A DNA stretch of 64,000 nt from an uncultured Azospirillum sp. (GCA_900542055.1 UQMA01000002.1:5070-69069), one strand, 5' to 3'; positions 1 to 64,000 are shown, numbered from the stretch's first letter. Numbers and translations: made by a program. Notes: generated by a model not told the origin, from the letters alone.

Positions 1-68
1 ACCAATTCTTCCTGAGTCGAAATTTTTTGACTGCTCAAAATAGACAACAATGCATTTTTAATATCCAT
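1..68 (-). CDS. ArgR/AhrC-like arginine repressor; only the N-terminal 22 codons are present because the gene runs off the window
   Basis: The reverse strand from ATG (66-68) reads MDIKNALLSILSSQKISTQEEL. This fits the ArgR/AhrC winged-helix start pattern (I..I....I.TQ.EL). An AAGGAG SD lies 6 nt upstream. Confidence 0.4.
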   Translation of the reverse strand, partial: MDIKNALLSILSSQKISTQEEL

Positions 69-80
69 ATCTCTCTCCTT

Positions 81-114
81 TGCATAAAATTTAGCATATT
101 TGCATAAATATGCA
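81..114. promoter_or_regulatory. Tandem ARG-box-like palindromes in the divergent promoter region
   Basis: TGCATAAAATTTAGCA (81-96) and TGCATAAATATGCA (101-114) start 20 bp apart. Both resemble the conserved ArgR operator (TGAAT/TGCAT-AT-rich-ATTCA/ATGCA). Confidence 0.45.
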
Positions 115-190
115 ACAACATATTTACATTTTTTTACAGATATGCTATTTAGACAAAAGTTTTTATCAACCGCTATGAGAGAAGTAAAAA

Positions 191-1912
191 ATGTATAGCT
201 TTCTGAATAAAGCAACTCAAAATATTTTTGAAGAAACAGTAAAAAATTTAACACAAAAAGAAATTTTGTTTGTTATGCCTGCATTTTATCCTCAACGCGG
301 CGGAATTTTGCAAGATGCAGTTAAATGCGGAGGAAACGCCATTATCGCCGGCGGTGCTCCCCAGCAACAGCTTTTTGAAGGCATCAGCCAATACAGTCCG
401 GGGTATGATACAACCGGAATCAGCGAAACCCCAAAAGAAATCTATCAAATTGTTAAGGCTATTCCAAACGAGGTTTTACGCGGAAAAGACATTGCGTTAT
501 TTGTCGAAGCGCCGGTTGCTCATCACTGGTCAAACAATATGCGCATAAAAAAAGCAAATATCGTTTTATCTAACGAGCAAAATCTGAGATCTTTTTTCGA
601 AGAAAAAACAAATTTAGCCAAAGTTTTGCAAGAAGCCGGACTTAAAGATTGTTTAATTCCTTCGGAAGTTGTAATCAGTGAAAATCTGTCATCGCAAGAT
701 ATGTTTGAACTTTATGAGCGTTATAAAGGCCAAAGCGGCAAAGTCGTGCTTCAGTCTTGCGGTGCCGAAAATGTAGAAAGCGGCGGCGGCAAAGGCACCA
801 GTATTGTTAAAGATTATGATGATTTTTGCCAAACCATTGTTCAGCATACAGGTCATGTTAAGGTTGCGAAATTTATCGATGGTTATTGCTCAAACGTTTC
901 TATGTTTGTCGGCAACACAAAGGCAAACGGTCAATCCGGCGTTGAAAAATGCGAATTGTCTTCTGAAGATGATCCTTTTTCAGAAAAGACATTGGATATT
1001 TTATTGGCAAAAGGGCAAGAAAAAGGCATTACTGATAAAAATATTCTTGTACTGGCAACACGCGGAACCCTGAAAGCCGTCGGCGATAAGAATCTGACAG
1101 GAAGTTCATCAAACGGTGTAGGAAATGCTTTGGGGCATAATTTCCCTCAAGAAATCAATGATAAAATTTACGAGATAGCACAAAAATTAGGGCATTTGAT
1201 GGGAAAATGCGGAAAAGTAGGTCTTTGCGGCGCAGATTTGATGATTGACGCCGATAATCATGTATGGATTAATGAAGTAAACGACCGTCAGCAAGGTCCG
1301 ACTGAACAACTCAGCTTAGATGCTGAAAATGCAGATTTAGTCGGTGTGCACCGTCTGGCTTTTATTGCCAATTATGCCGATTGCTCTCAGCCAAAAGTGC
1401 AACAATTGTTTTATCGGTTGCAGCAGGTTTCGCGGCAGATGTATGAGAAGTCATTGCAAAGCGATGGAAGTTTTTATATAAAAATGATGGGAAAACAATC
1501 TGGAAAAGCTGTTTCGCAAATTGATTTAACTTCGGGAATTTATGCTGTTAAAAAAGATAATAAAGGTCAATGGCACTGGGATTTTTCGAAAAAATATGCT
1601 TCGGCTCCCAGTGTGGATTTGAACAAAGATACCATTTATTTAAAACTATCGGGAATTAGTTTGCACAAAGGACAAGATGTGCCGAGCGGCGCACAAATTT
1701 TAAGAATTGTCGGAAAAACGCAAAACGGTTCTTCTCCATTTCAAATCAAAAGCGGTAAAGTCAGCCTCAATCAAGATTGGCTTCCCATAACCGACGGATT
1801 GTATGGTTCTATCTTCGGAGAGCAATATAATCGGCAATTTAGTATGGATAAAAATCCTGCTCAGATACAAAACAATATTATGATGAGGAAACTGAAAAAT
1901 GGCAGAATATAA
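191..1912 (+). CDS. ATP-grasp superfamily ligase; substrate unknown
   Basis: 573-aa ORF. The C-terminal ATP-grasp core is recognisable (GKVGLCGADLMIDADNHVWINEVNDRQQGP). It overlaps the next gene by 14 nt, suggesting translational coupling. Confidence 0.65.
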   Translation: MYSFLNKATQNIFEETVKNLTQKEILFVMPAFYPQRGGILQDAVKCGGNAIIAGGAPQQQLFEGISQYSPGYDTTGISETPKEIYQIVKAIPNEVLRGKDIALFVEAPVAHHWSNNMRIKKANIVLSNEQNLRSFFEEKTNLAKVLQEAGLKDCLIPSEVVISENLSSQDMFELYERYKGQSGKVVLQSCGAENVESGGGKGTSIVKDYDDFCQTIVQHTGHVKVAKFIDGYCSNVSMFVGNTKANGQSGVEKCELSSEDDPFSEKTLDILLAKGQEKGITDKNILVLATRGTLKAVGDKNLTGSSSNGVGNALGHNFPQEINDKIYEIAQKLGHLMGKCGKVGLCGADLMIDADNHVWINEVNDRQQGPTEQLSLDAENADLVGVHRLAFIANYADCSQPKVQQLFYRLQQVSRQMYEKSLQSDGSFYIKMMGKQSGKAVSQIDLTSGIYAVKKDNKGQWHWDFSKKYASAPSVDLNKDTIYLKLSGISLHKGQDVPSGAQILRIVGKTQNGSSPFQIKSGKVSLNQDWLPITDGLYGSIFGEQYNRQFSMDKNPAQIQNNIMMRKLKNGRI

Positions 1913-2840
1913 AAAAATAGAACATAATCTGCTCACTATCGGCGGAGGAATTGAGTTAAAGCTCAACGAATTTATCTACAAAGCCGAAAAACAAGGTAAA
2001 AAAATCTATATTCAATCGGGATTGCACGGCGGCGAAACATCACAATGGGTTTTGTATAAGCTACATAAATTTCTTATGCAGAATTTACGCGCCGGCGAAA
2101 TTCACATTGTGCCTTATGCCAACCCCTTGGGATGGTTGCAGCGCACTTATTATTCGACTTTCGGAAAATTCAGCTTACTGGACGGACAGGATTATAACCG
2201 TTGTTTTACAGATACAAACAAGCAAGACACCAATTCCATTTTGTGTAAAAAAATATGCGAATTGGCATCAAATTCTGATTTTGCTCTTGATTTACACACT
2301 TCAAAGAACAGCAATCCATTTGCCATCTATACCAACAACAGTTATATTTCCTATATAAAAGCTCTCGGATTCAAATATAACCAATATTCTGATGACGCCT
2401 CCATTCCGGCGTTATATGGAACTTTTAACGCCTGCCTCGACCGACACCATGTGCCTAATGTTACAATAGAATGCGGCGGACATGACGAATATTGCGAATA
2501 CAAAATCAATGAAGTCTATAATGCCATTATCAATTTGTTGGGCAAACTTGAAGTTTTGACAACAAAACAGGCAAATGAAAACGATGTATTTCGTTTTGAA
2601 AAAAGAAATAAAATATATGCAGCTTCCGCAGGTTTGATCAAATTTGAAAAAGAAATAGGCGATACTGTTGAGCAAGGAGATGTTATTGCCAGATTGTACC
2701 CTTCTGACGACATATCCTGCACGGAAATTATTTTAGCAAAAGAAAACGGAATTATTCACGTTATAAATCCAAGCCATATTGTTTGGCAAGGTGACATAAT
2801 AGCCGAAATTATTCCTCAGCAAGATTTAGTTTTGTTATAA
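1899..2840 (+). CDS. Succinylglutamate desuccinylase/aspartoacylase (AstE/AspA, M14-like) family zinc deacylase
   Basis: Contains IQSGLHGGE (the H-x-x-E zinc motif) and ALDLHTS (a third His ligand), in the arrangement typical of the AstE/AspA family. Confidence 0.75.
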   Translation: MAEYKKIEHNLLTIGGGIELKLNEFIYKAEKQGKKIYIQSGLHGGETSQWVLYKLHKFLMQNLRAGEIHIVPYANPLGWLQRTYYSTFGKFSLLDGQDYNRCFTDTNKQDTNSILCKKICELASNSDFALDLHTSKNSNPFAIYTNNSYISYIKALGFKYNQYSDDASIPALYGTFNACLDRHHVPNVTIECGGHDEYCEYKINEVYNAIINLLGKLEVLTTKQANENDVFRFEKRNKIYAASAGLIKFEKEIGDTVEQGDVIARLYPSDDISCTEIILAKENGIIHVINPSHIVWQGDIIAEIIPQQDLVLL

Positions 2841-2845
2841 AAAAA

Positions 2846-2876
2846 GAGCCGTCTTTATAAAAGGCGGTTCTTTTTT
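2846..2876. terminator. Hairpin plus T-run between convergent genes
   Basis: GAGCCG (2846-2851) pairs with CGGTTC (2865-2870), including one G-U pair, and is followed by TTTTTT. Confidence 0.45.
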
Positions 2877-2894
2877 AAGAATAAATTCGGCTTG

Positions 2895-3101
2895 TTACAT
2901 ATAACCGGAATTGCAATCGCGTACCTTATGCAAGCCCAAGGCTATCAGAGCTATAAAACCGGAAATACCAGCTCCGAAGAAGCAATATCCGGCAATATCA
3001 AGTCTGCCGTTAAAACCTGCAATCCAAAAAGCAACGATCCCTAAAGCGGCCATTGTAACGAAGAAGCTCCAAACTTTTTCTAATTTTTTCATAAAAAACA
3101 C
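2895..3101 (-). CDS. Small hypothetical two-TM membrane protein
   Basis: 68-aa ORF with two hydrophobic segments. The ATG at 3092 is an alternative start. No clear SD. Confidence 0.3.
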   Translation of the reverse strand: MFFMKKLEKVWSFFVTMAALGIVAFWIAGFNGRLDIAGYCFFGAGISGFIALIALGLHKVRDCNSGYM

Positions 3102-3340
3102 GGGTTTGTTTATAGAGGGGGTATTCCTGATATACGTCCCGTTCCCTCAGTTGTTATTAAAAAAATATAAAACAAGTATAAGAAATACGGTACGAATAAA
3201 CTTTTAACAACAGAAACCCGTTCTCAAAACAAATCCACACAGTAATAATCTTAATACTTAAAAAACAATATAATTATAATATGTTCCTTATAAAGGTGCA
3301 ACATTTTTTATAGAAAGAAACCAATGAAAATAACAGAAAT

Positions 3341-4348
3341 TTATTCAGCCGAAAACAAGCCTTTTCGGCATAACTGCGTATATATAGGGCGTTTCAATCC
3401 TAAAATTTTTGCCAGATTATCCGGCGTTATATCACAATACAGCGTTTGAAAATTTTCTTTGCCGTTTTTGACTGTTTTTATTGTTCCGCTGGGAAGTTCA
3501 GTTCGACCTATGCAAGACGAAAGATAAACAAAGCACTCATCATTGTCGTGCAAATTATCCTTTGCCAATTTTCGTGCATATATGTTTAGTGTTAAATCAG
3601 CTTTTGAGCAATCTTTTGTCCATGGGCTTCCGCCTCCAATCGGACAAGCCGTTGAATAAAAATCACAAGCCAATTTACGTCCTGTTACACCGCAATCGGC
3701 TATTGAAGCATGATAAGTGTAGCGTCCGGTTCCGTTAATAATAAGATTTTTAGGTTTTTCTCCTAGACTTTCAATTACAAAACAAGTTAAGTCTTCATCT
3801 TTGAGCATTGGTATTGCGACCACAACAGTTTCTATTTTTTCATCATTCAACGTCACTTGTGTTTTTATATCCAACCCCAAATTGGGCGATATTAATGCCT
3901 TTTGGTATAAAGCTTTGTTCAATTTACGCGCTAAAAAAAGTTCCCGATTGATGTTTTTATTGCCTTGACAAGCATATCCAACGAAAACACCCTGATCACC
4001 CCAGCCATTTTGTTCTACACCTCTGCTGATGTCAACAGACTGACAGCCGATTAAATTGATAATTTCGATTTTAGACGGTTCAATAGCGTAAGATTGCCAA
4101 ATTTTGGCGTAGTCTTCTGTATATCCTATCTCGGCAAGTGCTTGTATAACATACTGTTTTAATTTTGATAGCGAAACATTTCCTTTAATTTCGCCGCCCA
4201 AAACGACCGTATTATTTTTAATCATCACTTCAACGGCATATTTGACCGAAGAATCTTGTTCGATCATACGATCTAAAATATAACTGGAAATATAATCAGA
4301 AATTTTGTCTGGGTGACCAAGCGACACCGCTTCTGCAGTTTTTTGCAT
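3341..4348 (-). CDS. metK: S-adenosylmethionine synthetase-like protein; short and divergent
   Basis: Contains GHPDKISD, GWGDQG, DCGVTGRK and GGGSPWTKD, which correspond to MetK signature blocks. I place the start at ATG 4348, with AAGGAGA 8 nt upstream. That gives 335 aa, against roughly 385 aa for typical bacterial MetK. Confidence 0.8.
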   Translation of the reverse strand: MQKTAEAVSLGHPDKISDYISSYILDRMIEQDSSVKYAVEVMIKNNTVVLGGEIKGNVSLSKLKQYVIQALAEIGYTEDYAKIWQSYAIEPSKIEIINLIGCQSVDISRGVEQNGWGDQGVFVGYACQGNKNINRELFLARKLNKALYQKALISPNLGLDIKTQVTLNDEKIETVVVAIPMLKDEDLTCFVIESLGEKPKNLIINGTGRYTYHASIADCGVTGRKLACDFYSTACPIGGGSPWTKDCSKADLTLNIYARKLAKDNLHDNDECFVYLSSCIGRTELPSGTIKTVKNGKENFQTLYCDITPDNLAKILGLKRPIYTQLCRKGLFSAE

Positions 4349-4511
4349 AATCAATTCTCCTTGTTTAGTCCTCTGTTGCGGGACAAGTTAGGTTAAATCC
4401 ACATAAATTGCTTTTTGCAATTTCAGATACAAGTCTGCATAGCTTTTCATCAAAAGTCAATGTTTTTTTGAACTTTTAATTATATCTGCACGTTTTGGAA
4501 AAATTTTATAC

Positions 4512-4540
4512 AAAAAAAGGAAGTGAACTGCATCACTTCC
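4512..4540 (-). terminator. Rho-independent terminator after tRNA-Met
   Basis: GGAAGTGA (4519-4526) pairs with TCACTTCC (4533-4540). On the minus strand it is followed by a T7 run. Confidence 0.7.
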
Positions 4541-4545
4541 TTTAT

Positions 4546-4622
4546 TGGTGGATTCTGCCTGACTCGAACAGGCGACCAGACCGTTATGAGCGGCCCGCTC
4601 TAACCAACTGAGCTAAGAATCC
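4546..4622 (-). tRNA. tRNA with CAT anticodon, elongator type (Met, or Ile2 if lysidinylated)
   Basis: Reverse complement GGATTCTTAGCTCAGTTGGTTAGAGCGGGCCGCTCATAACGGTCTGGTCGCCTGTTCGAGTCAGGCAGAATCCACCA folds as a cloverleaf. G1-C72 is paired, so it is not an initiator. CCA is encoded. Confidence 0.9.
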
Positions 4623-4704
4623 ATTGCTATCGGAAATAGAAAATATGCTAAAACTTTGTCTTAGTCAAGAGCTTTTTCTTATAACAGCAATTAATAGCAA
4701 TAAC

Positions 4705-5964
4705 TTATTTTGTATATATCGGAAATGCTTTGCATAAAGCAATAACTTCGGCTTTCACTCTTTGAACTTCCGCGGTGCAATCTCCTTTTGCCAAAGCATC
4801 GACAATATCACCAATCCAATGTCCGATTTTCTCAAATTCTGCCGCGCCAAAACCTCTGGTTGTTCCGGCCGGAGTTCCCAGTCTTATGCCCGATGTAATT
4901 TTAGGAGGCTGCGGATCAAAAGGAACTGCATTTTTATTGCAGGTAATATTTGCCAGCTCCAAAGTTTGGGCAACAACATTTCCGGTCAAATTTTTTGAAC
5001 GCAAATCAACCAGCAGCAAATGCGTATCTGTTCCGCCGGAAACCAAATTCAAACCACGTTTTTGCAAAACTTCGCCCAATATTTTGGCATTATTTATCAC
5101 ATTTTCGGCATAGCGTTTAAACTCAGGGCTCAATGCTTCGTGAAAACATACAGCTTTGCCGGCAATCACATGCTCTAAAGGACCGCCTTGTATCCCAGGA
5201 AAAATTGCTGAGTTAATCTTTTTGGCAATTTCCTCGTTGTTGCTCAAAACCATTCCGCCGCGCGGTCCCCGAAGAGTTTTATGCGTTGTTGTCGTCACCA
5301 CATCGGCATATTCAAGCGGGGTCGGCAATAATCCGGCGGCGACAAGACCTGCAAAATGAGCCATGTCGACCATCAAATAAGCCCCTGCTTTATCGGCAAT
5401 TCGACGAAATTTTGCAAAATCTATTTTTCGGGGATAAGCCGATCCACCGGCAATAATCAACTTCGGACGATATTCTTCAGCCAAACGCTCGACTTGCTCA
5501 TAATCAATCAAGCCGTCTTTTTCTCTGACACCATAGGTTACAGAATTAAGCCATTTTCCCGAAAAAGAAACTTTTGCACCATGCGTCAGATGTCCTCCGG
5601 CTTCAAGAGACATACCCAAAATTGTATCATTTGGCTGCAGCAAAGCGACATACACCGACATATTGGCTTGCGATCCTGAATGAGGCTGAACATTGGCAAA
5701 ACGGCAGCCAAACAATTTTTTTGCGCGTTCAATTGCCAAATTTTCCACCTCATCAACAAATTCGCAACCGCCGTAATAACGCTTGGAAGGGTAACCTTCA
5801 GCATATTTGTTGGTCAAAATAGATCCCTGAGCCTCAAGCACCGCGCGTGAAACGATATTTTCAGACGCAATCAACTCAATTTGGTTTTGCTGCCGCGCCA
5901 ATTCCTTACGAATCGCCGCAAAAATTTCCGAATCTTCACTTTTTAAGTTTTGTTCAAAATCCAT
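4705..5964 (-). CDS. glyA: Serine hydroxymethyltransferase
   Basis: Full-length 419-aa match to the SHMT pattern, including the [17 protein letters not shown]-lysine block. Confidence 0.97.
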
Positions 5965-6401
5965 TAGTCAATCCCCTCTTCTATTTTTGCGATTCGTGCA
6001 TTATGGCGGCCTCCCTCGAATTGAGTACGCATAAAAATATCAATTCGACGGACAACATCATCAAAAGCCATTGTCCGACCGCCAAAGACTATCACATTGG
6101 CATTATTGTGTTTTTTTGCCATTTCCGCCACAAAATCATCATAAAGCAATGCGGCTCTGATACCTTTTGCGCGGTTGGCCGCAATAGATATTCCGATTCC
6201 TGTTCCGCAAATCAAAATTCCCAATTCTGCTTTTTTGTTTAGCAGAAACGATGTCATTTTGTGCGCTATGTCCGGATAATCGCAGGAGACTTCCGAATAA
6301 GTCCCTAAATCTTCCAAATTTTGCCCTTTTTGAGCAAAATAAGATATAAGCTTTTGTTTTAACTCAAATCCACCATGATCTGATGCAATTGCAATTTTCA
6401 T
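5964..6401 (-). CDS. rpiB: Ribose-5-phosphate isomerase B
   Basis: [15 protein letters not shown]...[13 protein letters not shown] is typical of RpiB/LacAB. I chose the start at ATG 6401 rather than the longer track ORF. Confidence 0.9.
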
Positions 6402-6547
6402 TTTTAACGCCTTTCTGTAATCATTTTTCAAAATAATAAAGCAAAAGCGACCAAAAAAAACATATTTTTGGATTTTATGCAAAAAAAGTTATTGACGAAG
6501 AGAAAAAAATTTGTATATATATAACTCGTTGAAGCGCTCCACGGAAT

Positions 6548-6621
6548 GGCCGGTTGGCAGAGTGGTTATGCAGAGGACTGCAAATCCTTCTATATCGGTT
6601 CGATTCCGGTACCGGCCTCCA
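6548..6621 (+). tRNA. tRNA-Cys (GCA)
   Basis: GGCCGGT acceptor stem, CTGCAAA anticodon loop, TTCGATT T-loop, 4-nt variable loop, CCA encoded. Confidence 0.93.
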
Positions 6622-6628
6622 ATATTGT

Positions 6629-6703
6629 TCCGGCTTAGCTCAGCGGTAGAGCAATCGGCTGTTAACCGATCGGTCGTTGGTTCGAATCCGACAGCCGGAG
6701 CCA
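6629..6703 (+). tRNA. tRNA-Asn (GTT)
   Basis: TCCGGCT/AGCCGGA acceptor stem, CTGTTAA anticodon loop, TTCGAAT T-loop, CCA encoded. Confidence 0.93.
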
Positions 6704-6712
6704 AAAGAAAAA

Positions 6713-6739
6713 ACACCTTGTTTTGCAAGGTGTTTTTTT
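6713..6739 (+). terminator. Rho-independent terminator of the tRNA-Cys/Asn unit
   Basis: ACACCTTG pairs with CAAGGTGT, followed by a T6 run. Confidence 0.8.
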
Positions 6740-6888
6740 GTGTCTTAATTTTTGTGTTTAAATTTTTATATCTGAAAACAATTGCAAATCAAAAACAATA
6801 AACTAAAAAATTGCAGTTTCAATTTATAAACCTGTTTTTACAGGCAACTTTACGGAAAACTGACACATATACAAAACCACAATAAGAG

Positions 6889-9165
6889 CTAGGCTGTTTT
6901 TTGATATAAATATTGCTGAAACTCGCAAAACATATTTCTTATTCCGTTTCCAAGCTCTTGCACCGCATCAATAGCAGAACCATATTTTAATGTTACCAAT
7001 TCCCCTATTCTTTCATCATCCAATTCAAAAACACCTTCTTTAACATATTGCTGCAAAACAAAATCTATAAAAGCGCATTGTCTTGAAGCGTAATTGTCCA
7101 TAACATACACTTTGCATTGATTGGCCCGTTCAAGCCTTGTTTTCATATTTTGACAATATTCGGCAAGATAATTCAAAACATCAAAAACATCTTTATCTTC
7201 AGCATTCAAAACATTTTGAACATATTTAAACACATCTCGATTATATCCTTGCTCTGCAAAACGTTTTAGCAAAATTTTGCGGGTAAGCGGATCCAGCCAA
7301 ATGCGGCGCAGTTCTTCTTCCGATTTAAAAAAGTTAGGCATTTTTCCGACAAGTTTTTCTATAAACTCTTTAGCGCTGATTGGTTTTCCAAATTCTTTAT
7401 CATAAAAAGTCGTTCCGTCATCATAAATTTCGACTTCTCTTCCTTTTCCGAGTTTAACTGTTGTTATTTTCGGAGATTCGGACAAATCATTTTCGTTTTT
7501 TTCTTTGCTGGTTGTCTTTTTATTTGGCTTTGCTCTGTATGTTCCAACATATTCAGTCGGTCCATCCCATTCTTTGTCTTCAAAATTGTTTGAGGCGTTT
7601 ACAAAATCATAAACCGTAAAATAGTCTTTATCCTCACAAACTCTTGTTCCGCGGCCTATTATCTGCTTAAATTCAATCATTGAATTGACCGGTCTTAACA
7701 ATACAATATTTTTAATCTGAACGGCATCCACACCGGTTGAAAGTTTTTGAGAAGTAGTCAATATGGTAGGAATTGTTTTAGACGTATCTTGAAACTGCCT
7801 TAAAAGCATTTCTCCGCGCTCACCGTCATCAGCCGTCACTCTCACACAATAGTTAGGATTGGAGCTTACTGTTTTGCATTGATTAATCATATCTCGGATA
7901 AGTCCGGCATGAGTTTGCGTGGCACAAAAAACAAGAGTTTTGTCGTTTTGATTTATTTCACTCATAAACTTTTTAACCCGTTCAAACTCTTTATCTTCAA
8001 TAAACAGTTCGTTATTTTTATAAATTTTTTCGGCATCTATTTCTCCATCTATATCATCTGATGAATCATATTTATATTCATCAAAATTTGTATGCATTTT
8101 TCTCACTCTGAAAGGTGTTAAAAAACCATCATTAATTCCTTGTTTGAGCGAATAAGTATAAACAGGCTCGCCAAAATATTTATAAGTATCGACATTGTCT
8201 TTTCGTTTTGGAGTAGCCGTAAGCCCCAAATGAACGGCACTGTTAAAATAGTTGAGAATATCCCGCCAATTGCTTTCGGCATCAGCGCCGCCGCGATGGC
8301 ACTCATCAATAATCACAAAATCGAAAAAATCTTCCGGATATTGCCCGAAATAGGGTTTTTCTCCGCTCATAAATGTTTGAAAAATTGTAAAAAATATACT
8401 CTCAGCGTCTGGAAGTTTACCTTTTTTCTTTATATCTTTCGGAGTAATACGGGCAAGCGCATTCTGCGGAAAAGCTTCAAAAGCATTAAAAGCTTGATCT
8501 GCCAAAATGTTTCTGTCCGCCAAAAACAATATTCGCGGCAATCTGCTCCCGATATTTTTTGTGTTCCACTTTGCCTGCATTAATTTCCAAACAATCTGAA
8601 AAGCTATGCAGGTTTTTCCCGTTCCGGTTGCAAGCGTTAGCAATATGCGTTTTTTTCCTTCACTCAAAGCTTTTACCACCGCGTTAACGGCATTTTCCTG
8701 ATAATATCTGAGTTCAAACTGTCCATCAGTTTTGGTGGGAATAGAAGACAGCAAATTAAATATTTTATTGTTTTGCCGATAAGTCATATTCCAAAGTTCT
8801 TCAGGCGTTGGATAGCTGCTGACTTTTTCTTCCTGCCCTGTTTCCATATCTATTTGATAGATTTCTTTGCCGTTTGTAGCAAAGGTGTAGCGAATATTAA
8901 GCAGTTTGGCATATTGCTTGGCTTGCGCAACGCCGTCTGTGTATGAACGAGATGATTTTTTGGCCTCAACCACCGCCAACTTTACATTTTTGTATATAAG
9001 CACATAATCGGCGCTCAATTTCGGCGCGCGTGAGTTCAGACCCGTAATTTTGCCTTTTGAAATGGGATATTCTCGTCTAACAATAATATCATCGCCGGTT
9101 TTCCAGCCGCATTCCTGCAATTTGGGGTTAATCAGTTCTTCTCTGGTGTCGGCTTCGGAAAACAT
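6889..9165 (-). CDS. hsdR: Type I restriction enzyme R subunit
   Basis: Has an HsdR N-terminal nuclease region, helicase motifs LATGTGKT and DECHRG, and an EcoEI-R-like C-terminal domain. Its start overlaps the hsdS stop (TAATG). Confidence 0.92.
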   Translation of the reverse strand: MFSEADTREELINPKLQECGWKTGDDIIVRREYPISKGKITGLNSRAPKLSADYVLIYKNVKLAVVEAKKSSRSYTDGVAQAKQYAKLLNIRYTFATNGKEIYQIDMETGQEEKVSSYPTPEELWNMTYRQNNKIFNLLSSIPTKTDGQFELRYYQENAVNAVVKALSEGKKRILLTLATGTGKTCIAFQIVWKLMQAKWNTKNIGSRLPRILFLADRNILADQAFNAFEAFPQNALARITPKDIKKKGKLPDAESIFFTIFQTFMSGEKPYFGQYPEDFFDFVIIDECHRGGADAESNWRDILNYFNSAVHLGLTATPKRKDNVDTYKYFGEPVYTYSLKQGINDGFLTPFRVRKMHTNFDEYKYDSSDDIDGEIDAEKIYKNNELFIEDKEFERVKKFMSEINQNDKTLVFCATQTHAGLIRDMINQCKTVSSNPNYCVRVTADDGERGEMLLRQFQDTSKTIPTILTTSQKLSTGVDAVQIKNIVLLRPVNSMIEFKQIIGRGTRVCEDKDYFTVYDFVNASNNFEDKEWDGPTEYVGTYRAKPNKKTTSKEKNENDLSESPKITTVKLGKGREVEIYDDGTTFYDKEFGKPISAKEFIEKLVGKMPNFFKSEEELRRIWLDPLTRKILLKRFAEQGYNRDVFKYVQNVLNAEDKDVFDVLNYLAEYCQNMKTRLERANQCKVYVMDNYASRQCAFIDFVLQQYVKEGVFELDDERIGELVTLKYGSAIDAVQELGNGIRNMFCEFQQYLYQKTA

Positions 9166-10298
9166 TATAATTCTCCTCTAAAAGCGCGTTTTAGAATAGA
9201 TTGTTTCAGTTCATCGAAATTTTTTATTTTTTGACTGTAAACCGCTTCAAGTTGCTTGATTTGTTCGTGAAGCTTATCAAGTCTGGCAACAATCCGCTCT
9301 TGCTCCAGTAATGATGGTAACTTAAATTGAACTTTTTTGATTAGATCACTACTTATATTTTGAACAATAGCTCCTGTTGCAAGCGCATCATATTGTTCTT
9401 TTATATAATTTGATGATAATAGATAATAAAAATAATCTGTATTAACTAAATTTTTATTTAACTTTAATACGAACCACCCATCATGTATATAACCATCTAT
9501 TTTTAAAATATATGGTTTTCCGTAGGACATGGAGTTACTTATTATAAAATCTCCTTCTTTTACATACCGCGACTTTTTTGCACCTTCTCCTGTAATTTTT
9601 TGTGCTGTACTTGTTACATATTTTTCCGAACAATCCCCAATCTTAATCCAATTTACACCACTACCGTCATTAGTAATAAAATTTTTAATAGGACGAGGCG
9701 AACTTCCACGCTCTACTACACATACCTCTCCTAGTGTTTTCTCTTCCCAATCATTGGTATTTTCCGTAAAGGCTTTGTTCAAGGAGCTTTCAAACAACTC
9801 TTTAGCATTTTTAAGATTGTTTTCGGTGATGGCTTTTGCTTTGTCTATCGCCTCAAAAGCTTTATCAAACTTTGCCACAATCCGCTCTTGCTCCGGTAAT
9901 GGTGGTAAAATAATTTTTTCTTTTTTATAGTCATTGTAATATATATGAGGAATTGCAGCTCCTTGATAATATTTTGAAAAATCAATAGATTGCAAATAAT
10001 AATAACCAAAACGAATATTTATTTCACATTTTGGAAATAAATATTGTAAAGTTCCTAAAACTGAAGAATTTGCTTCATAGTGATAAACTCTTCCAACACC
10101 TGCTCCGTCTTTTATAATCGCCAAATATTCTTTATCTTGTTGATAAAAATTTACTTTAGCAATAAGACCTCTTGCGCCATATACAGGATATTCTCCTTGA
10201 CAATTATTCAATTTGTTAGCTGATAAGACAGAAGCCCCTTTATCTAAAATATCCCCTAATGTCTTTTCTTGCCAGCCTGCCGGAATAGTTTTTGCCAT
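9165..10298 (-). CDS. hsdS: Type I restriction-modification specificity subunit
   Basis: Two target-recognition halves, each followed by a conserved helix (LPPLPEQERIVAKFDKAFEAI and LPSLLEQERIVARLDKLHEQI). Confidence 0.9.
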   Translation of the reverse strand: MAKTIPAGWQEKTLGDILDKGASVLSANKLNNCQGEYPVYGARGLIAKVNFYQQDKEYLAIIKDGAGVGRVYHYEANSSVLGTLQYLFPKCEINIRFGYYYLQSIDFSKYYQGAAIPHIYYNDYKKEKIILPPLPEQERIVAKFDKAFEAIDKAKAITENNLKNAKELFESSLNKAFTENTNDWEEKTLGEVCVVERGSSPRPIKNFITNDGSGVNWIKIGDCSEKYVTSTAQKITGEGAKKSRYVKEGDFIISNSMSYGKPYILKIDGYIHDGWFVLKLNKNLVNTDYFYYLLSSNYIKEQYDALATGAIVQNISSDLIKKVQFKLPSLLEQERIVARLDKLHEQIKQLEAVYSQKIKNFDELKQSILKRAFRGEL

Positions 10299-11743
10299 TA
10301 CAGCAGCTCCTTAATTTTCTTTAATAACTCGGTATTTTTTCTGTCCTCTTGCTCTATATTGGCAATAATCTCTGACGGCTCTCTATATTCAACCTCATCA
10401 CTTTTATTGGGGTTTTTAACCGATAAATCCAACGTGTCGGCTTTGACATCTGCCAAATCAACGAACCAAGAGTTTTCGGTTTCTTTCAGACTATTAAAAC
10501 AATCTAAAAAATCAGCCAAATCTTTTTCGTTAAGCGGATTGGTTTTGCCAAGATTTCTCTCCAAATTAAGCTGACAATACCAAATTTTTTGAGTGGGCTC
10601 GCCTTTTTTGAAAAATAAAACCACAGTTTTGACACCAGCAGAAAAAACTTTTGACGGCAAATCGAGTATTGCATACAAATTGCAGCTTTCCAGCAGCTCT
10701 CTTCTAACCTCTATTGCATCGCCGTTGCTTAAAAAGGTGTTTTTGATAACCAGACCCGCGCGCCCTCCGGCTTTAAGGCTTTTTATAAAGTGCTGAACAA
10801 ACATATATGCGGTTTCGCTTGTTTTTATCGGAAAGTTTTGAATGTCGGTTTTACTGGTGGCAGCGCCGAAAGGCGGATTTGCCAAAACAATGTCATATTG
10901 GTCTTTGCTTTGGATAGACATAATATTTTCAGACAAAGTGTCTTTACGGATTATATTGGGAGCTTCCACACCATGCAAAATCATATTCATAATGGCTATA
11001 ATATACGGCAGAGGCTTAAACTCTTTGCCGTACAAAGTTTTCTTCTGCAAAAATTCCATTTCGTCCACAGTAAGATTTTTGCTTTCTTTCAGATAATTAA
11101 AAGCTTCTACCAAAAATCCGGCAGAACCGCAGGCGCCGTCATATATTCTGTTTCCCAATTGCGGTTTGACTGCTTTTATAATCGCACGGATAAGCGGCCG
11201 CGGCGTATAATATTCTCCGCCGTTACGCCCGCTGTTGCCCATATTTTGAATTTTGTTTTCATAAAGTTCAGAAAGTTCATGTTTTTCCTTTGAGGTCTGA
11301 AAACGCATATCCTGCATATAGCCGATAACGTTACGCATTATATAGCCATCATTTATTTTGTTGCGTATTTCGCTGAAAATAATGCCGATTTTATACTCCA
11401 AAGTATCGGGTGTGTCTGCCAACTCCTTAAATTTTGCCAAATAAGGAAAAAGTTCGTCTTTTACAAACAATATTAAATCATCGCCGGTCATGGCCTGATC
11501 ATAATCAAGTTTTCCTTCCGCATTTTGGGGATATGCCCAACTGCTCCACGTATATTTTTTATTGATTATCGGATTATATTGCCGGCCATTCAGTTCGGCT
11601 TCAAGCGCACGATTGTTTTCAAGATCTTCCATATATTTTAAGAACAAAAGCCACGAAGTTTGCTCAATATAGTCCATTTCGGTTGAACAACCGGCGTCTT
11701 TATGCAATTCATTATCTATATTCTTAAAACTTTGCTCAAACAT
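10298..11743 (-). CDS. hsdM: Type I restriction-modification N6-adenine DNA methyltransferase subunit
   Basis: HsdM N-terminal domain, SAM motif DGACGSAGFL and catalytic NPPF. I place the start at ATG 11743 (MFEQSFKNIDNEL) rather than the 40-codon upstream extension. Confidence 0.92.
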   Translation of the reverse strand: MFEQSFKNIDNELHKDAGCSTEMDYIEQTSWLLFLKYMEDLENNRALEAELNGRQYNPIINKKYTWSSWAYPQNAEGKLDYDQAMTGDDLILFVKDELFPYLAKFKELADTPDTLEYKIGIIFSEIRNKINDGYIMRNVIGYMQDMRFQTSKEKHELSELYENKIQNMGNSGRNGGEYYTPRPLIRAIIKAVKPQLGNRIYDGACGSAGFLVEAFNYLKESKNLTVDEMEFLQKKTLYGKEFKPLPYIIAIMNMILHGVEAPNIIRKDTLSENIMSIQSKDQYDIVLANPPFGAATSKTDIQNFPIKTSETAYMFVQHFIKSLKAGGRAGLVIKNTFLSNGDAIEVRRELLESCNLYAILDLPSKVFSAGVKTVVLFFKKGEPTQKIWYCQLNLERNLGKTNPLNEKDLADFLDCFNSLKETENSWFVDLADVKADTLDLSVKNPNKSDEVEYREPSEIIANIEQEDRKNTELLKKIKELL

Positions 11744-12033
11744 ATCACACCTTTTCGGCAACAAAAAAAGCCGCTGATGAGGCGACTGGAAGTTGGAAAC
11801 TACACTTAGATAGTGCGACATATTCGAAACCTTGTAGGGAGATTGCTCCCTACAAGATACCATATTTTGTCACCTTCCAGTCATAAAACCAGAAGGCATA
11901 TAAAGTTTTCGTCCTTATATAAGACGCTAAGTGAGAGGTTTCCACACCTCAGATAGTTCATCAATTCTATCCGCTTTGGATAGTATCGGTTTAATCCGCA
12001 AAAAGCAAGAAAATTTCATTACTGCGTCCATAA

Positions 12034-12066
12034 CAAAAATCCCCCTGCTTTGCGATAAACAGGGGG
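12034..12066 (-). terminator. Rho-independent terminator of the dxs-like gene
   Basis: CCCCCTG (12041-12047) pairs with CAGGGGG (12060-12066). On the minus strand it is followed by ATTTTTG. Confidence 0.7.
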
Positions 12067-12089
12067 ACCGGATTTTTAATGCAAACAGA

Positions 12090-13838
12090 TTAAATGTTCT
12101 TTGTAATATCCGCTACGATTTGTTCAACAGTTAAGTGATTGTGTTGATAGATCTCATCCAGCGGTGTTCTGTCGGTAAACTCTTTTTTGGCGCCAAAATT
12201 CAAAACTTTCATTGCTGAAGTTCCATAAAATGAAGCTATTTTTTCACCAAAACCGCCATTGACAATTCCATCTTCCAAAGTGGCAACCAAACTGTGATTT
12301 GACCGCAATTCGTCTAAAACATTTTCATCAATTCCACTCAAATAACGCGGATTAATCAAAGTTGCGTTAATGCCTTTTTCTTTCAGTCTATCGGCAACCT
12401 GCTGTCCCAAGCCGAAAAAGCTTCCGGCGGCAATCAAAGCAACCTGACTGCCCTTTTGCGCTATTTGATAACGATTGAGCGCACCATAGTTTTTTTCAAC
12501 AGCCGACGCGCTGTGTGTTACAACTGACGGTATACGAATCACAACCGGATGTTCGTTTTGATCAACAGCCCAATCCAACATGGATAAATATTCTTCTTTT
12601 GAAGTCGGAGCCAAATAAACAATATTCGGAATATTCGAAATCATCGCAATATCAAAACAGCCCAAATGGGTTACATCCGCGCTCGAAATTCCCGCCCACG
12701 AAACCAAAATAACAGCCGGATTGTTGTTTATCGCCAAATCTTGCGACAATTGATCATATGCGCGTTGAATGAAAGAACTCAACACCATATAAACAGGTTT
12801 GCAGCCGCCTTTGGCCAGCGCCGACGAAAAAGCGACCGCATGCTCTTCGGCAATGCCGACATCAACAAAATTTTGCCCCAGCTTCGCTCTGCGTTCCGGT
12901 GTTAAGCCAACAGCCCCAGGAGTTCCGGCATTGACAGCCACAACCGTTTTATCTTTGGCAATTTTATCAATTAAATAATCATAAGTTATATCATTGTAAT
13001 TTTCACCCGACATATCAATTTTGGCTTTTCCGCTTTCGATTTCAAACGGAACATTCCAGTGCCAACGTTCCTTGTTTTCTTCGGCCGGTTTATAGCCTTT
13101 GCCTTTCAAAGTGCGAATATGAACCACTGTCGGGCGCGGAGTGTCTTTAACCTGTTTGAAAGCGGCAATCAGACTTTCAAGAGAGTTTCCGTCTTCAACA
13201 TACAGATAATCAAACCCCAAAGCTTTGAACATATTGCATTCGGCTGTTCCTTTGGTTTCGCGCAAAAGACGCAAATTGTTATACAGTCCGCCATGATTTT
13301 CGGCAATCGACATCTCGTTGTCATTAACCACAATGATAATATTGCTGTTCAGCACAGCTGCATTGCTAAAACCTTCCAAAGCCTCGCCGCCCGACAAAGA
13401 ACCATCGCCGATTAAGGCTATCACATTATGTTTTTCACTTTTCAAATCACGTGCTTTTGCCAAACCGCAAGCCAAACTTACAGAAGTTGAAGTATGTCCG
13501 ACCTTAAAAAAGTCATGTTCGCTTTCAGCGGGATTGGTATAACCGGAAATAACCGACATGCCTTCTTTGGTTAAAAATCCGTTTTTACGGCCGGTCAGCA
13601 GCTTGTGCGGATAGCTTTGATGCGAAACATCATAAACAATTTTGTCTTTTGGAGAATCAAAAACATAATGCAAAGCTATTGTTGCTTCGACAATCCCCAA
13701 ATTAGGTCCGACGTGTCCGCCAATCATACTGTCACGATTGAGAATCGCCTGACGAATCTCATCAGCCAGACCATTCATTTCGTGAATACTAAATTTTTTC
13801 AAATCTTGCGGCGCATTTATGCGATCCAAATATGTCAT
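12090..13838 (-). CDS. 1-deoxy-D-xylulose-5-phosphate synthase family (transketolase-like) protein; short paralogue type
   Basis: Contains GGHVGPNLGIVE, DVSHQSYPHKLLTGR, the ThDP motif IGDGSLSGG...NDNEMSI and a pyrimidine-binding half. It is 582 aa, shorter than typical Dxs. Confidence 0.8.
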   Translation of the reverse strand: MTYLDRINAPQDLKKFSIHEMNGLADEIRQAILNRDSMIGGHVGPNLGIVEATIALHYVFDSPKDKIVYDVSHQSYPHKLLTGRKNGFLTKEGMSVISGYTNPAESEHDFFKVGHTSTSVSLACGLAKARDLKSEKHNVIALIGDGSLSGGEALEGFSNAAVLNSNIIIVVNDNEMSIAENHGGLYNNLRLLRETKGTAECNMFKALGFDYLYVEDGNSLESLIAAFKQVKDTPRPTVVHIRTLKGKGYKPAEENKERWHWNVPFEIESGKAKIDMSGENYNDITYDYLIDKIAKDKTVVAVNAGTPGAVGLTPERRAKLGQNFVDVGIAEEHAVAFSSALAKGGCKPVYMVLSSFIQRAYDQLSQDLAINNNPAVILVSWAGISSADVTHLGCFDIAMISNIPNIVYLAPTSKEEYLSMLDWAVDQNEHPVVIRIPSVVTHSASAVEKNYGALNRYQIAQKGSQVALIAAGSFFGLGQQVADRLKEKGINATLINPRYLSGIDENVLDELRSNHSLVATLEDGIVNGGFGEKIASFYGTSAMKVLNFGAKKEFTDRTPLDEIYQHNHLTVEQIVADITKNI

Positions 13839-13871
13839 ATTTATCTCCTTTGAAAATTCATAACTTACCGC

Positions 13872-13902
13872 ATAATAAAATTTAGAGTTAACTTTAAGTC
13901 AA
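13872..13902 (-). promoter_or_regulatory. MerR-type promoter (19-bp spacer) with a dyad operator, upstream of the dxs-like gene
   Basis: The minus strand reads TTGACT-TAAAGTTAACTCTAAATTT-TATTAT. The dyad core is TTAAAGTTAACTCTAA (13882-13897). Confidence 0.6.
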
Positions 13903-13909
13903 GCGTTTT

Positions 13910-14950
13910 TTATTTTTTATCGCCGTTTTGTTCTTTCTGTTCAACCAAAGTGTTTTCAAAAAACTTTTCGATAGCGTCAAACGGTATCAAATCTTTTCTG
14001 TCATACAAATCGACATGATCGGCTCCAGAAACGGAATAAAGCTCTTTCGGATCTTCCGCCACCAAAAAAGCATCTTCGCTAAAATTGCGCGTATGGGCTT
14101 TTTCACCGACAATAAACAGAATCGGACGCGGAGAAATCAAATCAACCTGAGCAGTCGGATTATATGCTATCAACGCCGGAATATCCGACAGATAAATATC
14201 GGGATGAGCGCGCGGGTGGCTTCCTCTTTCCGTATGGTAATAAGCATAAAAAGATTTGTCTGCATCAGAAGTTTGGGCTGTTATCTTTTCGGGAACAAAA
14301 CCTATTGTTTGGCCTTTATTGCCGTCTAATTCAGCAATACGGGCGTTTGAATATTCTTCCAGATTGTTTTGGAGTTCTTCTTTATCTTTATTGCCGTCCG
14401 CTCCTTGTCTGAATTGGCGTCCCAAATCATACATATTGATTGTTATTATCGCTTTCATACGCATATCAGCCACCGCCGCCGCCAAAGCCCACGCACCGCC
14501 GCTGCTTATGCCGATAACGCCGATATTTTTTTCATCTACCTCAGGGCGATTGCTCAAAAAATCAACTGCCGCACGAAAATCTTCAACAAAAATTTCAGGA
14601 GAAACCGAATATTTTGGTTGTCCTCCGCTTTCTCCCATAAATGAAGAATCAAAAGCCAAAGTTGCAAAACCTCGTTCGGCTAATGTTTTGGCGTACAAAC
14701 CTGAAGTTTGCTCTTTGACACTTCCTAAAGGACCGCCGATAACGACCGCCGGCAATTTTTTGCCCTGCTCTCCGGCCTTAGGAAGATAAAAATCAGCAGC
14801 TATATTAATCCCGCGGCGATTATAAAAAGAAACTTTTTGGCTGACAGCTGAATTTTTTTCTTTATTTTCATCTGTTGTCTGTGCTCGAGCTTCTGTAAAT
14901 AAAAATATTGCCGCCGCTGCAAGAAACAAAAATTTACATAATTTATACAT
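13910..14950 (-). CDS. Secreted alpha/beta-fold hydrolase
   Basis: N-terminal signal peptide (MYKLCKFLFLAAAAIFLFTEARA), nucleophile elbow GISSGG, AAGGAG SD. Confidence 0.75.
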   Translation of the reverse strand: MYKLCKFLFLAAAAIFLFTEARAQTTDENKEKNSAVSQKVSFYNRRGINIAADFYLPKAGEQGKKLPAVVIGGPLGSVKEQTSGLYAKTLAERGFATLAFDSSFMGESGGQPKYSVSPEIFVEDFRAAVDFLSNRPEVDEKNIGVIGISSGGAWALAAAVADMRMKAIITINMYDLGRQFRQGADGNKDKEELQNNLEEYSNARIAELDGNKGQTIGFVPEKITAQTSDADKSFYAYYHTERGSHPRAHPDIYLSDIPALIAYNPTAQVDLISPRPILFIVGEKAHTRNFSEDAFLVAEDPKELYSVSGADHVDLYDRKDLIPFDAIEKFFENTLVEQKEQNGDKK

Positions 14951-14976
14951 CGCAATCTCCTTATATCAGATGAAAT

Positions 14977-15007
14977 AAATTATTTATTAGAGCTAACTTT
15001 AAGTCAA
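14977..15007 (-). promoter_or_regulatory. Second MerR-type promoter/operator, upstream of the hydrolase and divergent from merR
   Basis: The minus strand reads TTGACT-TAAAGTTAGCTCTAATAAA-TAATTT (19-bp spacer). The core at 14987-15002 differs from copy 1 at one position. Confidence 0.6.
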
Positions 15008-15064
15008 GTCTTTTTATTGACAAAAAACCTTTTTTATGTTTTAGCATAAGGCAAGGAGAAAAAA

Positions 15065-15490
15065 ATGGGATATTCTATCGGGCAAGTTGCCAAAAAAACT
15101 GGTTTAACTGCACATACACTGCGCTATTATGAAAAAGAAGGACTGCTGCCCTTCGTCAAAAAAAACAGCTCGGGATTGCGCGTTTTTACCGACAATGACT
15201 TAGGCTGGCTGTCTATGATTGAATGCCTGAAAGATACCGGAATGCCGCTGAAAGCCATCAAACAATATATTGATTGGTTCACAGAAGGAGATTCTACTTT
15301 GCAGCAACGTTACGATATGTTTTGCAAACAAAAAGAAAATGTTGAAAAACAAATTGCTTTGTTTCAAAAACATCTTCGCAAAATCAATTTTAAAATGACT
15401 CTCTACGAAAAAGCTTTAAAATTGGGCTCTTTGGAAAAAGCAATGGCTGATAAAGAAATAGAAAAACTGAAAAAAGAAATTTATGAATAA
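15065..15490 (+). CDS. MerR-family transcriptional regulator
   Basis: N-terminal HTH IGQVAKKTGLTAHTLRYYEKEGLL followed by a coiled-coil dimerisation helix. It has a single Cys (C54) at the start of the helix following the wing. Confidence 0.85.
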   Translation: MGYSIGQVAKKTGLTAHTLRYYEKEGLLPFVKKNSSGLRVFTDNDLGWLSMIECLKDTGMPLKAIKQYIDWFTEGDSTLQQRYDMFCKQKENVEKQIALFQKHLRKINFKMTLYEKALKLGSLEKAMADKEIEKLKKEIYE

Positions 15491-15491
15491 C

Positions 15492-16373
15492 TTATAGATT
15501 TTTTAGAATATCCTTATAATAGTTCAAAACAACGCGTATTTTTGGAATATCTTTAATACTGTCGTGCGTTACCAAATAAATTATGGAATTTGTTTCACAG
15601 GGAATATTGTCAAGACAAACAAGCCCAACGCCTTCTTTGGCAAAATTCATCGGCATAATACCTATACCACCGCCGTTCATTATCATATCATTGACAGCAA
15701 ATGTGCTGTTGGATAAAAACAGCCGACGCGCGTTGCGCATAAATTTCGGAGCTTCTTCCACCCATTTTTTGCAATCTCGTTTTAATATCAAGCGGTGGTA
15801 TAACAAAATGTCTTCTATATTTTGAGGATAATCATGATTTTCTAAATATTTCTGTGATGCAAAAAATCCGCATGGAGTTTTACGTTCGGCAACAACCACC
15901 AAATCATTCCCTTTAGGAATATGGTAACTCAAACAAATATCATAATCCAAATTGCTCATATTCGGAACCAAATTGCAAGTATCTACAAAAATTGATAAAT
16001 TTGAATATTTATCAAGAAAGTCACGTAAATGACGGATATAAAAATTACTACGGACATTACTTTCATAAATAATTTTAACTTCGCCTTTAATATCTGAACT
16101 AACAGCCGCAACATTATAAGCCTGCTGAATATTATTTTTTATTTCTTCGGCTATTTCGGTTACCTGTTCACCTTTAGGTGTAAGAAAACATCCTTTTTCA
16201 TCAGAAGCGACCAGTTTAACACCTAGTTCATTTTCTAGATTACTCAAATATTTATTCAAAGTGTCTATTGAAGTGTTTAAAAACTTTGCGGCTGTACGTT
16301 TTCCGCCGTATTTTTGAATAGCATGGAGCATCATAATGCCTTCCATATTCATAAGATCACGTTTACTAAACAT
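15492..16373 (-). CDS. LysR-family transcriptional regulator
   Basis: N-terminal HTH (LHAIQKYGGKRTAAKFLNTSIDTLNKYLSNLENELGVKL) plus a substrate-binding-domain-sized C-terminus. Confidence 0.85.
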   Translation of the reverse strand: MFSKRDLMNMEGIMMLHAIQKYGGKRTAAKFLNTSIDTLNKYLSNLENELGVKLVASDEKGCFLTPKGEQVTEIAEEIKNNIQQAYNVAAVSSDIKGEVKIIYESNVRSNFYIRHLRDFLDKYSNLSIFVDTCNLVPNMSNLDYDICLSYHIPKGNDLVVVAERKTPCGFFASQKYLENHDYPQNIEDILLYHRLILKRDCKKWVEEAPKFMRNARRLFLSNSTFAVNDMIMNGGGIGIMPMNFAKEGVGLVCLDNIPCETNSIIYLVTHDSIKDIPKIRVVLNYYKDILKNL

Positions 16374-16493
16374 TTTATCCTCACTTCAATAATATTGTAT
16401 CTAATTGAAAAATATAAACAATATTTTATCCAAAATAACTAATAGTTGCAAGTTTTTATTGAAATATATTATTGAAACTAAAAATTTCAACGC

Positions 16494-16535
16494 AAAAAAA
16501 AACGGCTTCAAACTGTCTAACCAGTTCAAAGCCGT
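16494..16535 (-). terminator. Rho-independent terminator of the small basic ORF
   Basis: On the minus strand, ACGGCUUUGAACUG pairs with CAGUUUGAAGCCGU and is followed by U9. The two G-U pairs exist only on the minus strand (they would be C-A mismatches on the plus strand), which fixes the orientation. Confidence 0.75.
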
Positions 16536-16560
16536 GTACAAAACACTCTAGAAAGGAAAA

Positions 16561-16719
16561 CTATGCCGTAGGTTCTACTGCATAATTACCGTTCCGTTTT
16601 CTACGATTTTTATAATCGTCACGAGATTTCTGATAGTCGGTCTTGCCAACTTTGTTCTTACGAAACTCGCCCTTTTCTTTCTTAGAATTGCGAGTAAAAC
16701 GTTTAGTTTTGTTTGCCAT
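16561..16719 (-). CDS. Unlisted 52-aa highly basic mini-protein
   Basis: ATG 16719 to TAG 16561 encodes MANKTKRFTRNSKKEKGEFRKNKVGKTDYQKSRDDYKNRRKRNGNYAVEPTA. A strong terminator lies 25 nt downstream. No obvious SD. Confidence 0.5.
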   Translation of the reverse strand: MANKTKRFTRNSKKEKGEFRKNKVGKTDYQKSRDDYKNRRKRNGNYAVEPTA

Positions 16720-16840
16720 AAAGCTTAAATGTTTAAAAATTAATAATATATAAAAAATCTGTAATTGGACAGAATATTATCTTTTTTCTGTCTTTTGTCA
16801 AGATAAAAAATATATTTTTTACGCATAAATAACTATTAAC

Positions 16841-16862
16841 TTAGAGTAAACTTTAAATGTCA
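16841..16862 (-). promoter_or_regulatory. Third, weaker copy of the MerR-type operator
   Basis: The minus strand reads CTGACA-TTTAAAGTTTACTCTAAGT-TAATAG. The core TTAAAGTTTACTCTAA has one mismatch to copy 1, but its register relative to the -35 is shifted by 2 nt. Confidence 0.35.
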
Positions 16863-16924
16863 GTCTAAAAAAATGAATTAATTCATAATAGATATCCCCC
16901 TCGGTAACCGGAGATTCTATAGAA

Positions 16925-16950
16925 AAGGCACCCAAAAGGTGCCTTTTGTT
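16925..16950. terminator. Terminator hairpin after the folA-thyA operon
   Basis: AAGGCACC (16925-16932) pairs with GGTGCCTT (16938-16945). T-rich sequence flanks it on both strands. Confidence 0.6.
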
Positions 16951-16954
16951 TTGC

Positions 16955-17134
16955 TTAATCTTTATATTTTTCCATATAAGCAGGTGAAAACCCTTGAGGA
17001 TGCCTCTTTTTAAGCTTGGCAACATTTTGTCTGATAATGTCATCAAAATCAATTCCTAAAGCTATTGAAGCCGATGATGTGACGCTATCAACAAAGCTGC
17101 TATATTCATGACAAAAATCTTTTACTTCAGACAT
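16955..17134 (-). CDS. Unlisted 59-aa ORF resembling the C-terminal half of a MazG-like NTP pyrophosphohydrolase; possibly a remnant
   Basis: Encodes MSEVKDFCHEYSSFVDSVTSSASIALGIDFDDIIRQNVAKLKKRHPQGFSPAYMEKYKD. The ending ..LGID..NVAKLKKRHP.GF is typical of MazG-family C-termini. AGGAAA lies upstream, and the ORF starts 17 nt after the thyA stop. Confidence 0.4.
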   Translation of the reverse strand: MSEVKDFCHEYSSFVDSVTSSASIALGIDFDDIIRQNVAKLKKRHPQGFSPAYMEKYKD

Positions 17135-17150
17135 CTTTATTTTTCCTGCT

Positions 17151-17939
17151 CTATACTGCCACCGCTCCGGTCAACTTAGGATGGCATTGATAATCAACCA
17201 ATTCAAAATCTTCATAACGAAAATCGTCAATATTTTTTATATCGGGATTAATTTTCATTTGCGGCAAAGGATAAGGTTTTCTTGTCAGTTGTTCTTTTAC
17301 CTGTTCAAAATGATTGTTATAAATGTGGGCATTTCCCAGCGTATGCACAAATTCGCCGGCTTTCAGTCCGCAAACCTGAGCTATCATCATTGTCAGCAGA
17401 GAATATGACGCTATATTAAACGGAACTCCCAAAAACATATCGCAGCTGCGTTGATACAGCTGACAATTCAAACGTCCGTCCGGCGTTACGTCAAATTGAA
17501 AAAAACAATGACACGGAGGTAAAGCCATTTGCTCTATTTGTGAAGGATTCCATGCTGTTACAATTAAACGCCTGTCCGTCGGATTTTTTTTGATACGTTC
17601 AATCACATCCTTGATTTGGTCAATACCTTCGGAATTCCAGTTGCGCCATTGGTGACCATAAACAGGTCCCAAATCGCCGTTTTCATCAGCCCATTCATCC
17701 CAAATATGTACATTGTTATCCGTTAAATATTTAATATTAGTATTGCCGGACAACAGCCAAATAAGTTCGTGTATAACACCTTTCAAAAACATTTTTTTAG
17801 TGGTGACTAAAGGAAAACCTTTGCTTAAATCAAAGTGCATCTGCCGTCCGAAAACCTTGCGGGCATAGATTCCCGTGCGGTTATCGCCGTCTTGTCCATT
17901 TTCCATAACATCACGAAGTAAATCAAGATACTGTTTCAT
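17151..17939 (-). CDS. thyA: Thymidylate synthase
   Basis: Full-length ThyA pattern (RTG...[41 protein letters not shown]). Confidence 0.97.
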
Positions 17940-17943
17940 TATA

Positions 17944-18528
17944 TTAATCCTTTTGTTTAATATCTTCTGTAATTGCAGAAATAATATGTTTCAAAACCGA
18001 CTGTTCGACAAATTCCCCTTTTCGCACCAGTATGCGGGTAGCAATATTGTCAAGTTCAAAATCAGGAACAATCTGTTTGTATTTTTTATTTAAAACATCA
18101 ATACAAGCTGTTATATTAACTTCTTCACCTTTTAAATCAGGATTTAGTTCTCCTTTATATACACAATCAACAACAATTTCAGGCATAAGTTTGCTGCCGC
18201 CGGTCAAAAACAACTTATAAATTGTCGCTCCGCCGGATATATATATATCTTCATCAAATTCTTTGAAAAAATTTACATCATTAACTACAAAATGGTGTTT
18301 GGCATCGCTCACTTCATATTGCGCATTTAAGGTCAAAATATAAATATCGCGTTCCGGCAAAGTACGGTTTGGAAAACTTTCGTACGTTGTCTGACCGGCA
18401 ACAATATTTTGTCCTTGAGTTATGCGGCGAAAACGCTGAAAATCAGATTTTATGTGCCATGGAATCTGAGAACCGATACCTATTATATTATCCCCTTCAT
18501 GGCGGCACCAAATAGCAACTTTGGTCAT
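17944..18528 (-). CDS. folA: Dihydrofolate reductase
   Basis: MTKVAIWC...[29 protein letters not shown] fits DHFR. I place the start at ATG 18528, with GGAGAG as SD. At 194 aa it is longer than typical DHFR at the C-terminus. Confidence 0.88.
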
Positions 18529-18683
18529 TACACTCTCCGTTTGTGTTTTTTTTGAACATAGCACAGGCATTTTTCAGTTCAAGCTTTGATACAAGTTATT
18601 AAGACAAATATTGCTACTCACAAATATTGCTTGAAAAAACGGCGTTGATTATGTATATTATCAATGTTGATTTATCAACTGTG

Positions 18684-18972
18684 ATGCCAGAGGCCCTGCG
18701 CAATAGAAATTTTGGACCCGGGGGCAGTACCCGGCACCTCCACCAATTTTTTATGGGGGTGAAACAGGTTAGACAGGATTTAGTAAAGGCAGAAGCTGCA
18801 TTCGGTGAGATACCACCGTTATCGGTTCAAATTTAAATAAATGCTAACGACAATGAATTAGCACCTGTTGCTTTGGCTGCTTAATTAGCAGTTGCAACAA
18901 ATCTGAATTCCTGCTCTCTTGGTTGACAGCAGGTGGGGAACGAGCCACCTAGCAACAGAACGGCTCTTTTTT
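18684..18972 (+). ncRNA. ssrA: Permuted (two-piece) tmRNA gene; boundaries approximate
   Basis: The acceptor piece ends ...GGACCCGGGGGCAGTACCCGGCACCTCCACCA (CCA at 18743-18745). The coding piece starts GGGGGTG (18755), whose acceptor stem includes the G3-U pair. The tag frame GCT(18843)...TAA(18884) reads ANDNELAPVALAA. A terminal hairpin is followed by T6 (18942-18972). Confidence 0.85.
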
Positions 18973-18991
18973 CTTTAGGAGCTGAACAAAT

Positions 18992-19438
18992 ATGGACAAA
19001 CACATCAACGAAATCGACTATGAAAAACTCATTGAACGAGCCTTAAAACATGTGGTTGCAGACGCGCTGAAAATTGCCGAAGAACATGGTCTCCCCGGAG
19101 AACACCACTTTTATATAGCCTTCAGAACAGATCATCCCAGAACCAAAATCGACGACTTTCTCAAAAGCCAATATCCTAAAGAAATGACTATTGTTTTACA
19201 AAATCAGTTTGAAAAACTTCATGTTACAGAATCCGGTTTTTCTGTTGTGTTGCATTTCAACCATATTCCTTATTTATTGGAAATTCCGTTTGACGCCGTT
19301 ACTTATTTCGGCGATCCCAGTGTGCGTTTCGGGCTCAGTTTCGGCGCAGAAATAAATGATGAACATCCGGAAAACGCTCCAATCAAACAACAAGCCGAAG
19401 TTATTTCAATTGACAGTTTCAGAAAGAAAAATGCTTAA
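18992..19438 (+). CDS. sspB: SspB-alpha-type ClpXP adaptor (stringent starvation protein B family)
   Basis: GLPGEHHFYIAFRT, YPKEMTIVLQNQF and DPSVRFGLSF match the alphaproteobacterial SspB pattern. The short basic C-terminal tail is IDSFRKKNA. Confidence 0.8.
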   Translation: MDKHINEIDYEKLIERALKHVVADALKIAEEHGLPGEHHFYIAFRTDHPRTKIDDFLKSQYPKEMTIVLQNQFEKLHVTESGFSVVLHFNHIPYLLEIPFDAVTYFGDPSVRFGLSFGAEINDEHPENAPIKQQAEVISIDSFRKKNA

Positions 19439-19670
19439 AAAATCCATTGTCATTGCCGGACGTCACCAGACCAGTATTTCTGTTGAGCCCGAATTTTATG
19501 CAGCACTCGAAAACATAGCTCAGGAACAGAATTTAAGCATTAATGCTCTAATTACACAAATAGACAGCCTGAGAAACGAAAGCTATAATCTCTCCAGTGC
19601 GGTTCGGGTATATATTTTAAACTATTTTCAGAAAAAATCATCTGATAAGCAAAATACACTGTCTTTTTAA
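19431..19670 (+). CDS. Ribbon-helix-helix domain protein (RHH_4-like)
   Basis: SIVIAGRHQTSISVEPEFYAALENIAQEQNLSINALITQID...NLSSAVRVYIL fits the family pattern. ATG 19431 overlaps the sspB stop. Confidence 0.65.
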   Translation: MLKKSIVIAGRHQTSISVEPEFYAALENIAQEQNLSINALITQIDSLRNESYNLSSAVRVYILNYFQKKSSDKQNTLSF

Positions 19671-19712
19671 AAGATATAATTTATTTATCTCAATTAAAAA
19701 AATATTATAGAT

Positions 19713-19749
19713 ACAAAAAAAAGCTCCGACAAAAAATCAGAGCTTTTTT
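19713..19749. terminator. Bidirectional terminator between convergent genes
   Basis: AAGCTC (19721-19726) pairs with GAGCTT (19740-19745). An A-run precedes it and a T-run follows. Confidence 0.7.
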
Positions 19750-19752
19750 AAT

Positions 19753-20517
19753 CTACAATTCATCATCACCGTCAGGAAAATCATCACTTTCATCAGTCAG
19801 CAATGCAATATCTTCTGCGGAAGCATCTTCCATTTCATCTTTACGGCGGCGGCCGCGGCGTTTTTTAAGCGGTTTTTTCTTATTGACAGCATTAATAACA
19901 TAATTTCCAACAATTTTATACAAATCTGTCAAATGCCCGTTATACATATGGTCTGCCTCTTCAACCATGGCAAAATCAACACATACATTGCGCTGAGTAT
20001 TCAACCGTTTTGCCAAAGCCGTTACGGTTTGAGGAACAACAATTTCATCTTGTCCGCCTTGTATAATTAAACCAGAGGTCGGACACGGCGCCAAAAACGA
20101 AAAATCTTTTTCATTTGCCGGAGGAGAAACAGCTATAAAGTTATTAATATCGGGACGGCGCATTAATAACTGCAACGCAATCCAAGCACCGAAAGTATAG
20201 CCGGCGACCCAGCATTGACGCGCTTCGGGATTCATAGCCTGAAGCCAATCAAGCGCAACCGTTGCATCGGAAAGTTCGCCCGGACCATCTTCAAATTGCC
20301 CTTGTGAGCGTCCGACACCGCGAAAATTAAAACGCAACACGGAAAAGCCCAAATCCTTAAAACAGCTAAACAGCGCATAAACAACCTTATTGCTCATTGT
20401 GCCGCCGTATTGAGGATGAGGATGTAAAATCAGGGCTATCGGAGCTCCTGGGCGGCTACTCTGATGATAGCGTCCTTCTATTCTGCCCGCATGCCCGTTA
20501 AACAGTACTTCTGCCAT
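19753..20517 (-). CDS. Alpha/beta hydrolase (COG2945-like) with a charged C-terminal tail
   Basis: GRIEGRYH...ALILHPHPQYGGTM..NKVV and FNFRGVGRSQG fit the family. The tail is KKKPLKKRRGRRRKDEMEDASAEDIALLTDESDDFPDGDDEL. Confidence 0.75.
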   Translation of the reverse strand: MAEVLFNGHAGRIEGRYHQSSRPGAPIALILHPHPQYGGTMSNKVVYALFSCFKDLGFSVLRFNFRGVGRSQGQFEDGPGELSDATVALDWLQAMNPEARQCWVAGYTFGAWIALQLLMRRPDINNFIAVSPPANEKDFSFLAPCPTSGLIIQGGQDEIVVPQTVTALAKRLNTQRNVCVDFAMVEEADHMYNGHLTDLYKIVGNYVINAVNKKKPLKKRRGRRRKDEMEDASAEDIALLTDESDDFPDGDDEL

Positions 20518-20711
20518 GTGTAAAATCCTGTATATATTATAAGTAGTGTATCTTATATAGCATATAAATTCTGTATAAAATGTTAATTTTCTGGTAAAAC
20601 AATAAAAAAATTATAGTATATATATAGTTAGCGTTGTAACCGAATTGTAACTATTATTTTTAATTAATCTATGCTATCATTAATGATAGAGGAACAGTGT
20701 GGAGGCTCACT

Positions 20712-21314
20712 ATGAAAAAGTTATTCATTTTTTCGGCAATTGCCGCATTTGTTATGTTTGCAACATCAGCAAAAGCGCAATTGCCATCAAATCCGTTTAA
20801 TACAAATGAAAACAGCGGAACATTCAATAATGTGCAAACCAAAGCCAGCACAAAAGAATCGATTACAGAATCCCCTATGTACAGCGATGGAATGACCGGC
20901 GGCGAAGTTTTGCCAGTAGATCCTTGGGCAAGGGCCCGCGACCGCAGCGGTATTGAAACATGGCGCGGCTCAGGTCAGCACGGACGCTTGGATTACATTG
21001 GCGAAGCCACAACTTACACCGACGCTCAGGGACAAGAAATGATTGCTCCTGAAGTTAACCGTCATAATATGGTTGTTGGTTTGGATCATCTGCGTAAATT
21101 AGGATATGATATTCCTGAAGAATATAATGATAAAATCAAAAATCTTCCAAGCGCATACAAATCCTTGTTGGAACAGAATATGAGCGAAGTTCAGAACAAC
21201 AAAGACCCGTTCAGCCAAAGTTTTACCAAAATGATGAAAATGTTTGAAGACAGCACGGGATTGAACCTGAATAATATCTTGTTTAATTCTCTCAAAATTT
21301 TAGGTACGGATTAA
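20712..21314 (+). CDS. Secreted hypothetical protein
   Basis: Signal peptide MKKLFIFSAIAAFVMFATSAKA, with GGAGG SD before ATG 20712. Confidence 0.5.
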   Translation: MKKLFIFSAIAAFVMFATSAKAQLPSNPFNTNENSGTFNNVQTKASTKESITESPMYSDGMTGGEVLPVDPWARARDRSGIETWRGSGQHGRLDYIGEATTYTDAQGQEMIAPEVNRHNMVVGLDHLRKLGYDIPEEYNDKIKNLPSAYKSLLEQNMSEVQNNKDPFSQSFTKMMKMFEDSTGLNLNNILFNSLKILGTD

Positions 21315-21333
21315 TTGTGCGGAGATTAAAACA

Positions 21334-21681
21334 ATGAAAAATTTATTGATGGCTTCAGCGGTGTTTTTATCAATGACAAGCTCTGTTTCGGCTCAGCTTC
21401 CGGAAATGACTCCGGCAGAAGCTCAGGAAGTTATCAATGAAAAATTTTTAAATGAAGAAACTGTTAAAATAACCGAGCCTTTAAAAAGGCATACAGATTA
21501 TGTAGCTGAAAATTACAGTCCGGCAGAGTTGAAAGGTTTGATTCGCAACACAGAAGAAATCGAACGCAAATCAGCCGCCAGACTTGAGCAAGACTATGTT
21601 CCTTATGATCGTCAAATTGATGTAAAAAAGCCTCAGCAAGTAAAACGTTATTTTCGCAGCCGATTAAAAACAATATATTAA
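21334..21681 (+). CDS. Secreted hypothetical protein
   Basis: Signal peptide MKNLLMASAVFLSMTSSVSA. A terminator follows. Confidence 0.5.
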   Translation: MKNLLMASAVFLSMTSSVSAQLPEMTPAEAQEVINEKFLNEETVKITEPLKRHTDYVAENYSPAELKGLIRNTEEIERKSAARLEQDYVPYDRQIDVKKPQQVKRYFRSRLKTIY

Positions 21682-21704
21682 ACCTACACTGTTTATCTTT
21701 GACA

Positions 21705-21740
21705 AATATCCCGAATGTCGATAAGCTTTCGGGATATTTT
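21705..21740 (+). terminator. Rho-independent terminator
   Basis: An 11-bp stem, AATATCCCGAA pairing with TTCGGGATATT, followed by a T-run. Confidence 0.7.
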
Positions 21741-21760
21741 ATATACAATCGGAGTACCGC

Positions 21761-22678
21761 ATGCCTCATATATACAACAACTTTCTTGAAATAGCTGATA
21801 AATTTGAGATTTTACTGGTCGATGCGTACGGCGTTTTTTGGAATGGAAAAGATTTTTACACCGACAGCCGTGAAGTTTTGGCGCAACAAGTCCAACAAGG
21901 CAAACGAGTTATAATTGTATCTAACACAACCGCTTTATCAGATGCGGCTATGAAATCATATACCCAAAAAGGGCTTATACAGGGAAAGCACTACACGGAT
22001 TTTATAACCTCGGGAGATGTTGCCCGCTCAGCCTTTACGAATGACAATATAGCCATAAACGGTCATAACATCTATATGTTCGGCACTCCTAATCTTAAAA
22101 TTTTTGAAAATACTCCTTTCAATATTGTCGACTCAATTGCCAATGCAGACGCTTTTTATATTTCTGTACCGCAATTATCCGAAAATCAGGTATCAGAACT
22201 GGAACTTTACGAAAAATCATTTTATCGCTCCCCAAAAGGATTGTTTGACAGCGCCATAGCGGATCCTTTTATCCACGATTTAAAAAAACTGTATTTGGCA
22301 GGTCTTCCAGCCATAAACGCCAATCCTGATTTTACCGCCAGTGAAAAAGATGAATTTGGTGATGTCCATTTTGTTATCCGACAGGGAACCATTGCTGAAA
22401 TTTATCGTAAAATGGGCGGCAGAGTAATTGAATTCGGCAAACCTCATGCAAATATATTCGAATATGTATTCAATAAACTGGAAATACTTTCAAAAAACTC
22501 AACAGCAATGATCGGCGACACTTACCGCACAGATATTCAAGGGGCTCAAAATTATGGAATTTACGGAGTATGGTGCACGCAGACCGGAGTTACAGCCAAT
22601 GAACTGAATAAAGGAAAAACCTTAGAACAGATCTGCAACAACAATTTTGAAAATATTTTTTTAATAAAACAGCTCTGA
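21761..22678 (+). CDS. HAD-superfamily hydrolase, subfamily IIA-like
   Basis: LLVDAYGVFWNG (a DxxG-type motif I variant), SNT, and GDTYRTDIQGA as motif IV. Confidence 0.72.
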   Translation: MPHIYNNFLEIADKFEILLVDAYGVFWNGKDFYTDSREVLAQQVQQGKRVIIVSNTTALSDAAMKSYTQKGLIQGKHYTDFITSGDVARSAFTNDNIAINGHNIYMFGTPNLKIFENTPFNIVDSIANADAFYISVPQLSENQVSELELYEKSFYRSPKGLFDSAIADPFIHDLKKLYLAGLPAINANPDFTASEKDEFGDVHFVIRQGTIAEIYRKMGGRVIEFGKPHANIFEYVFNKLEILSKNSTAMIGDTYRTDIQGAQNYGIYGVWCTQTGVTANELNKGKTLEQICNNNFENIFLIKQL

Positions 22679-22750
22679 CTTTGCAAACAGGTTTAAATTT
22701 ATTAAAAAAAGTATAAATTATTTTTGTTCTCTCCATCAAAAGGAAAAAAT

Positions 22751-24052
22751 ATGGATCCTAAAATTTTAGCTTCAATCATCTTAGTCATAAGCTACATTAT
22801 TCTGTTTTCGGAAGCCGTCAACCGCGCCATTGTGGCCATGCTCGGCGCCGGAATAATGTTGATTACCGGAATTTTGACTCAAGAAACAGCTCTTGCCGGC
22901 GTTGATTTTAATACCATTTTTTTGCTTATAGGAATGATGATTATTGTCGGAATTTCCGAAAAATCAGGTATGTTTGAATATGTTGCGATTTGGGGAGCAA
23001 AAAAAGTTAAAGCCAATCCGCGAGGCCTGCTGGTCGTTTTGGCAATTGTCACCGCCGTTTTTTCGGCGCTGCTTGATAATGTAACCACAGTTTTATTGAT
23101 TGTTCCGGTCACTTTTCAAATTGTAAGACAGCTTAAAGTTCCTGCTTATCCTTATTTGTTATTGGAAATATTTGCGGCCAATATTGGAGGAACAGCAACT
23201 CTGATAGGCGATCCGCCGAATATTCTTATCGGTTCGGCCTTAAATTTGACATTTACCGATTTTGCTAAAGAATTAACCCCCGTTGTATTGATTTCTTTGT
23301 TCGTTATTATTGGAATTTTTGATTTTGTTTGGCGCAAAAAATTAATTGCCGACACTGATAAAAGGCAAAAATTAATGCAAATTAACGAACAAGAAACAAT
23401 CAAAAATAAAACTCTGCTTCTGAAATCATTAGCCGTACTGTTTTCAGTCATCGGAGCCTTTATAGCCGCCGAACATTTAAAATTGGAAAACGGAACTATA
23501 GCCTTATTCGGAGCAGCAATTCTGCTGTTTCTGTATACTTTCGGACTGCATCATAATGATCGAGAAAAACAAATAGCCGAAGCATTTTATATTGTCGATT
23601 GGACAACAATTTTCTTCTTTGCCGGACTGTTTATTATTGTACACGGATTGGAAGAAACCGGAGTTTTGCACTTGGCTGGACAAAAATTCACAGCTATGAC
23701 AGATAACAGCATTGAAAAAACAACTATGTTGATTATCTGGATTTCAGCTTTTCTATCATCGGCTATCGACAATATACCATTTGTAGCCACGATGATCCCC
23801 ATGCTTAAATCAATAGAAGAATCATTAGGCGGAAGAGAAGCTATGATGCCGGTTTGGTGGGCGCTGTCGCTTGGATCTTGTTTTGGCGGAAACGGCACGC
23901 TTATTGCAGCTTCAGCAAATGTTATTGTAGCCGGAATTGCAGCAAAAGAAGGCGAGCCCATTAAATTTGTTCGTTTTTTGATTTGGTCGGTGCCGATAAC
24001 TTTGCTCACTGTTGCCATTGCCTCGTTATATTTACATATGTCGCATTTTTAG
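22751..24052 (+). CDS. ArsB/NhaD-superfamily permease (copy 1)
   Basis: Polytopic membrane protein with GGTATLIGDPPNILIGSAL and DNIPFVATMIP blocks. I place the start at ATG 22751. Confidence 0.8.
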   Translation: MDPKILASIILVISYIILFSEAVNRAIVAMLGAGIMLITGILTQETALAGVDFNTIFLLIGMMIIVGISEKSGMFEYVAIWGAKKVKANPRGLLVVLAIVTAVFSALLDNVTTVLLIVPVTFQIVRQLKVPAYPYLLLEIFAANIGGTATLIGDPPNILIGSALNLTFTDFAKELTPVVLISLFVIIGIFDFVWRKKLIADTDKRQKLMQINEQETIKNKTLLLKSLAVLFSVIGAFIAAEHLKLENGTIALFGAAILLFLYTFGLHHNDREKQIAEAFYIVDWTTIFFFAGLFIIVHGLEETGVLHLAGQKFTAMTDNSIEKTTMLIIWISAFLSSAIDNIPFVATMIPMLKSIEESLGGREAMMPVWWALSLGSCFGGNGTLIAASANVIVAGIAAKEGEPIKFVRFLIWSVPITLLTVAIASLYLHMSHF

Positions 24053-24127
24053 CAATAGAAATTAACCGAATGTTAGTAAGCTGATTATTAGTATTGTCTT
24101 CACTGGATTATTTTTAGGACAGTAAAC

Positions 24128-25468
24128 ATGCAATTTTTAGAAATGTTACAAAGCTATATGCAAGCTGATGCCAGCAAAATTGTCGCGGTTTCGGTTTTTA
24201 CCGCTTGTTATATTGTTTTGTTTTCGGAAAAAGTTAACCGTGCGATTGTTGCCGTTCTAGGTGCCGGAATTATGATTTTTACCGGTGTTTTAACTCAAAC
24301 AACGGCTTTGAAAGGCATTGATTTTAATACGCTTTCTCTTTTAATAGGTATGATGATTATCATCGGAACAGCCGAAAAATCTGGCATGTTTGAATATGTT
24401 GCCGTTTGGGGAGCCAAAATAGTAAAAGCAAATCCTCGCGGATTGTTGGTTGTATTAGCAACCGTCACCGCTGTTTTTTCTTCTCTTTTGGACAATGTAA
24501 CAACTGTGCTTTTAATAGCTCCTGTTACAATCCAAATTACCCGCAAATTAAAACTTAACCCCTACCCTTATCTAATTTTAGAAATTTTTTGTTCAAATAT
24601 CGGCGGAACAGCTACTTTAATCGGCGATCCACCGAACATTCTCATCGGCTCGGCTCTAAATCTGAGTTTTATGGATTTTGTTAAAGAACTCACACCTATT
24701 GTGATTTTTACATTAGCATTGATTATTGGTTTGTTTGAAATTTTTTGGCACCGGAAATTAGTGGCTGCCGATGAAGACAAACAGGCTTTGCTGTTGATGA
24801 ACGAAAAAGACAGCATAAAGAATGTCAGCCTGTTAAAAAAATCGCTTTTTGTTCTGTTTTTTGTAATTTTGGGTTTTATTACCGCAGAAGAAACAGGATT
24901 ATCCAATGGTGTAATAGCCTTATTTGGTTCGGCAGTTTTACTGCTATTATATACCATTGGCAAAAAACATCAGGACCGCGACAGCAAAATAGAACAAATT
25001 TTTTCAAATATTGACTGGACAACAATTTTCTTTTTTACCGGTCTGTTTGTTATTGTTTACGGTTTGGAAGAAACCGGAATTTTAGAGATTATGGGACGGG
25101 AATTTTTAGCCTTGACCAATTCAGAACTGCCTAAAGTTACTTTTTTAACGCTGTGGGTATCGGCTATATTATCCAGCATTGTTGACAATATACCATTTGT
25201 AGCCACAATGATACCTATGCTCAAATCAATGGAAGAATCATTGGGAGGAAGAGAAATTATGATGCCGGTTTGGTGGGCGCTGTCGCTAGGTGCCTGTTTC
25301 GGCGGAAACGGAACTCTGATAGGAGCCTCTGCAAATGTTATAATCGCGGGTATAGCAGCAAAAGAAGGACACCCAATAAAATTTATGCCTTTTATGAAAT
25401 GGTCTTTACCGATTATGCTGTTAACAATAATCCTGTCGACGATTTGGTTAAAAATTCAATATTTTTAA
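24128..25468 (+). CDS. ArsB/NhaD-superfamily permease (copy 2, tandem paralogue)
   Basis: Collinear with copy 1 over its whole length and shares long identical blocks (e.g. GMFEYVA.WGAK.VKANPRGLLVVLA.VTAVFS.LLDNVTTVLLI.PVT). Confidence 0.8.
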   Translation: MQFLEMLQSYMQADASKIVAVSVFTACYIVLFSEKVNRAIVAVLGAGIMIFTGVLTQTTALKGIDFNTLSLLIGMMIIIGTAEKSGMFEYVAVWGAKIVKANPRGLLVVLATVTAVFSSLLDNVTTVLLIAPVTIQITRKLKLNPYPYLILEIFCSNIGGTATLIGDPPNILIGSALNLSFMDFVKELTPIVIFTLALIIGLFEIFWHRKLVAADEDKQALLLMNEKDSIKNVSLLKKSLFVLFFVILGFITAEETGLSNGVIALFGSAVLLLLYTIGKKHQDRDSKIEQIFSNIDWTTIFFFTGLFVIVYGLEETGILEIMGREFLALTNSELPKVTFLTLWVSAILSSIVDNIPFVATMIPMLKSMEESLGGREIMMPVWWALSLGACFGGNGTLIGASANVIIAGIAAKEGHPIKFMPFMKWSLPIMLLTIILSTIWLKIQYF

Positions 25469-25478
25469 TTTTTCCCTC

Positions 25479-25510
25479 AGCCTCGAAAATTTATTTTTCG
25501 AGGCTTTTTT
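25479..25510 (+). terminator. Rho-independent terminator
   Basis: An 11-bp stem, AGCCTCGAAAA pairing with TTTTCGAGGCT, followed by T6. Confidence 0.8.
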
Positions 25511-25580
25511 GTCAATATTAACTTTTTATTTGTCTTTTATTTTTAGACTTAAAATTAAGAAAATTTTATCGGGGGAAAAC

Positions 25581-26756
25581 ATGTACAGATTTATAGCTTT
25601 TGCAGCAGTGTTTTTTGCATTGAATTTAAACATTGCCAATGCCGCTCCTAAAACGACATCCAGCATTGCCATAGATTTGGCTACGGGCGAAATTATTTCT
25701 TCCGAAAGACCCGATGAATTAAGAGAGCCCGCTTCATTAACAAAACTTATGACCCTGTATCTGACTTTTGAGGCTATTGAAAAAGGCGATATAAGAATGG
25801 ATATGGATTTAAAAGTTTCACGCACTGCCGCCAATCGTTCGCCGTCAAGATTGGACGTAAAAGCCGGACAAACCATTTCGGTTGAAAATGCTATTAAAGC
25901 ATTAATCGTAAAATCTGCAAACGACTGCGCCACAGTGTTAGCTGAAGCTTTGGCTAAAGATGAAGCCGAATTTGCCGTTTTGATGACTAAAAAAGCAAAA
26001 AAATTGGGAATGAAAAACACAACGTTTAAAAACGCTTCGGGCTTAAACAACAGGCAACAGCTAACAACCGCACGCGATATGGCAATGTTGGGCAGAGCCA
26101 TCTATGAACATTTTCCGCAATATTATCATTTGTTTTCTTTAAAAAAGTTTACATATCAAGGCAAAACATTTTATACGCATAACCATGTTTTGAAAAAATT
26201 CAAAGGCGCCGACGGTATGAAAACCGGCTATATTTCAACAGCAGGCTTCAATATTGTCACTTCAGCAAAACGCAACAATAATCGTGTATTGGCTGTAACG
26301 ATGGGACATAAGACCTTAAAAGAACGCGACACTAAAATTATGAAGATAATGGATAAGGGACTACAGAAAATAGCCCTCAACCAAAAAGGAAATGCAAACA
26401 AAGTATTAGCAAAATTAGAACGCCCCCGCTTATTGACGGCTGAAAAAATGAGCGGTAAAAACCTGAAAAAATCAATTGCCAAGGGGCATTGGGCTGTACA
26501 ATTGGGGGCTTTTCGCAATTATGCAAGAGCACGCAGCTACGCTTTTAGCCTTAAACAAAAAATTCCAGAAATCAAACCCTATCCTATTTCGGTAGAAGCA
26601 GCCGAAAGCGACATGGCCATTGTTTATCGCTCGCAGCTGACAAACTTTTCTAAAAAAGATGCGAAAGAATTATGTAATCGTTTGAAAAAAGAAAATAAAT
26701 CCTGTATGGTTATAAATACAGAAGACAAATCGCTAACTTTGGCAGAAAACAAATAA
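25581..26756 (+). CDS. D-alanyl-D-alanine carboxypeptidase (PBP5/6, S11 family) with a C-terminal SPOR domain
   Basis: Signal peptide, then SLTKLMT (SxxK), SAND (SxN) and KTGY (KTG). The C-terminal WAVQLGAFRNYARARSYA... is SPOR-like. I place the start at ATG 25581. Confidence 0.85.
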   Translation: MYRFIAFAAVFFALNLNIANAAPKTTSSIAIDLATGEIISSERPDELREPASLTKLMTLYLTFEAIEKGDIRMDMDLKVSRTAANRSPSRLDVKAGQTISVENAIKALIVKSANDCATVLAEALAKDEAEFAVLMTKKAKKLGMKNTTFKNASGLNNRQQLTTARDMAMLGRAIYEHFPQYYHLFSLKKFTYQGKTFYTHNHVLKKFKGADGMKTGYISTAGFNIVTSAKRNNNRVLAVTMGHKTLKERDTKIMKIMDKGLQKIALNQKGNANKVLAKLERPRLLTAEKMSGKNLKKSIAKGHWAVQLGAFRNYARARSYAFSLKQKIPEIKPYPISVEAAESDMAIVYRSQLTNFSKKDAKELCNRLKKENKSCMVINTEDKSLTLAENK

Positions 26757-27556
26757 TGAACGACCCAAAAGCACATATAATCACTATCGGAAACGAAAAA
26801 GGCGGCACCGGAAAATCTACACTTTCTATGCATTTAGCTATTTTATTAATGCAGGAAGGATTTAAAGTGGCTGTTATCGATATGGACGGCAGACAAGGAA
26901 CTTTGTCGCGCTATATAAACAATCGCTGTAATTTTGCCAAACAGAATCATATAAATTTGATTGTTCCGCAACTGGTTACGGTTTCACCTCGCGACAATCA
27001 AAACGAATACGCCAACCATATATCGGAAATAGAATTGGCTGTTGCCGAATTGTCAAAAGCCTATGATGCTTTGATTATAGACACTCCGGGAACAAAAAAC
27101 TATTTATTTGAAGAAGCGCATCGTTTAGCAGATACTTTAATTACACCTATCGGCGACAGTTTAATTGATTTAAACGTATTGTCTGAAATTGATGAAAAAG
27201 CTCCTAACCGCCAACATGCCGGACATTATGCCGAATTTGTCTGGGAAATAAAAAAATATCGCGCGCAACACGGAAAAAAATCTCTTAATTGGATTGTTGC
27301 CGCCAATAAAGTGTCATCCTTAAATTCAAAAAACAAAACCTTATTTTTTGACCATTTAAATCAAATTGCCAAAACTTATGGTTTCAGAGTTTCGGGAAGC
27401 ATAAAAGACCGCGTTATTTATAAAGAATTGTTTCTGCAAGGTTTAACCGTTTTAGACTTAAACACGCAAGCGCTGAAAAGTCGTTTAACCCTATCGCATT
27501 TAGCGGCAAAACAAGAAATTAAAAATCTGGCCGAATTTATCTGTCCTCAAGCTTAA
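26756..27556 (+). CDS. mipZ: MipZ-type ParA-like ATPase (division-plane positioning)
   Basis: IITIGNEKGGTGKSTLSMHLA, IDMDGRQGT, IIDTPG, DRVIYKELFLQGLTVLDL and LSHLAAKQEI follow the Caulobacter MipZ pattern along the whole length. Confidence 0.8.
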   Translation: MNDPKAHIITIGNEKGGTGKSTLSMHLAILLMQEGFKVAVIDMDGRQGTLSRYINNRCNFAKQNHINLIVPQLVTVSPRDNQNEYANHISEIELAVAELSKAYDALIIDTPGTKNYLFEEAHRLADTLITPIGDSLIDLNVLSEIDEKAPNRQHAGHYAEFVWEIKKYRAQHGKKSLNWIVAANKVSSLNSKNKTLFFDHLNQIAKTYGFRVSGSIKDRVIYKELFLQGLTVLDLNTQALKSRLTLSHLAAKQEIKNLAEFICPQA

Positions 27557-27571
27557 AAAGGAGAAAAGCTT

Positions 27572-28117
27572 ATGAAAGAACTCAGTTTTTTAATGTTTAT
27601 CATAGTCCTTACAGTTCTTTTCAAGGCTTTAATTGATCGAATTTTCAAACTCAATGCAAACAAAAGAGCATTTTTTTACATTCCCGGCAGCTCTCGTTTT
27701 AATATTGTATGGGGATTAATTTTTTATGCGGGCTACGGTTTTATTATTTCTAAAACTGACTTTTTGCGTTTAAGTTTCGGTATTTTAATCATTCTTATGT
27801 TTTTTTACCTTGTTTATCTGTATGTTATGAAAGGCTTTTTATTTGGACATTACAAAGCTATAAAAAAAATAATGAATAAAATTATAGATTTCAAATTAGA
27901 TGAACAGAAAAAAACAGACAACAAACTTCAGGAAAAAATTTACTCTAAAGAAAAATCTTTGCAAATACTTGGGGTGCCGAGTTGGAGCATTAATCAACCG
28001 GATTTGCTGCAAAAACGTTTACAGGCTCTGCAAAATTTGCAAACATCAAATACTGTTTCAAACAGCTATTTAAACGAAATAATAAAAAAATTATCTTCGA
28101 GTTTGAAAATCAAATAA
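27572..28117 (+). CDS. Hypothetical membrane protein
   Basis: Three hydrophobic segments followed by a K/Q-rich soluble tail. GGAG SD. Confidence 0.5.
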   Translation: MKELSFLMFIIVLTVLFKALIDRIFKLNANKRAFFYIPGSSRFNIVWGLIFYAGYGFIISKTDFLRLSFGILIILMFFYLVYLYVMKGFLFGHYKAIKKIMNKIIDFKLDEQKKTDNKLQEKIYSKEKSLQILGVPSWSINQPDLLQKRLQALQNLQTSNTVSNSYLNEIIKKLSSSLKIK

Positions 28118-28244
28118 AAATTCTGTTTTATCACAAACTTCATAAAAAATAATAGTGAGTAACCCTTAGCTTTTACTTGAGTTTCAAAGCCAAGATGTTA
28201 CATTATACCCATTACGGGAAAATTATATTTTTAAGGAGTTCTGT

Positions 28245-29861
28245 ATGATAGACATTATCAAAACAACCCCGTACGATGACCAGAAAATGGGAACGGCGGG
28301 ACTGCGTAAAAAATCAAAAGTCGTAATGCAGCCGAATTATTTTGAAAATTTCGTGCAAAGCATTTTCAATGTTATAAAACCGGCGCAAAAAACTTATGTT
28401 ATCGGCGGCGACGGACGTTTTTATAACAGTATTGCCATTCAAAAACTAATAAAAATGGCTGCTGCCAACAATGTTAAAAAACTTATAATCGGATTAAACG
28501 GCTATCTGTCAACTCCGGCTTCGTCTAACATGATATTGCAACGCCATACCGACGGCGGATTTGTTTTAACCGCTTCGCATAACCCCGGAGGCGAAAACGG
28601 CGACTTTGGTATAAAATTTGCCACAGAAACCGGCGGACAATGCTCAAGTCAGGTCAGTGATGAAATTTTCAAACAAACGCAAACTATCAGGGAATTTAAA
28701 ACTCTGAAAATCGATGATGTAAAACTTGACCGGTTGGGAACAATAAAAGTCGGTGAAATGGAAGTTGAAATTGTAGATCCTATTAAAGACTATGTTGCTT
28801 TAATGGAAAAAATCTTTGATTTTCCCGCTATCAAAAAACTTTTTGCCAACGGTTTTACAATGCGCTTTGATGCGATGAATGCCGTAACAGGTCCTTATGC
28901 TATTGAAATTTTTGAAAATATTCTCGGAGCCGCCAAAGGTTCCGTGCGTAATTCAACTCCGAAACCTGATTTCGGCGGATTGCATCCTGATCCGAATTTG
29001 GTTTATGCTAAAGAACTGGTGGAAACAATGTTCGGCGACAATGCTCCCGATTTTGGAGCAGCAAATGACGGCGACGGTGACCGCAATATGATTTTGGGTA
29101 AAAAGTTTTTTGTTACCCCTAGCGACAGCTTGGCTATTTTAACCGATAACTACGCTTTAATTCCTGCTTATAAAAATGGAATTTACGGCGTTGCAAAATC
29201 AATGGCCACCTCAACAGCCGTTGCACGTGTTGCAGCAGCGCACAATATCGGCTATTATGAAGCTCCGACCGGATGGAAATATTTTGTGAACCTTATGGAC
29301 AGCAAACGCATTACATTTTGCGGTGAAGAAAGTTTTGGCACAGGTTCAAGCCACATTCGTGAAAAAGACGGAATTTGGGCTGTTCTTTTCTGGCTGAATA
29401 TTATCGCCGCAACAGGAAAATCCGTTGAGCAGATAACAACAGAACACTGGAAAAAATACGGGCGCAGCTATTATTTGCGATTTGACTTTGACGGTATTCC
29501 TACCGACACGGCAAATGAGTTAATGAAAAATCTGGAAAACAAACTCACTGCTCTGAACGGACAAAAACTTGGTTCATTCAAAGTTAAATTGGCAGAAGTG
29601 TTCATTTATCATGATCCGGTTGACAATTCGTCTACAGCCAACGGAATGCGTATTTTGATGGAAGACGGATCCCGCATTGTTTTCAGACTTTCCGGCACAA
29701 GCAGCAGCGGAGCTACTCTGCGTGTTTATCTTGAAAAACTCGAACATGATAAACTCAATGAAAATCCGCGGCAAATGGTAGATGAACTTTTACAAATAGC
29801 TATGTCTGTTGCCGAAATAGAAAAACGCACCGGCAAACAAAAGGCTGATATTATTACATAA
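28245..29861 (+). CDS. pgm: Phosphoglucomutase (alpha-D-glucose phosphate-specific)
   Basis: Active-site TASHNPGG, the metal loop DGDGDRN and CGEESFG. Confidence 0.93.
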   Translation: MIDIIKTTPYDDQKMGTAGLRKKSKVVMQPNYFENFVQSIFNVIKPAQKTYVIGGDGRFYNSIAIQKLIKMAAANNVKKLIIGLNGYLSTPASSNMILQRHTDGGFVLTASHNPGGENGDFGIKFATETGGQCSSQVSDEIFKQTQTIREFKTLKIDDVKLDRLGTIKVGEMEVEIVDPIKDYVALMEKIFDFPAIKKLFANGFTMRFDAMNAVTGPYAIEIFENILGAAKGSVRNSTPKPDFGGLHPDPNLVYAKELVETMFGDNAPDFGAANDGDGDRNMILGKKFFVTPSDSLAILTDNYALIPAYKNGIYGVAKSMATSTAVARVAAAHNIGYYEAPTGWKYFVNLMDSKRITFCGEESFGTGSSHIREKDGIWAVLFWLNIIAATGKSVEQITTEHWKKYGRSYYLRFDFDGIPTDTANELMKNLENKLTALNGQKLGSFKVKLAEVFIYHDPVDNSSTANGMRILMEDGSRIVFRLSGTSSSGATLRVYLEKLEHDKLNENPRQMVDELLQIAMSVAEIEKRTGKQKADIIT

Positions 29862-29886
29862 AACAAAGCTATGCGGCAGGCCATCA

Positions 29887-32535
29887 GTGAAAAACATAAT
29901 CAACAAAATCAAGCTTCCGCGTCCAGATAAGCTTTTGCAGAAAAAGCTTATAGCGTTGGCTTATTCGCTGGTGGCCTTAACTGCGTCGCTAATCGCATTT
30001 ATTGTCTACCCCCAGCACCCGATGTTCTTTTTGATTTTAATAGGAACATTAACATTAATTTGCCTTACATTATCTTTGCAAACGCTGAAAACAGCCGAAG
30101 AAGCTATCAGTTACGGCGGTTTTGCCAATGAAATAATCAGGCAAAGCTCAAATGCAAAAAGAATAGAAACATTCAAAGGAAAGATAATTCTTGAAAATGA
30201 CAGCGCCAAAGAATTATTCGGCAACCAAAACATTTTATATTTTTTGCAAAATCATTTAGCAGATTTTCGCAATAATAATTTTTCTTTTCAGCAACTTAAA
30301 AATGCTTTTCTCAATCTGGCAACCGCAAAAATAACTTTAGCCTTGAATTTGAATGAAAATAAAAGCCGTGAAAATGCTTCGTGGTTTCAAATTTCACTCA
30401 AAACCGTTTCTTTACGCAAAACAGATTTTTTTGAGAGACCTTTTTCCATAAAGAAAATTCAAAAAGATACATACCTTTATTGGAGTTTCCGTGACATAAC
30501 CGCAGAACACAATATTGAACAGGTTTTTCAAAATGAACGCCTGTATATGCACGATTTTCTTGATTATTTACCTGCTGCTTTATATATAACCGATAAAAAT
30601 TATAAAATAGAATATTGCAACCACGTCTTTGCAGATAATTTAGGCAAGAAACGTGAAGATATTATCGGAACCTTTCTAACCTCTTATTTATCTGAAAATT
30701 CAGCGATTCCTCCTTATAACACAGCATGGAGCGGCATCGTCCGTTTTATTGATAACAAAGGAGCAGCTGTGGAAACATGTATAAAACAAGACAGTTTCCG
30801 CGAAGAAAATGAAATTAAAATCCGTGCTGCCGCCATCAGTGATTTTCCAAATGACCACTTGCTGCACAGCCAATTGAGCCGCGCAGTCGATGAAATCAGC
30901 TGGCTATTCGATTTTGCGCCGGTCGGCATTATTTTAGCTGATAAAAACGGAACTATTCAAGAATGTAATCATCAAGCAGCCGATTTTATCGACGGGACAA
31001 CAGAACAGCTTGTTCATCGAAATATGTTGGATTTGGTGAAAAAAGCCAACCGCCACACGTTAGAAAGAGAATTCGGACATATCGCAACCAAACAAAAAAA
31101 ATGTTCTTCATTGGAAATTTCATTAGAAAATCCGGATAAAACAGCCATTTTCTATATTTCACCGATGAAAAGGCTCTATGCCGACAAACAGGCTGAAGTT
31201 GAAGGATTGGTTATTTATATTATTGATGCCACAGAGCAGAAAAACCTCGAAATCCAATTTGCACAAGCTCAAAAAATGCAAGCGATGGGACAATTAGCAG
31301 GCGGTGTAGCTCACGACTTTAACAACCTTTTGACCGCTATTATCGGTTTTTGCGACTTACTCTTGCAAAGACACGGGGTCGGCGACCCGTCGTTTGCCGA
31401 TTTAATTCAAGTAAAAAACAATGCCAACCGCGCTGCGGGATTGGTCAAACAATTACTGGCGTTTTCCCGCAAACAACCTTTGCAGCCAAAATTTATAGAT
31501 GTAACCGAAAACTTTGCCGAATTAAGCCAAATGTTGAAAAGAGTTTTAGGCGAAAGTATAGAACTTCAGTTTCATCACGGCAGTAATTTGGGCTTTGTTA
31601 AAGTCGATCCCGTGCAATTTTCACAAGTAATCATCAATTTGGCCGTTAACGCCAAAGACGCTATGAACGGCAGAGGAAAATTGACCATCACTACTCGCAC
31701 CGAACAACTTAAAACGCCGCAGCAATTCGGTGAAGAAACTATAAAACCAGGAGATTTTGTGGTTATTGATGTTAAAGATACCGGCTGCGGAATTGCCAAA
31801 GAAAATCTAACCCGCATTTTTGAACCGTTTTTTTCAACCAAGCAAAATGTGGTCGGTTCGGGAACAGGTTTGGGATTAGCTATGGTTTATGGTATTGTAC
31901 GTCAAACAGAAGGTTTTATAAAAGTTGACAGCGTCATCAATCAAGGAACTACTTTTTCAATCCACTTGCCGCGCTTCGCCGGAAATCCTGATTTGGACAA
32001 GAGCGATACCGATGACAAACCAAAAAATATAACAACCGCCGAAGGCTCGCCGATTATAAATATTAAAGAACAAAAAGGAACACCTTCTATGCCGATGAAT
32101 CAAAAATTTATTTTCGGCTTAAATGTATCGGCTATTGATAAAAATATTGATTCGCAAAACACTCACAGCGGTATTAAAATTTTGTTTGTTGAAGATGAAG
32201 ATTCTGTTCGCAGTTTTGCTGTACGTGCTCTAAAGAAAAAAGGTTACGAAGTTATTGGTTGCAATTCGGCTGAAAATGCTTTAGAACAGCTGAAAAACAA
32301 TCAAGATTTCAACCTATTGGTAACAGATATGGTAATGCCGGGGATGAACGGTGTCGAACTGGCCGGCATTGTCAGAGAAAAAATCAAAGGAATAAAAATT
32401 ATTCTTGCTTCAGGATACTCCGAAGAAATCGCACGTAATGAATTAGCTGTTTCAGGAAATTTTGAATTTTTAGCCAAACCTTTTAGTTTGGGAGATTTAA
32501 CCAAAAAAATTTTTGATGTGTTAAATAAAGGATAA
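29887..32535 (+). CDS. cckA: Hybrid sensor histidine kinase with PAS domains and a C-terminal receiver; CckA-like
   Basis: Two N-terminal TM segments, PAS-like regions, MGQLAGGVAHDFNNLLTAI (H-box), N/G boxes and receiver ILFVEDEDSVR...LLVTDMVMPGMNG. GTG start. hdaA lies immediately downstream. Confidence 0.75.
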   Translation: MKNIINKIKLPRPDKLLQKKLIALAYSLVALTASLIAFIVYPQHPMFFLILIGTLTLICLTLSLQTLKTAEEAISYGGFANEIIRQSSNAKRIETFKGKIILENDSAKELFGNQNILYFLQNHLADFRNNNFSFQQLKNAFLNLATAKITLALNLNENKSRENASWFQISLKTVSLRKTDFFERPFSIKKIQKDTYLYWSFRDITAEHNIEQVFQNERLYMHDFLDYLPAALYITDKNYKIEYCNHVFADNLGKKREDIIGTFLTSYLSENSAIPPYNTAWSGIVRFIDNKGAAVETCIKQDSFREENEIKIRAAAISDFPNDHLLHSQLSRAVDEISWLFDFAPVGIILADKNGTIQECNHQAADFIDGTTEQLVHRNMLDLVKKANRHTLEREFGHIATKQKKCSSLEISLENPDKTAIFYISPMKRLYADKQAEVEGLVIYIIDATEQKNLEIQFAQAQKMQAMGQLAGGVAHDFNNLLTAIIGFCDLLLQRHGVGDPSFADLIQVKNNANRAAGLVKQLLAFSRKQPLQPKFIDVTENFAELSQMLKRVLGESIELQFHHGSNLGFVKVDPVQFSQVIINLAVNAKDAMNGRGKLTITTRTEQLKTPQQFGEETIKPGDFVVIDVKDTGCGIAKENLTRIFEPFFSTKQNVVGSGTGLGLAMVYGIVRQTEGFIKVDSVINQGTTFSIHLPRFAGNPDLDKSDTDDKPKNITTAEGSPIINIKEQKGTPSMPMNQKFIFGLNVSAIDKNIDSQNTHSGIKILFVEDEDSVRSFAVRALKKKGYEVIGCNSAENALEQLKNNQDFNLLVTDMVMPGMNGVELAGIVREKIKGIKIILASGYSEEIARNELAVSGNFEFLAKPFSLGDLTKKIFDVLNKG

Positions 32536-32536
32536 T

Positions 32537-33265
32537 ATGAAAAAAAAACTTGGAATTCATCAATTGCCTTTTGAATTTGCCCATCGTCCCTATATGAGCA
32601 AAGATGACTTTATTAAAGCTCCATGCAATGCTGAAGCTTTGGATATGATTGAAATGTGGCCGCAATGGCCGGCTTTTGCTTTGTGCATCTATGGTCCGGA
32701 ACGCTGCGGAAAAACACATTTGGCTCATATTTTTTCTGAAACGGTAGCCATAAAAACAAACCGCCCTTATCCTCTTCCCCGTCTGGACGCAAAAGATGTG
32801 GATTTTGATTTGCCTCCTCAGCTTTTTGCACGCAGCAATTGTCTGATTATCGAACATCTAAACGAACAAATCAACGAAGAAGCATTGTTTCATTTGTTTA
32901 ATCTTTACCGCAATCAAGGCGGTTTTATTCTGTTTACAGCTTTACAACCGCCGGCGAGAATGAATTTCAGACTTCCCGATTTGCAGTCGCGCCTTAATAT
33001 GCTTCCGGCCATTGGAATTTCAGAACCCGATGACGAACTGCTTTCAGCTTTGATTATCAAACTTTTTATGGACAGACAAATTACTGTATCGTTGGACGTG
33101 GTTAATTATATTTTAGTTAACATGCAACGCTCTTTTACCTACGTTCACCGCTTGGTTAAAGAGATAGACGACATTTCTTTGTCATATAAACGCGCAGTAT
33201 CCATTCCGATTGTAAAAGAAGCAATGGCTGCCATCGGACAAAACAGACAAGGTGAATTGTTTTAA
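32537..33265 (+). CDS. hdaA: DnaA-related regulatory inactivator HdaA/Hda
   Basis: QLPFEF near the N-terminus, Walker-like IYGPERCGKTHLAHIF, and a DnaA domain III-like core without a DNA-binding domain. Confidence 0.75.
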   Translation: MKKKLGIHQLPFEFAHRPYMSKDDFIKAPCNAEALDMIEMWPQWPAFALCIYGPERCGKTHLAHIFSETVAIKTNRPYPLPRLDAKDVDFDLPPQLFARSNCLIIEHLNEQINEEALFHLFNLYRNQGGFILFTALQPPARMNFRLPDLQSRLNMLPAIGISEPDDELLSALIIKLFMDRQITVSLDVVNYILVNMQRSFTYVHRLVKEIDDISLSYKRAVSIPIVKEAMAAIGQNRQGELF

Positions 33266-33768
33266 ACGCGGCAAACTTCCTCCGCACAATGAATTGACAA
33301 TTTTTCTTCGCCCTTTTGCGGAGAATTTTCTTTTATGTGTTCGGCTATTTCTTTTTTGAAACTTTCAACTGAACCATAGCCGCGTTCAACGTACGAATTC
33401 ATCGTAATATATATAATTTCATCTAAAGTCGGGCGGTTATTTACCAAAAGATTAAGTTTGCGGACAACTTTATCTTTGTATTTGTAGTTATCTTCTCCAA
33501 AATTATTCAATCCAACCAAACGGTTGCGTATTTCATTAACCGCTTTTGCATTATATTCAATCCGAATGCGCGCCAGCTTGCTTTGATAGGCCGCGACGGA
33601 ATTAAAATCGGACACTTTATTGATTTGAACTAAAAGATTGTATTGCGGATAATGAACCGCAACAATATTTTCAAGGGCGGCAAACATAAGCCCTCTGCTT
33701 TCGGCTTTTTGCAAATCAAGAAGAAAAGTCTCACCAAAAGTCTTTTGTGTTCCATTTTGCGACATCAT
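33262..33768 (-). CDS. Hypothetical protein
   Basis: 168-aa ORF from ATG 33768, with GGGGAGAAG upstream. No recognisable motif. Confidence 0.45.
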   Translation of the reverse strand: MMSQNGTQKTFGETFLLDLQKAESRGLMFAALENIVAVHYPQYNLLVQINKVSDFNSVAAYQSKLARIRIEYNAKAVNEIRNRLVGLNNFGEDNYKYKDKVVRKLNLLVNNRPTLDEIIYITMNSYVERGYGSVESFKKEIAEHIKENSPQKGEEKLSIHCAEEVCRV

Positions 33769-33919
33769 TCTTCTTCTCCCCAATAATTATCTTTTATCAA
33801 TATAAATATAACATATAGTCGACTGTTTCTCAAGTGATAATTTGTTTAATAAAATTAAATAAACATTTGCTTATCTGATAAATTTTACCTATACTTGTGG
33901 CTTATTGAAAGAAGAAAAT

Positions 33920-34603
33920 ATGACGAATTTATGCCTATCATCTGAAACTTATAATATTGATATCAAAGACGTTGCAGTTCTGAAAGACAGCCCTTTAAGC
34001 AAAAAATATGAAAACCGCAAAAAAATCGTAATTTTGATGGGAGATCTTGAGCATGGTTTGCCGGACACATTGCTCTGCGGTCGAAAAACATTAAACAAAG
34101 CTTTGAAAAACAACAAAAAATATGTTTCAGCTAAAATAGCTTTTATCACCAAAATAAAATTTTATGATTTTATTACTCCTTTTATAAAAAAACTACGCGG
34201 AAAATATAAAATTTGGTCATCAAATATTTATCATATGGATCCTTTGGAAATCAGACGTTTGAAAATAGAACGCAGTTTTCGTGATAAAAACAGCGCCTAC
34301 ACTTTTACAAATCCTTTATACCGCTATTCTGAAAGCGAGCGCTTGAAACGCTATGAAAATCTTTATAACAGCATGAAAAAAGGATTTGACGACAATTACC
34401 CCGTCGACATTATGTTGTTGAGAATGATGGGAATTAAAGATACCGTCAACAACGGCCATCACCGGATTGGAATTGCCGTTGAATGCAAATTGCCGCAAAT
34501 ATCCGTACGTTTTTCAGCAGCCGGACAGGCTCCGCGCCTGTTGCATCCGCTGTTACGCGTAATTGCTAACATCGCTATCAGAATAAAACAAATAAAAAAG
34601 TAA
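33920..34603 (+). CDS. Hypothetical protein with a ParB/sulfiredoxin-like C-terminal motif
   Basis: PVDIMLL...VNNGHHRIGIAVECKLPQISVRF resembles the ParB-N/Srx DGHHR core. The N-terminal two thirds are unassigned. Confidence 0.45.
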   Translation: MTNLCLSSETYNIDIKDVAVLKDSPLSKKYENRKKIVILMGDLEHGLPDTLLCGRKTLNKALKNNKKYVSAKIAFITKIKFYDFITPFIKKLRGKYKIWSSNIYHMDPLEIRRLKIERSFRDKNSAYTFTNPLYRYSESERLKRYENLYNSMKKGFDDNYPVDIMLLRMMGIKDTVNNGHHRIGIAVECKLPQISVRFSAAGQAPRLLHPLLRVIANIAIRIKQIKK

Positions 34604-34604
34604 A

Positions 34605-35681
34605 TCAGACAATTAATTTTTGCAAGATACTATCGCTTTCTATCAGCTTGACAGCTTTTTCGCAACTGTCTTTTTCCGATAAAATCGTATAGTAATTGTT
34701 TTTGATTGAAGGAGCTAAAGCCAAAGCTTGGATAAATTCCTTCTTATTTAGCGGATTTTGAGCGACAAAATCAAAAAATCCGGCTTTGTCAAAAACTTCT
34801 TTCAAGGCCTGTTTTTCGGGATTTTCCTGCAGCATAGCGCATAAATAGCTGGCAACGCCGACCTGAAGTCCGTGCATGTGCGGACGCGCTGAAATTCGGT
34901 CAAGAGCATGAGATATTAAGTGTTCAGAACCGCTGGCCGGCCGTGAGGTTCCGGCAATTTCCATTGCAATACCGCTATACAAAAGCGAATTAACCAAGCT
35001 GCGCTGAAACTGCTGGGTTTTGATATCGCTGCTATGACGCAAATAGAGCAAATCCAACGAATTATATGACAACATGGAAGCAAAATCATTGTAGCGTTCA
35101 TAGCCTTTCAAAAAAGCTTGTTTCCAATCCCAAAGAGCACTGACTTTTGAAAACATATCGCCAACGCCGGAATATAAACAAATTTCCGGACTTCCGCTTA
35201 TAACATCCAAATCGACCACTACTCCATAAGGAATTGCAGACTTTACGCTTTTGCGTTCACCACCGACTGTTAATGATGATGAAGGCGAACAAAAACCATC
35301 GTTGGAAGTGGAACTTGGAACACTGATATACGGCAAGCGCAGCAAATAAGCCGCATATTTTGCAAAATCGAGAGCTTTTCCGCCTCCTAAACCTATAATA
35401 GCCTTAATATTAGGAGATAACGAAAATGCGGTTTTAGTTATATCTTCTATGGCAATAGTGGACACTGTTTGCTCATGAGCTATTTTTATTTTATGTTCAG
35501 ATAACCCAGCATAAAAACGCTCACCGAGAAGAGTTTGCATGCCCTCTCCCCAAAAAACTGCTATTTCAGACATTTCCTTGTCAAAAAGATATTTCCCTAT
35601 TTTGGCAATTTTTCCATTACCGATTTTCAGCAAATAAGGAATATTGATTTGTCGATTTGTTAATATAAAAGGGTATTTCAT
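34605..35681 (-). CDS. sn-glycerol-1-phosphate dehydrogenase family protein (AraM/EgsA-like)
   Basis: GGGKALDFAKYAAYLLRLPYISVPSSTSNDGF, GVGDMFSKVSALWDW and SRPASGSEHLISHALD parallel the B. subtilis AraM/archaeal G1PDH blocks. Confidence 0.78.
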   Translation of the reverse strand: MKYPFILTNRQINIPYLLKIGNGKIAKIGKYLFDKEMSEIAVFWGEGMQTLLGERFYAGLSEHKIKIAHEQTVSTIAIEDITKTAFSLSPNIKAIIGLGGGKALDFAKYAAYLLRLPYISVPSSTSNDGFCSPSSSLTVGGERKSVKSAIPYGVVVDLDVISGSPEICLYSGVGDMFSKVSALWDWKQAFLKGYERYNDFASMLSYNSLDLLYLRHSSDIKTQQFQRSLVNSLLYSGIAMEIAGTSRPASGSEHLISHALDRISARPHMHGLQVGVASYLCAMLQENPEKQALKEVFDKAGFFDFVAQNPLNKKEFIQALALAPSIKNNYYTILSEKDSCEKAVKLIESDSILQKLIV

Positions 35682-36328
35682 CTGATTTTCTCCTGTATGA
35701 ATTTTTGCACAGTCAAAAAGTTATCCAGTTCAGACACTTTAACTTTTTGTTGTTGGCATATACGCAAAAGCTCTTTACGGGCAAAAACTTTATCCGCCTG
35801 TTTTGCAGCCTCGATATCAGGTAATCCATCGCCGCAATAAATCACAAAATAGCCCTGTTGCTGCAGCTTTTGAACAATTTTGATTTTAGACACGCCGACT
35901 TGCTCATCATAATATTGTTGATTGGGGCTTATAACCAATCCTGTTTTTGGGGAATAAGCGCCGGAATTGCTGATAATTGTTATATTTAAACGCTCTATTG
36001 CGTTTTTGAGACAACGGCGGATGTAATAATCACTTCCTGCGCTGCAGATATATACGGGAATATTTTGTATTGAACAAAATTCCGCCAATTTGATAAATTT
36101 TGTGTCAAGTTTGATACTATCAATAAGTTTATTCAAATCAGAAACTGAAACTCTAACCTTTGCAAACATTTCTGCCAAAGCATCAAAATGTTTTTTATTG
36201 CCGGAAAGATATTCGCGCCAAGGCCTCAAAGCCTTTTCATCAAAATAGGCGCGCGCAATATAATTAAAAAAATCGTCATCGCTGATTGTTCCGTCAAAAT
36301 CAGAAACCAATGCCAAAGGCTGTTTCAT
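35678..36328 (-). CDS. HAD-IB-type phosphatase (MtnX/PSPase-like)
   Basis: LVSDFDGTIS (DxDGT motif I), ICSAG and CGDGLPD. Its stop overlaps the start of the G1PDH gene (ATGA). Confidence 0.7.
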   Translation of the reverse strand: MKQPLALVSDFDGTISDDDFFNYIARAYFDEKALRPWREYLSGNKKHFDALAEMFAKVRVSVSDLNKLIDSIKLDTKFIKLAEFCSIQNIPVYICSAGSDYYIRRCLKNAIERLNITIISNSGAYSPKTGLVISPNQQYYDEQVGVSKIKIVQKLQQQGYFVIYCGDGLPDIEAAKQADKVFARKELLRICQQQKVKVSELDNFLTVQKFIQEKIR

Positions 36329-36397
36329 TTTTTCCTCCTTTATTTGCTATATAATGCTTAGGACTGAAAAATTAAGAGCCGTTACGAAACTAAGCCG

Positions 36398-36859
36398 TTA
36401 TTTTGTTGCCTTAGTAACAAGCCACACCAAACCGGCAACCAGACCTGAAGTTGCGCCGACAATAAACCAATCATGATTTTCACGGGGAATGAATGATCTT
36501 GGATAACGAGAATATTCAATCGCATGAGGCGAAGCCATAAAATTATTGTATCTGGAAGCCGATATCAAAGAAATACACCCGGGTTTGCTGAACGCTCCTG
36601 CTTTGATAAAAGTATTATAAGCCATATAATCATTTCTTTTTATGGCTGCACAAACTCCCGTATCACCATCGCTGTTTTTAGCATTCAAATCCAAACCGCG
36701 GCTGGATGCGGCCATTAATGCCCCCAAATCACCTGAAGCCGCCACTCTGTACATTTGTTCAAAGTCTGCCGGAGGAAGCCTGCGCGCTAATACTTCCGCC
36801 GGAAGCATAAGCAGGCAATATGAAAGGAACATCGTCCAAACTACAAAACGTTTCATCAT
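36398..36859 (-). CDS. Signal-peptide protein with an ankyrin-like repeat and a C-terminal TM anchor
   Basis: LDLNAKNSDGDTGVCAAIKRNDYMAYNTFIKAGA fits an ANK repeat. The N- and C-termini are hydrophobic. Confidence 0.45.
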   Translation of the reverse strand: MMKRFVVWTMFLSYCLLMLPAEVLARRLPPADFEQMYRVAASGDLGALMAASSRGLDLNAKNSDGDTGVCAAIKRNDYMAYNTFIKAGAFSKPGCISLISASRYNNFMASPHAIEYSRYPRSFIPRENHDWFIVGATSGLVAGLVWLVTKATK

Positions 36860-36934
36860 AAAATTCTCCGTCTTAAAACTACTTTGCTAGTTTAACAGCC
36901 AATTATCAGCTTAACAAGTTAAAAATAAAGATTT

Positions 36935-37756
36935 TTATCCGAATTTTTCAGCAAGAGACTTTTCAACGGCATATTGCAGGCAAGCATCAAGCTCTCGGTC
37001 ATTATGATAACGCTCCAACAGTTTAAACATTTTAGGCAGCAAATTCAATCGGCGGCAAAAAACAACCGACGCTCGATAATTTAAGTCAAAAAACCAACTT
37101 ATAAAGGCAAGAAAATAATCAGCACGGGTTCGGCGCAAAGAATAATCAACCGTTTTTTGTTTCAGAAAATCATCTACGACAGCGGGAGTAAGAATATTTT
37201 CCTTCGACAAAACTTCATCAGCCGAAGGAATAAAAAGCGGCAGATATTTTTCGGTTTCGGTGCAGACTATATTAAAATTTGCAATTTTATCAGCATCGCG
37301 AATCAGACAATAAATCGCATTACAATCATCAGACAAAGTTTTATCGCCAATATTTTTATATTCATCATCTTTGTAAAAAGCCTCTTTAACATGCCCATGA
37401 TGTTTTATCGGCAAAGCAACTAAAATATGGCTGTACGTGGAAATTGCTGAAAGCTTTTCATATCCAGCTACGCCGTGATCAATTTTTTCACCTCGTAAAA
37501 AACGAGCTGTTATCTCATCAAAACGGGCAATATCATGCAACAAAACCGCTGTTTTGGCCGTTTCTATAAATTCAGGCGCCCGCTGCCTGAAAAAATCTTC
37601 ATGTTTTATAATATAATTTCCAGCTCCAGACACTTGTAGCGAGTGATGAAGCTTTTCTTCGGCATACGCCGTGTAATAAGCGCTGTCTTTCACGGCAGAT
37701 AAAGATTTTTTATATTCTTGTTCCAATAGTTTGCGAGCATCTTCAAGCATAGTCAT
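36935..37756 (-). CDS. HD-domain phosphohydrolase
   Basis: Contains H...HD (LHHSLQV ... LLHDIARFD) and later DADK motifs. Confidence 0.65.
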   Translation of the reverse strand: MTMLEDARKLLEQEYKKSLSAVKDSAYYTAYAEEKLHHSLQVSGAGNYIIKHEDFFRQRAPEFIETAKTAVLLHDIARFDEITARFLRGEKIDHGVAGYEKLSAISTYSHILVALPIKHHGHVKEAFYKDDEYKNIGDKTLSDDCNAIYCLIRDADKIANFNIVCTETEKYLPLFIPSADEVLSKENILTPAVVDDFLKQKTVDYSLRRTRADYFLAFISWFFDLNYRASVVFCRRLNLLPKMFKLLERYHNDRELDACLQYAVEKSLAEKFG

Positions 37757-37820
37757 CTTCCTTTGATATTTTACTATGTATATTATGTTTTTTTATTTTT
37801 TTGTAAAACAATTTAAAAAA

Positions 37821-37848
37821 GTTCTTGCGATAAGAACAAAAATAGAAC
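37821..37848. promoter_or_regulatory. Alphaproteobacterial-type LexA (SOS) box upstream of recA
   Basis: GAAC-AAAAATA-GAAC direct repeat at 37834-37848, overlapping a GTTC-N9-GAAC palindrome (37821-37837), about 100 nt upstream of recA. Confidence 0.65.
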
Positions 37849-37948
37849 ATATTGTTTTTCAGCGGATAAGTTGAAGTCCTGATTTGTATTTTATTGCAAA
37901 TTGTCGGATAGTAAGCACAGTAAAACAGTAAAAGGAAAATAAACAGAT

Positions 37949-38977
37949 ATGGAAAAAGATAAAGCTCTTGATGCTGCCCTGACCCAAATTGAACGAACTT
38001 TTGGCAAAGGTTCGATTATGAGGCTGGGACAAAACACCAATATTGACATTGAAGCAATTTCTACCGGTTCACTAGGCACTGATATAGCTTTGGGAATCGG
38101 CGGCCTGCCCAAAGGGCGTATTATCGAAATTTATGGTCCGGAAAGTTCGGGTAAAACCACTTTTGCCCTAAGCGTTGTTGCTCAGGCACAGAAAAAAGGC
38201 GGAACCTGCGCATTTGTCGATGCCGAACATGCCTTAGATCCGTCTTACGCAAAAAAAATTGGTGTTGATATAGAAAACTTATTGGTTTCACAGCCTGATT
38301 CGGGAGAACAAGCATTGGAAATCGCCGACACGCTTGTTCGTTCCGGCGCTATTGATGTTTTGGTCGTAGACTCGGTGGCTGCGTTAGTTCCAAAAGCTGA
38401 ATTGGAAGGCGAAATGGGCGACTCCCACATGGGGTTGCAAGCTCGTTTGATGAGTCAGGCTTTACGTAAGTTGACTTCGACAGTGTCGCGCTCTAACACA
38501 TTGATTATTTTCATTAACCAAATCCGTATGAAAATCGGTGTTATGTTTGGAAATCCAGAAACAACTACCGGCGGTAATGCCCTGAAATTTTATGCTTCCG
38601 TACGTCTGGACATTCGCAGAATTGGAGCCATTAAAGATAAAGACGAAGTTATAGGTAGCCAAACCAGAGTTAAAATTGTTAAAAACAAGGTTGCTCCTCC
38701 GTTCAAAACTGTTGACTTTGATATTATGTATGGCGAAGGAATTTCAAAAACCGGTGAATTGATTGATTTGGGCGTTAAAGCAGGATTGGTCGAAAAATCG
38801 GGGGCTTGGTTCTCTTACAAAGGCGAAAAACTCGGACAAGGCCGTGAAAATGCAAAAATTTTCTTGCGCGATCATCCTGATGTAGCCGATGAAATTGAAA
38901 ATAAAATCCGTGCCGATGCCGGTCATCTTACCGTTGAAATGATGGGAGATGACAGCATAACCGAAATAGATGACTAA
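37949..38977 (+). CDS. recA: Recombinase A
   Basis: Full-length RecA ([10 protein letters not shown]1/L2 loops, [15 protein letters not shown]). Confidence 0.98.
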
Positions 38978-39004
38978 AATTCAATTTTGTTTTATGTAAT
39001 TTAG

Positions 39005-39036
39005 TGCACCTCAGAACCTTTCCGAGGTGCATTTTT
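39005..39036 (+). terminator. recA rho-independent terminator
   Basis: TGCACCTC pairs with GAGGTGCA, followed by T5. Confidence 0.8.
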
Positions 39037-39082
39037 ATATCATTGATAATTTTGTCTATTAGCTTAGATGAATGGGAAAGAA

Positions 39083-39309
39083 TGACTCGTAAATTGCCTG
39101 ATGATGTTTTACAGCGCACCCCTGAAGAAAGCAAACGCAACAAAGAAAGAAATATGAAAGATCTCAGAAAAAAACTTAGAGATGGACATAATAATAACAC
39201 AACTGAAGCCCAGACGGCAAAAACTAATACTCAGCAAAATGAGGCAAACAAAAAAGAATTTGACGCTAACCTTATCTATAAAAATAAGAAGAACAACAAC
39301 AGTTTGTGA
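39083..39309 (+). CDS. Possible K/N/E-rich small protein
   Basis: ATG 39083 lies after the recA terminator. The composition is low-complexity with no motif. Confidence 0.2.
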
Positions 39310-39600
39310 TTTTTAGCGAACAAAATCTATTTTGGATTCTTTGATACAAGGTTAAAAATTTTTCGATGGCTTTGTCGAATTCGAAGTCTATAGAATATCT
39401 GTATCTAACAATAAATGTTCCTTTTATATTAGGCAAACTGACTATTCTTATAGCTGCATAAAAACAAGATGTTATAAATGGCAGCAAAGTTTATTATTAA
39501 GTTTGAACTAATAATTTCCTTTAATTGTGGTCAAGTCTTTGAAAATAAGAAATCATTTTAGTTGTGCTGTTATCCTTAAATATATGTTTTATTTAAACTA

Positions 39601-39632
39601 AGAAATCCCCTGAAGTTTTTCAGGGGATTTCT
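39601..39632. terminator. 14-bp hairpin downstream of yebC
   Basis: AGAAATCCCCTGAA pairs with TTCAGGGGATTTCT. There is no long U-run. Confidence 0.5.
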
Positions 39633-39652
39633 TGCTTTGGCTAACGTCAAAC

Positions 39653-40408
39653 TTATTCAGCTTCAAGAGCTTTCATAACATCTTCAGAAAATTCCGCATT
39701 GTGATATACATGCTGAACATCATCGTCATCTTCCAAAGCATCAATAAATTCGAGGAATTTACGAGCTAATTCAACATCTGTTACATCTGTTTTAACAATG
39801 GCTTTCCAGTCCAAACGCGAAGCGGAAGGCGTTCCAAACTGTTTTTCGAGAGCTTCGGTAACAGTTCCCAAATCTTCCGGCAATGTTTCAATTTCGTGAT
39901 TTTCATCATCGCTTACCACATCATTGGCACCAGCTTCAAGAGCGCTTTCAAACATTTTTTCAGCATCTGCAGCTGCCAAAGGATATTTTATATATCCGAT
40001 ATGTTCAAAATTGAAAACAACAGAACCGCTGTCGCCCAAAATACCGCCGCGTTTGCCGAAAATTGTGCGGATATTGCCAACTGTACGGTTTTTGTTATCA
40101 GTCAAAGCCTCAACAATCACAGCAATCTTTCCGGGGCCAAAACCTTCGTAACGCATAGAAACATAATCATCACCGCCGGCAACTTGAGTAGCTTTTGCAA
40201 TAGCGCGCTCAATATTGTCTTTCGGCATGCTTTCGGCGCGTGCAGCCTGAATAGCCAAACGCAAACGAGGGTTTTTATCGGGATCAGGCAAACCTGTCTT
40301 AGCGGCTAATGTAATATCACGAGCCAATTTGGCGAAAACTTTTGCTTTTTTGGCGTCTTGGGCGCCTTTACGATACATAATGTTTTTAAACTGGGAATGT
40401 CCAGACAT
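39653..40408 (-). CDS. yebC: YebC/PmpR-family transcriptional regulator
   Basis: MSGHSQFKNIMYRKGAQDAKKAK... is the canonical YebC N-terminus, and the protein is full length. Confidence 0.93.
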   Translation of the reverse strand: MSGHSQFKNIMYRKGAQDAKKAKVFAKLARDITLAAKTGLPDPDKNPRLRLAIQAARAESMPKDNIERAIAKATQVAGGDDYVSMRYEGFGPGKIAVIVEALTDNKNRTVGNIRTIFGKRGGILGDSGSVVFNFEHIGYIKYPLAAADAEKMFESALEAGANDVVSDDENHEIETLPEDLGTVTEALEKQFGTPSASRLDWKAIVKTDVTDVELARKFLEFIDALEDDDDVQHVYHNAEFSEDVMKALEAE

Positions 40409-40453
40409 TGTAAAATCTCCTACAATCTTCTTATGTTTTTAATCAGAACAATT

Positions 40454-41224
40454 TTATTCAGCAACAATCATATACTCTAACTTTGAGTCATTAGCGCTAA
40501 ACACTTTAATTTTTACACCGGCTATTTCAACAATGCCGGGGGCGTTTTCAAAACTATAATTTGTAAATTCGCCGGTAGCTCCGCCCGCATCATAATTCAT
40601 AAGCGTAAATGTGATAACATCATTTGCTACGCCTTCGAATTTGATTTCGAACCCTTTAACCATATCGCTTTGCAGCATACGGCTTTTGGTTACAGGTTCA
40701 AACTTGAAATTTTCGGGAGTAATGAAAAATTTTTCTTCAATCAAAACCAATTTATCACCGCGAATAGTGCCTAAATGTTTTTGCAGAACATAGTTTTCAT
40801 CAACCAAAATAACATAAGCCGGACTGCCCGACGCAATCAGATAATAATCGACGCCGTCAATATCAACTTGACCGATTACATCATACTTTTTGCCTCCGCT
40901 GATTTCTACCGGAGAAAGAACCGACGTCATCTTGGCGTTGGTTGGTGCAATCAGCGATTCCTGAACATAGTAATTTTTCATATAACTTTTTGTGTCTGCA
41001 ATGGGATATCCTTTGTAGGCCGTCAAAAGCTTGTTAGCCTTAAAGCTTGAATCGTGTAAAGTTTCAGTGCCTGCCAGCTGTTCGGTCTTTTTATCAAGAT
41101 ATTTAATCTGATAGCCGTTCAAACCGGAAACAAAGTCGGCTCTCTGCGGAAAAAGAGAAACATCTCCGGCGTAAATACAACCGTTTAAACATAAAACTAT
41201 ACCCAATATTTTTAAAGCTTTCAT
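40454..41224 (-). CDS. Hypothetical lipoprotein
   Basis: MKALKILGIVLCLNGC contains a lipobox. Confidence 0.55.
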   Translation of the reverse strand: MKALKILGIVLCLNGCIYAGDVSLFPQRADFVSGLNGYQIKYLDKKTEQLAGTETLHDSSFKANKLLTAYKGYPIADTKSYMKNYYVQESLIAPTNAKMTSVLSPVEISGGKKYDVIGQVDIDGVDYYLIASGSPAYVILVDENYVLQKHLGTIRGDKLVLIEEKFFITPENFKFEPVTKSRMLQSDMVKGFEIKFEGVANDVITFTLMNYDAGGATGEFTNYSFENAPGIVEIAGVKIKVFSANDSKLEYMIVAE

Positions 41225-41320
41225 ACCATATTCTCTTCAAAAAGTTTTTATAATTTTTAACTTTTATATACTATAAACTTTATTTAGTAAACAACAGATT
41301 GACATTTATAGGATTTTTTT

Positions 41321-42199
41321 ATGCAGAAAACATACGGTAACAGTTGGAAAATTATCTTTGAACCGCAAACTTCGGGCAATACAATGTTTGATGAGTTTGC
41401 CGAAAGTTTTTTTGAAGTTGTAACTATCGACTATAATGATGATGGATTGGAAATATACAGCGGCTATTTACCGCATGAACCAGATGAAAAATTATTGAAA
41501 AAATCTGCCGAAAATTTCGGCATTAAATTGCCTGAATACAGCTGCGAATTTATTCCCGCCGCCAATTGGCTGACCAAAAACGTAATAAAATTTCCACCGA
41601 TTGAAACTGATGATTTTTTGATTTACGGCAGCCATGAAGAAAACAGACCTCAAACAGACAAATTAGCCATACGCATTTACGCAGCAACAGCTTTTGGCTC
41701 CGGACAACATCAAACAACGCGTTCCTGTCTGAAATTGCTGAGTTTGCTTAATGCACAAGGTTTCAAAGCCCAAAACATTTTGGATATGGGGTGCGGTTCT
41801 GGAATTTTGGCACTGTCTGCCTGCAGCTTGTGGAAAAACGCTAAAGCATTGGGTGTTGATATTGATGATGAAGCAGTTGCCGTCACGCTTCAAAATGCAG
41901 CCGATAATGAGCTGTCTGAAAGAGTTCATGCCGTGCAAAGCAATGGTTATTCTAATCCGCAAATTGCCCAACATGCTCCTTTTCAACTTATTTTCGCCAA
42001 TATTTTAGCCCGTCCGTTAATTGAAATGGCTCCTGATTTATCCGAAAACTTAGTTTCAGGCGGATATGCTGTTCTTTCAGGTTTTACGGATGAACAGTTT
42101 GATTGGGTCACTGAAACCTATCGTCCATATGGTTTGCTTGTTAAAGAAATAGTTGCAGATGAAAATTGGCGTGCAGCTTTATTGGAGAAAACAAAATGA
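41321..42199 (+). CDS. prmA: Ribosomal protein L11 methyltransferase
   Basis: FGSGQHQTTRSCL and DMGCGSGILAL. Confidence 0.9.
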   Translation: MQKTYGNSWKIIFEPQTSGNTMFDEFAESFFEVVTIDYNDDGLEIYSGYLPHEPDEKLLKKSAENFGIKLPEYSCEFIPAANWLTKNVIKFPPIETDDFLIYGSHEENRPQTDKLAIRIYAATAFGSGQHQTTRSCLKLLSLLNAQGFKAQNILDMGCGSGILALSACSLWKNAKALGVDIDDEAVAVTLQNAADNELSERVHAVQSNGYSNPQIAQHAPFQLIFANILARPLIEMAPDLSENLVSGGYAVLSGFTDEQFDWVTETYRPYGLLVKEIVADENWRAALLEKTK

Positions 42200-43884
42200 A
42201 TTTACATGAAATACAAAAAAATTTGACAACAGATGCCATGCTCGTTTTTCGTAACAATCATTTCTTAGGGCAGGATATTTTAGATACCGAAAATCAAATT
42301 TCGGCATTAACGGGCTTTGACGGCTCAGCCGGAACTTTGCTTATAACCCGCAAAAAAGCTTTTTTGTTTGTAGACGGACGTTATGAAATTCAGTCAAAAC
42401 AACAAACCAATCCAGAAGATGTTACCGTTATTGTTGAAAGTCCGGCGCAAAACATCTTTCAATGGATGAGAGATTATTTGCCGCAGTTGTCCATAGCATT
42501 TAATCCATGGCAAATTTCAATATCCGAACTTCAAAATTTTAAAAATGCGCTTCCGAATGCAGTTTTTGTTCCACAGCCTGTTTTAGTTTCAACAGGCAGA
42601 GCTGCGGCATTTAATCACGATATACAATATGCGGGAAAATCCGCTGAAGAGAAAATCAAAGACATTGCCAAACAAACGGCTATCAGCGGTGCAGATGCAG
42701 TTTTTTTTGCTGCTGCCGACAGTGTTTCGTGGCTCACAAATCTGCGTTCTAACGCACTGCCGGAAACCCCTATTCTCAGAGCTATGGCGCTTTTGAACAA
42801 AGAAGGAAAAATAACTTTATTTACGGATAATGTCCGCTTGCCTTCCGATTGCCGTTTTGAAAAAAAAACTTTAGCTAAAATTAAAAGCACACTCAAAGAA
42901 TATGCCGGAAAAAAGCTTAATCTCGATTTCAAATCGACGCCGGCAGCACTTGTCGACATTTGTACAAAATTAAATATAAAAATTCTAAATCATATTGACA
43001 GTTGCGCTTTTGCAAAAGCTCAAAAAAACGAAATCGAGCTCCAAGGCATAACCGACGCCCACTTGCATGACGGAATCGCCATGTGTCGTTTTTTATCATG
43101 GTTTGATAAAAATCATCAAGGAAAAACAGAAATGGACATTGTCCATAAACTGCTGAGTTTTCGTAAAAAACAGCCTCTTTTTCATTCTGTAAGTTTCGGC
43201 ACAATTGCAGGTTCTGCTGAAAATGCCGCAATTATACATTATCAGCCGAATGAAAAACATTTTTCAAAAATAAAAGACAATTCCGTTTTGCTTTTAGACA
43301 GCGGCGGGCAATACCTCAACGGCACCACCGATATTACGCGCACAATTGCCGTCGGAACTCCAACGGATGAAATAAAGCAAAAATTCACTGTGGTTTTGAA
43401 AGCACATATTGCTTTGGCTTCATTACGTTTTCCCCAACACACTTCAGGTGTGCGGCTTGACGCTGTTTGCCGCAGCGTTATGTGGCGTTTCGGATTGGAT
43501 TATAAGCATGGAACCGGACATGGCGTCGGTTGTTTTTTGAATGTGCATGAAGGACCTCAAAACATAGGAGCTTCGGGAAATTCATATTCTATAAAGTCAG
43601 GAATGGTCGTTTCGATAGAACCTGGGTACTATCAAGAAAATGCTTTTGGAATCAGAATCGAAAATCTTGTGAAAGTTGTCGAAGATAAAGAAATTTCCGG
43701 TTTTCTTAAATTTGAACCTTTAACATTGGCCCCTATTGATTTTCGTTTAGTTGATAAATATCTTCTTGATGACGGGGAAATAAAATGGCTTAATAATTAT
43801 CACCACACAGTTTTCAAAAAACTTCAAGACAAACTCAGCAAACAAGATTGCAAATGGTTAGAGAAAGCTTGCGCCCCGTTATAA
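42196..43884 (+). CDS. pepP: Xaa-Pro aminopeptidase (M24B, three-domain type)
   Basis: M24 metal ligands in LLDSGGQY..GTTDITRT, HGTGHGVG and SIEPGYY. I place the start at ATG 42196 after GGAGAA. Confidence 0.88.
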   Translation: MNLHEIQKNLTTDAMLVFRNNHFLGQDILDTENQISALTGFDGSAGTLLITRKKAFLFVDGRYEIQSKQQTNPEDVTVIVESPAQNIFQWMRDYLPQLSIAFNPWQISISELQNFKNALPNAVFVPQPVLVSTGRAAAFNHDIQYAGKSAEEKIKDIAKQTAISGADAVFFAAADSVSWLTNLRSNALPETPILRAMALLNKEGKITLFTDNVRLPSDCRFEKKTLAKIKSTLKEYAGKKLNLDFKSTPAALVDICTKLNIKILNHIDSCAFAKAQKNEIELQGITDAHLHDGIAMCRFLSWFDKNHQGKTEMDIVHKLLSFRKKQPLFHSVSFGTIAGSAENAAIIHYQPNEKHFSKIKDNSVLLLDSGGQYLNGTTDITRTIAVGTPTDEIKQKFTVVLKAHIALASLRFPQHTSGVRLDAVCRSVMWRFGLDYKHGTGHGVGCFLNVHEGPQNIGASGNSYSIKSGMVVSIEPGYYQENAFGIRIENLVKVVEDKEISGFLKFEPLTLAPIDFRLVDKYLLDDGEIKWLNNYHHTVFKKLQDKLSKQDCKWLEKACAPL

Positions 43885-43900
43885 ATTAACGGAGGAATAT

Positions 43901-44362
43901 ATGAAATTTTTAATTACAGCTTTTTTATTTTTGGCTTGGACATTTTCAGTTCAAGCCCAATTTTTGCAAACTCAAGACGAATTCGGACAAGAAAAAAGCC
44001 TGCAGGAATATTTTGCAGCAAACCCGAACAATCGTAATAAATCTATAATTTACGTTTTTTACAACAACAATGGTTGTTATGAATGTCCGCAAGCCATGGC
44101 AATGCTGGAACAAATTTATCAAGCACAATATGCCGACTTATACGGATTTTTTATGATTGATTATAAAAATGACGAGGAGTACGATTTTATTTCCCGATAT
44201 CAGCTTTCCCAACCGCTGGAAGTTGTTTTGTTACGCATTCAGGACGGTGCGGTTTTTGGATATCAAAAAATTGAAAACCTGCAAAATATGACCTCGGACA
44301 CGGTTTCGTTCAAAAACTATGTTACGGAGCAAATAAATTCTTTTTTGGGACACAACGGCTAA
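43901..44362 (+). CDS. Secreted thioredoxin-fold-like protein (CxxC)
   Basis: Signal peptide, then IIYVFYNNNGCYECPQA, a Trx-like beta-strand-CxxC arrangement. Confidence 0.4.
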   Translation: MKFLITAFLFLAWTFSVQAQFLQTQDEFGQEKSLQEYFAANPNNRNKSIIYVFYNNNGCYECPQAMAMLEQIYQAQYADLYGFFMIDYKNDEEYDFISRYQLSQPLEVVLLRIQDGAVFGYQKIENLQNMTSDTVSFKNYVTEQINSFLGHNG

Positions 44363-45321
44363 AAACCGAACAAAGGCTGACCATTGGCCATTTTTATGCT
44401 TTGGCTTTCCATCATTGTGGCAAAATTAAGCTTTCCGCTCTTAATAGCCCCTCTTACCTGACATCCTTGTTCGACATCGGGATTAGCAAACAAAGTGCTC
44501 AAGCGCAGTTTTTTCGGAACTCCGTATAAACGTTGGTGTAAACAGGCCAAAATACTGGTTGACACTAAATCATAGGCCATTTCTTCGGAAACAGTCGATG
44601 CCGCTGCATATTTTACCAATGCATTAATCGCATCCTGAACAGAATTAGCGTGAATCGTCGATAAAACCAAGTGTCCGGATGTTGCTGCCTGCAAAGCTTC
44701 GCTTGCTACATCAGGAGAACGGATTTCACCCAGCATAATATAACGGGGACAGCTACGCAACGCCGATTTTAACGAATCTTTCCAATTTCCGTTTTGAGGT
44801 GTTGTCTGTTTGCACAGCCCCAATTCGCCGTTTGGATTTTTATACACTCCGTCCAAAGGAAGCTCAATAGGATCTTCAATTGTAAAAGCGTAGCCTCCTT
44901 CAGTCATCAGATAATCTTTCAGCAAAGCCCCCAAAGTAGTTGATTTTCCCGAACCAGTGGCACCGGCAACCAATATCAGCCCCGAAGCACGCCCTAATGA
45001 CAGCAAATGGCGCATAATCGGCGCCGGCATACCCAAATCTTTTACGGACGGCACATTCAACGGCATTTTACGAACGCAATATTGCACGCCATGCAGGGCT
45101 ATTGTCCGTTCAACACGATAGCTGTACTTATTATATATAACCAAATAACTCGGAGTGTTTTTATATCCTCTTTCCACAGCTGCCAAAAATTCGGCATAAT
45201 CGTCAAAAGTTACTTCTTTCAATCCGTGTGCTGTTTTGCCGCTCCACATATAAGCCCTCTTTCCGGGAGTTATATATAAATCTGAAAAAACAACTTCATT
45301 TACTGTTGCCATAACTGTCAC
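44359..45321 (-). CDS. PilT/DotB-like secretion-family hexameric ATPase; orphan
   Basis: Walker A VAGATGSGKSTT, Asp box TIEDPIE, Walker B IMLGEIR and His box SGHLVLSTIHAN. Confidence 0.75.
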   Translation of the reverse strand: MTVMATVNEVVFSDLYITPGKRAYMWSGKTAHGLKEVTFDDYAEFLAAVERGYKNTPSYLVIYNKYSYRVERTIALHGVQYCVRKMPLNVPSVKDLGMPAPIMRHLLSLGRASGLILVAGATGSGKSTTLGALLKDYLMTEGGYAFTIEDPIELPLDGVYKNPNGELGLCKQTTPQNGNWKDSLKSALRSCPRYIMLGEIRSPDVASEALQAATSGHLVLSTIHANSVQDAINALVKYAAASTVSEEMAYDLVSTSILACLHQRLYGVPKKLRLSTLFANPDVEQGCQVRGAIKSGKLNFATMMESQSIKMANGQPLFGF

Positions 45322-45443
45322 TCCTAAGAATATTTACGCACAAAATAATAATACTGATATGTTTTTTAGCAAGAAAATTATTTATTGACTTTCAAAAAAA
45401 AAGTTTTAGAAATCAATTCGTTTTTAAAATAGAGGTGATGATT

Positions 45444-46826
45444 ATGCAAAATATGACATCGGGCAAACCGCTCGGATTAATAATAAAATTCGCAATTCCC
45501 TTGTTGCTCAGCAACCTGTTTCAGCAACTCTACAGCATATCCGACATTATTTTGGTCGGACACCTTATCGGGGTTAAAGCTTTGGCTGCCGTCGGCGCCG
45601 CTGCACCGCTGTTTTTCTTTTTAGTTGTTGTCAGCGTTGGTTTTACCAACGGCGTAACCGTTATCCCCGCCCAAAGTTTTGGCGCAAAAAACTTCAAAAG
45701 ACTTCATCGTTCCGTTGCCATGGCTACGATTTTGAGTTTTAGTTTTACTATTTTATTCAGCTGCTTTACTTATTTTTCAATGGATTGCCTACTAGGTTTA
45801 ATGAATGTTCCAACTGAAATTTATGATGATACCAAAAACTTTATGAATGTTATCTGCGCCGGTGTAATTATGATTGTGGCTTTTAACCTTTTATCTGGTT
45901 TTATGCGTGCTTTGGGAGACAGCAAAACTCCTTTATACTTTTTAATTTTCACCACTTTGCTTAACATTGCTTTAAATGTTATTTTCATTTACCATTTTAA
46001 AATGGGGGTAAGAGGTTCGGCTTTGGGAACTGTTGTTGCTATGACGATTGCCGTTGTCTGTTGCCTTGTTTATATGAATAAAAAATTTCCGGTTCTCAAA
46101 CCCGAATCTCAGGACTGGAGAATCAGCGGAAAACTTTGCCGAGAGCATCTGGCTATTGCCGTGCCTATGGCCATTCAATTTTCCATCATTGCATTGAGCG
46201 CCGCCGTTACCCAAACAATTTGCAACAAATTCGGATTTGAAACCATTGCCGCCATGACCGCTGCTTTGCGTATTGAACAGTTGGCTTCGCAGCCTATGGT
46301 TTCGTTCGGTGTAGCCATGTCAACTTATGTTGCTCAAAACTATGGTGCAGGAAGAATTGCCAGAATTCGCAAAGGTGTTTTCGAATGTTCAATGATTTCA
46401 TTGGTTTTAAGTATTGTTCTTGCAATTTTTGTATTTACTTTAGGAGAACAGATTGTCGGCGTATTTGTTCCTAACGAACAGCCTCAGCTCACCGAAACAG
46501 TTATTACAATGGCGCAAAAATATTTAAATATAAGTATTTTGTTCTACTTCTTCTTAGGTCAAATTTTTATTTTCCGCAATTCTTGTCAGGGAATGGGAAA
46601 TTCTATCGCGCCGATGGTTTCGAGTATGATTGAGCTTATAATGCGCGCCTTTGCCGCAATTTATTTGGCTGCACAATTCGGTTTTACCGGTTTGTGTTTT
46701 GCCAGCCCTCTGGCGTGGATCGGCGGAGCAGCAGCTGTTGCAGGAGGATATTTCAAAACCATACGCGGCCTGAGAAAGCGGATTAAAACCGCTTTCCGCC
46801 AAGCTTACAGCAGCGCTGCAGAATAA
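45444..46826 (+). CDS. MATE-family efflux transporter
   Basis: 12-TM profile with a typical MATE N-terminus (KPLGLIIKFAIPLLLSNLFQQLYSISDIILVG). Confidence 0.85.
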   Translation: MQNMTSGKPLGLIIKFAIPLLLSNLFQQLYSISDIILVGHLIGVKALAAVGAAAPLFFFLVVVSVGFTNGVTVIPAQSFGAKNFKRLHRSVAMATILSFSFTILFSCFTYFSMDCLLGLMNVPTEIYDDTKNFMNVICAGVIMIVAFNLLSGFMRALGDSKTPLYFLIFTTLLNIALNVIFIYHFKMGVRGSALGTVVAMTIAVVCCLVYMNKKFPVLKPESQDWRISGKLCREHLAIAVPMAIQFSIIALSAAVTQTICNKFGFETIAAMTAALRIEQLASQPMVSFGVAMSTYVAQNYGAGRIARIRKGVFECSMISLVLSIVLAIFVFTLGEQIVGVFVPNEQPQLTETVITMAQKYLNISILFYFFLGQIFIFRNSCQGMGNSIAPMVSSMIELIMRAFAAIYLAAQFGFTGLCFASPLAWIGGAAAVAGGYFKTIRGLRKRIKTAFRQAYSSAAE

Positions 46827-47814
46827 AAGCGGCTATTGCCAAAAGAAGGGACAGCCCCATTCCGCTGAAAATAACGACAAGCGAACGATCGTCAACGAAA
46901 ACGTTGCTGAAAAACATTTCAACATATTCATTAGCGTGTTTGTAATTGCTTTCCAGATAATACGGAGTAATTTGTTTTACTCCGTTTTCGTTTATATCAA
47001 TAACGACATAGCCGAACTTATGCGGAGCGGAACGCGGTGGCTGCCCTGAAGGCATTAAGGTCAACAAAGGAATACCATCCATATTTTTATTATCGTATTG
47101 ATGAATATGACCGGATAAAAAAAGCGTAATATTTTTATCGGAAATAATTTGTTTTAATTTTGAAAAAGACGGTGTGATCTTTATTTTTTTCTTCCAATTA
47201 TCGGAATTAATGGGAGGAATATGGGTGTATATAATACAATTTTTGTAATGCGGACGGATTTTTTCCAAAATATCTTCCAACCAATCCAATTGAATGCGAG
47301 AATATTCTCCCTCTGAAGAATCAAGAGCTATGAACATTGTGTTTCCGTATGAAAACCAATAATAAGGCTGTCCGAAAGCCGCTTTATACGCCGATTTGTC
47401 AACTCTACCAAAACGGTTGGCTACTTCGTGGTTTCCCGGAATTATATAAAATGGCAGCAAAGAAGCTTCTTCATCCATTTCATTAATCAACCAACGATAG
47501 TGGCTGATATTGCGGTAACGTATCAAATCACCGAGATGCAGCATAAAAGCATTTTTTTCGTCTTTTCCGGCACGACGTAAAATTTCCTCCAACGGACCGT
47601 TTTGAGCTCCTGTATCAGACATTACGGCAAAAGAAAAAGACTCTTTCTCCGGTTCCAATACTTTTCCAGCGGGAACTAAAAAATTGTTTTCTGCCGGCAG
47701 CGCAAAAAATTCTATTGTCAAATCGCGCACGGCAATCAAGCACAATGACAGAAAAAAAGTATAAAAAGCAGCTTTATAAAGCATATTCGGTAAATATTTT
47801 TTTGATATAAACAC
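46783..47814 (-). CDS. Membrane-anchored metallophosphoesterase (calcineurin-like)
   Basis: Contains SDTG, GDL, GNHE and GHIH motifs. TM segments are present at both ends. Confidence 0.75.
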   Translation of the reverse strand: MFISKKYLPNMLYKAAFYTFFLSLCLIAVRDLTIEFFALPAENNFLVPAGKVLEPEKESFSFAVMSDTGAQNGPLEEILRRAGKDEKNAFMLHLGDLIRYRNISHYRWLINEMDEEASLLPFYIIPGNHEVANRFGRVDKSAYKAAFGQPYYWFSYGNTMFIALDSSEGEYSRIQLDWLEDILEKIRPHYKNCIIYTHIPPINSDNWKKKIKITPSFSKLKQIISDKNITLFLSGHIHQYDNKNMDGIPLLTLMPSGQPPRSAPHKFGYVVIDINENGVKQITPYYLESNYKHANEYVEMFFSNVFVDDRSLVVIFSGMGLSLLLAIAAFILQRCCKLGGKRF

Positions 47815-47991
47815 AATTTTTCTCCTAAATCAGGTATAATTTATTGCAATAGAATTTATTCGTCAAGCAAACCTAGTCCACTGTGTAAAATAGTTTTGTC
47901 AAAAAATTTTGTATAAAACTGAAATATGCTATTGAGATTTATTTCAAATAGTATATATTATGTGCAATAAAAAAACTTTAGCGAGGTCAAA

Positions 47992-48474
47992 ATGAAGAAA
48001 TTGTTTGCAACACTTGGCGCTGTATTGGCTACCGCAGCTTGCGCCAACAATAATTATGACTGTGAAGAAACTTATGTTGAAGAACCCTGCCCTTGTCAGG
48101 AACAAGCTCCGGTTCAGGCTTATCAACCGCGTTATGAATATCAGCCCGCACAAGTAGCTTATGTTCAGCAGCAGGCCGCTCCTTGTCAAGGTGAAGTCCG
48201 CACTATGCGCGAACCTGTAGAAGTTGTTTATAAACGCACAACTTACGGCACTGTTTATGAACCAAGACATTTTGAAAATGTTTCTTACGAAAGAGAAACT
48301 GTAAACGGCGCAACTTACAGCAATCAAACTTATGCTCAACCGGTTGTCATCCAAGAAAATGCAACCGTTGCCGAACAAGAATATATTGTTCCGGCTGCTC
48401 AGCCGGCTCCGGCTCCGAAGCAGGCTCCGGCAAAAAAATACAATGGTCCGGTTGTAATTGTTCCCGCACAATAG
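47992..48474 (+). CDS. P/Q/Y-rich lipoprotein
   Basis: MKKLFATLGAVLATAAC contains a lipobox. A strong terminator follows. Confidence 0.6.
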   Translation: MKKLFATLGAVLATAACANNNYDCEETYVEEPCPCQEQAPVQAYQPRYEYQPAQVAYVQQQAAPCQGEVRTMREPVEVVYKRTTYGTVYEPRHFENVSYERETVNGATYSNQTYAQPVVIQENATVAEQEYIVPAAQPAPAPKQAPAKKYNGPVVIVPAQ

Positions 48475-48485
48475 TTGATGTGCAC

Positions 48486-48516
48486 AAAAAACCTCGGTTT
48501 TTCCGAGGTTTTTTTT
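48486..48516. terminator. Rho-independent terminator
   Basis: AAAACCTCGG pairs with CCGAGGTTTT, followed by a T-run. Confidence 0.8.
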
Positions 48517-48532
48517 GTGCTTATTACAGGCC

Positions 48533-48778
48533 TTACAGCCTTGAAGAGGGCAAACGGCTGATATTTTCATTTTTTAGTTTTTCAATATATTCCTGCAATT
48601 TTGCCGGAGAATCATCACTCCACCCCATTATATAATTTTTGCCGACAAACAGCAAAGGCAATCCGAGTTCTCCGCGCAAATTATGTTCCTGAGCATATTT
48701 CCGCAGCAAATTGTAATTTTTTTGTTGACAACTAAAAAAGCTTAATATATAAGTTCGTTTCAGAGAGATTGCCGACAT
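48533..48778 (-). CDS. Possible thioredoxin/glutaredoxin-fold fragment
   Basis: The C-terminal part (GLPLLFVGKNYIMGWSD) looks Grx-like, but there is no CxxC motif. The annotated start overlaps tRNA-Thr by 8 nt. Confidence 0.3.
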   Translation of the reverse strand: MSAISLKRTYILSFFSCQQKNYNLLRKYAQEHNLRGELGLPLLFVGKNYIMGWSDDSPAKLQEYIEKLKNENISRLPSSRL

Positions 48779-48846
48779 AGCTCAGTTGGTAGAGCTACTG
48801 ATTTGTAATCAGTGGGTCCGCGGTTCGAGTCCGTGTGTCGGCACCA
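48771..48846 (+). tRNA. tRNA-Thr (TGT)
   Basis: GCCGACATAGCTCAGTTGGTAGAGCTACTGATTTGTAATCAGTGGGTCCGCGGTTCGAGTCCGTGTGTCGGCACCA folds as a cloverleaf with a TTTGTAA anticodon loop. Confidence 0.93.
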
Positions 48847-48855
48847 TTAAAGATT

Positions 48856-48893
48856 AAAGGGGCATGAGTTTTCATTGCCCTTTTTATTTTTTT
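48856..48893 (+). terminator. Terminator after tRNA-Thr
   Basis: AAAGGGGCA pairs with TGCCCTTT, followed by a T-rich run. Confidence 0.75.
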
Positions 48894-48987
48894 AAATACT
48901 ACAAAAAAATCCATACTAGCCAATCTTAGATTGGTTGATATTGAAAAATTTATTACAGCACTATTTGCAGCGAAAAACGTAAAACAT

Positions 48988-49224
48988 CTAATGATTTGCC
49001 ATATAATTTTGAATCAGAAGCAGAGAGGTGTTTTCAGGAGATATTTTAATGCAGTGGCAGAGCTCCTTTATCCTCCGTATTTTCTGATTTTTATTGACTC
49101 CTATTTCCTTTGTTAATATTCTGCTTTCAGATATATAAAACAAACGCTCATTTATGGAGAGTGATATTTGTTTTCTATGGGGATGGGGATTTAAATTTAA
49201 ACTATTTTTTACAGCCTGAATCAT
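48988..49224 (-). CDS. Hypothetical 78-aa ORF coupled to the csoR stop
   Basis: Its ATG overlaps the csoR TGA (ATGA). No motif is recognisable and the coding status is uncertain. Confidence 0.25.
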   Translation of the reverse strand: MIQAVKNSLNLNPHPHRKQISLSINERLFYISESRILTKEIGVNKNQKIRRIKELCHCIKISPENTSLLLIQNYMANH

Positions 49225-49520
49225 TCTTCAAAGCGGTCAAACAGTTTTTTAAGTTCAGCAATTTTCTCTTCACGCTCATCATCTGAAAATGAACTTGCGA
49301 CACAATGCTGCAAATGCTTGGTCAAAATATTGCTTTCCACAGCACGGATTGCAGAACGAATAGCTTTTAGTTGAATTAAGATGTCAGGACAATAGCGCCC
49401 CTCTTCCACCATTTTTTTCACACCTTCTATTTGTCCGGAAATACGGTTTAGACGAGGCATATTTTCAATATGGCTCGGATATGCATTCTGTTTGCAGCAA
49501 TTGTGATTATTATTTTCCAT
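49221..49520 (-). CDS. csoR: CsoR-family metal-sensing transcriptional repressor (Cu(I)-type C-H-C ligand pattern)
   Basis: RISGQIEGVKKMVEEGRYCPDILIQLKAIRSAIRAVESNILTKHLQHCV is the CsoR/RcnR/FrmR fold, with Cys...His-x3-Cys at the positions of the CsoR Cu(I) ligands. Confidence 0.85.
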   Translation of the reverse strand: MENNNHNCCKQNAYPSHIENMPRLNRISGQIEGVKKMVEEGRYCPDILIQLKAIRSAIRAVESNILTKHLQHCVASSFSDDEREEKIAELKKLFDRFEE

Positions 49521-49528
49521 ATTTTTTC

Positions 49529-49843
49529 CTAGTGCATTGCATGTTCCATCGGCATTGCGGGCTGTTCAATATGAAAATATACAGCCACTCCATAAAGCAC
49601 CAACGAAACAAATAAAGTTATTTTCATAAAAGATATATGTTTTTCTTCAGCACAGCAACATTTTTTTGAAAAAACAAAATAAAAAGACAAAAGCAATAAT
49701 GCTCCTGAAAAATAGAGCATATATCCCATTTGGTGATGGCTCAACAATGTTTGTTTAGGCATAGCGGTCATCATACCGGCATTTAACAAAGCCGACAGAG
49801 CCGGAACACCGCAGCAAACAAAATGAAACAAAGCCAAAAACAA
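49529..49843 (-). CDS. Small membrane protein with CC, CCC and Met/His-rich motifs
   Basis: Three hydrophobic segments. FHFVCCGVPAL lies in TM1, KKCCCAEEKH in a loop, and the C-terminal tail is EQPAMPMEHAMH. TTG start; no upstream ATG in frame. Confidence 0.6.
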   Translation of the reverse strand: MFLALFHFVCCGVPALSALLNAGMMTAMPKQTLLSHHQMGYMLYFSGALLLLSFYFVFSKKCCCAEEKHISFMKITLFVSLVLYGVAVYFHIEQPAMPMEHAMH

Positions 49844-49901
49844 GCTGCTGCCTACAAATGCTTTTTTTTACGTTTTCTATCATTCAAAACTTTTTTTATG
49901 A

Positions 49902-49922
49902 GGGCGGAGAAAATCTCCGCCC
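49902..49922 (-). other. GC-rich hairpin between the metallothionein-like gene and the membrane-protein gene
   Basis: GGGCGGAGA pairs with TCTCCGCCC (9 bp). The minus strand has no U-run after it, so this may be an attenuating or stabilising hairpin rather than a full terminator. Confidence 0.4.
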
Positions 49923-49932
49923 ATGTACGCAA

Positions 49933-50106
49933 TTATTTACAGCCGCAGCTTTTATCTTTTTCACAAGAACAATGTTCGCCGCAGTGACAATTTTCTTCTT
50001 TTTTGCTGCATTCATCACAGCAGCATTTTCCATCTTTTCCACATTGGCAGTTGTCGCCGCATTGGCAATTTTCACATTTGCAATTCGGGTTTGTACAATT
50101 TCTCAT
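49933..50106 (-). CDS. Unlisted 57-aa metallothionein-like Cys-rich protein
   Basis: Encodes MRNCTNPNCKCENCQCGDNCQCGKDGKCCCDECSKKEENCHCGEHCSCEKDKSCGCK, with 17 Cys, 2 His and no aromatic or aliphatic residues after Met1. A perfect AAGGAGA SD lies 7 nt upstream of the ATG. The promoter carries CsoR-type operators. Confidence 0.7.
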   Translation of the reverse strand: MRNCTNPNCKCENCQCGDNCQCGKDGKCCCDECSKKEENCHCGEHCSCEKDKSCGCK

Positions 50107-50126
50107 ATTATATCTCCTTAAATTAA

Positions 50127-50181
50127 GTATAATACCCTTTACGGGTATTATACATATACCCCTATTAGGTATATGTCAAGT
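50127..50181 (-). promoter_or_regulatory. Promoter with two CsoR-type inverted repeats
   Basis: IR1 is GTATAATACCC-TTTAC-GGGTATTATAC (50127-50153, 11-bp arms). IR2 is CATATACC-CCTATTA-GGTATATG (50153-50175). On the minus strand, TTGACA (50176-50181) and TATAAT lie within or next to the repeats. Confidence 0.65.
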
Positions 50182-50236
50182 TTAAAAATATTGCCATAGT
50201 GCATTTTTTATATATTATCATTTCAGGAGATATAAA

Positions 50237-51238
50237 ATGGTTTTGACACGAGAAGAAATTATCCGCCTTTTACAAGACGAAACCAACCAAAAAAATCTAT
50301 TTAAAAAAGCCGATGACATACGTCGTCAATATGTCGGAGATGAAGTGCATTTGCGCGGCTTAATAGAATTTTCGAATATTTGCCGCAACAATTGCATGTA
50401 TTGCGGTATCCGCAAAGGCAATATTTCGGCCAAACGTTATCATATGGAGCCTGAAGAATTAATTGAAACCGCCAGAAAAGCTGCCGATATAGGTTTCAAG
50501 ACCATTGTTATGCAATCGGGCGAAGATATGTATTATACACAAAAGCGCATGTGCGAAATTATTGAAGCCATTAAAAAATTTGATGTAGCCGTTACTTTGA
50601 GTATCGGCGAGAGAACATATGAAGACTATAAAGCTTTTCGCGAAGCCGGCGCCGATCGTTATTTGATGCGCATAGAAACCACCGATAAAGATTTGTATCA
50701 TAAGCTTGATCCGCAAATGAGCTGGCAGCATCGCTATGACTGTCTGATGATGATCAGAGATTTGGGATATGAACTGGGCTCGGGAATTATGGTGGGTTTG
50801 CCTGAACAATCCATTGAATCTATTGCCGATGACCTTTTATTCTTGCGCGAAATAAAAGTAGATATGTCTGGTATCGGTCCTTTTATTCCGCACCCTCAAA
50901 CACCTTTGGCAAACTGCACCGGCGGAACATTGAATTTGGCTTTGCGAACAATGGCAGTTATGCGCTTGCTGATGCCCGATATTAATATTCCTGCCACCAC
51001 CGCTATGGAAAGCCTGCACCCAAAAGGCAGATTGATGGCTTTACAAGCGGGAGCAAATGTGGTAATGCCAAATGTAACGGAAGGCGAATATCGGCGTTTG
51101 TATGAGCTTTACCCTGGGAAAATTTGCGTAGATGACACGCCTGTTCATTGCCGCAGTTGTATCGGTATGAAAATTATGTCAATCGGACGCACTATCGGCA
51201 AAGGATATGGAAGTCATAAGAAAAACAATATTGATTAA
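50237..51238 (+). CDS. hydE: [FeFe]-hydrogenase maturase HydE (radical SAM)
   Basis: ADDIRRQYVGDEVHLRGLIEFSNICRNNCMYCGIRKGN, GADRYLMRIETT and NIPATTAM closely follow the Thermotoga HydE sequence. Confidence 0.9.
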   Translation: MVLTREEIIRLLQDETNQKNLFKKADDIRRQYVGDEVHLRGLIEFSNICRNNCMYCGIRKGNISAKRYHMEPEELIETARKAADIGFKTIVMQSGEDMYYTQKRMCEIIEAIKKFDVAVTLSIGERTYEDYKAFREAGADRYLMRIETTDKDLYHKLDPQMSWQHRYDCLMMIRDLGYELGSGIMVGLPEQSIESIADDLLFLREIKVDMSGIGPFIPHPQTPLANCTGGTLNLALRTMAVMRLLMPDINIPATTAMESLHPKGRLMALQAGANVVMPNVTEGEYRRLYELYPGKICVDDTPVHCRSCIGMKIMSIGRTIGKGYGSHKKNNID

Positions 51239-51333
51239 CTTTTTTTGCATAAACAAAAGTATTTTTCAGATTATTTTCAGACTAAAAGCCTATTTTAAAA
51301 TAGTATTTTATTAATCAGCGTAAGGATTTTTCT

Positions 51334-51957
51334 ATGCTTTCATACGTCATAAACAATTCAGATAAAAGCTTTAGACACGAATTATACCGTAAAGCTATCC
51401 ATTTGAGTTCATTGTGGATGCTTTTGTGCATCTACCTGTTTCCAAAAACTTTTGCCGTAATTTTGTTTGGTTGTATGTTAGCATTTGATTTTACAATAGA
51501 ATATGCTTGCTACAAAAAAATTGCATGGGCAAGAAAACTTTTTGAAAGAATGCTTATTAAAACTTTGCGCAGCAAAGAAACTAAAAAGAAAAAATTTGTT
51601 CCCAGCGGTTCTGTGTATGTATTGTTTTCCGCTCTGCTCTCTACTTTGTTTTTTTCTAAAGAAATTGCAATTATCAGTTTGACTGTCATGTTGGTTTCGG
51701 ATACTTGCGCCGCCATTTTCGGAAGACTGTTCGGAAGCCGCAAATTATATGGACAAAAATCGCTGGAAGGAACCATGGTGTTTTTTATCAGCGCTTTATA
51801 TATTATGATAGCCTACAACCATTTATTTCCGACAAGCTATGCGGGAATTATAGCCTGCACTCTGGCAACGTTATGCGAATTATTTGAGAGCAAACTCAAA
51901 ATTGACGACAACTTGTCCATACCTTTGGTTATCGGCTTTGTACTGACTTATTTATAA
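51334..51957 (+). CDS. CTP-dependent polyprenol/diacylglycerol kinase-like membrane protein (SEC59/DGK1/VTE5 family)
   Basis: Polytopic, with RKAIHLSS near the N-terminus and SDTCAAIFGRLFG..K...KSLEGT, the family signature. Confidence 0.65.
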   Translation: MLSYVINNSDKSFRHELYRKAIHLSSLWMLLCIYLFPKTFAVILFGCMLAFDFTIEYACYKKIAWARKLFERMLIKTLRSKETKKKKFVPSGSVYVLFSALLSTLFFSKEIAIISLTVMLVSDTCAAIFGRLFGSRKLYGQKSLEGTMVFFISALYIMIAYNHLFPTSYAGIIACTLATLCELFESKLKIDDNLSIPLVIGFVLTYL

Positions 51958-51970
51958 ACGAGAATCCGCT

Positions 51971-53617
51971 ATGAAAAAATTAAAACTTTCGCTTTCATCT
52001 CAATCGCTGATTTGGGTATTGTCCCTCTATTTCGGAACAATTCTTAATTTGACATTTTATCATTTTATTGCTCAAAGACTGGAAATTTCAAATTTTTCGA
52101 CTGTTTTGTTCGTTTTTTCATTACCTGTTTTCGTTATTGTGCCGCTCTTAATTTTGTTTAGTCTTATAACAATTCCTTATTTTGGTAAAACACTTACCGT
52201 AATTTTGCTGTGCTTATCATCTATTGCGAATTATGCAATGTTCAAACTTGGAATTTTTATCGATTCAGATATGTACCGCAATATTGTTGAAACGACCGTC
52301 CGCGAAGCAACTGATTTAATTACGCCGACCGCAGTGATATGGTTTGCAATTACCGGAGTACTGCCGGCTGTTTTGCTATTTTGCTGCCATATCAAATATC
52401 TTTCGGCCGGAAAAGAGATTATCCGCAGATTAAAGCATATTTTATGCTCACTGCTTCTGCTTTTATGTTTAATGCCTTTTACATATAAAGATTATGTGTC
52501 TTTTGGAAGAAACAACAAGCAAATCAAAAAACTTATGAATACATTTAATTATATATATTCTGTCGGACGTTATTATCAAAGGCAGGCTATCGCCAATCGA
52601 CAATTTGTGATTTTGGATGAAAATCCAATCCGCGAAGACATTAAAGAAAATCAGCCGCGCGTACTTATACTGATTGTTGGAGAAACCGCCAGAGCCGCTA
52701 ATTTTTCAATTTATGGATACGAGCGCCAAACAACACCTCTTTTGCAAGAACAAAATGTAATCGCTTTTAAGGATACTCTTTCCTGCGGAACTTCAACCGC
52801 TGTTTCTTTGCCCTGTATGTTTTCACACATGACAAGAAAAAAATTTGATGTTGTCGATGCAAAATACACACAAAATTTAATCGATTTACTGGCAAAGTCC
52901 GGTTATGATATTTTGTGGCGCGAAAACGATGATGGCTGCAAAGAGGTTTGCAATCGTGTTGCTACTGAAGATATGCTTAGAATACATAATAAAAAATTCT
53001 GTCATAAAAAATATTGTCAAGATGAGGCTCTGCTAGACGGATTAGAACAAAAAATAGCCGCTGTTACAAAAGATACCGTTATCGTTCTGCACATGATGGG
53101 AAGCCATGGACCAACATATTACAAACGTTATCCTGATGAATTCCGTAAATTTTTACCGACCTGCGATACCGCCGATTTGCAAAATTGCACCCGTGAAGAG
53201 ATTGTCAATACTTACGACAACACAATTTTGTACACAGATTTCATCATTGATTCGGCTATTGATGTCTTAAAGAAATTTCCTCAATATGCTTCAGGTTTGA
53301 TTTATATCTCCGATCACGGAGAATCGCTGGGCGAAAACAGTTTATATCTGCATGGAATTCCTTATTCCGTTGCTCCCGATGTGCAAAAGGAAATTCCGTT
53401 TATTTTTTGGATGTCGGACAATTTGAGTCAACGCTCGACAATGGATAAATTTTGTTTGTATCAGGAAGCTGAAAAAGGAAACTTTTCACACGACAATCTA
53501 TTCCACTCTGTGTTAGGGCTGTTAAACATAAAAACAACCACTTATGAAAAGGATTTAGATATATTCGAACGCTGTCGTTTTACCGTTCAACCTGCTCTTG
53601 GGGCAAACGAACAGTAA
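51971..53617 (+). CDS. eptA: Phosphoethanolamine transferase (EptA/MCR family)
   Basis: Five N-terminal TM segments plus a sulfatase-fold domain with VGETARAANFSIYGYERQTTP and the SCGTSTAVSLPCMFS nucleophile-Thr block. Confidence 0.88.
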   Translation: MKKLKLSLSSQSLIWVLSLYFGTILNLTFYHFIAQRLEISNFSTVLFVFSLPVFVIVPLLILFSLITIPYFGKTLTVILLCLSSIANYAMFKLGIFIDSDMYRNIVETTVREATDLITPTAVIWFAITGVLPAVLLFCCHIKYLSAGKEIIRRLKHILCSLLLLLCLMPFTYKDYVSFGRNNKQIKKLMNTFNYIYSVGRYYQRQAIANRQFVILDENPIREDIKENQPRVLILIVGETARAANFSIYGYERQTTPLLQEQNVIAFKDTLSCGTSTAVSLPCMFSHMTRKKFDVVDAKYTQNLIDLLAKSGYDILWRENDDGCKEVCNRVATEDMLRIHNKKFCHKKYCQDEALLDGLEQKIAAVTKDTVIVLHMMGSHGPTYYKRYPDEFRKFLPTCDTADLQNCTREEIVNTYDNTILYTDFIIDSAIDVLKKFPQYASGLIYISDHGESLGENSLYLHGIPYSVAPDVQKEIPFIFWMSDNLSQRSTMDKFCLYQEAEKGNFSHDNLFHSVLGLLNIKTTTYEKDLDIFERCRFTVQPALGANEQ

Positions 53618-54875
53618 AACGGCTGCCTTTGCCGATTTCAGAACTAACCGATATTTTTCCGTGATGACGGCGAACGATTATATCCGCCAACGATAATCCC
53701 AACCCTAAACCGTTTGAATTTCGATTTCGTGATTTATTAACCTGATAAAAGCGTTCAAAAATATGCGGCTGTTCTTCCTTAGTTATACCAATGCCGGTAT
53801 CCTCGACGCAAAATTCAACCTCATCACCTGTTTTATAAGCTTTAACTGTTACTTTTCCGCCGGTTTGAGTATATTTTAAAGCATTATCCAACAAAATATA
53901 TAACAATTGCCGCAACATATCTTTATCGGCTTTCACTTGCAATTGATGCTCAATATCCGTCTGCAAAGCAATATTTTTGGCTTTTGCCGTATCTTGCATA
54001 TTGTGAACAACATTTTTGATTAAAGCCAAAAAATCAAAATGTTCCCAAACCGCATTTAAGTTATCATTGTCGGAACGTGCTAATTGCAAAAGTTTTGAAT
54101 TGAGCTGCCCCATACTTATAATTTCCTCTTTAAGGCTTTTTATTATCTCATCTTTCGGATTTTTAAGTTCAAGCAGTTCAGTATATGACAATATAACGCT
54201 CAGCGGAGTGCGTAATTCATGCGAAGCGTCTGCAACAAAACGCTTATGTCTTTCATAAAAAGCATTTATCTGCTTTATGGCTTTTCCAGACAAATACAAA
54301 CTGCAAAAATAAGCAAATCCAGAAAGAATAACAATAGACCACAAAGCTAAAGCCAAATAAAGTTTGTTGCTGTGAATAAGCGGAGTGATATTGCTTAAAA
54401 CAATAATTGTATTTTGAGTTCCGTCGGCAGAAACCAAATTTTGTTTTGCCAGTAAAAAGTACCATTTAACTTTTTTATATTTAACATTTTCATGATAAAT
54501 ATGTCCGTCTTTGTATTTTTTTCTCTGAAAACGCATTTGCAGCAATTCAGAAACTTCTGTAGGCAAAGCCTCTTCCGCATACACAAGTTTGCCATCAGCA
54601 TACAAATATGTAAAATTATGTATAGAATCAACATCTGCATTAATCTGATGTATTTGCGGTAATTTTATATATCCGCTGGAATTTGCTCCCGCCTCCAGAA
54701 CTTCTTCATCCAAATAATCCGTCAAAGCTTCTTTAACCAACTTAACGGTTGTACGGTGATACATAAAAGTACCGCTGAAAAAAATGGTCACCAACATTAA
54801 AGTGATAACAAATGTATATTTTAACGTCAGTTGTTTTTTTATTTTTTCAATCATTTTCAGCAATTTCCATAACAT
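53580..54875 (-). CDS. Sensor histidine kinase
   Basis: Two TM segments, H-box ADASHELRTPLS, N box and G boxes (GIGI, GLGLSLA). ATG 54854 is an alternative start. The 3' end overlaps eptA convergently by 38 nt. Confidence 0.88.
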   Translation of the reverse strand: MLWKLLKMIEKIKKQLTLKYTFVITLMLVTIFFSGTFMYHRTTVKLVKEALTDYLDEEVLEAGANSSGYIKLPQIHQINADVDSIHNFTYLYADGKLVYAEEALPTEVSELLQMRFQRKKYKDGHIYHENVKYKKVKWYFLLAKQNLVSADGTQNTIIVLSNITPLIHSNKLYLALALWSIVILSGFAYFCSLYLSGKAIKQINAFYERHKRFVADASHELRTPLSVILSYTELLELKNPKDEIIKSLKEEIISMGQLNSKLLQLARSDNDNLNAVWEHFDFLALIKNVVHNMQDTAKAKNIALQTDIEHQLQVKADKDMLRQLLYILLDNALKYTQTGGKVTVKAYKTGDEVEFCVEDTGIGITKEEQPHIFERFYQVNKSRNRNSNGLGLGLSLADIIVRRHHGKISVSSEIGKGSRFTVRLPQEQVER

Positions 54876-55545
54876 AACCTATATTTTTAACCATTCTGAT
54901 ATTTATTTTGCCGTCAAAAATTTTAAGTTTTTTTCTGAGCATATAAATATGAGAGTCAAGGCTTGCCGGCGCAGTATCTAACTTTTCCCGCCAAATACGT
55001 TCAAATATTGTTGCCCGCGGAATAATATTTTTTTGATTGGCAAAAAGCAAATCGAACAATTCAAACTCTTTTCGGCTAAGGTCTATTTTTTTTCCGTTAA
55101 ATTCTATTTGATGCAGATTTTTATCTACCATAATACTGCGGCGGCTGTATTTGCTATCAATAAAAGGTTTGGACTGGCGGCGGCTGACGGCTTTTATTCG
55201 TGCCTGCAATTCTTTTATTTGAAATGGTTTTACCATATAGTCATCGGCTCCGCTCTCAAGTCCGATAATTTTGTCTTCAATGCTATCGCGGGCACTCAAA
55301 AAAATAATACCGCCTTGATAAGCATATTTATCGCCGCGCAAATGCTTGCACAATTCAATACCGTTCATCTCCGGCAGCATCCAATCCAAAAGCACAACAT
55401 CATAAACATCGGCTTTATTGTCGGCAACATATCGCAAAGCCTCGGCGCCATTATGCGCCCAGTCGGTTTGGTGTCCTTCTAAAATCAGCAATTGCTGCAC
55501 AACCGCCCCTAATTTTAAATCATCTTCCACCAGCAATAATTTCAT
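54847..55545 (-). CDS. OmpR-family response regulator
   Basis: MKLLLVEDD, VVLLDWMLPEMNG and a winged-helix C-terminus. I place the start at ATG 55545, with AAGGAG as SD. Confidence 0.9.
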   Translation of the reverse strand: MKLLLVEDDLKLGAVVQQLLILEGHQTDWAHNGAEALRYVADNKADVYDVVLLDWMLPEMNGIELCKHLRGDKYAYQGGIIFLSARDSIEDKIIGLESGADDYMVKPFQIKELQARIKAVSRRQSKPFIDSKYSRRSIMVDKNLHQIEFNGKKIDLSRKEFELFDLLFANQKNIIPRATIFERIWREKLDTAPASLDSHIYMLRKKLKIFDGKINIRMVKNIGYVMEIAEND

Positions 55546-55600
55546 AAGCTGCTCCTTTGAAAGAATTGTAATTTTACAATCTGAAAACAGTCTTATTTTT

Positions 55601-56812
55601 TCACAATCCCAATGGGGCAACCGTTCTGTCCAACACGCCTTGCGTTTTTGAAATAGCAACCCCGTAATTTGTTATGGGAACACCGCGCCGCACACATTCG
55701 TTCAATCTGCGCATCATTTCAACTCTATTGAGCATGCAGGCTCCGCAATGAATGACCAAAGCGTAATCTTCAAGGTTTTCGGGAAAATCATTTCCCTGAC
55801 AAAACTCAAATTGCAGCTGTTTTCCGGTATATTTGCTTATCCATGCCGGAATTTTAACCTTACCGATGTCATCGGATAAAATATGGTGAGAACATGCCTC
55901 GGCAATCAAAATTTTATCGCCGTCGCGCAATTTATCAATTGTACGAGCCCCTTCCACCATAATAGAAAGATTGCCTTTATTACGCGCAAACAAAATGGAA
56001 AACGTTGTTAATTTTATATTTTCCGGAACGTTTTTCGCAACCTGCTGCACAACTTGAGAATCTGTAATAACAAGCGCCGGTTTGTTTTTTAAATTATCTA
56101 ATGTTTGCCGTAATTGATTTTCTTTTACCGCCACGGCAACTGCATTGCAATCTAATAATTCACGCAAAACCTGAACTTGTGGCAAAATCAAGCGTCCTTT
56201 GGGAGCAGAAAGGTCAATCGGCACAACCATAATCACCGTATCCCCGCTTTCCACCAAATCACCCGCCAATAAAGGATCTTTTTTAAATTCGGCAGGAACA
56301 GCCTCAATTATGGTCTTTTTTAAAATTTCGATATTTTGCCCTTTTGCCGCCGAAACCGCGGTCCAGACAATTTTGTTTTCGGCACAAAAATCAATATCTG
56401 CTTGCAAAGGCTGGCTGACATCGGTTTTATTAAACACCACAACAAAAGGCAGTTTTATTTTTTGCAATTGAGAAATAATATTTTTTTCAGCCGGTTGCAA
56501 TCCGTCTTTGCCGCAGACCACCAAAGCCAAATCAGAACGGCATAAAATCCGATGAGTGGCTTTGATACGCAAAGCCCCAAGTTCGCCTTCATCATCAAGT
56601 CCAGCTGTATCATAAAATGTTACCGGTCCTAACGGAAGCAATTCATACGGCTTTGCTACGGCATCTGTTGTTGTTCCGGCTATATCGGACACAATAGCAA
56701 CTTCCTGTCCGGTAAGAGCGTTTATCAATGAAGATTTTCCCGCATTTCTACGTCCGACAATACTGATAACACAACGCAGGGCGCGCGGGGTTGCCGAAGC
56801 TTTATCCGTCAT
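55601..56812 (-). CDS. hydF: [FeFe]-hydrogenase maturation GTPase HydF
   Basis: G1 motif GRRNAGKSSLINAL, G2 GTTTD, NKTD, and C-terminal cluster ligands EACSHH ... HCGACMLN. Confidence 0.9.
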   Translation of the reverse strand: MTDKASATPRALRCVISIVGRRNAGKSSLINALTGQEVAIVSDIAGTTTDAVAKPYELLPLGPVTFYDTAGLDDEGELGALRIKATHRILCRSDLALVVCGKDGLQPAEKNIISQLQKIKLPFVVVFNKTDVSQPLQADIDFCAENKIVWTAVSAAKGQNIEILKKTIIEAVPAEFKKDPLLAGDLVESGDTVIMVVPIDLSAPKGRLILPQVQVLRELLDCNAVAVAVKENQLRQTLDNLKNKPALVITDSQVVQQVAKNVPENIKLTTFSILFARNKGNLSIMVEGARTIDKLRDGDKILIAEACSHHILSDDIGKVKIPAWISKYTGKQLQFEFCQGNDFPENLEDYALVIHCGACMLNRVEMMRRLNECVRRGVPITNYGVAISKTQGVLDRTVAPLGL

Positions 56813-57025
56813 ATTTATTCTCCTCTAACAGTGTATATATTGGAAGTTACGGAGCATAAACACAATTGTCAATATATTTGCGTTTTTTATACGCCATTCA
56901 ACTAAAAAAGCGTTCTAAAAAAAAACAAAAATTTATCAGCGGATATTATTTTTCTTCTTAATAACTATCAAAAAACTTTAGTTTTTATTTTAAATATGAT
57001 ATAGCTTTACACTAGGTGAAAAAAT

Positions 57026-57250
57026 ATGGATATTGCTACAAATAAAATAACAATCGAAGCCATGGCTGTTATTGCCGAAAAAGAAATAAGCCTTAAAAAT
57101 TTTTTCAAATTAAAAAAAGGCGACTTTCTTAGTTTGGAAAGAAACAATGATTGTTCAGTTTGTTTGCAATCCGGCGGAGCAAAAATCGCAAACTGTTTTC
57201 TTCGCCAGACAAACAACCGCTTTGAAGTGGAAATAAAAGAAAAATTATAG
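57026..57250 (+). CDS. Stand-alone FliN/SpoA-domain protein
   Basis: ITIEAMAVIAEKEISLKNFFKLKKGDFLSLERNNDCSVCLQSGGAKIANCFLRQTNNRFEVEIKE fits the FliN C-terminal (SpoA) pattern V.L.V.LG...i.l..ll.L..GdvI.Ld....v.l.vng..iA.G. Confidence 0.5.
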   Translation: MDIATNKITIEAMAVIAEKEISLKNFFKLKKGDFLSLERNNDCSVCLQSGGAKIANCFLRQTNNRFEVEIKEKL

Positions 57251-57259
57251 AGTTTTAAT

Positions 57260-58009
57260 ATGCCGAAAAAACTAAAAAAAATTATCAAAAAAATTACAAA
57301 ATCTCCGGCTTTTGCGGCCTTTATCGGAAAGCTGATGTATTATTACGGTCTTTTGGTATGGAAAACAACACGTTGGCAAATTTTCGGTATTAACCGTTTT
57401 TATCCGATTTGGGATAAAGATAAATCCATTATTTTAACCATCTGGCACGGACGTGTTTTGATGATACCTTATTTCTGGAATAAAAAACACCCCTTAAACG
57501 CTTTGGTTTCCCCACACAATGATGGAAGAATTGCGGCAACATTTTTACAAAAAATCGGTTTTGGAATTATTGATGGTTCAAGCAACGACGGCGCAAATGC
57601 CGCTGCTATCGGGCTGCTTCGTTCCTTGGAAAAAGATGAAGCTATTGCCATAATTCCTGACGGACCGCGCGGTCCGCGGATGAAGATGAATGAAAGTCCG
57701 CTTTATTTTGCAAAAAAGTCTGGTAAAGCTTTATTCGGTGCAACTTATTCAATTGAACATTCAATAGTGGCAAAAAGCTGGGATGCCATGTTGATCCCAC
57801 TGCCTTTTTGCAGAGGCATTGTTCATTTGACGAAGCCTTATTATATTCCGGCTGATGCCAGCAAAGAAGATATGGAAAAATATCGTCAGGAAATAGAAGA
57901 CGAATTAAACGAATTAACCAAACGCGCAGACCATGTATTCGGTCTTCCCAAAATAGAAGCCGGTGTTTGCGCAAAAAGTAAAAAACATAAAACTGAGGAA
58001 AAACAATAA
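57260..58009 (+). CDS. DUF374-family (lysophospholipid acyltransferase-like) protein
   Basis: IWHGR.L, SPHNDGRI and PDGPRGPR blocks. It sits in the conserved position upstream of waaA. Confidence 0.8.
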   Translation: MPKKLKKIIKKITKSPAFAAFIGKLMYYYGLLVWKTTRWQIFGINRFYPIWDKDKSIILTIWHGRVLMIPYFWNKKHPLNALVSPHNDGRIAATFLQKIGFGIIDGSSNDGANAAAIGLLRSLEKDEAIAIIPDGPRGPRMKMNESPLYFAKKSGKALFGATYSIEHSIVAKSWDAMLIPLPFCRGIVHLTKPYYIPADASKEDMEKYRQEIEDELNELTKRADHVFGLPKIEAGVCAKSKKHKTEEKQ

Positions 58010-59278
58010 ATGTTCATTAAAATATATAATACCTTAATCAGAATCTTATATCCTTTGGTTATCAGCCGCTATATCAAGAAGCGTCAACAAAAAGGCAAAG
58101 AAGATTTAAAACGTTTTAATGAACGTATCGGGCGTCCGACAATGGAAAGACCAGAAGGAAAATTGTTTTGGTTTCATGGTGCTTCAGTCGGAGAATCTTT
58201 ATCTATGCTTCCCCTGATTAACCGTATGCTTGAAACTTATCCCGAAGCACATGTTATGGTTACAACCGGCACTCTTACCTCTGCAGAACTTATGGGAAAA
58301 AGGCTTCCTGAAAGAGCTTTTCATCAATATATCCCCATTGACAACCCTGTATTTACTACCCGCTTTGTCAAACATTGGCACCCTGATGCGGTTTTGTGGT
58401 TTGAGTCCGATTTGTGGCCGGCTATGCTTTCATCTATCAAACGCAAAAACATTCCTTTGATTTTGGTGAACGGGCGTATTTCAAACAAATCTTTCAAACG
58501 CTGGCAGCAATTTGACTATATTTGCAAAGAGCTGCTTTCCTGCTTTACTTTTTGTTTGGGACAATCAGATGAAGATGCTTATCGTCTGCGTGTTCTTGGC
58601 GCTAAAGAAGCTATTTGTCTTGGAAATGTAAAATATGCGGGCTTGCCTCTGCCGATTGATAACGACAAAAAAGCCAAAATAGAAAAACAAATTAACGGAC
58701 GCACAATATGGCTTGCAAGTTCAACGCATGATGACGAAGAATTTAAAATAGCAAAATTTCATAATCAACTAAAAAAAGACTTTCCTGATTTGTTATTGCT
58801 GATTGCTCCCCGACATCCGCAAAGAGGCGTTGAAATTCAAAAACGCATACAAAAAGAACTTGGATTGAAAGTTGCATTGCGTTCAAAAAACGAACCTATA
58901 CAGCCCGACACAGATATTTATGTTGCCGATACAATCGGTGAATTGGGCATTTGGTATAGTATTTGTCCGCTGGTATTTATCGGCGGTTCGCTTATTCCTC
59001 ACGGCGGACAAAACTTTATGGAGCCTTCTCGCTGCAGAGACGCCGTTATTGTCGGTCCGCATATGCATAACTTTACCGATGCAATGAACCGCGCTAAAAA
59101 AGCCGATGCCGTTATTCAAGTAAATGATGTGTTGGATTTGACCGATAATGTTAAACAATTGCTCGAAAACAAAGATTTGTTAGAAGCAAAACGCAGTCTG
59201 GCATACAATTGGGCAATGTCCGAAACAAAAGTTTTAGACGGAATTATGGATAAAGTACAGAGTTATATGCCAGAATGA
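58010..59278 (+). CDS. waaA: 3-deoxy-D-manno-octulosonic acid (Kdo) transferase
   Basis: WFHGASVGE, APRHPQR and GGSL.PHGGQN.EP blocks. Confidence 0.93.
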   Translation: MFIKIYNTLIRILYPLVISRYIKKRQQKGKEDLKRFNERIGRPTMERPEGKLFWFHGASVGESLSMLPLINRMLETYPEAHVMVTTGTLTSAELMGKRLPERAFHQYIPIDNPVFTTRFVKHWHPDAVLWFESDLWPAMLSSIKRKNIPLILVNGRISNKSFKRWQQFDYICKELLSCFTFCLGQSDEDAYRLRVLGAKEAICLGNVKYAGLPLPIDNDKKAKIEKQINGRTIWLASSTHDDEEFKIAKFHNQLKKDFPDLLLLIAPRHPQRGVEIQKRIQKELGLKVALRSKNEPIQPDTDIYVADTIGELGIWYSICPLVFIGGSLIPHGGQNFMEPSRCRDAVIVGPHMHNFTDAMNRAKKADAVIQVNDVLDLTDNVKQLLENKDLLEAKRSLAYNWAMSETKVLDGIMDKVQSYMPE

Positions 59279-60243
59279 AAACCCCTGTCTATTGGAAAAA
59301 CAGAAATATAAAAGCTTTGACTTTATTGCCTATCGGTTGGGTATATGCCGGTTTGACAGCTTTACGCTTGTTGATTAAAAAGCCTTTTGCTACTGATTGT
59401 CCTGTAATTTGCATAGGTAATTTAACAGCAGGAGGAACCGGAAAAACCCCAACCGCAGTTGCTATTGCAAAAATTGTTAAAGAACTCGGATATAATCCGT
59501 TTTTTGTATCCCGTGGATACGGCGGAAATTTGTCAGGCGTTATTGTTAACAGAGAAAAACATACCCCTAAACAGGTTGGCGATGAACCTTTGTTGTTAGC
59601 TCGCGAAGCTGAGGTTTCAATTAATCCAAACCGCGCTTTTGCTGCTCAAAAAGCCATATCCGAAGGAGCAACGGCTCTTATTATGGATGATGGATTCCAA
59701 AATCCCAGTCTTAAAAAAAATATTTCGTTTTTGGTTTTTGACGGAGGCTTCGGAATAGGAAACGGCTGGCCTCTGCCCGCAGGTCCTTTACGTGAAAGTT
59801 TCAACGCCGGATTAAAACGCGCCGATGCAGCCATCATCATCGGCCAAGATACAACTAACCTTTGCGGCAAATTGAAAAATATTCCGATTTTTAAAGCTGT
59901 AATGCAGCCATTGCCTTTACAAAACACAAAACAAAAAGCCATTGCTTTTGCCGGTATCGGCCGTCCTGAAAAGTTTTATAATTCACTCCGTGAAATGCAA
60001 ATAGAAATTATCAAAACCATTGACTTTCCGGATCATCATTTTTACACTGAAAATGAATTAAAGCAACTGATAGAAGAAGCTCGTAAATTTGAGGCACGAT
60101 TAATAACAACAGCAAAAGATTTTGTTAAAATTCCTGCAAATTTACAAAAATATTTTAATGTGCTCGAAATAGAAATTAAATGGGGCAACAGAGAAGCTTT
60201 GAAAACTTTTATTCAAAATAAATTCGCCTCACTAAAAAAATAG
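59275..60243 (+). CDS. lpxK: Tetraacyldisaccharide 4'-kinase
   Basis: GNLTAGGTGKTP P-loop, SRGYGG and DDGFQN. The start overlaps the waaA stop. Confidence 0.93.
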   Translation: MKTPVYWKNRNIKALTLLPIGWVYAGLTALRLLIKKPFATDCPVICIGNLTAGGTGKTPTAVAIAKIVKELGYNPFFVSRGYGGNLSGVIVNREKHTPKQVGDEPLLLAREAEVSINPNRAFAAQKAISEGATALIMDDGFQNPSLKKNISFLVFDGGFGIGNGWPLPAGPLRESFNAGLKRADAAIIIGQDTTNLCGKLKNIPIFKAVMQPLPLQNTKQKAIAFAGIGRPEKFYNSLREMQIEIIKTIDFPDHHFYTENELKQLIEEARKFEARLITTAKDFVKIPANLQKYFNVLEIEIKWGNREALKTFIQNKFASLKK

Positions 60244-60400
60244 ATTTATTTTCGGCTTTATCTATTTTTCTCACAGTTACCGCAATCACTGCAACCATTG
60301 CATATCAAACGAGAATCACAGGTTTCACAATTTTTTCGCCAATGTTTTACATACCACCCATCATTAAAAAGTTCGGTTTGCGGTTTGTGTAAATTCCATA

Positions 60401-60601
60401 TTACAAGCACATATTGTTGCGCCCTCTGGAAATTTGTATCATTCCCGCAGCTTTGAGTTTGAGCAAAATGTTACGTATAATAACCGGATTAACTTGCACA
60501 GAACCAGACAAAAAATCACTTGTTAGTGGAAACTGCCCTTTAAGAGTTTCAAGGGCAGTCAACACATGCAAAGCTATTGTAAATCTACTTGATATTTGCA
60601 T
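60401..60601 (-). pseudogene. Truncated Rrf2-family regulator (N-terminal wHTH only)
   Basis: MQISSRFTIALHVLTALE...NPVIIRNILLKLKAAGMIQISRG is an Rrf2 (YwnA-like) DNA-binding domain. The ORF stops after 66 aa, about half the family length. Confidence 0.55.
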
Positions 60602-60612
60602 TTAGCAGTCTT

Positions 60613-60828
60613 TCAGCAAAGTTCGGCATCACTTAAACCAAATTGTGTTAAAGATCCTTCTTTAGCCTGAATACAAAGAAATTGAAATTCATCACTCCCG
60701 ACATTTTCAATGGTACGAGCAACTTTTGTGCCTACTCTTACCGCAGATCCTTCTTTTACCTCAATTTTGTTTTTACCTGCAGTAATAACACCTTTACCTT
60801 TTAAAACAATATAAACTTCTTCATTTTG
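60613..60828 (-). pseudogene. 5'-truncated cupin-fold gene remnant
   Basis: The open frame QNEEVYIVLKGKGVITAGKNKIEVKEGSAVRVG...FQFLCIQ corresponds to the cupin motif-1 tail through the end. An in-frame TAA lies immediately upstream and there is no start codon. Confidence 0.5.
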
Positions 60829-60914
60829 TTACAGATTATTTGTAATGCCAACTATTACATTTATTTTTAATAATAAATGTTGAATAATAAATGTTATCAA
60901 AAGTTACATATATA

Positions 60915-60942
60915 CAAAAAACGACAGCCTTTCAGCTGCCGT
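60915..60942 (-). terminator. gyrA rho-independent terminator
   Basis: On the minus strand, ACGGCAGC pairs with GCUGUCGU (the G-U pair exists only on this strand), followed by U6. Confidence 0.75.
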
Positions 60943-60963
60943 TTTTTTGTATATTTTATCTTA

Positions 60964-63798
60964 TCAGTCTTCCTGAATTTCGGTTTCTGGTTCTCTGATT
61001 TCATCAGATAAATTATCTTCAGAATCAGCAACACTTTCACCTAAAAATTCAGAACCTGTTTCATTTTCCAGCTCTTCTTCATCTTCGGAATCAGCGTCAA
61101 GCCAGGTTACCGACATAACTTTTTCATCTTCGGCAGTTCTGAACAAGATAACGCCTTGTGTCTTTCGACCAGCCACACGGATATCTTCAACCGGCATACG
61201 TATTAACTTGCCTCCGTCTGTCACCATCATAATCTGGTTGTTATCATCAATCGGGAATGAGCTTACAACTTCTTTGTTGCGGGCTGACATTTCCATATTG
61301 GCAATACCTGATCCACCGCGTCCGGTAACACGATATTCATAAGAAGATGAGCGCTTTCCATAACCAGTGCATGTAACTGTTAAAATAAACTGTTCATTAG
61401 CTTTCATCTGCTCAAATTCCGCCGGAGACAAAATATTTAACAAACCTGTATCCACAGCCTTAATTTCAACATCATTGCCATTTTCGTTTTCCATACGTTT
61501 GATAGCGGAAACGACTTTGGCATATTCATCGCGCTGCTCAGAAGTTGCATCACTATGGTTCAAAATCGACATTGAAATAACTTCATCATTATCAGCAAGT
61601 TTAATGCCGCGAACGCCCACAGAATTGCGTCCGACAAAAACGCGCACTTCCGTAACCGGAAATCTGATGCATTTACCATAACGGGTAGCCAACATAATAT
61701 CGTCATTTTCGGTACAAATGCGGACATTGATAAGCTTGTCGTCATCATCAAGTTTCATAGCAATTTTACCGTTTGACTGAACATTGACAAAGTCCATCAA
61801 GCTATTGCGGCGAACCATACCGCTCTTGGTTGCGAAGATAATCGACAAATCTTTGCAATCTGCTTCATTCTCAGGCAGACGCATAATCGTAGTAATATTT
61901 TCGCCTTCATCTAAAGGCAGCAAGTTTACAAACGGTTTGCCTTTTGATGTTGGCGAGCCGAGAGGCAATTTGTAAACTTTCAGTTTATAAACCAGTCCTT
62001 TTGAAGAGAAGAACAGCACCGGAGAATGAGTAGAAGCAACAAACAGGCGGGAAACAAAATCCTCGTCTTTTGTAGCCATTCCCGATTTGCCTTTACCGCC
62101 GCGTTTTTGAGCACGATAAGCATTCAGCGGAACTCTTTTAATATATCCGGCTTCCGTAACCGTTACTACCATTTCTTCTCTTTGAATTAAAGATTCGACA
62201 TCCTGATCAAACTCAATGTCTTCAATTTTAGTACAGCGAGGCGTTGCATATTCATCTTTGATGGCAACCAATTCATCACGCATAATGCCGTAAAGTTTTT
62301 CACGGCTTGCCAAAATTGAAAGACATTCTTTAATTTCATCGCCTAAATTAATCAATTCCTGATGAATTTTATCACGTTCCAAACCGGTCAAGCGTTGCAA
62401 TTTCAAATCCAATATTGCTTTAGCCTGTGCCTCTGACAAATGATAATGACCGTTTTCAACCTTGCGATCCGGTTCGTCAATCAAAATCACCAAAGGCTCC
62501 ACATCTCCGGCCGGCCAAGCTTTTGACAACAAAGCGTCTTTTGCTTCTTGCGGCGAAGGAGCTGTGCGAATCAGTTCAATAACCGGATCAATATTTTCAA
62601 CAGCTATAGCTAAACCAACCAATGTATGAGCGCGGTCGCGAGCCTTATTCAATTCATAAATTGTACGGCGGCGGATAACTTCTTCACGAAATTCGATAAA
62701 GGCAGCAATGATTTCTTTTAGGTTCATCATCATTGGGCGGCCGCCATTAATAGCCAGCATATTCATACCGAAACTGGTCTGCAGCGGAGTAAATTTGTAA
62801 AGTTGATTCAAAATAACATCAGCTTGGAAGTCGCGTTTGATTTCAATAACCACGCGAACGCCCTGACGGTCAGATTCATCGCGAATATCTGAAATTCCTT
62901 CAAGTTTTTTGTCTTTGACAAGTTCTGCAATTCTTTGTACCAGAGCGGCTTTGTTTACCTGATATGGAATTTCATGGACAATGATGGCCTCTTTGTCTTT
63001 GCGGATTTCCTCAATTGTGCATTTTGCACGCATCATCACCGAACCACGTCCGGTATAATAAGCTGACTTTGCTCCGCTTTGTCCCAAGATTAGACCGCCG
63101 GTCGGAAAATCAGGCCCCGGAACATAATTAATCAATTCATCAATTGTAATATCAGGATTATCAATATAAGCGCAGCACGCAGAAATGATTTCACCTAAAT
63201 TGTGCGGCGGAATATTGGTTGCCATACCAACGGCAATACCGTTTGTGCCGTTTACCAACAAGTTTGGATAACGTGCCGGCAAAACAGTCGGCTCTTGCAG
63301 ACTTTCATCGTAGTTAGGCATAAAATCGACTGTATCTTCGTCAATATCTTCAATGAGCGCATGAGCCACTTTTGCTAAACGAGCTTCCGTATAACGCATA
63401 GCGGCGGCGCCATCACCGTCCATTGAGCCAAAGTTTCCCTGCCCGTCAACCATAGGAACGCGCATTGAAAAAGGCTGTGCCATACGCACCATTGCTTCAT
63501 AAACCGAGCTGTCGCCGTGTGGGTGATATTTACCTAAAACATCACCGACGATACGAGCTGATTTACGGAACGGGCGATTATAATCATAACCGTTTTCGTA
63601 CATCGAATAAATAATACGGCGGTGAACCGGTTTCAAACCATCTCTGACATCCGGCAGCGCACGCGATACAATCACACTCATTGCGTAGTCAAGATATGAG
63701 CGGCGCATTTCTTCCGAAATGTCAACCGGAGTAATATCTTGAGCCGGTTTATCCACGGCATTTGCAATCATATTTTCATCATTGATTTCTTCAGTCAT
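60964..63798 (-). CDS. gyrA: DNA gyrase subunit A
   Basis: Full-length GyrA (active-site AAMRYTE, QRDR-region [25 protein letters not shown]-terminal beta-pinwheel) plus an acidic C-terminal tail. Confidence 0.98.
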
Positions 63799-64000
63799 TT
63801 TTTTACCTTGTCTGATTACTTTTAAACTGGAAACATCATAGCAAAAACATAGTTTTTGACCAGTAATTTAATAAACTTATACCCATATAAAATTGTGAGA
63901 ATCGCTTGTAGAGGCAAAAAAAGCCACTTAAAATCGATGTTTTTAAAAAGAGTATTTTAAAAGTTAACAATAACAGCGTCTAAAACGCTTAAAAAAGCAT

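Follow-up and report, generated by a model that had tools for sequence, protein, structure and literature searches.

Does an open reading frame that is too short for a 60-codon ORF track encode a metallothionein in an uncultured Azospirillum sp., and, if so, which metal would it handle and under what control? Bacterial metallothioneins are regarded as rare, and reviews up to 2025 name none besides the SmtA/BmtA family and MymT (PMC7558416, PMC12193353). The original prediction for the stretch of genomic DNA analyzed here (64 kb; hereafter the window) was that a Cys-rich mini-gene heads a CsoR-controlled operon lacking CopA and CopZ, and that the locus forms a distinct metal-sequestration module that is probably copper-inducible. 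Our computational analysis upholds the gene, the family and the linkage with CsoR. Copper is the likely metal, but Zn and Cd are candidates too, because in about 26 sister species the operon includes a gene for a zinc-type CDF transporter. The reading that we favor, to which we assign a probability of about 70%, is that of an autoregulated three-gene operon encoding a metallothionein-like peptide, a MerT-like protein and a CsoR-family repressor, with Cu(I) as the most likely inducer.

Table 1. Features of the locus, with positions counted from the first nucleotide of the window
Feature	Position	Strand	Basis
-35 element TTGACA	50174..50179	-	read from sequence
Operator O1, ACATATACC-N7-GGTATATGT, core TACC-N7-GGGGTA	50152..50176		arms 50152-50160 and 50168-50176
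Operator O2, ATAATACCC-GTAAA-GGGTATTAT	50124..50156		arms 50124-50137 and 50143-50156
Shine-Dalgarno site AAGGAGA	50113..50119	-	read from sequence
Metallothionein-like peptide gene, 57 aa, 17 Cys	49933..50106	-	translation, composition, homologues, codon-position entropy
GC-rich hairpin after the peptide gene, 9-bp stem, 3-nt loop	49902..49922	-	folding
A8 homopolymer shifting the ancestral ATG (49881-49883) out of frame	49862..49869	-	three-sequence comparison
MerT-like small membrane protein, 104 aa from TTG (orthologues 117 aa)	49529..49843	-	alignment, model
CsoR-family repressor, 99 aa; Y43-C44, H69, C73, E89, conserved N-terminal H17	49221..49520	-	PF02583

The peptide gene

The program translation of the ORF, from its ATG to its TAA, is identical to the peptide originally proposed, and the composition is as described: Cys makes up 29.8% of the residues, two residues are His, and aromatic or aliphatic residues are absent except for Met1. 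The Cys residues are spaced as CxC, CxxC and CCC. Among the 357 window ORFs of at least 40 aa, the peptide has the highest Cys content, about 9 SD over the mean of 3.4%, and the next ORF reaches 13%. The traits by which metallothioneins are operationally recognized (small size, high Cys content, CxC/CxxC/CC motifs and few aromatic residues) are present. In the core region of 62 unique family sequences, the entropy amounts to 0.25, 0.22 and 1.09 bits at the first, second and third codon positions, respectively, and TGC and TGT alternate at invariant Cys positions. Judged by these sequences, the 57-codon gene is real and conserved, and it is under purifying selection in its own frame. We infer that the peptide binds several metal ions in thiolate clusters. 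An AlphaFold prediction of the peptide without metal (pLDDT 53) gave no confident apo fold; it was uninformative, and the model was not used.

The three + strand ORFs that an ORF track displays at this place do exist, but they are antisense shadows of the Cys-codon-rich gene. The peptide ORF is hidden from a 60-codon track, as had been supposed, but gene callers do call it elsewhere: it is annotated in GCA_022764005.1, a near-identical NCBI MAG, and in eight protein clusters, where it has no name. In some assemblies, for example those of loci L005 and L006, it is uncalled.

The peptide family

A scan of genome DNA placed intact homologues in about 80 species-level genomes, most of which are from uncultured Alphaproteobacteria of gut and rumen (80 genome loci with an intact ORF, 86 confirmed), with dozens more in metagenome loci; many gut metagenome contigs, many from human gut among them, carry members of the family. 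All homologues have the core M-x-x-C-x-N-P-x-C-x-C-x-x-C-Q-C-G-D/E-N-C-Q-C in common, and the start codon, the Shine-Dalgarno site and the Cys pattern are kept across the homologous loci. Frameshifted or stop-containing versions were not found to be common in genomes that keep csoR. Family members range from 28 to 66 aa with the same Cys-rich pattern, a short example being the 38-aa peptide MTKCSNPNCTCGDNCTCGQNCSCGDNCNCTVENTCGCK; the copy number of the repeat unit CxCG(D/E)NCxC differs between species, and His is found in the C-terminal repeats of many members. The outlier homologues from Gordonia come after a gene for a NiCoT-type Ni/Co permease, which is a point against the reading that we favor.

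Searches with the protein were less productive. A profile search of 1.8 billion representative proteins returned 12 matches only, and the genome-DNA scan was far more informative because gene callers mostly miss the ORF. Comparison with metallothionein families had been proposed as a check, and it gave no family match: the window peptide and six divergent members matched nothing in Pfam at E <= 1-5, PF02069 included, nor any model in NCBIfam, those for SCIFF included. The faint sub-threshold matches were confined to Metallothio_5 and Metallothio_6, models of insect and nematode metallothioneins, and are compositional. Against sequences of the PDB, a profile search with the family alignment gave nothing at E <= 10. 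No match was obtained by tblastn of the peptide against plasmids, for which the low-complexity filter is possibly responsible. In comparisons by hhalign, probabilities were 1.1% for MymT and 1.9%, over 10 columns, for SmtA. Literature searches with motif strings and with "putative metallothionein" plus CsoR yielded nothing relevant. At the level of sequence, then, the peptide apparently represents an undescribed bacterial metallothionein-like family. What is new is the sequence family and the operon variant; the general kind of system is already known and is analogous to MymT-RicR.

Promoter, operators and translation signal

The promoter was originally described as a TTGACA -35 element with a TATAAT element. 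Both hexamers are there, but TATAAT (50147-50152) lies 21 nt from the -35 element, which is non-canonical, and a canonical TTGACA-17-TATAAT promoter is rejected for that reason. At the 17-nt spacing that is conserved stands TATGTA (50151-50156), which lies within the first palindrome, in its right arm. A consensus promoter scanner reported no - strand promoter at this site. In most alphaproteobacterial loci (C)TTGACA precedes the homologous gene at the corresponding position, and relatives show the same layout of -35 element, -10-like hexamer and palindrome.

Two palindromes of the CsoR-operator type had been noticed at the promoter, and both inverted repeats were found. The arms of O1 are 9 nt each and 100% complementary; O1 fills the promoter spacer, overlaps the -10-like TATGTA, and matches the TACCC..GGGTA type that is bound by RicR/CsoR (PMC3944814). 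The combination of TTGACA with ATACC..GGGGTAT recurs in relatives. O2, whose 14-nt arms are 93% complementary, sits downstream of the -10 region and contains the TATAAT discussed above; at least 15 related loci likewise have a second operator site, some 40 nt ahead of the start codon. Nearly all loci with an adjacent csoR have an operator between -35 and -10, and an operator upstream is found almost only where csoR is adjacent (counts 50/16/5/2, background 2.2%).

The Shine-Dalgarno site is present as predicted, but it lies 6 nt, not 7, before the ATG; nearly all homologous loci have (A)GGAG equally far from the start codon.

The hairpin and the MerT-like membrane protein

The GC-rich hairpin predicted 3' of the peptide gene was borne out by folding, with a 61-nt stretch reaching -18.9 kcal/mol (z = -3.6). 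It is not followed by a U-tract, and comparable hairpins lie 3' of the peptide gene in L002, L112/L119 and L123. Its function is probably that of a partial terminator or of a 3' stabilizer that favors the first cistron.

The next gene had been described as encoding a 104-aa membrane protein with CC, CCC and M/H-rich motifs. The motifs are there, but the gene is truncated at its 5' end, the full protein having 117 aa. In L007, a close relative, the A-run has seven residues (A7), the ATG is in frame and the protein has 117 aa; L001 has A6 and the window A8. The GAGG Shine-Dalgarno site of the membrane gene is also lost in the window, and the window copy may be disabled by the frameshift.

Helix 1 of the protein contains CC-x-x-P, and the loop that follows helix 2 contains CCC; in the alignment, F-H-F-x-C-C-G-x-P is invariant and either C-x-C or CCC comes after helix 2. 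Three long helices are predicted (13-43, 46-71 and 83-105), and the presumed outward segments and tails are rich in Met and His. In the orientation that we presume, these features reproduce the size and topology of MerT, that is, about 116 aa, three helices, CC-x-x-P in helix 1 and another Cys pair on the loop that joins the last two helices. In sequence the protein is only distantly similar to MerT. The window protein matched only MerTP_fusion in Pfam and NCBIfam, below threshold (E 0.033-0.036), and hhalign of its alignment against Tn501 MerT was not significant (E 0.07). A Foldseek search of the PDB returned generic three-helix bundles only, at E > 1. The homologue in L140, which is related to the window protein (phmmer 2.8e-7), matches the Pfam MerT model at 9.9e-7, with 29.2 bits, short of the gathering cutoff of 32.9, and the NCBIfam MerT model at 7.9e-9; neither protein reaches the curated cutoff of the MerT family (PF02411/NF010314). 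On this comparison the membrane protein is a distant MerT-like protein whose link with MerT is transitive, through L140 only. The order peptide, MerT-like protein, CsoR recurs in L045, L073, L123 and L158.

The CsoR-family sensor and its neighbors

The third gene was predicted to encode a CsoR-family repressor with the Cu(I)-type C...H-x3-C pattern, and its product matches PF02583 with 97.9 bits (cutoff 22.8; 4.6e-28). The best of the solved relatives is Geobacillus CsoR (4m1p, 2.4e-19), followed by InrS (5fmn, 6.9e-17) and 4adz (3.4e-13), and C44, H69 and C73 align with the ligands of the Geobacillus and Streptomyces CsoRs. The x-C-H-C first-shell set, with its C-x24-H-x3-C spacing, and the second-shell Tyr are each invariant in 51/51 peptide-linked homologues, and Y43 and E89 are invariant in the sensor alignment. 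Cu(I)-sensing CsoRs of the BsCsoR type (SSN cluster 1) are recognized by this x-C-H-C set in combination with a Tyr and a Glu in the second shell (PMC11672702, PMC8643695), and they have no conserved N-terminal W ligand. Here the canonical N-terminal W position (X-32) is Asn12, and a His is found at X-27 in 50/51 sequences. This conserved His was considered as proof of Ni/Co sensing and rejected as such, since CopA-linked relatives have it too.

Synteny in relatives had been suggested as a check: at 51 loci a CsoR-family gene follows the peptide gene on the same strand, and wherever upstream sequence was available for a CsoR orthologue of 57% identity or more, a peptide gene of this kind lies directly upstream. 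Gaps of 400-540 nt between the two genes at some loci are artefacts of over-extended ORF starts.

The absence of a P-type ATPase and of CopZ from the window was confirmed, homologues of CopA, CopZ and CDF proteins not being found among the window ORFs (phmmer, E <= 0.01; 64 kb). In the gut and rumen orthologues, too, neither copA nor copZ lies beside the sensor gene; they appear only beside relatives at 42-56% identity. The closest annotated relative, on a Criblamydia plasmid (56% identity), adjoins a CPC/YN/MxxSS P1B-1 ATPase, a Csp-type copper protein and a copper oxidase, and a copper ATPase comes after a Legionella relative (42% identity); an operator of the same type is found at both. CopA and HMA proteins adjoin metagenomic relatives that are 50-56% identical. 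Cu(I) is the likely metal, as far as can be read from sequence, because of the ligand set of the sensor, its CopA- and HMA-linked relatives and the Met/His-rich tails of the membrane proteins.

The CDF protein in the operons of the sister species is ZitB/ZnT8-like and has a zinc-type HD-HD transport site. These operons are spread over several regulator subclades, and in L005 the CDF gene has its own operator. The CDF operons of the sister species fit Zn/Cd/Co better than Cu(I).

Proposed mechanism

At low metal, tetramers of CsoR would occupy both palindromic operators, which cover the spacer, the -10 region and the transcript start, so that transcription would be blocked. A rise in a thiophilic metal in the cytoplasm, most likely Cu(I), would fill the Cys44-His69'-Cys73' sites, and the metal-loaded repressor would leave the DNA and allow the operon to be transcribed. 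The peptide, as the first and presumably best-translated product, would wrap several metal ions as thiolate clusters and buffer them, and the hairpin probably keeps the peptide more strongly expressed than the genes that follow. The membrane protein resembles the mercury importer MerT in having vicinal Cys residues both in helix 1 and on the presumed cytoplasmic loop, and it would probably carry metal through the inner membrane, either towards the peptide or away from it. That the peptide binds metal, which metal this is, that the operon is derepressed and in which direction the metal travels are our deductions.

Alternative explanations

The alternative that deserves most attention keeps the same architecture and changes the metal to Zn(II)/Cd(II) or, with less likelihood, to Ni/Co or Hg(II). 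The sensor would then use Cys44, His69 and Cys73 together with His17 as a set of four ligands, the peptide would be SmtA-like, and the CDF of the sister species would be the matching exporter. The CDF operons of about 26 species, with their distribution over regulator subclades and the separate operator in L005, point this way, and so do the near-invariant His at X-27, the His residues in the C-terminal repeats of many peptides, and the thiophilic divalent ions carried by MerT-type proteins. Moreover, H-C-H-C members of the CsoR family are Ni/Co sensors (PMC8643695), the Ni sensor InrS is the second-best solved relative and nearly equals Geobacillus CsoR, and a Bradyrhizobium CsoR divergon responds to Zn, Cd and Cu (PMC5057107). 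However, the His in question is 5 residues off the canonical W position and is equally present beside CopA-type Cu(I) pumps, NreA reaches no more than 28% identity, and all wider relatives with informative neighbors have CopA or HMA partners. A 2024 review lists no Zn-sensing CsoR-family protein (PMC11672702). A Zn exporter induced by Cu would also be logical, because, by our own reasoning, Cu(I) displaces Zn from thiolate sites. On balance we consider a metal other than Cu(I) rather unlikely, and we continue to favor the Cu(I)-induced operon.

The remaining alternatives change the role of the regulator or of the peptide. The regulator could be a CstR-type sensor of persulfides or reactive sulfur, with the peptide buffering or carrying sulfane sulfur in the sulfide-rich gut. 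CstRs have two Cys positions in common with CsoRs and are, within the family, the largest group that does not sense metals (PMC8643695, PMC11672702), and the habitat of gut and rumen fits; they are, however, x-C-x-C proteins, whereas here the His at Y is invariant and is accompanied by the Cu-type Tyr and Glu, and none of the operons contains genes for a sulfurtransferase, a persulfide dioxygenase or SQR, the partners being CDF, MerT-like, CopA and HMA proteins. This makes a sulfur sensor very improbable. We give hardly any credence to the peptide being a radical-SAM-modified RiPP precursor of the SCIFF or ranthipeptide kind, matured by the divergent radical SAM enzyme at 50237-51238, although this gene begins only 131 nt upstream on the opposite strand and SCIFF-type precursors, too, are short and Cys-rich. 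The enzyme is HydE (TIGR03956, 382.8 bits, cutoff 254.6), HydF is encoded nearby in L002, and the adjacency to HydE is confined to the clade of the window whereas that to csoR is near-universal; the peptide also matches no NCBIfam SCIFF model. The pairing of a RiPP precursor with its maturase was rejected since the enzyme is HydE and a clade-specific neighbor. Finally, an untranslated ORF that arose by chance in an AT-rich intergenic leader would agree with the shortness of the gene and with its being uncalled in L005/L006, but this is scarcely credible in view of the frame, start, Shine-Dalgarno site and Cys pattern kept in more than 80 species, the bias of variation towards third positions and the exceptional Cys content. 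The three-gene operon with Cu(I) as the most likely inducer thus remains our preferred reading.

Comparison with known systems

Among the known systems closest to this operon is MymT-RicR of Mycobacterium tuberculosis. RicR is a CsoR paralogue that represses the mymT metallothionein gene through a TACCC..GGGTA palindrome (PMC3944814). MymT is likewise a small Cys-rich peptide that was originally unannotated, its promoter palindrome is bound by a CsoR-family Cu(I) repressor, and the regulon includes small membrane proteins with outward His residues and an autoregulated repressor (PMC3944814, PMC7558416). On the other hand, MymT has no detectable sequence relationship to the window peptide; the loci are scattered in M. 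tuberculosis, whereas here peptide and repressor share one operon; the partner there is a multicopper oxidase and here a MerT-like or CDF protein; and the hosts here are anaerobic gut Alphaproteobacteria.

SmtA/BmtA-SmtB of cyanobacteria and pseudomonads also pairs a sensor-controlled cytoplasmic metallothionein with its own adjoining repressor, and a short C-x-C-x2-C-x-C stretch is common to SmtA and the window peptide. However, the latter does not match PF02069, SmtA adopts a zinc-finger-like fold and contains aromatic residues and His ligands, and the regulator there is of the ArsR/SmtB type with divergent genes, whereas it is of the CsoR type and co-oriented here. With CsoR-CopZ-CopA operons the locus shares the repressor family, the x-C-H-C set with Tyr and Glu, and a palindromic operator with G/C tracts, and the sensor relatives at 42-56% identity regulate CopA. 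The sensors of the window and of its gut relatives, in contrast, control a sequestering peptide and a MerT-like or CDF protein, with no P-type ATPase or CopZ in the 64 kb.

The likeness to MerT/MerP lies in the membrane protein, which has about 117 aa and three helices, carries CC-x-x-P in the first of these and has a Cys cluster on the loop presumed to be cytoplasmic. In environmental relatives the MerT-like protein is paired with a signal-peptide-bearing HMA protein (L133), as MerT is with MerP, and in both systems a cytoplasmic thiol-rich acceptor is functionally downstream. Here, however, MerA and MerR are absent, the regulator is of the CsoR type, and the sequence similarity to MerT is sub-threshold or transitive only. 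Cys-only metallothioneins of eukaryotes (fungal, vertebrate beta-domain, nematode and insect) resemble the peptide in length, Cys density, CxC/CxxC/Cx3C spacing and lack of aromatic residues, but the invariant N-terminal C-x-N-P-x-C-K/T-C-E-N/D-C-Q-C-G-D/E-N-C-Q-C is specific to the window family. This likeness is best read as compositional because there is no significant sequence match.

Implications

A wider claim, which we put forward tentatively since the odds are against it, is that a third bacterial metallothionein family and a MerT-like protein form an import-and-sequester module under a CsoR-family sensor, which in sister lineages also drives a zinc-type CDF. If true, this would be either the first Zn/Cd-responsive CsoR-family regulator or a case of copper-triggered zinc export that offsets the displacement of Zn by Cu(I). 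Neither a MerT-like protein nor a zinc-type CDF has ever been reported as a partner of CsoR. The sensor, operator, peptide and transporter make up a testable regulon for the handling of copper and zinc by strict gut anaerobes; both metals are fed to livestock at high doses. The family has largely been missed by standard ORF length cut-offs and has no model in Pfam or NCBIfam. Its peptides are short enough for synthesis and could find use in bioremediation or biosensors, and the variable number of CxCG(D/E)NCxC repeats offers a natural series for the stoichiometry of metal clusters.

A conserved gene for a cysteine-rich peptide

The small minus-strand ORF translates exactly as in the original prediction, into 57 residues, of which 17 are cysteine (29.8%) and two histidine, with no aromatic or aliphatic residue except Met1. 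Its cysteine share is the highest among the 357 window ORFs of at least 40 aa, the second reaching 13% and the mean being 3.4%. The predicted Shine-Dalgarno sequence and GC hairpin were both found, the former 6 nt rather than 7 nt ahead of the ATG. The three plus-strand ORFs of the original ORF track (60-87 aa; 49858-50121, 49923-50126 and 50003-50185) overlap the gene; these antisense shadow ORFs are also open in many homologues, because reverse-complemented cysteine codons contain no stops.

Features of the peptide operon and its promoter (window numbering)
Feature	Position	Strand	Remarks
CsoR-family ORF	49221-49520	-	PF02583, 97.9 bits (cutoff 22.8)
Membrane-protein ORF	49529-49843	-	104 aa, TTG start; between peptide hairpin and csoR
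GC hairpin	49902-49922	-	9-bp stem 3' of peptide stop codon; z = -3.6; U-tract absent
Peptide ORF	49933-50106	-	ATG(50106)...TAA(49933)
Shine-Dalgarno sequence	50113-50119	-	AAGGAGA, 6 nt ahead of peptide ATG
O2 inverted repeat (predicted operator)	50124-50137, 50143-50156		14-nt arms, 93% complementary
O1 inverted repeat (predicted operator)	50152-50160, 50168-50176		9-nt arms, perfect complementarity
-35 element	50174-50179	-	TTGACA

A word-indexed search of 5.8 billion proteins gave only eight clusters, all unnamed, across which the N-terminal core is invariant. Because gene callers usually skip such ORFs, we scanned species-representative genomes at the DNA level, which confirmed 86 stretches and returned 80 loci. 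The gene is called, with no Pfam match recorded, in the near-identical NCBI MAG GCA_022764005.1. The hosts are almost all uncultured Alphaproteobacteria of gut, rumen or faecal origin (with labels such as 'Azospirillum sp.' MAGs, RUG, RGIG or UBA), apart from a few outliers in Fimbriimonadaceae, Gordonia, an actinobacterial MAG, Melainabacteria/Cyanobacteriota and Chitinophagaceae. In every parsable locus the ORF is intact, with 28-66 codons, and each homologue begins with the pattern M-x-(K/N)-C-x-N-P-x-C-(K/T)-C-(E)-(N/D)-C-Q-C-G-(D/E)-N-C-Q-C, followed by a varying number of CxCG(D/E)NCxC-like units. Among 62 distinct sequences, the 23 core codons have a positional entropy of 0.25, 0.22 and 1.09 bits at codon positions 1, 2 and 3, synonymous differences exceed non-synonymous ones (14472 against 8290), and the invariant cysteines alternate between TGC and TGT. 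Variation of this kind is what a translated peptide under constraint leaves behind, and on that basis the small ORF is a gene, as had been proposed.

Three proteins of eukaryotic look (P0024, P0030 and P0031; 232-645 aa) carry 3-11 tandem copies of a closely similar CGNPSCKCPTCECGTGCTCG...VVCDPCK motif joined to a ThiF/MoeB-like C-terminal domain, which suggests that the same cysteine motif serves elsewhere as a repeated module.

Repressor and predicted operators

The downstream regulator had been assigned to the CsoR family with a Cu(I)-type C...H-x3-C pattern, and both points are borne out. It matches PF02583, and among solved structures it is closest to CsoR of Geobacillus (2.4e-19), followed by the nickel sensor InrS (6.9e-17) and CsoR of Streptomyces (3.4e-13). 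Its C44, H69 and C73 align to the Cu(I) ligands, and Y43 and E89 occupy second-shell positions, whose Tyr and Glu hardly vary among Cu(I) CsoRs and are important for allostery (PMC11672702; 2024 Chemical Reviews). Y-C...H-x3-C is kept in 51/51 peptide-linked repressor homologues. All but one of these 51 also have a His at X-27, within the motif P-x-H-x-(E/D)-N-(L/I/M)-P-R-L-N-R-I, five residues from where Ni/Co sensors of the H-C-H-C type have their canonical W ligand (PMC8643695). This His is not diagnostic, because it is also present in the closest annotated relative, from a Criblamydia plasmid (56% identity), whose neighbours are a copper oxidase, a P1B-1 ATPase with CPC, YN and MxxSS motifs, and a copper protein of the Csp four-helix-bundle type. 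A Legionella relative (42% identity) lies ahead of a copper ATPase, and both relatives have the same kind of predicted operator; NreA is only 28% identical to the window repressor. Metagenomic relatives of 50-56% identity (marine, freshwater and sludge) are flanked by CopA, HMA/CopZ-like and MerT-like proteins, CopA being adjacent in seven loci, with CPC, YN and MxxSS motifs in the complete ORFs.

As for the promoter, the TTGACA and both palindromes were recovered, the latter by inverted-repeat search. The TATAAT proposed as the -10 element (50147-50152) did not hold, as it lies at a non-canonical 21 nt from the -35 element, and TATGTA (50151-50156), within the right arm of O1, has the canonical 17-nt spacing instead. 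Relatives have this arrangement too: TTGACA, a 17-nt stretch with ATACC-N5-GGGGTA in it, and a hexamer starting TAT. A consensus promoter scanner called no minus-strand promoter upstream of the peptide gene. When palindromes of the TACC-N5-7-GGTA type were scored within 120 nt upstream of the peptide gene, 50 loci had both the palindrome and an adjacent csoR, 5 only the palindrome, 2 only csoR and 16 neither, against a background of 2.2% in random 120-nt windows of the same loci.

Operon context across relatives

Synteny was surveyed by comparing every ORF of the retrieved loci with the proteins of the window. A csoR-family gene follows the peptide gene on the same strand in 51 loci, usually after 1-100 nt, and about 26 loci also contain a CDF transporter gene, which comes either before or after csoR (peptide-CDF-CsoR or peptide-CsoR-CDF). 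In reverse sampling, in which the repressor alignment was searched into metagenome contigs, all CsoR orthologues of at least 57% identity with upstream sequence available had a peptide gene directly upstream, including further variants such as MACNNPKCKNPNCTCGDNC... and MRNCTNPKCKNPNCTCGENC...; thus, the association is not a product of how the loci were initially found. As originally noted, neither CopA nor CopZ has a homologue among the ORFs of the 64-kb window, and the same applies to CDF.

In the window clade (the window, L001 and L007), L045 and L073, the peptide gene and csoR are separated by the small membrane-protein gene; in L005/L006 the membrane-protein gene follows an uncalled 38-codon peptide gene. 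The order peptide, MerT-like protein, CsoR recurs in L123 (activated sludge), where a hairpin follows the peptide gene as in the window, and in L158.

A 109-aa ORF on a single 2.1-kb contig (L089 1543-1872, P0034) has the N-terminus of a Melainabacteria-type peptide (MAKCSNPHCKCVNCKCGDNCTCTEDKCNCP), which runs straight into a CsoR-family body without the N-terminal arm; the ORF may represent a true Rosetta-stone fusion or a deletion introduced during assembly. In five species (L022, L028, L030, L049 and L050) the next co-oriented gene after peptide-csoR, about 400 nt beyond csoR, encodes a 785-aa FeoA-FeoB fusion (ferrous iron transporter).

A MerT-like membrane protein

The 104-aa ORF had been predicted and is present, but it is not the full-length form, since close relatives have 117 aa and an ATG start. 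An A-run at the 5' end of the gene (49862-49869) has eight residues in the window, seven in L007 and six in L001, all near-identical genomes; over 49881-49892, the window also lacks the GAGG Shine-Dalgarno site and has the ancestral ATG (49881-49883) out of frame. The A8 run and the GAGG loss leave only the TTG-initiated remnant open, which may be a pseudogene, a slipped-strand phase variant or an assembly error.

The AlphaFold model has three long helices, and the family alignment shows an invariant F-H-F-x-C-C-G-x-P in helix 1, a CCC, CxC or CC cluster after helix 2, and a Met/His-rich first loop and C-terminal tail (for example, MPHDMSSHMEMNMPHNAH in L045). Its size, topology and Cys-pair placement are those of MerT. 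Direct statistics are weak: the window orthologue matches MerTP_fusion at E 0.033 and L045 at 6e-4, and hhalign of the alignment against MerT (Tn501 sequence; NCBIfam check 228 bits, cutoff 150) gives E 0.07. The L140 homologue provides a link, matching the window protein at 2.8e-7, Pfam MerT at 9.9e-7 (29.2 bits, below the gathering cutoff of 32.9) and NCBIfam MerT at 7.9e-9 over its full length. For these reasons we call the protein MerT-like rather than MerT; it is probably a distant superfamily member. L133 encodes, in this order, a signal-peptide-bearing HMA protein, a MerT-like protein and CsoR, an arrangement resembling MerP-MerT but with a different regulator.

Which metal?

That the operon is copper-inducible was the original expectation, and we give Cu(I) a probability of about 0.5-0.55. 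The sensor ligand set with its second shell, a predicted operator of the type common to RicR/CsoR, the neighbourhoods of all wider relatives, with CopA, CopZ and Csp, and the Met/His-rich membrane-protein tails point to Cu(I), as does an actinobacterial peptide homologue (L077) directly upstream, by 213 nt, of a CopA-type ATPase. Zinc or cadmium is less likely, and nickel or cobalt improbable. Nevertheless, the CDF of about 26 species, which most resembles ZitB (169 bits, short of the equivalog cutoff) and ZnT8 (2.6e-33), keeps the HxxxD/HxxxD transport site, is linked to regulators from at least three subclades of a single orthologous group, and argues for Zn/Cd/Co; so does the L005 CDF gene (1475-2380, minus strand), two genes from the peptide/MerT-like pair, whose own ATACCCATTGTGGGTAT predicted operator just upstream (2421-2437) indicates that the regulon there reaches beyond the operon. 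Against Cu(I), the Gordonia peptide homologues (L083, L086) follow a gene for a NiCoT-type Ni/Co permease (HAFDADHIAAIDN motif) at a distance of 75-104 nt; no CsoR operator was found at these two loci or at L077. Furthermore, a CsoR system of Bradyrhizobium is induced not only by Cu but also by Zn and Cd (PMC5057107). A copper-triggered zinc exporter would reconcile both sets of evidence and makes sense to us, because Cu(I) displaces Zn from thiolate sites.

At their N-termini, the operon-linked CDFs of L003 (4482-5372), L055, L061 and L062 are rich in His or in both Cys and His (CHHHCHH, HHHHHNHE), and their C-terminal tails are rich in Cys (CGECCHL, CKNCCM, CKDCCL). These features could be docking or thiophilic-metal sites and are, to our knowledge, unusual for ZitB/CzcD-type zinc exporters.

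Relation to known systems

Functionally, the nearest counterpart is the MymT-RicR system, in which a small Cys-rich peptide that at first escaped annotation is combined with a CsoR-family repressor and a TACCC..GGGTA palindrome, in a regulon that includes small His-bearing membrane proteins (PMC3944814); SmtA/SmtB is the zinc analogue. Yet hhalign of the peptide against MymT and SmtA gave a probability of 1-2%, no demonstrable relationship, and the peptide had no match among Pfam or NCBIfam models or PDB sequences, in line with its predicted place outside the known metallothionein families. The bacterial metallothioneins listed in reviews of 2020 and 2025 are MymT and the BmtA/SmtA family alone (PMC7558416, PMC12193353), and a non-exhaustive full-text search returned nothing relevant on the peptide motif strings or a CsoR-linked metallothionein. 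On sequence grounds, the peptides are best treated as a new, metallothionein-like family. Their operon, which combines CsoR with a MerT-like protein, a CDF or both, is best seen as a new version of a regulatory scheme already known. The original observation stands, and most of its interpretation is right; that the peptide binds metal, which metal acts as inducer and in which direction transport runs are inferences.

CopA-CsoR loci of environmental metagenomes (L146, L147 and L151) have a second, unrelated-looking Cys-rich small ORF (MTHAKCQCQSCTCAPERHCGCFSQSGCQCSSQACQCSSNCQCGYNCSCGSDCGCS) without a Pfam match about 280-290 nt downstream of csoR, which may represent another metallothionein-like family.

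Host and genomic surroundings

The window contains a permuted two-piece alpha-proteobacterial tmRNA gene (18627-18970, plus strand; Rfam RF01849, 216 bits), which, with a G+C content of 38%, is consistent with the gut alphaproteobacterial host group. L007, with an identical locus, carries the label Bacteroidaceae, which is probably a binning error. The gene for HydE, an [FeFe]-hydrogenase maturase (50237-51238, plus strand; TIGR03956, 383 bits), is oriented divergently from the peptide promoter, and the 131-nt intergenic region holds both promoters; HydF is close by in L002 (1-501). Judged by their genes, the peptide-carrying gut Alphaproteobacteria are evidently hydrogenase-bearing anaerobes.
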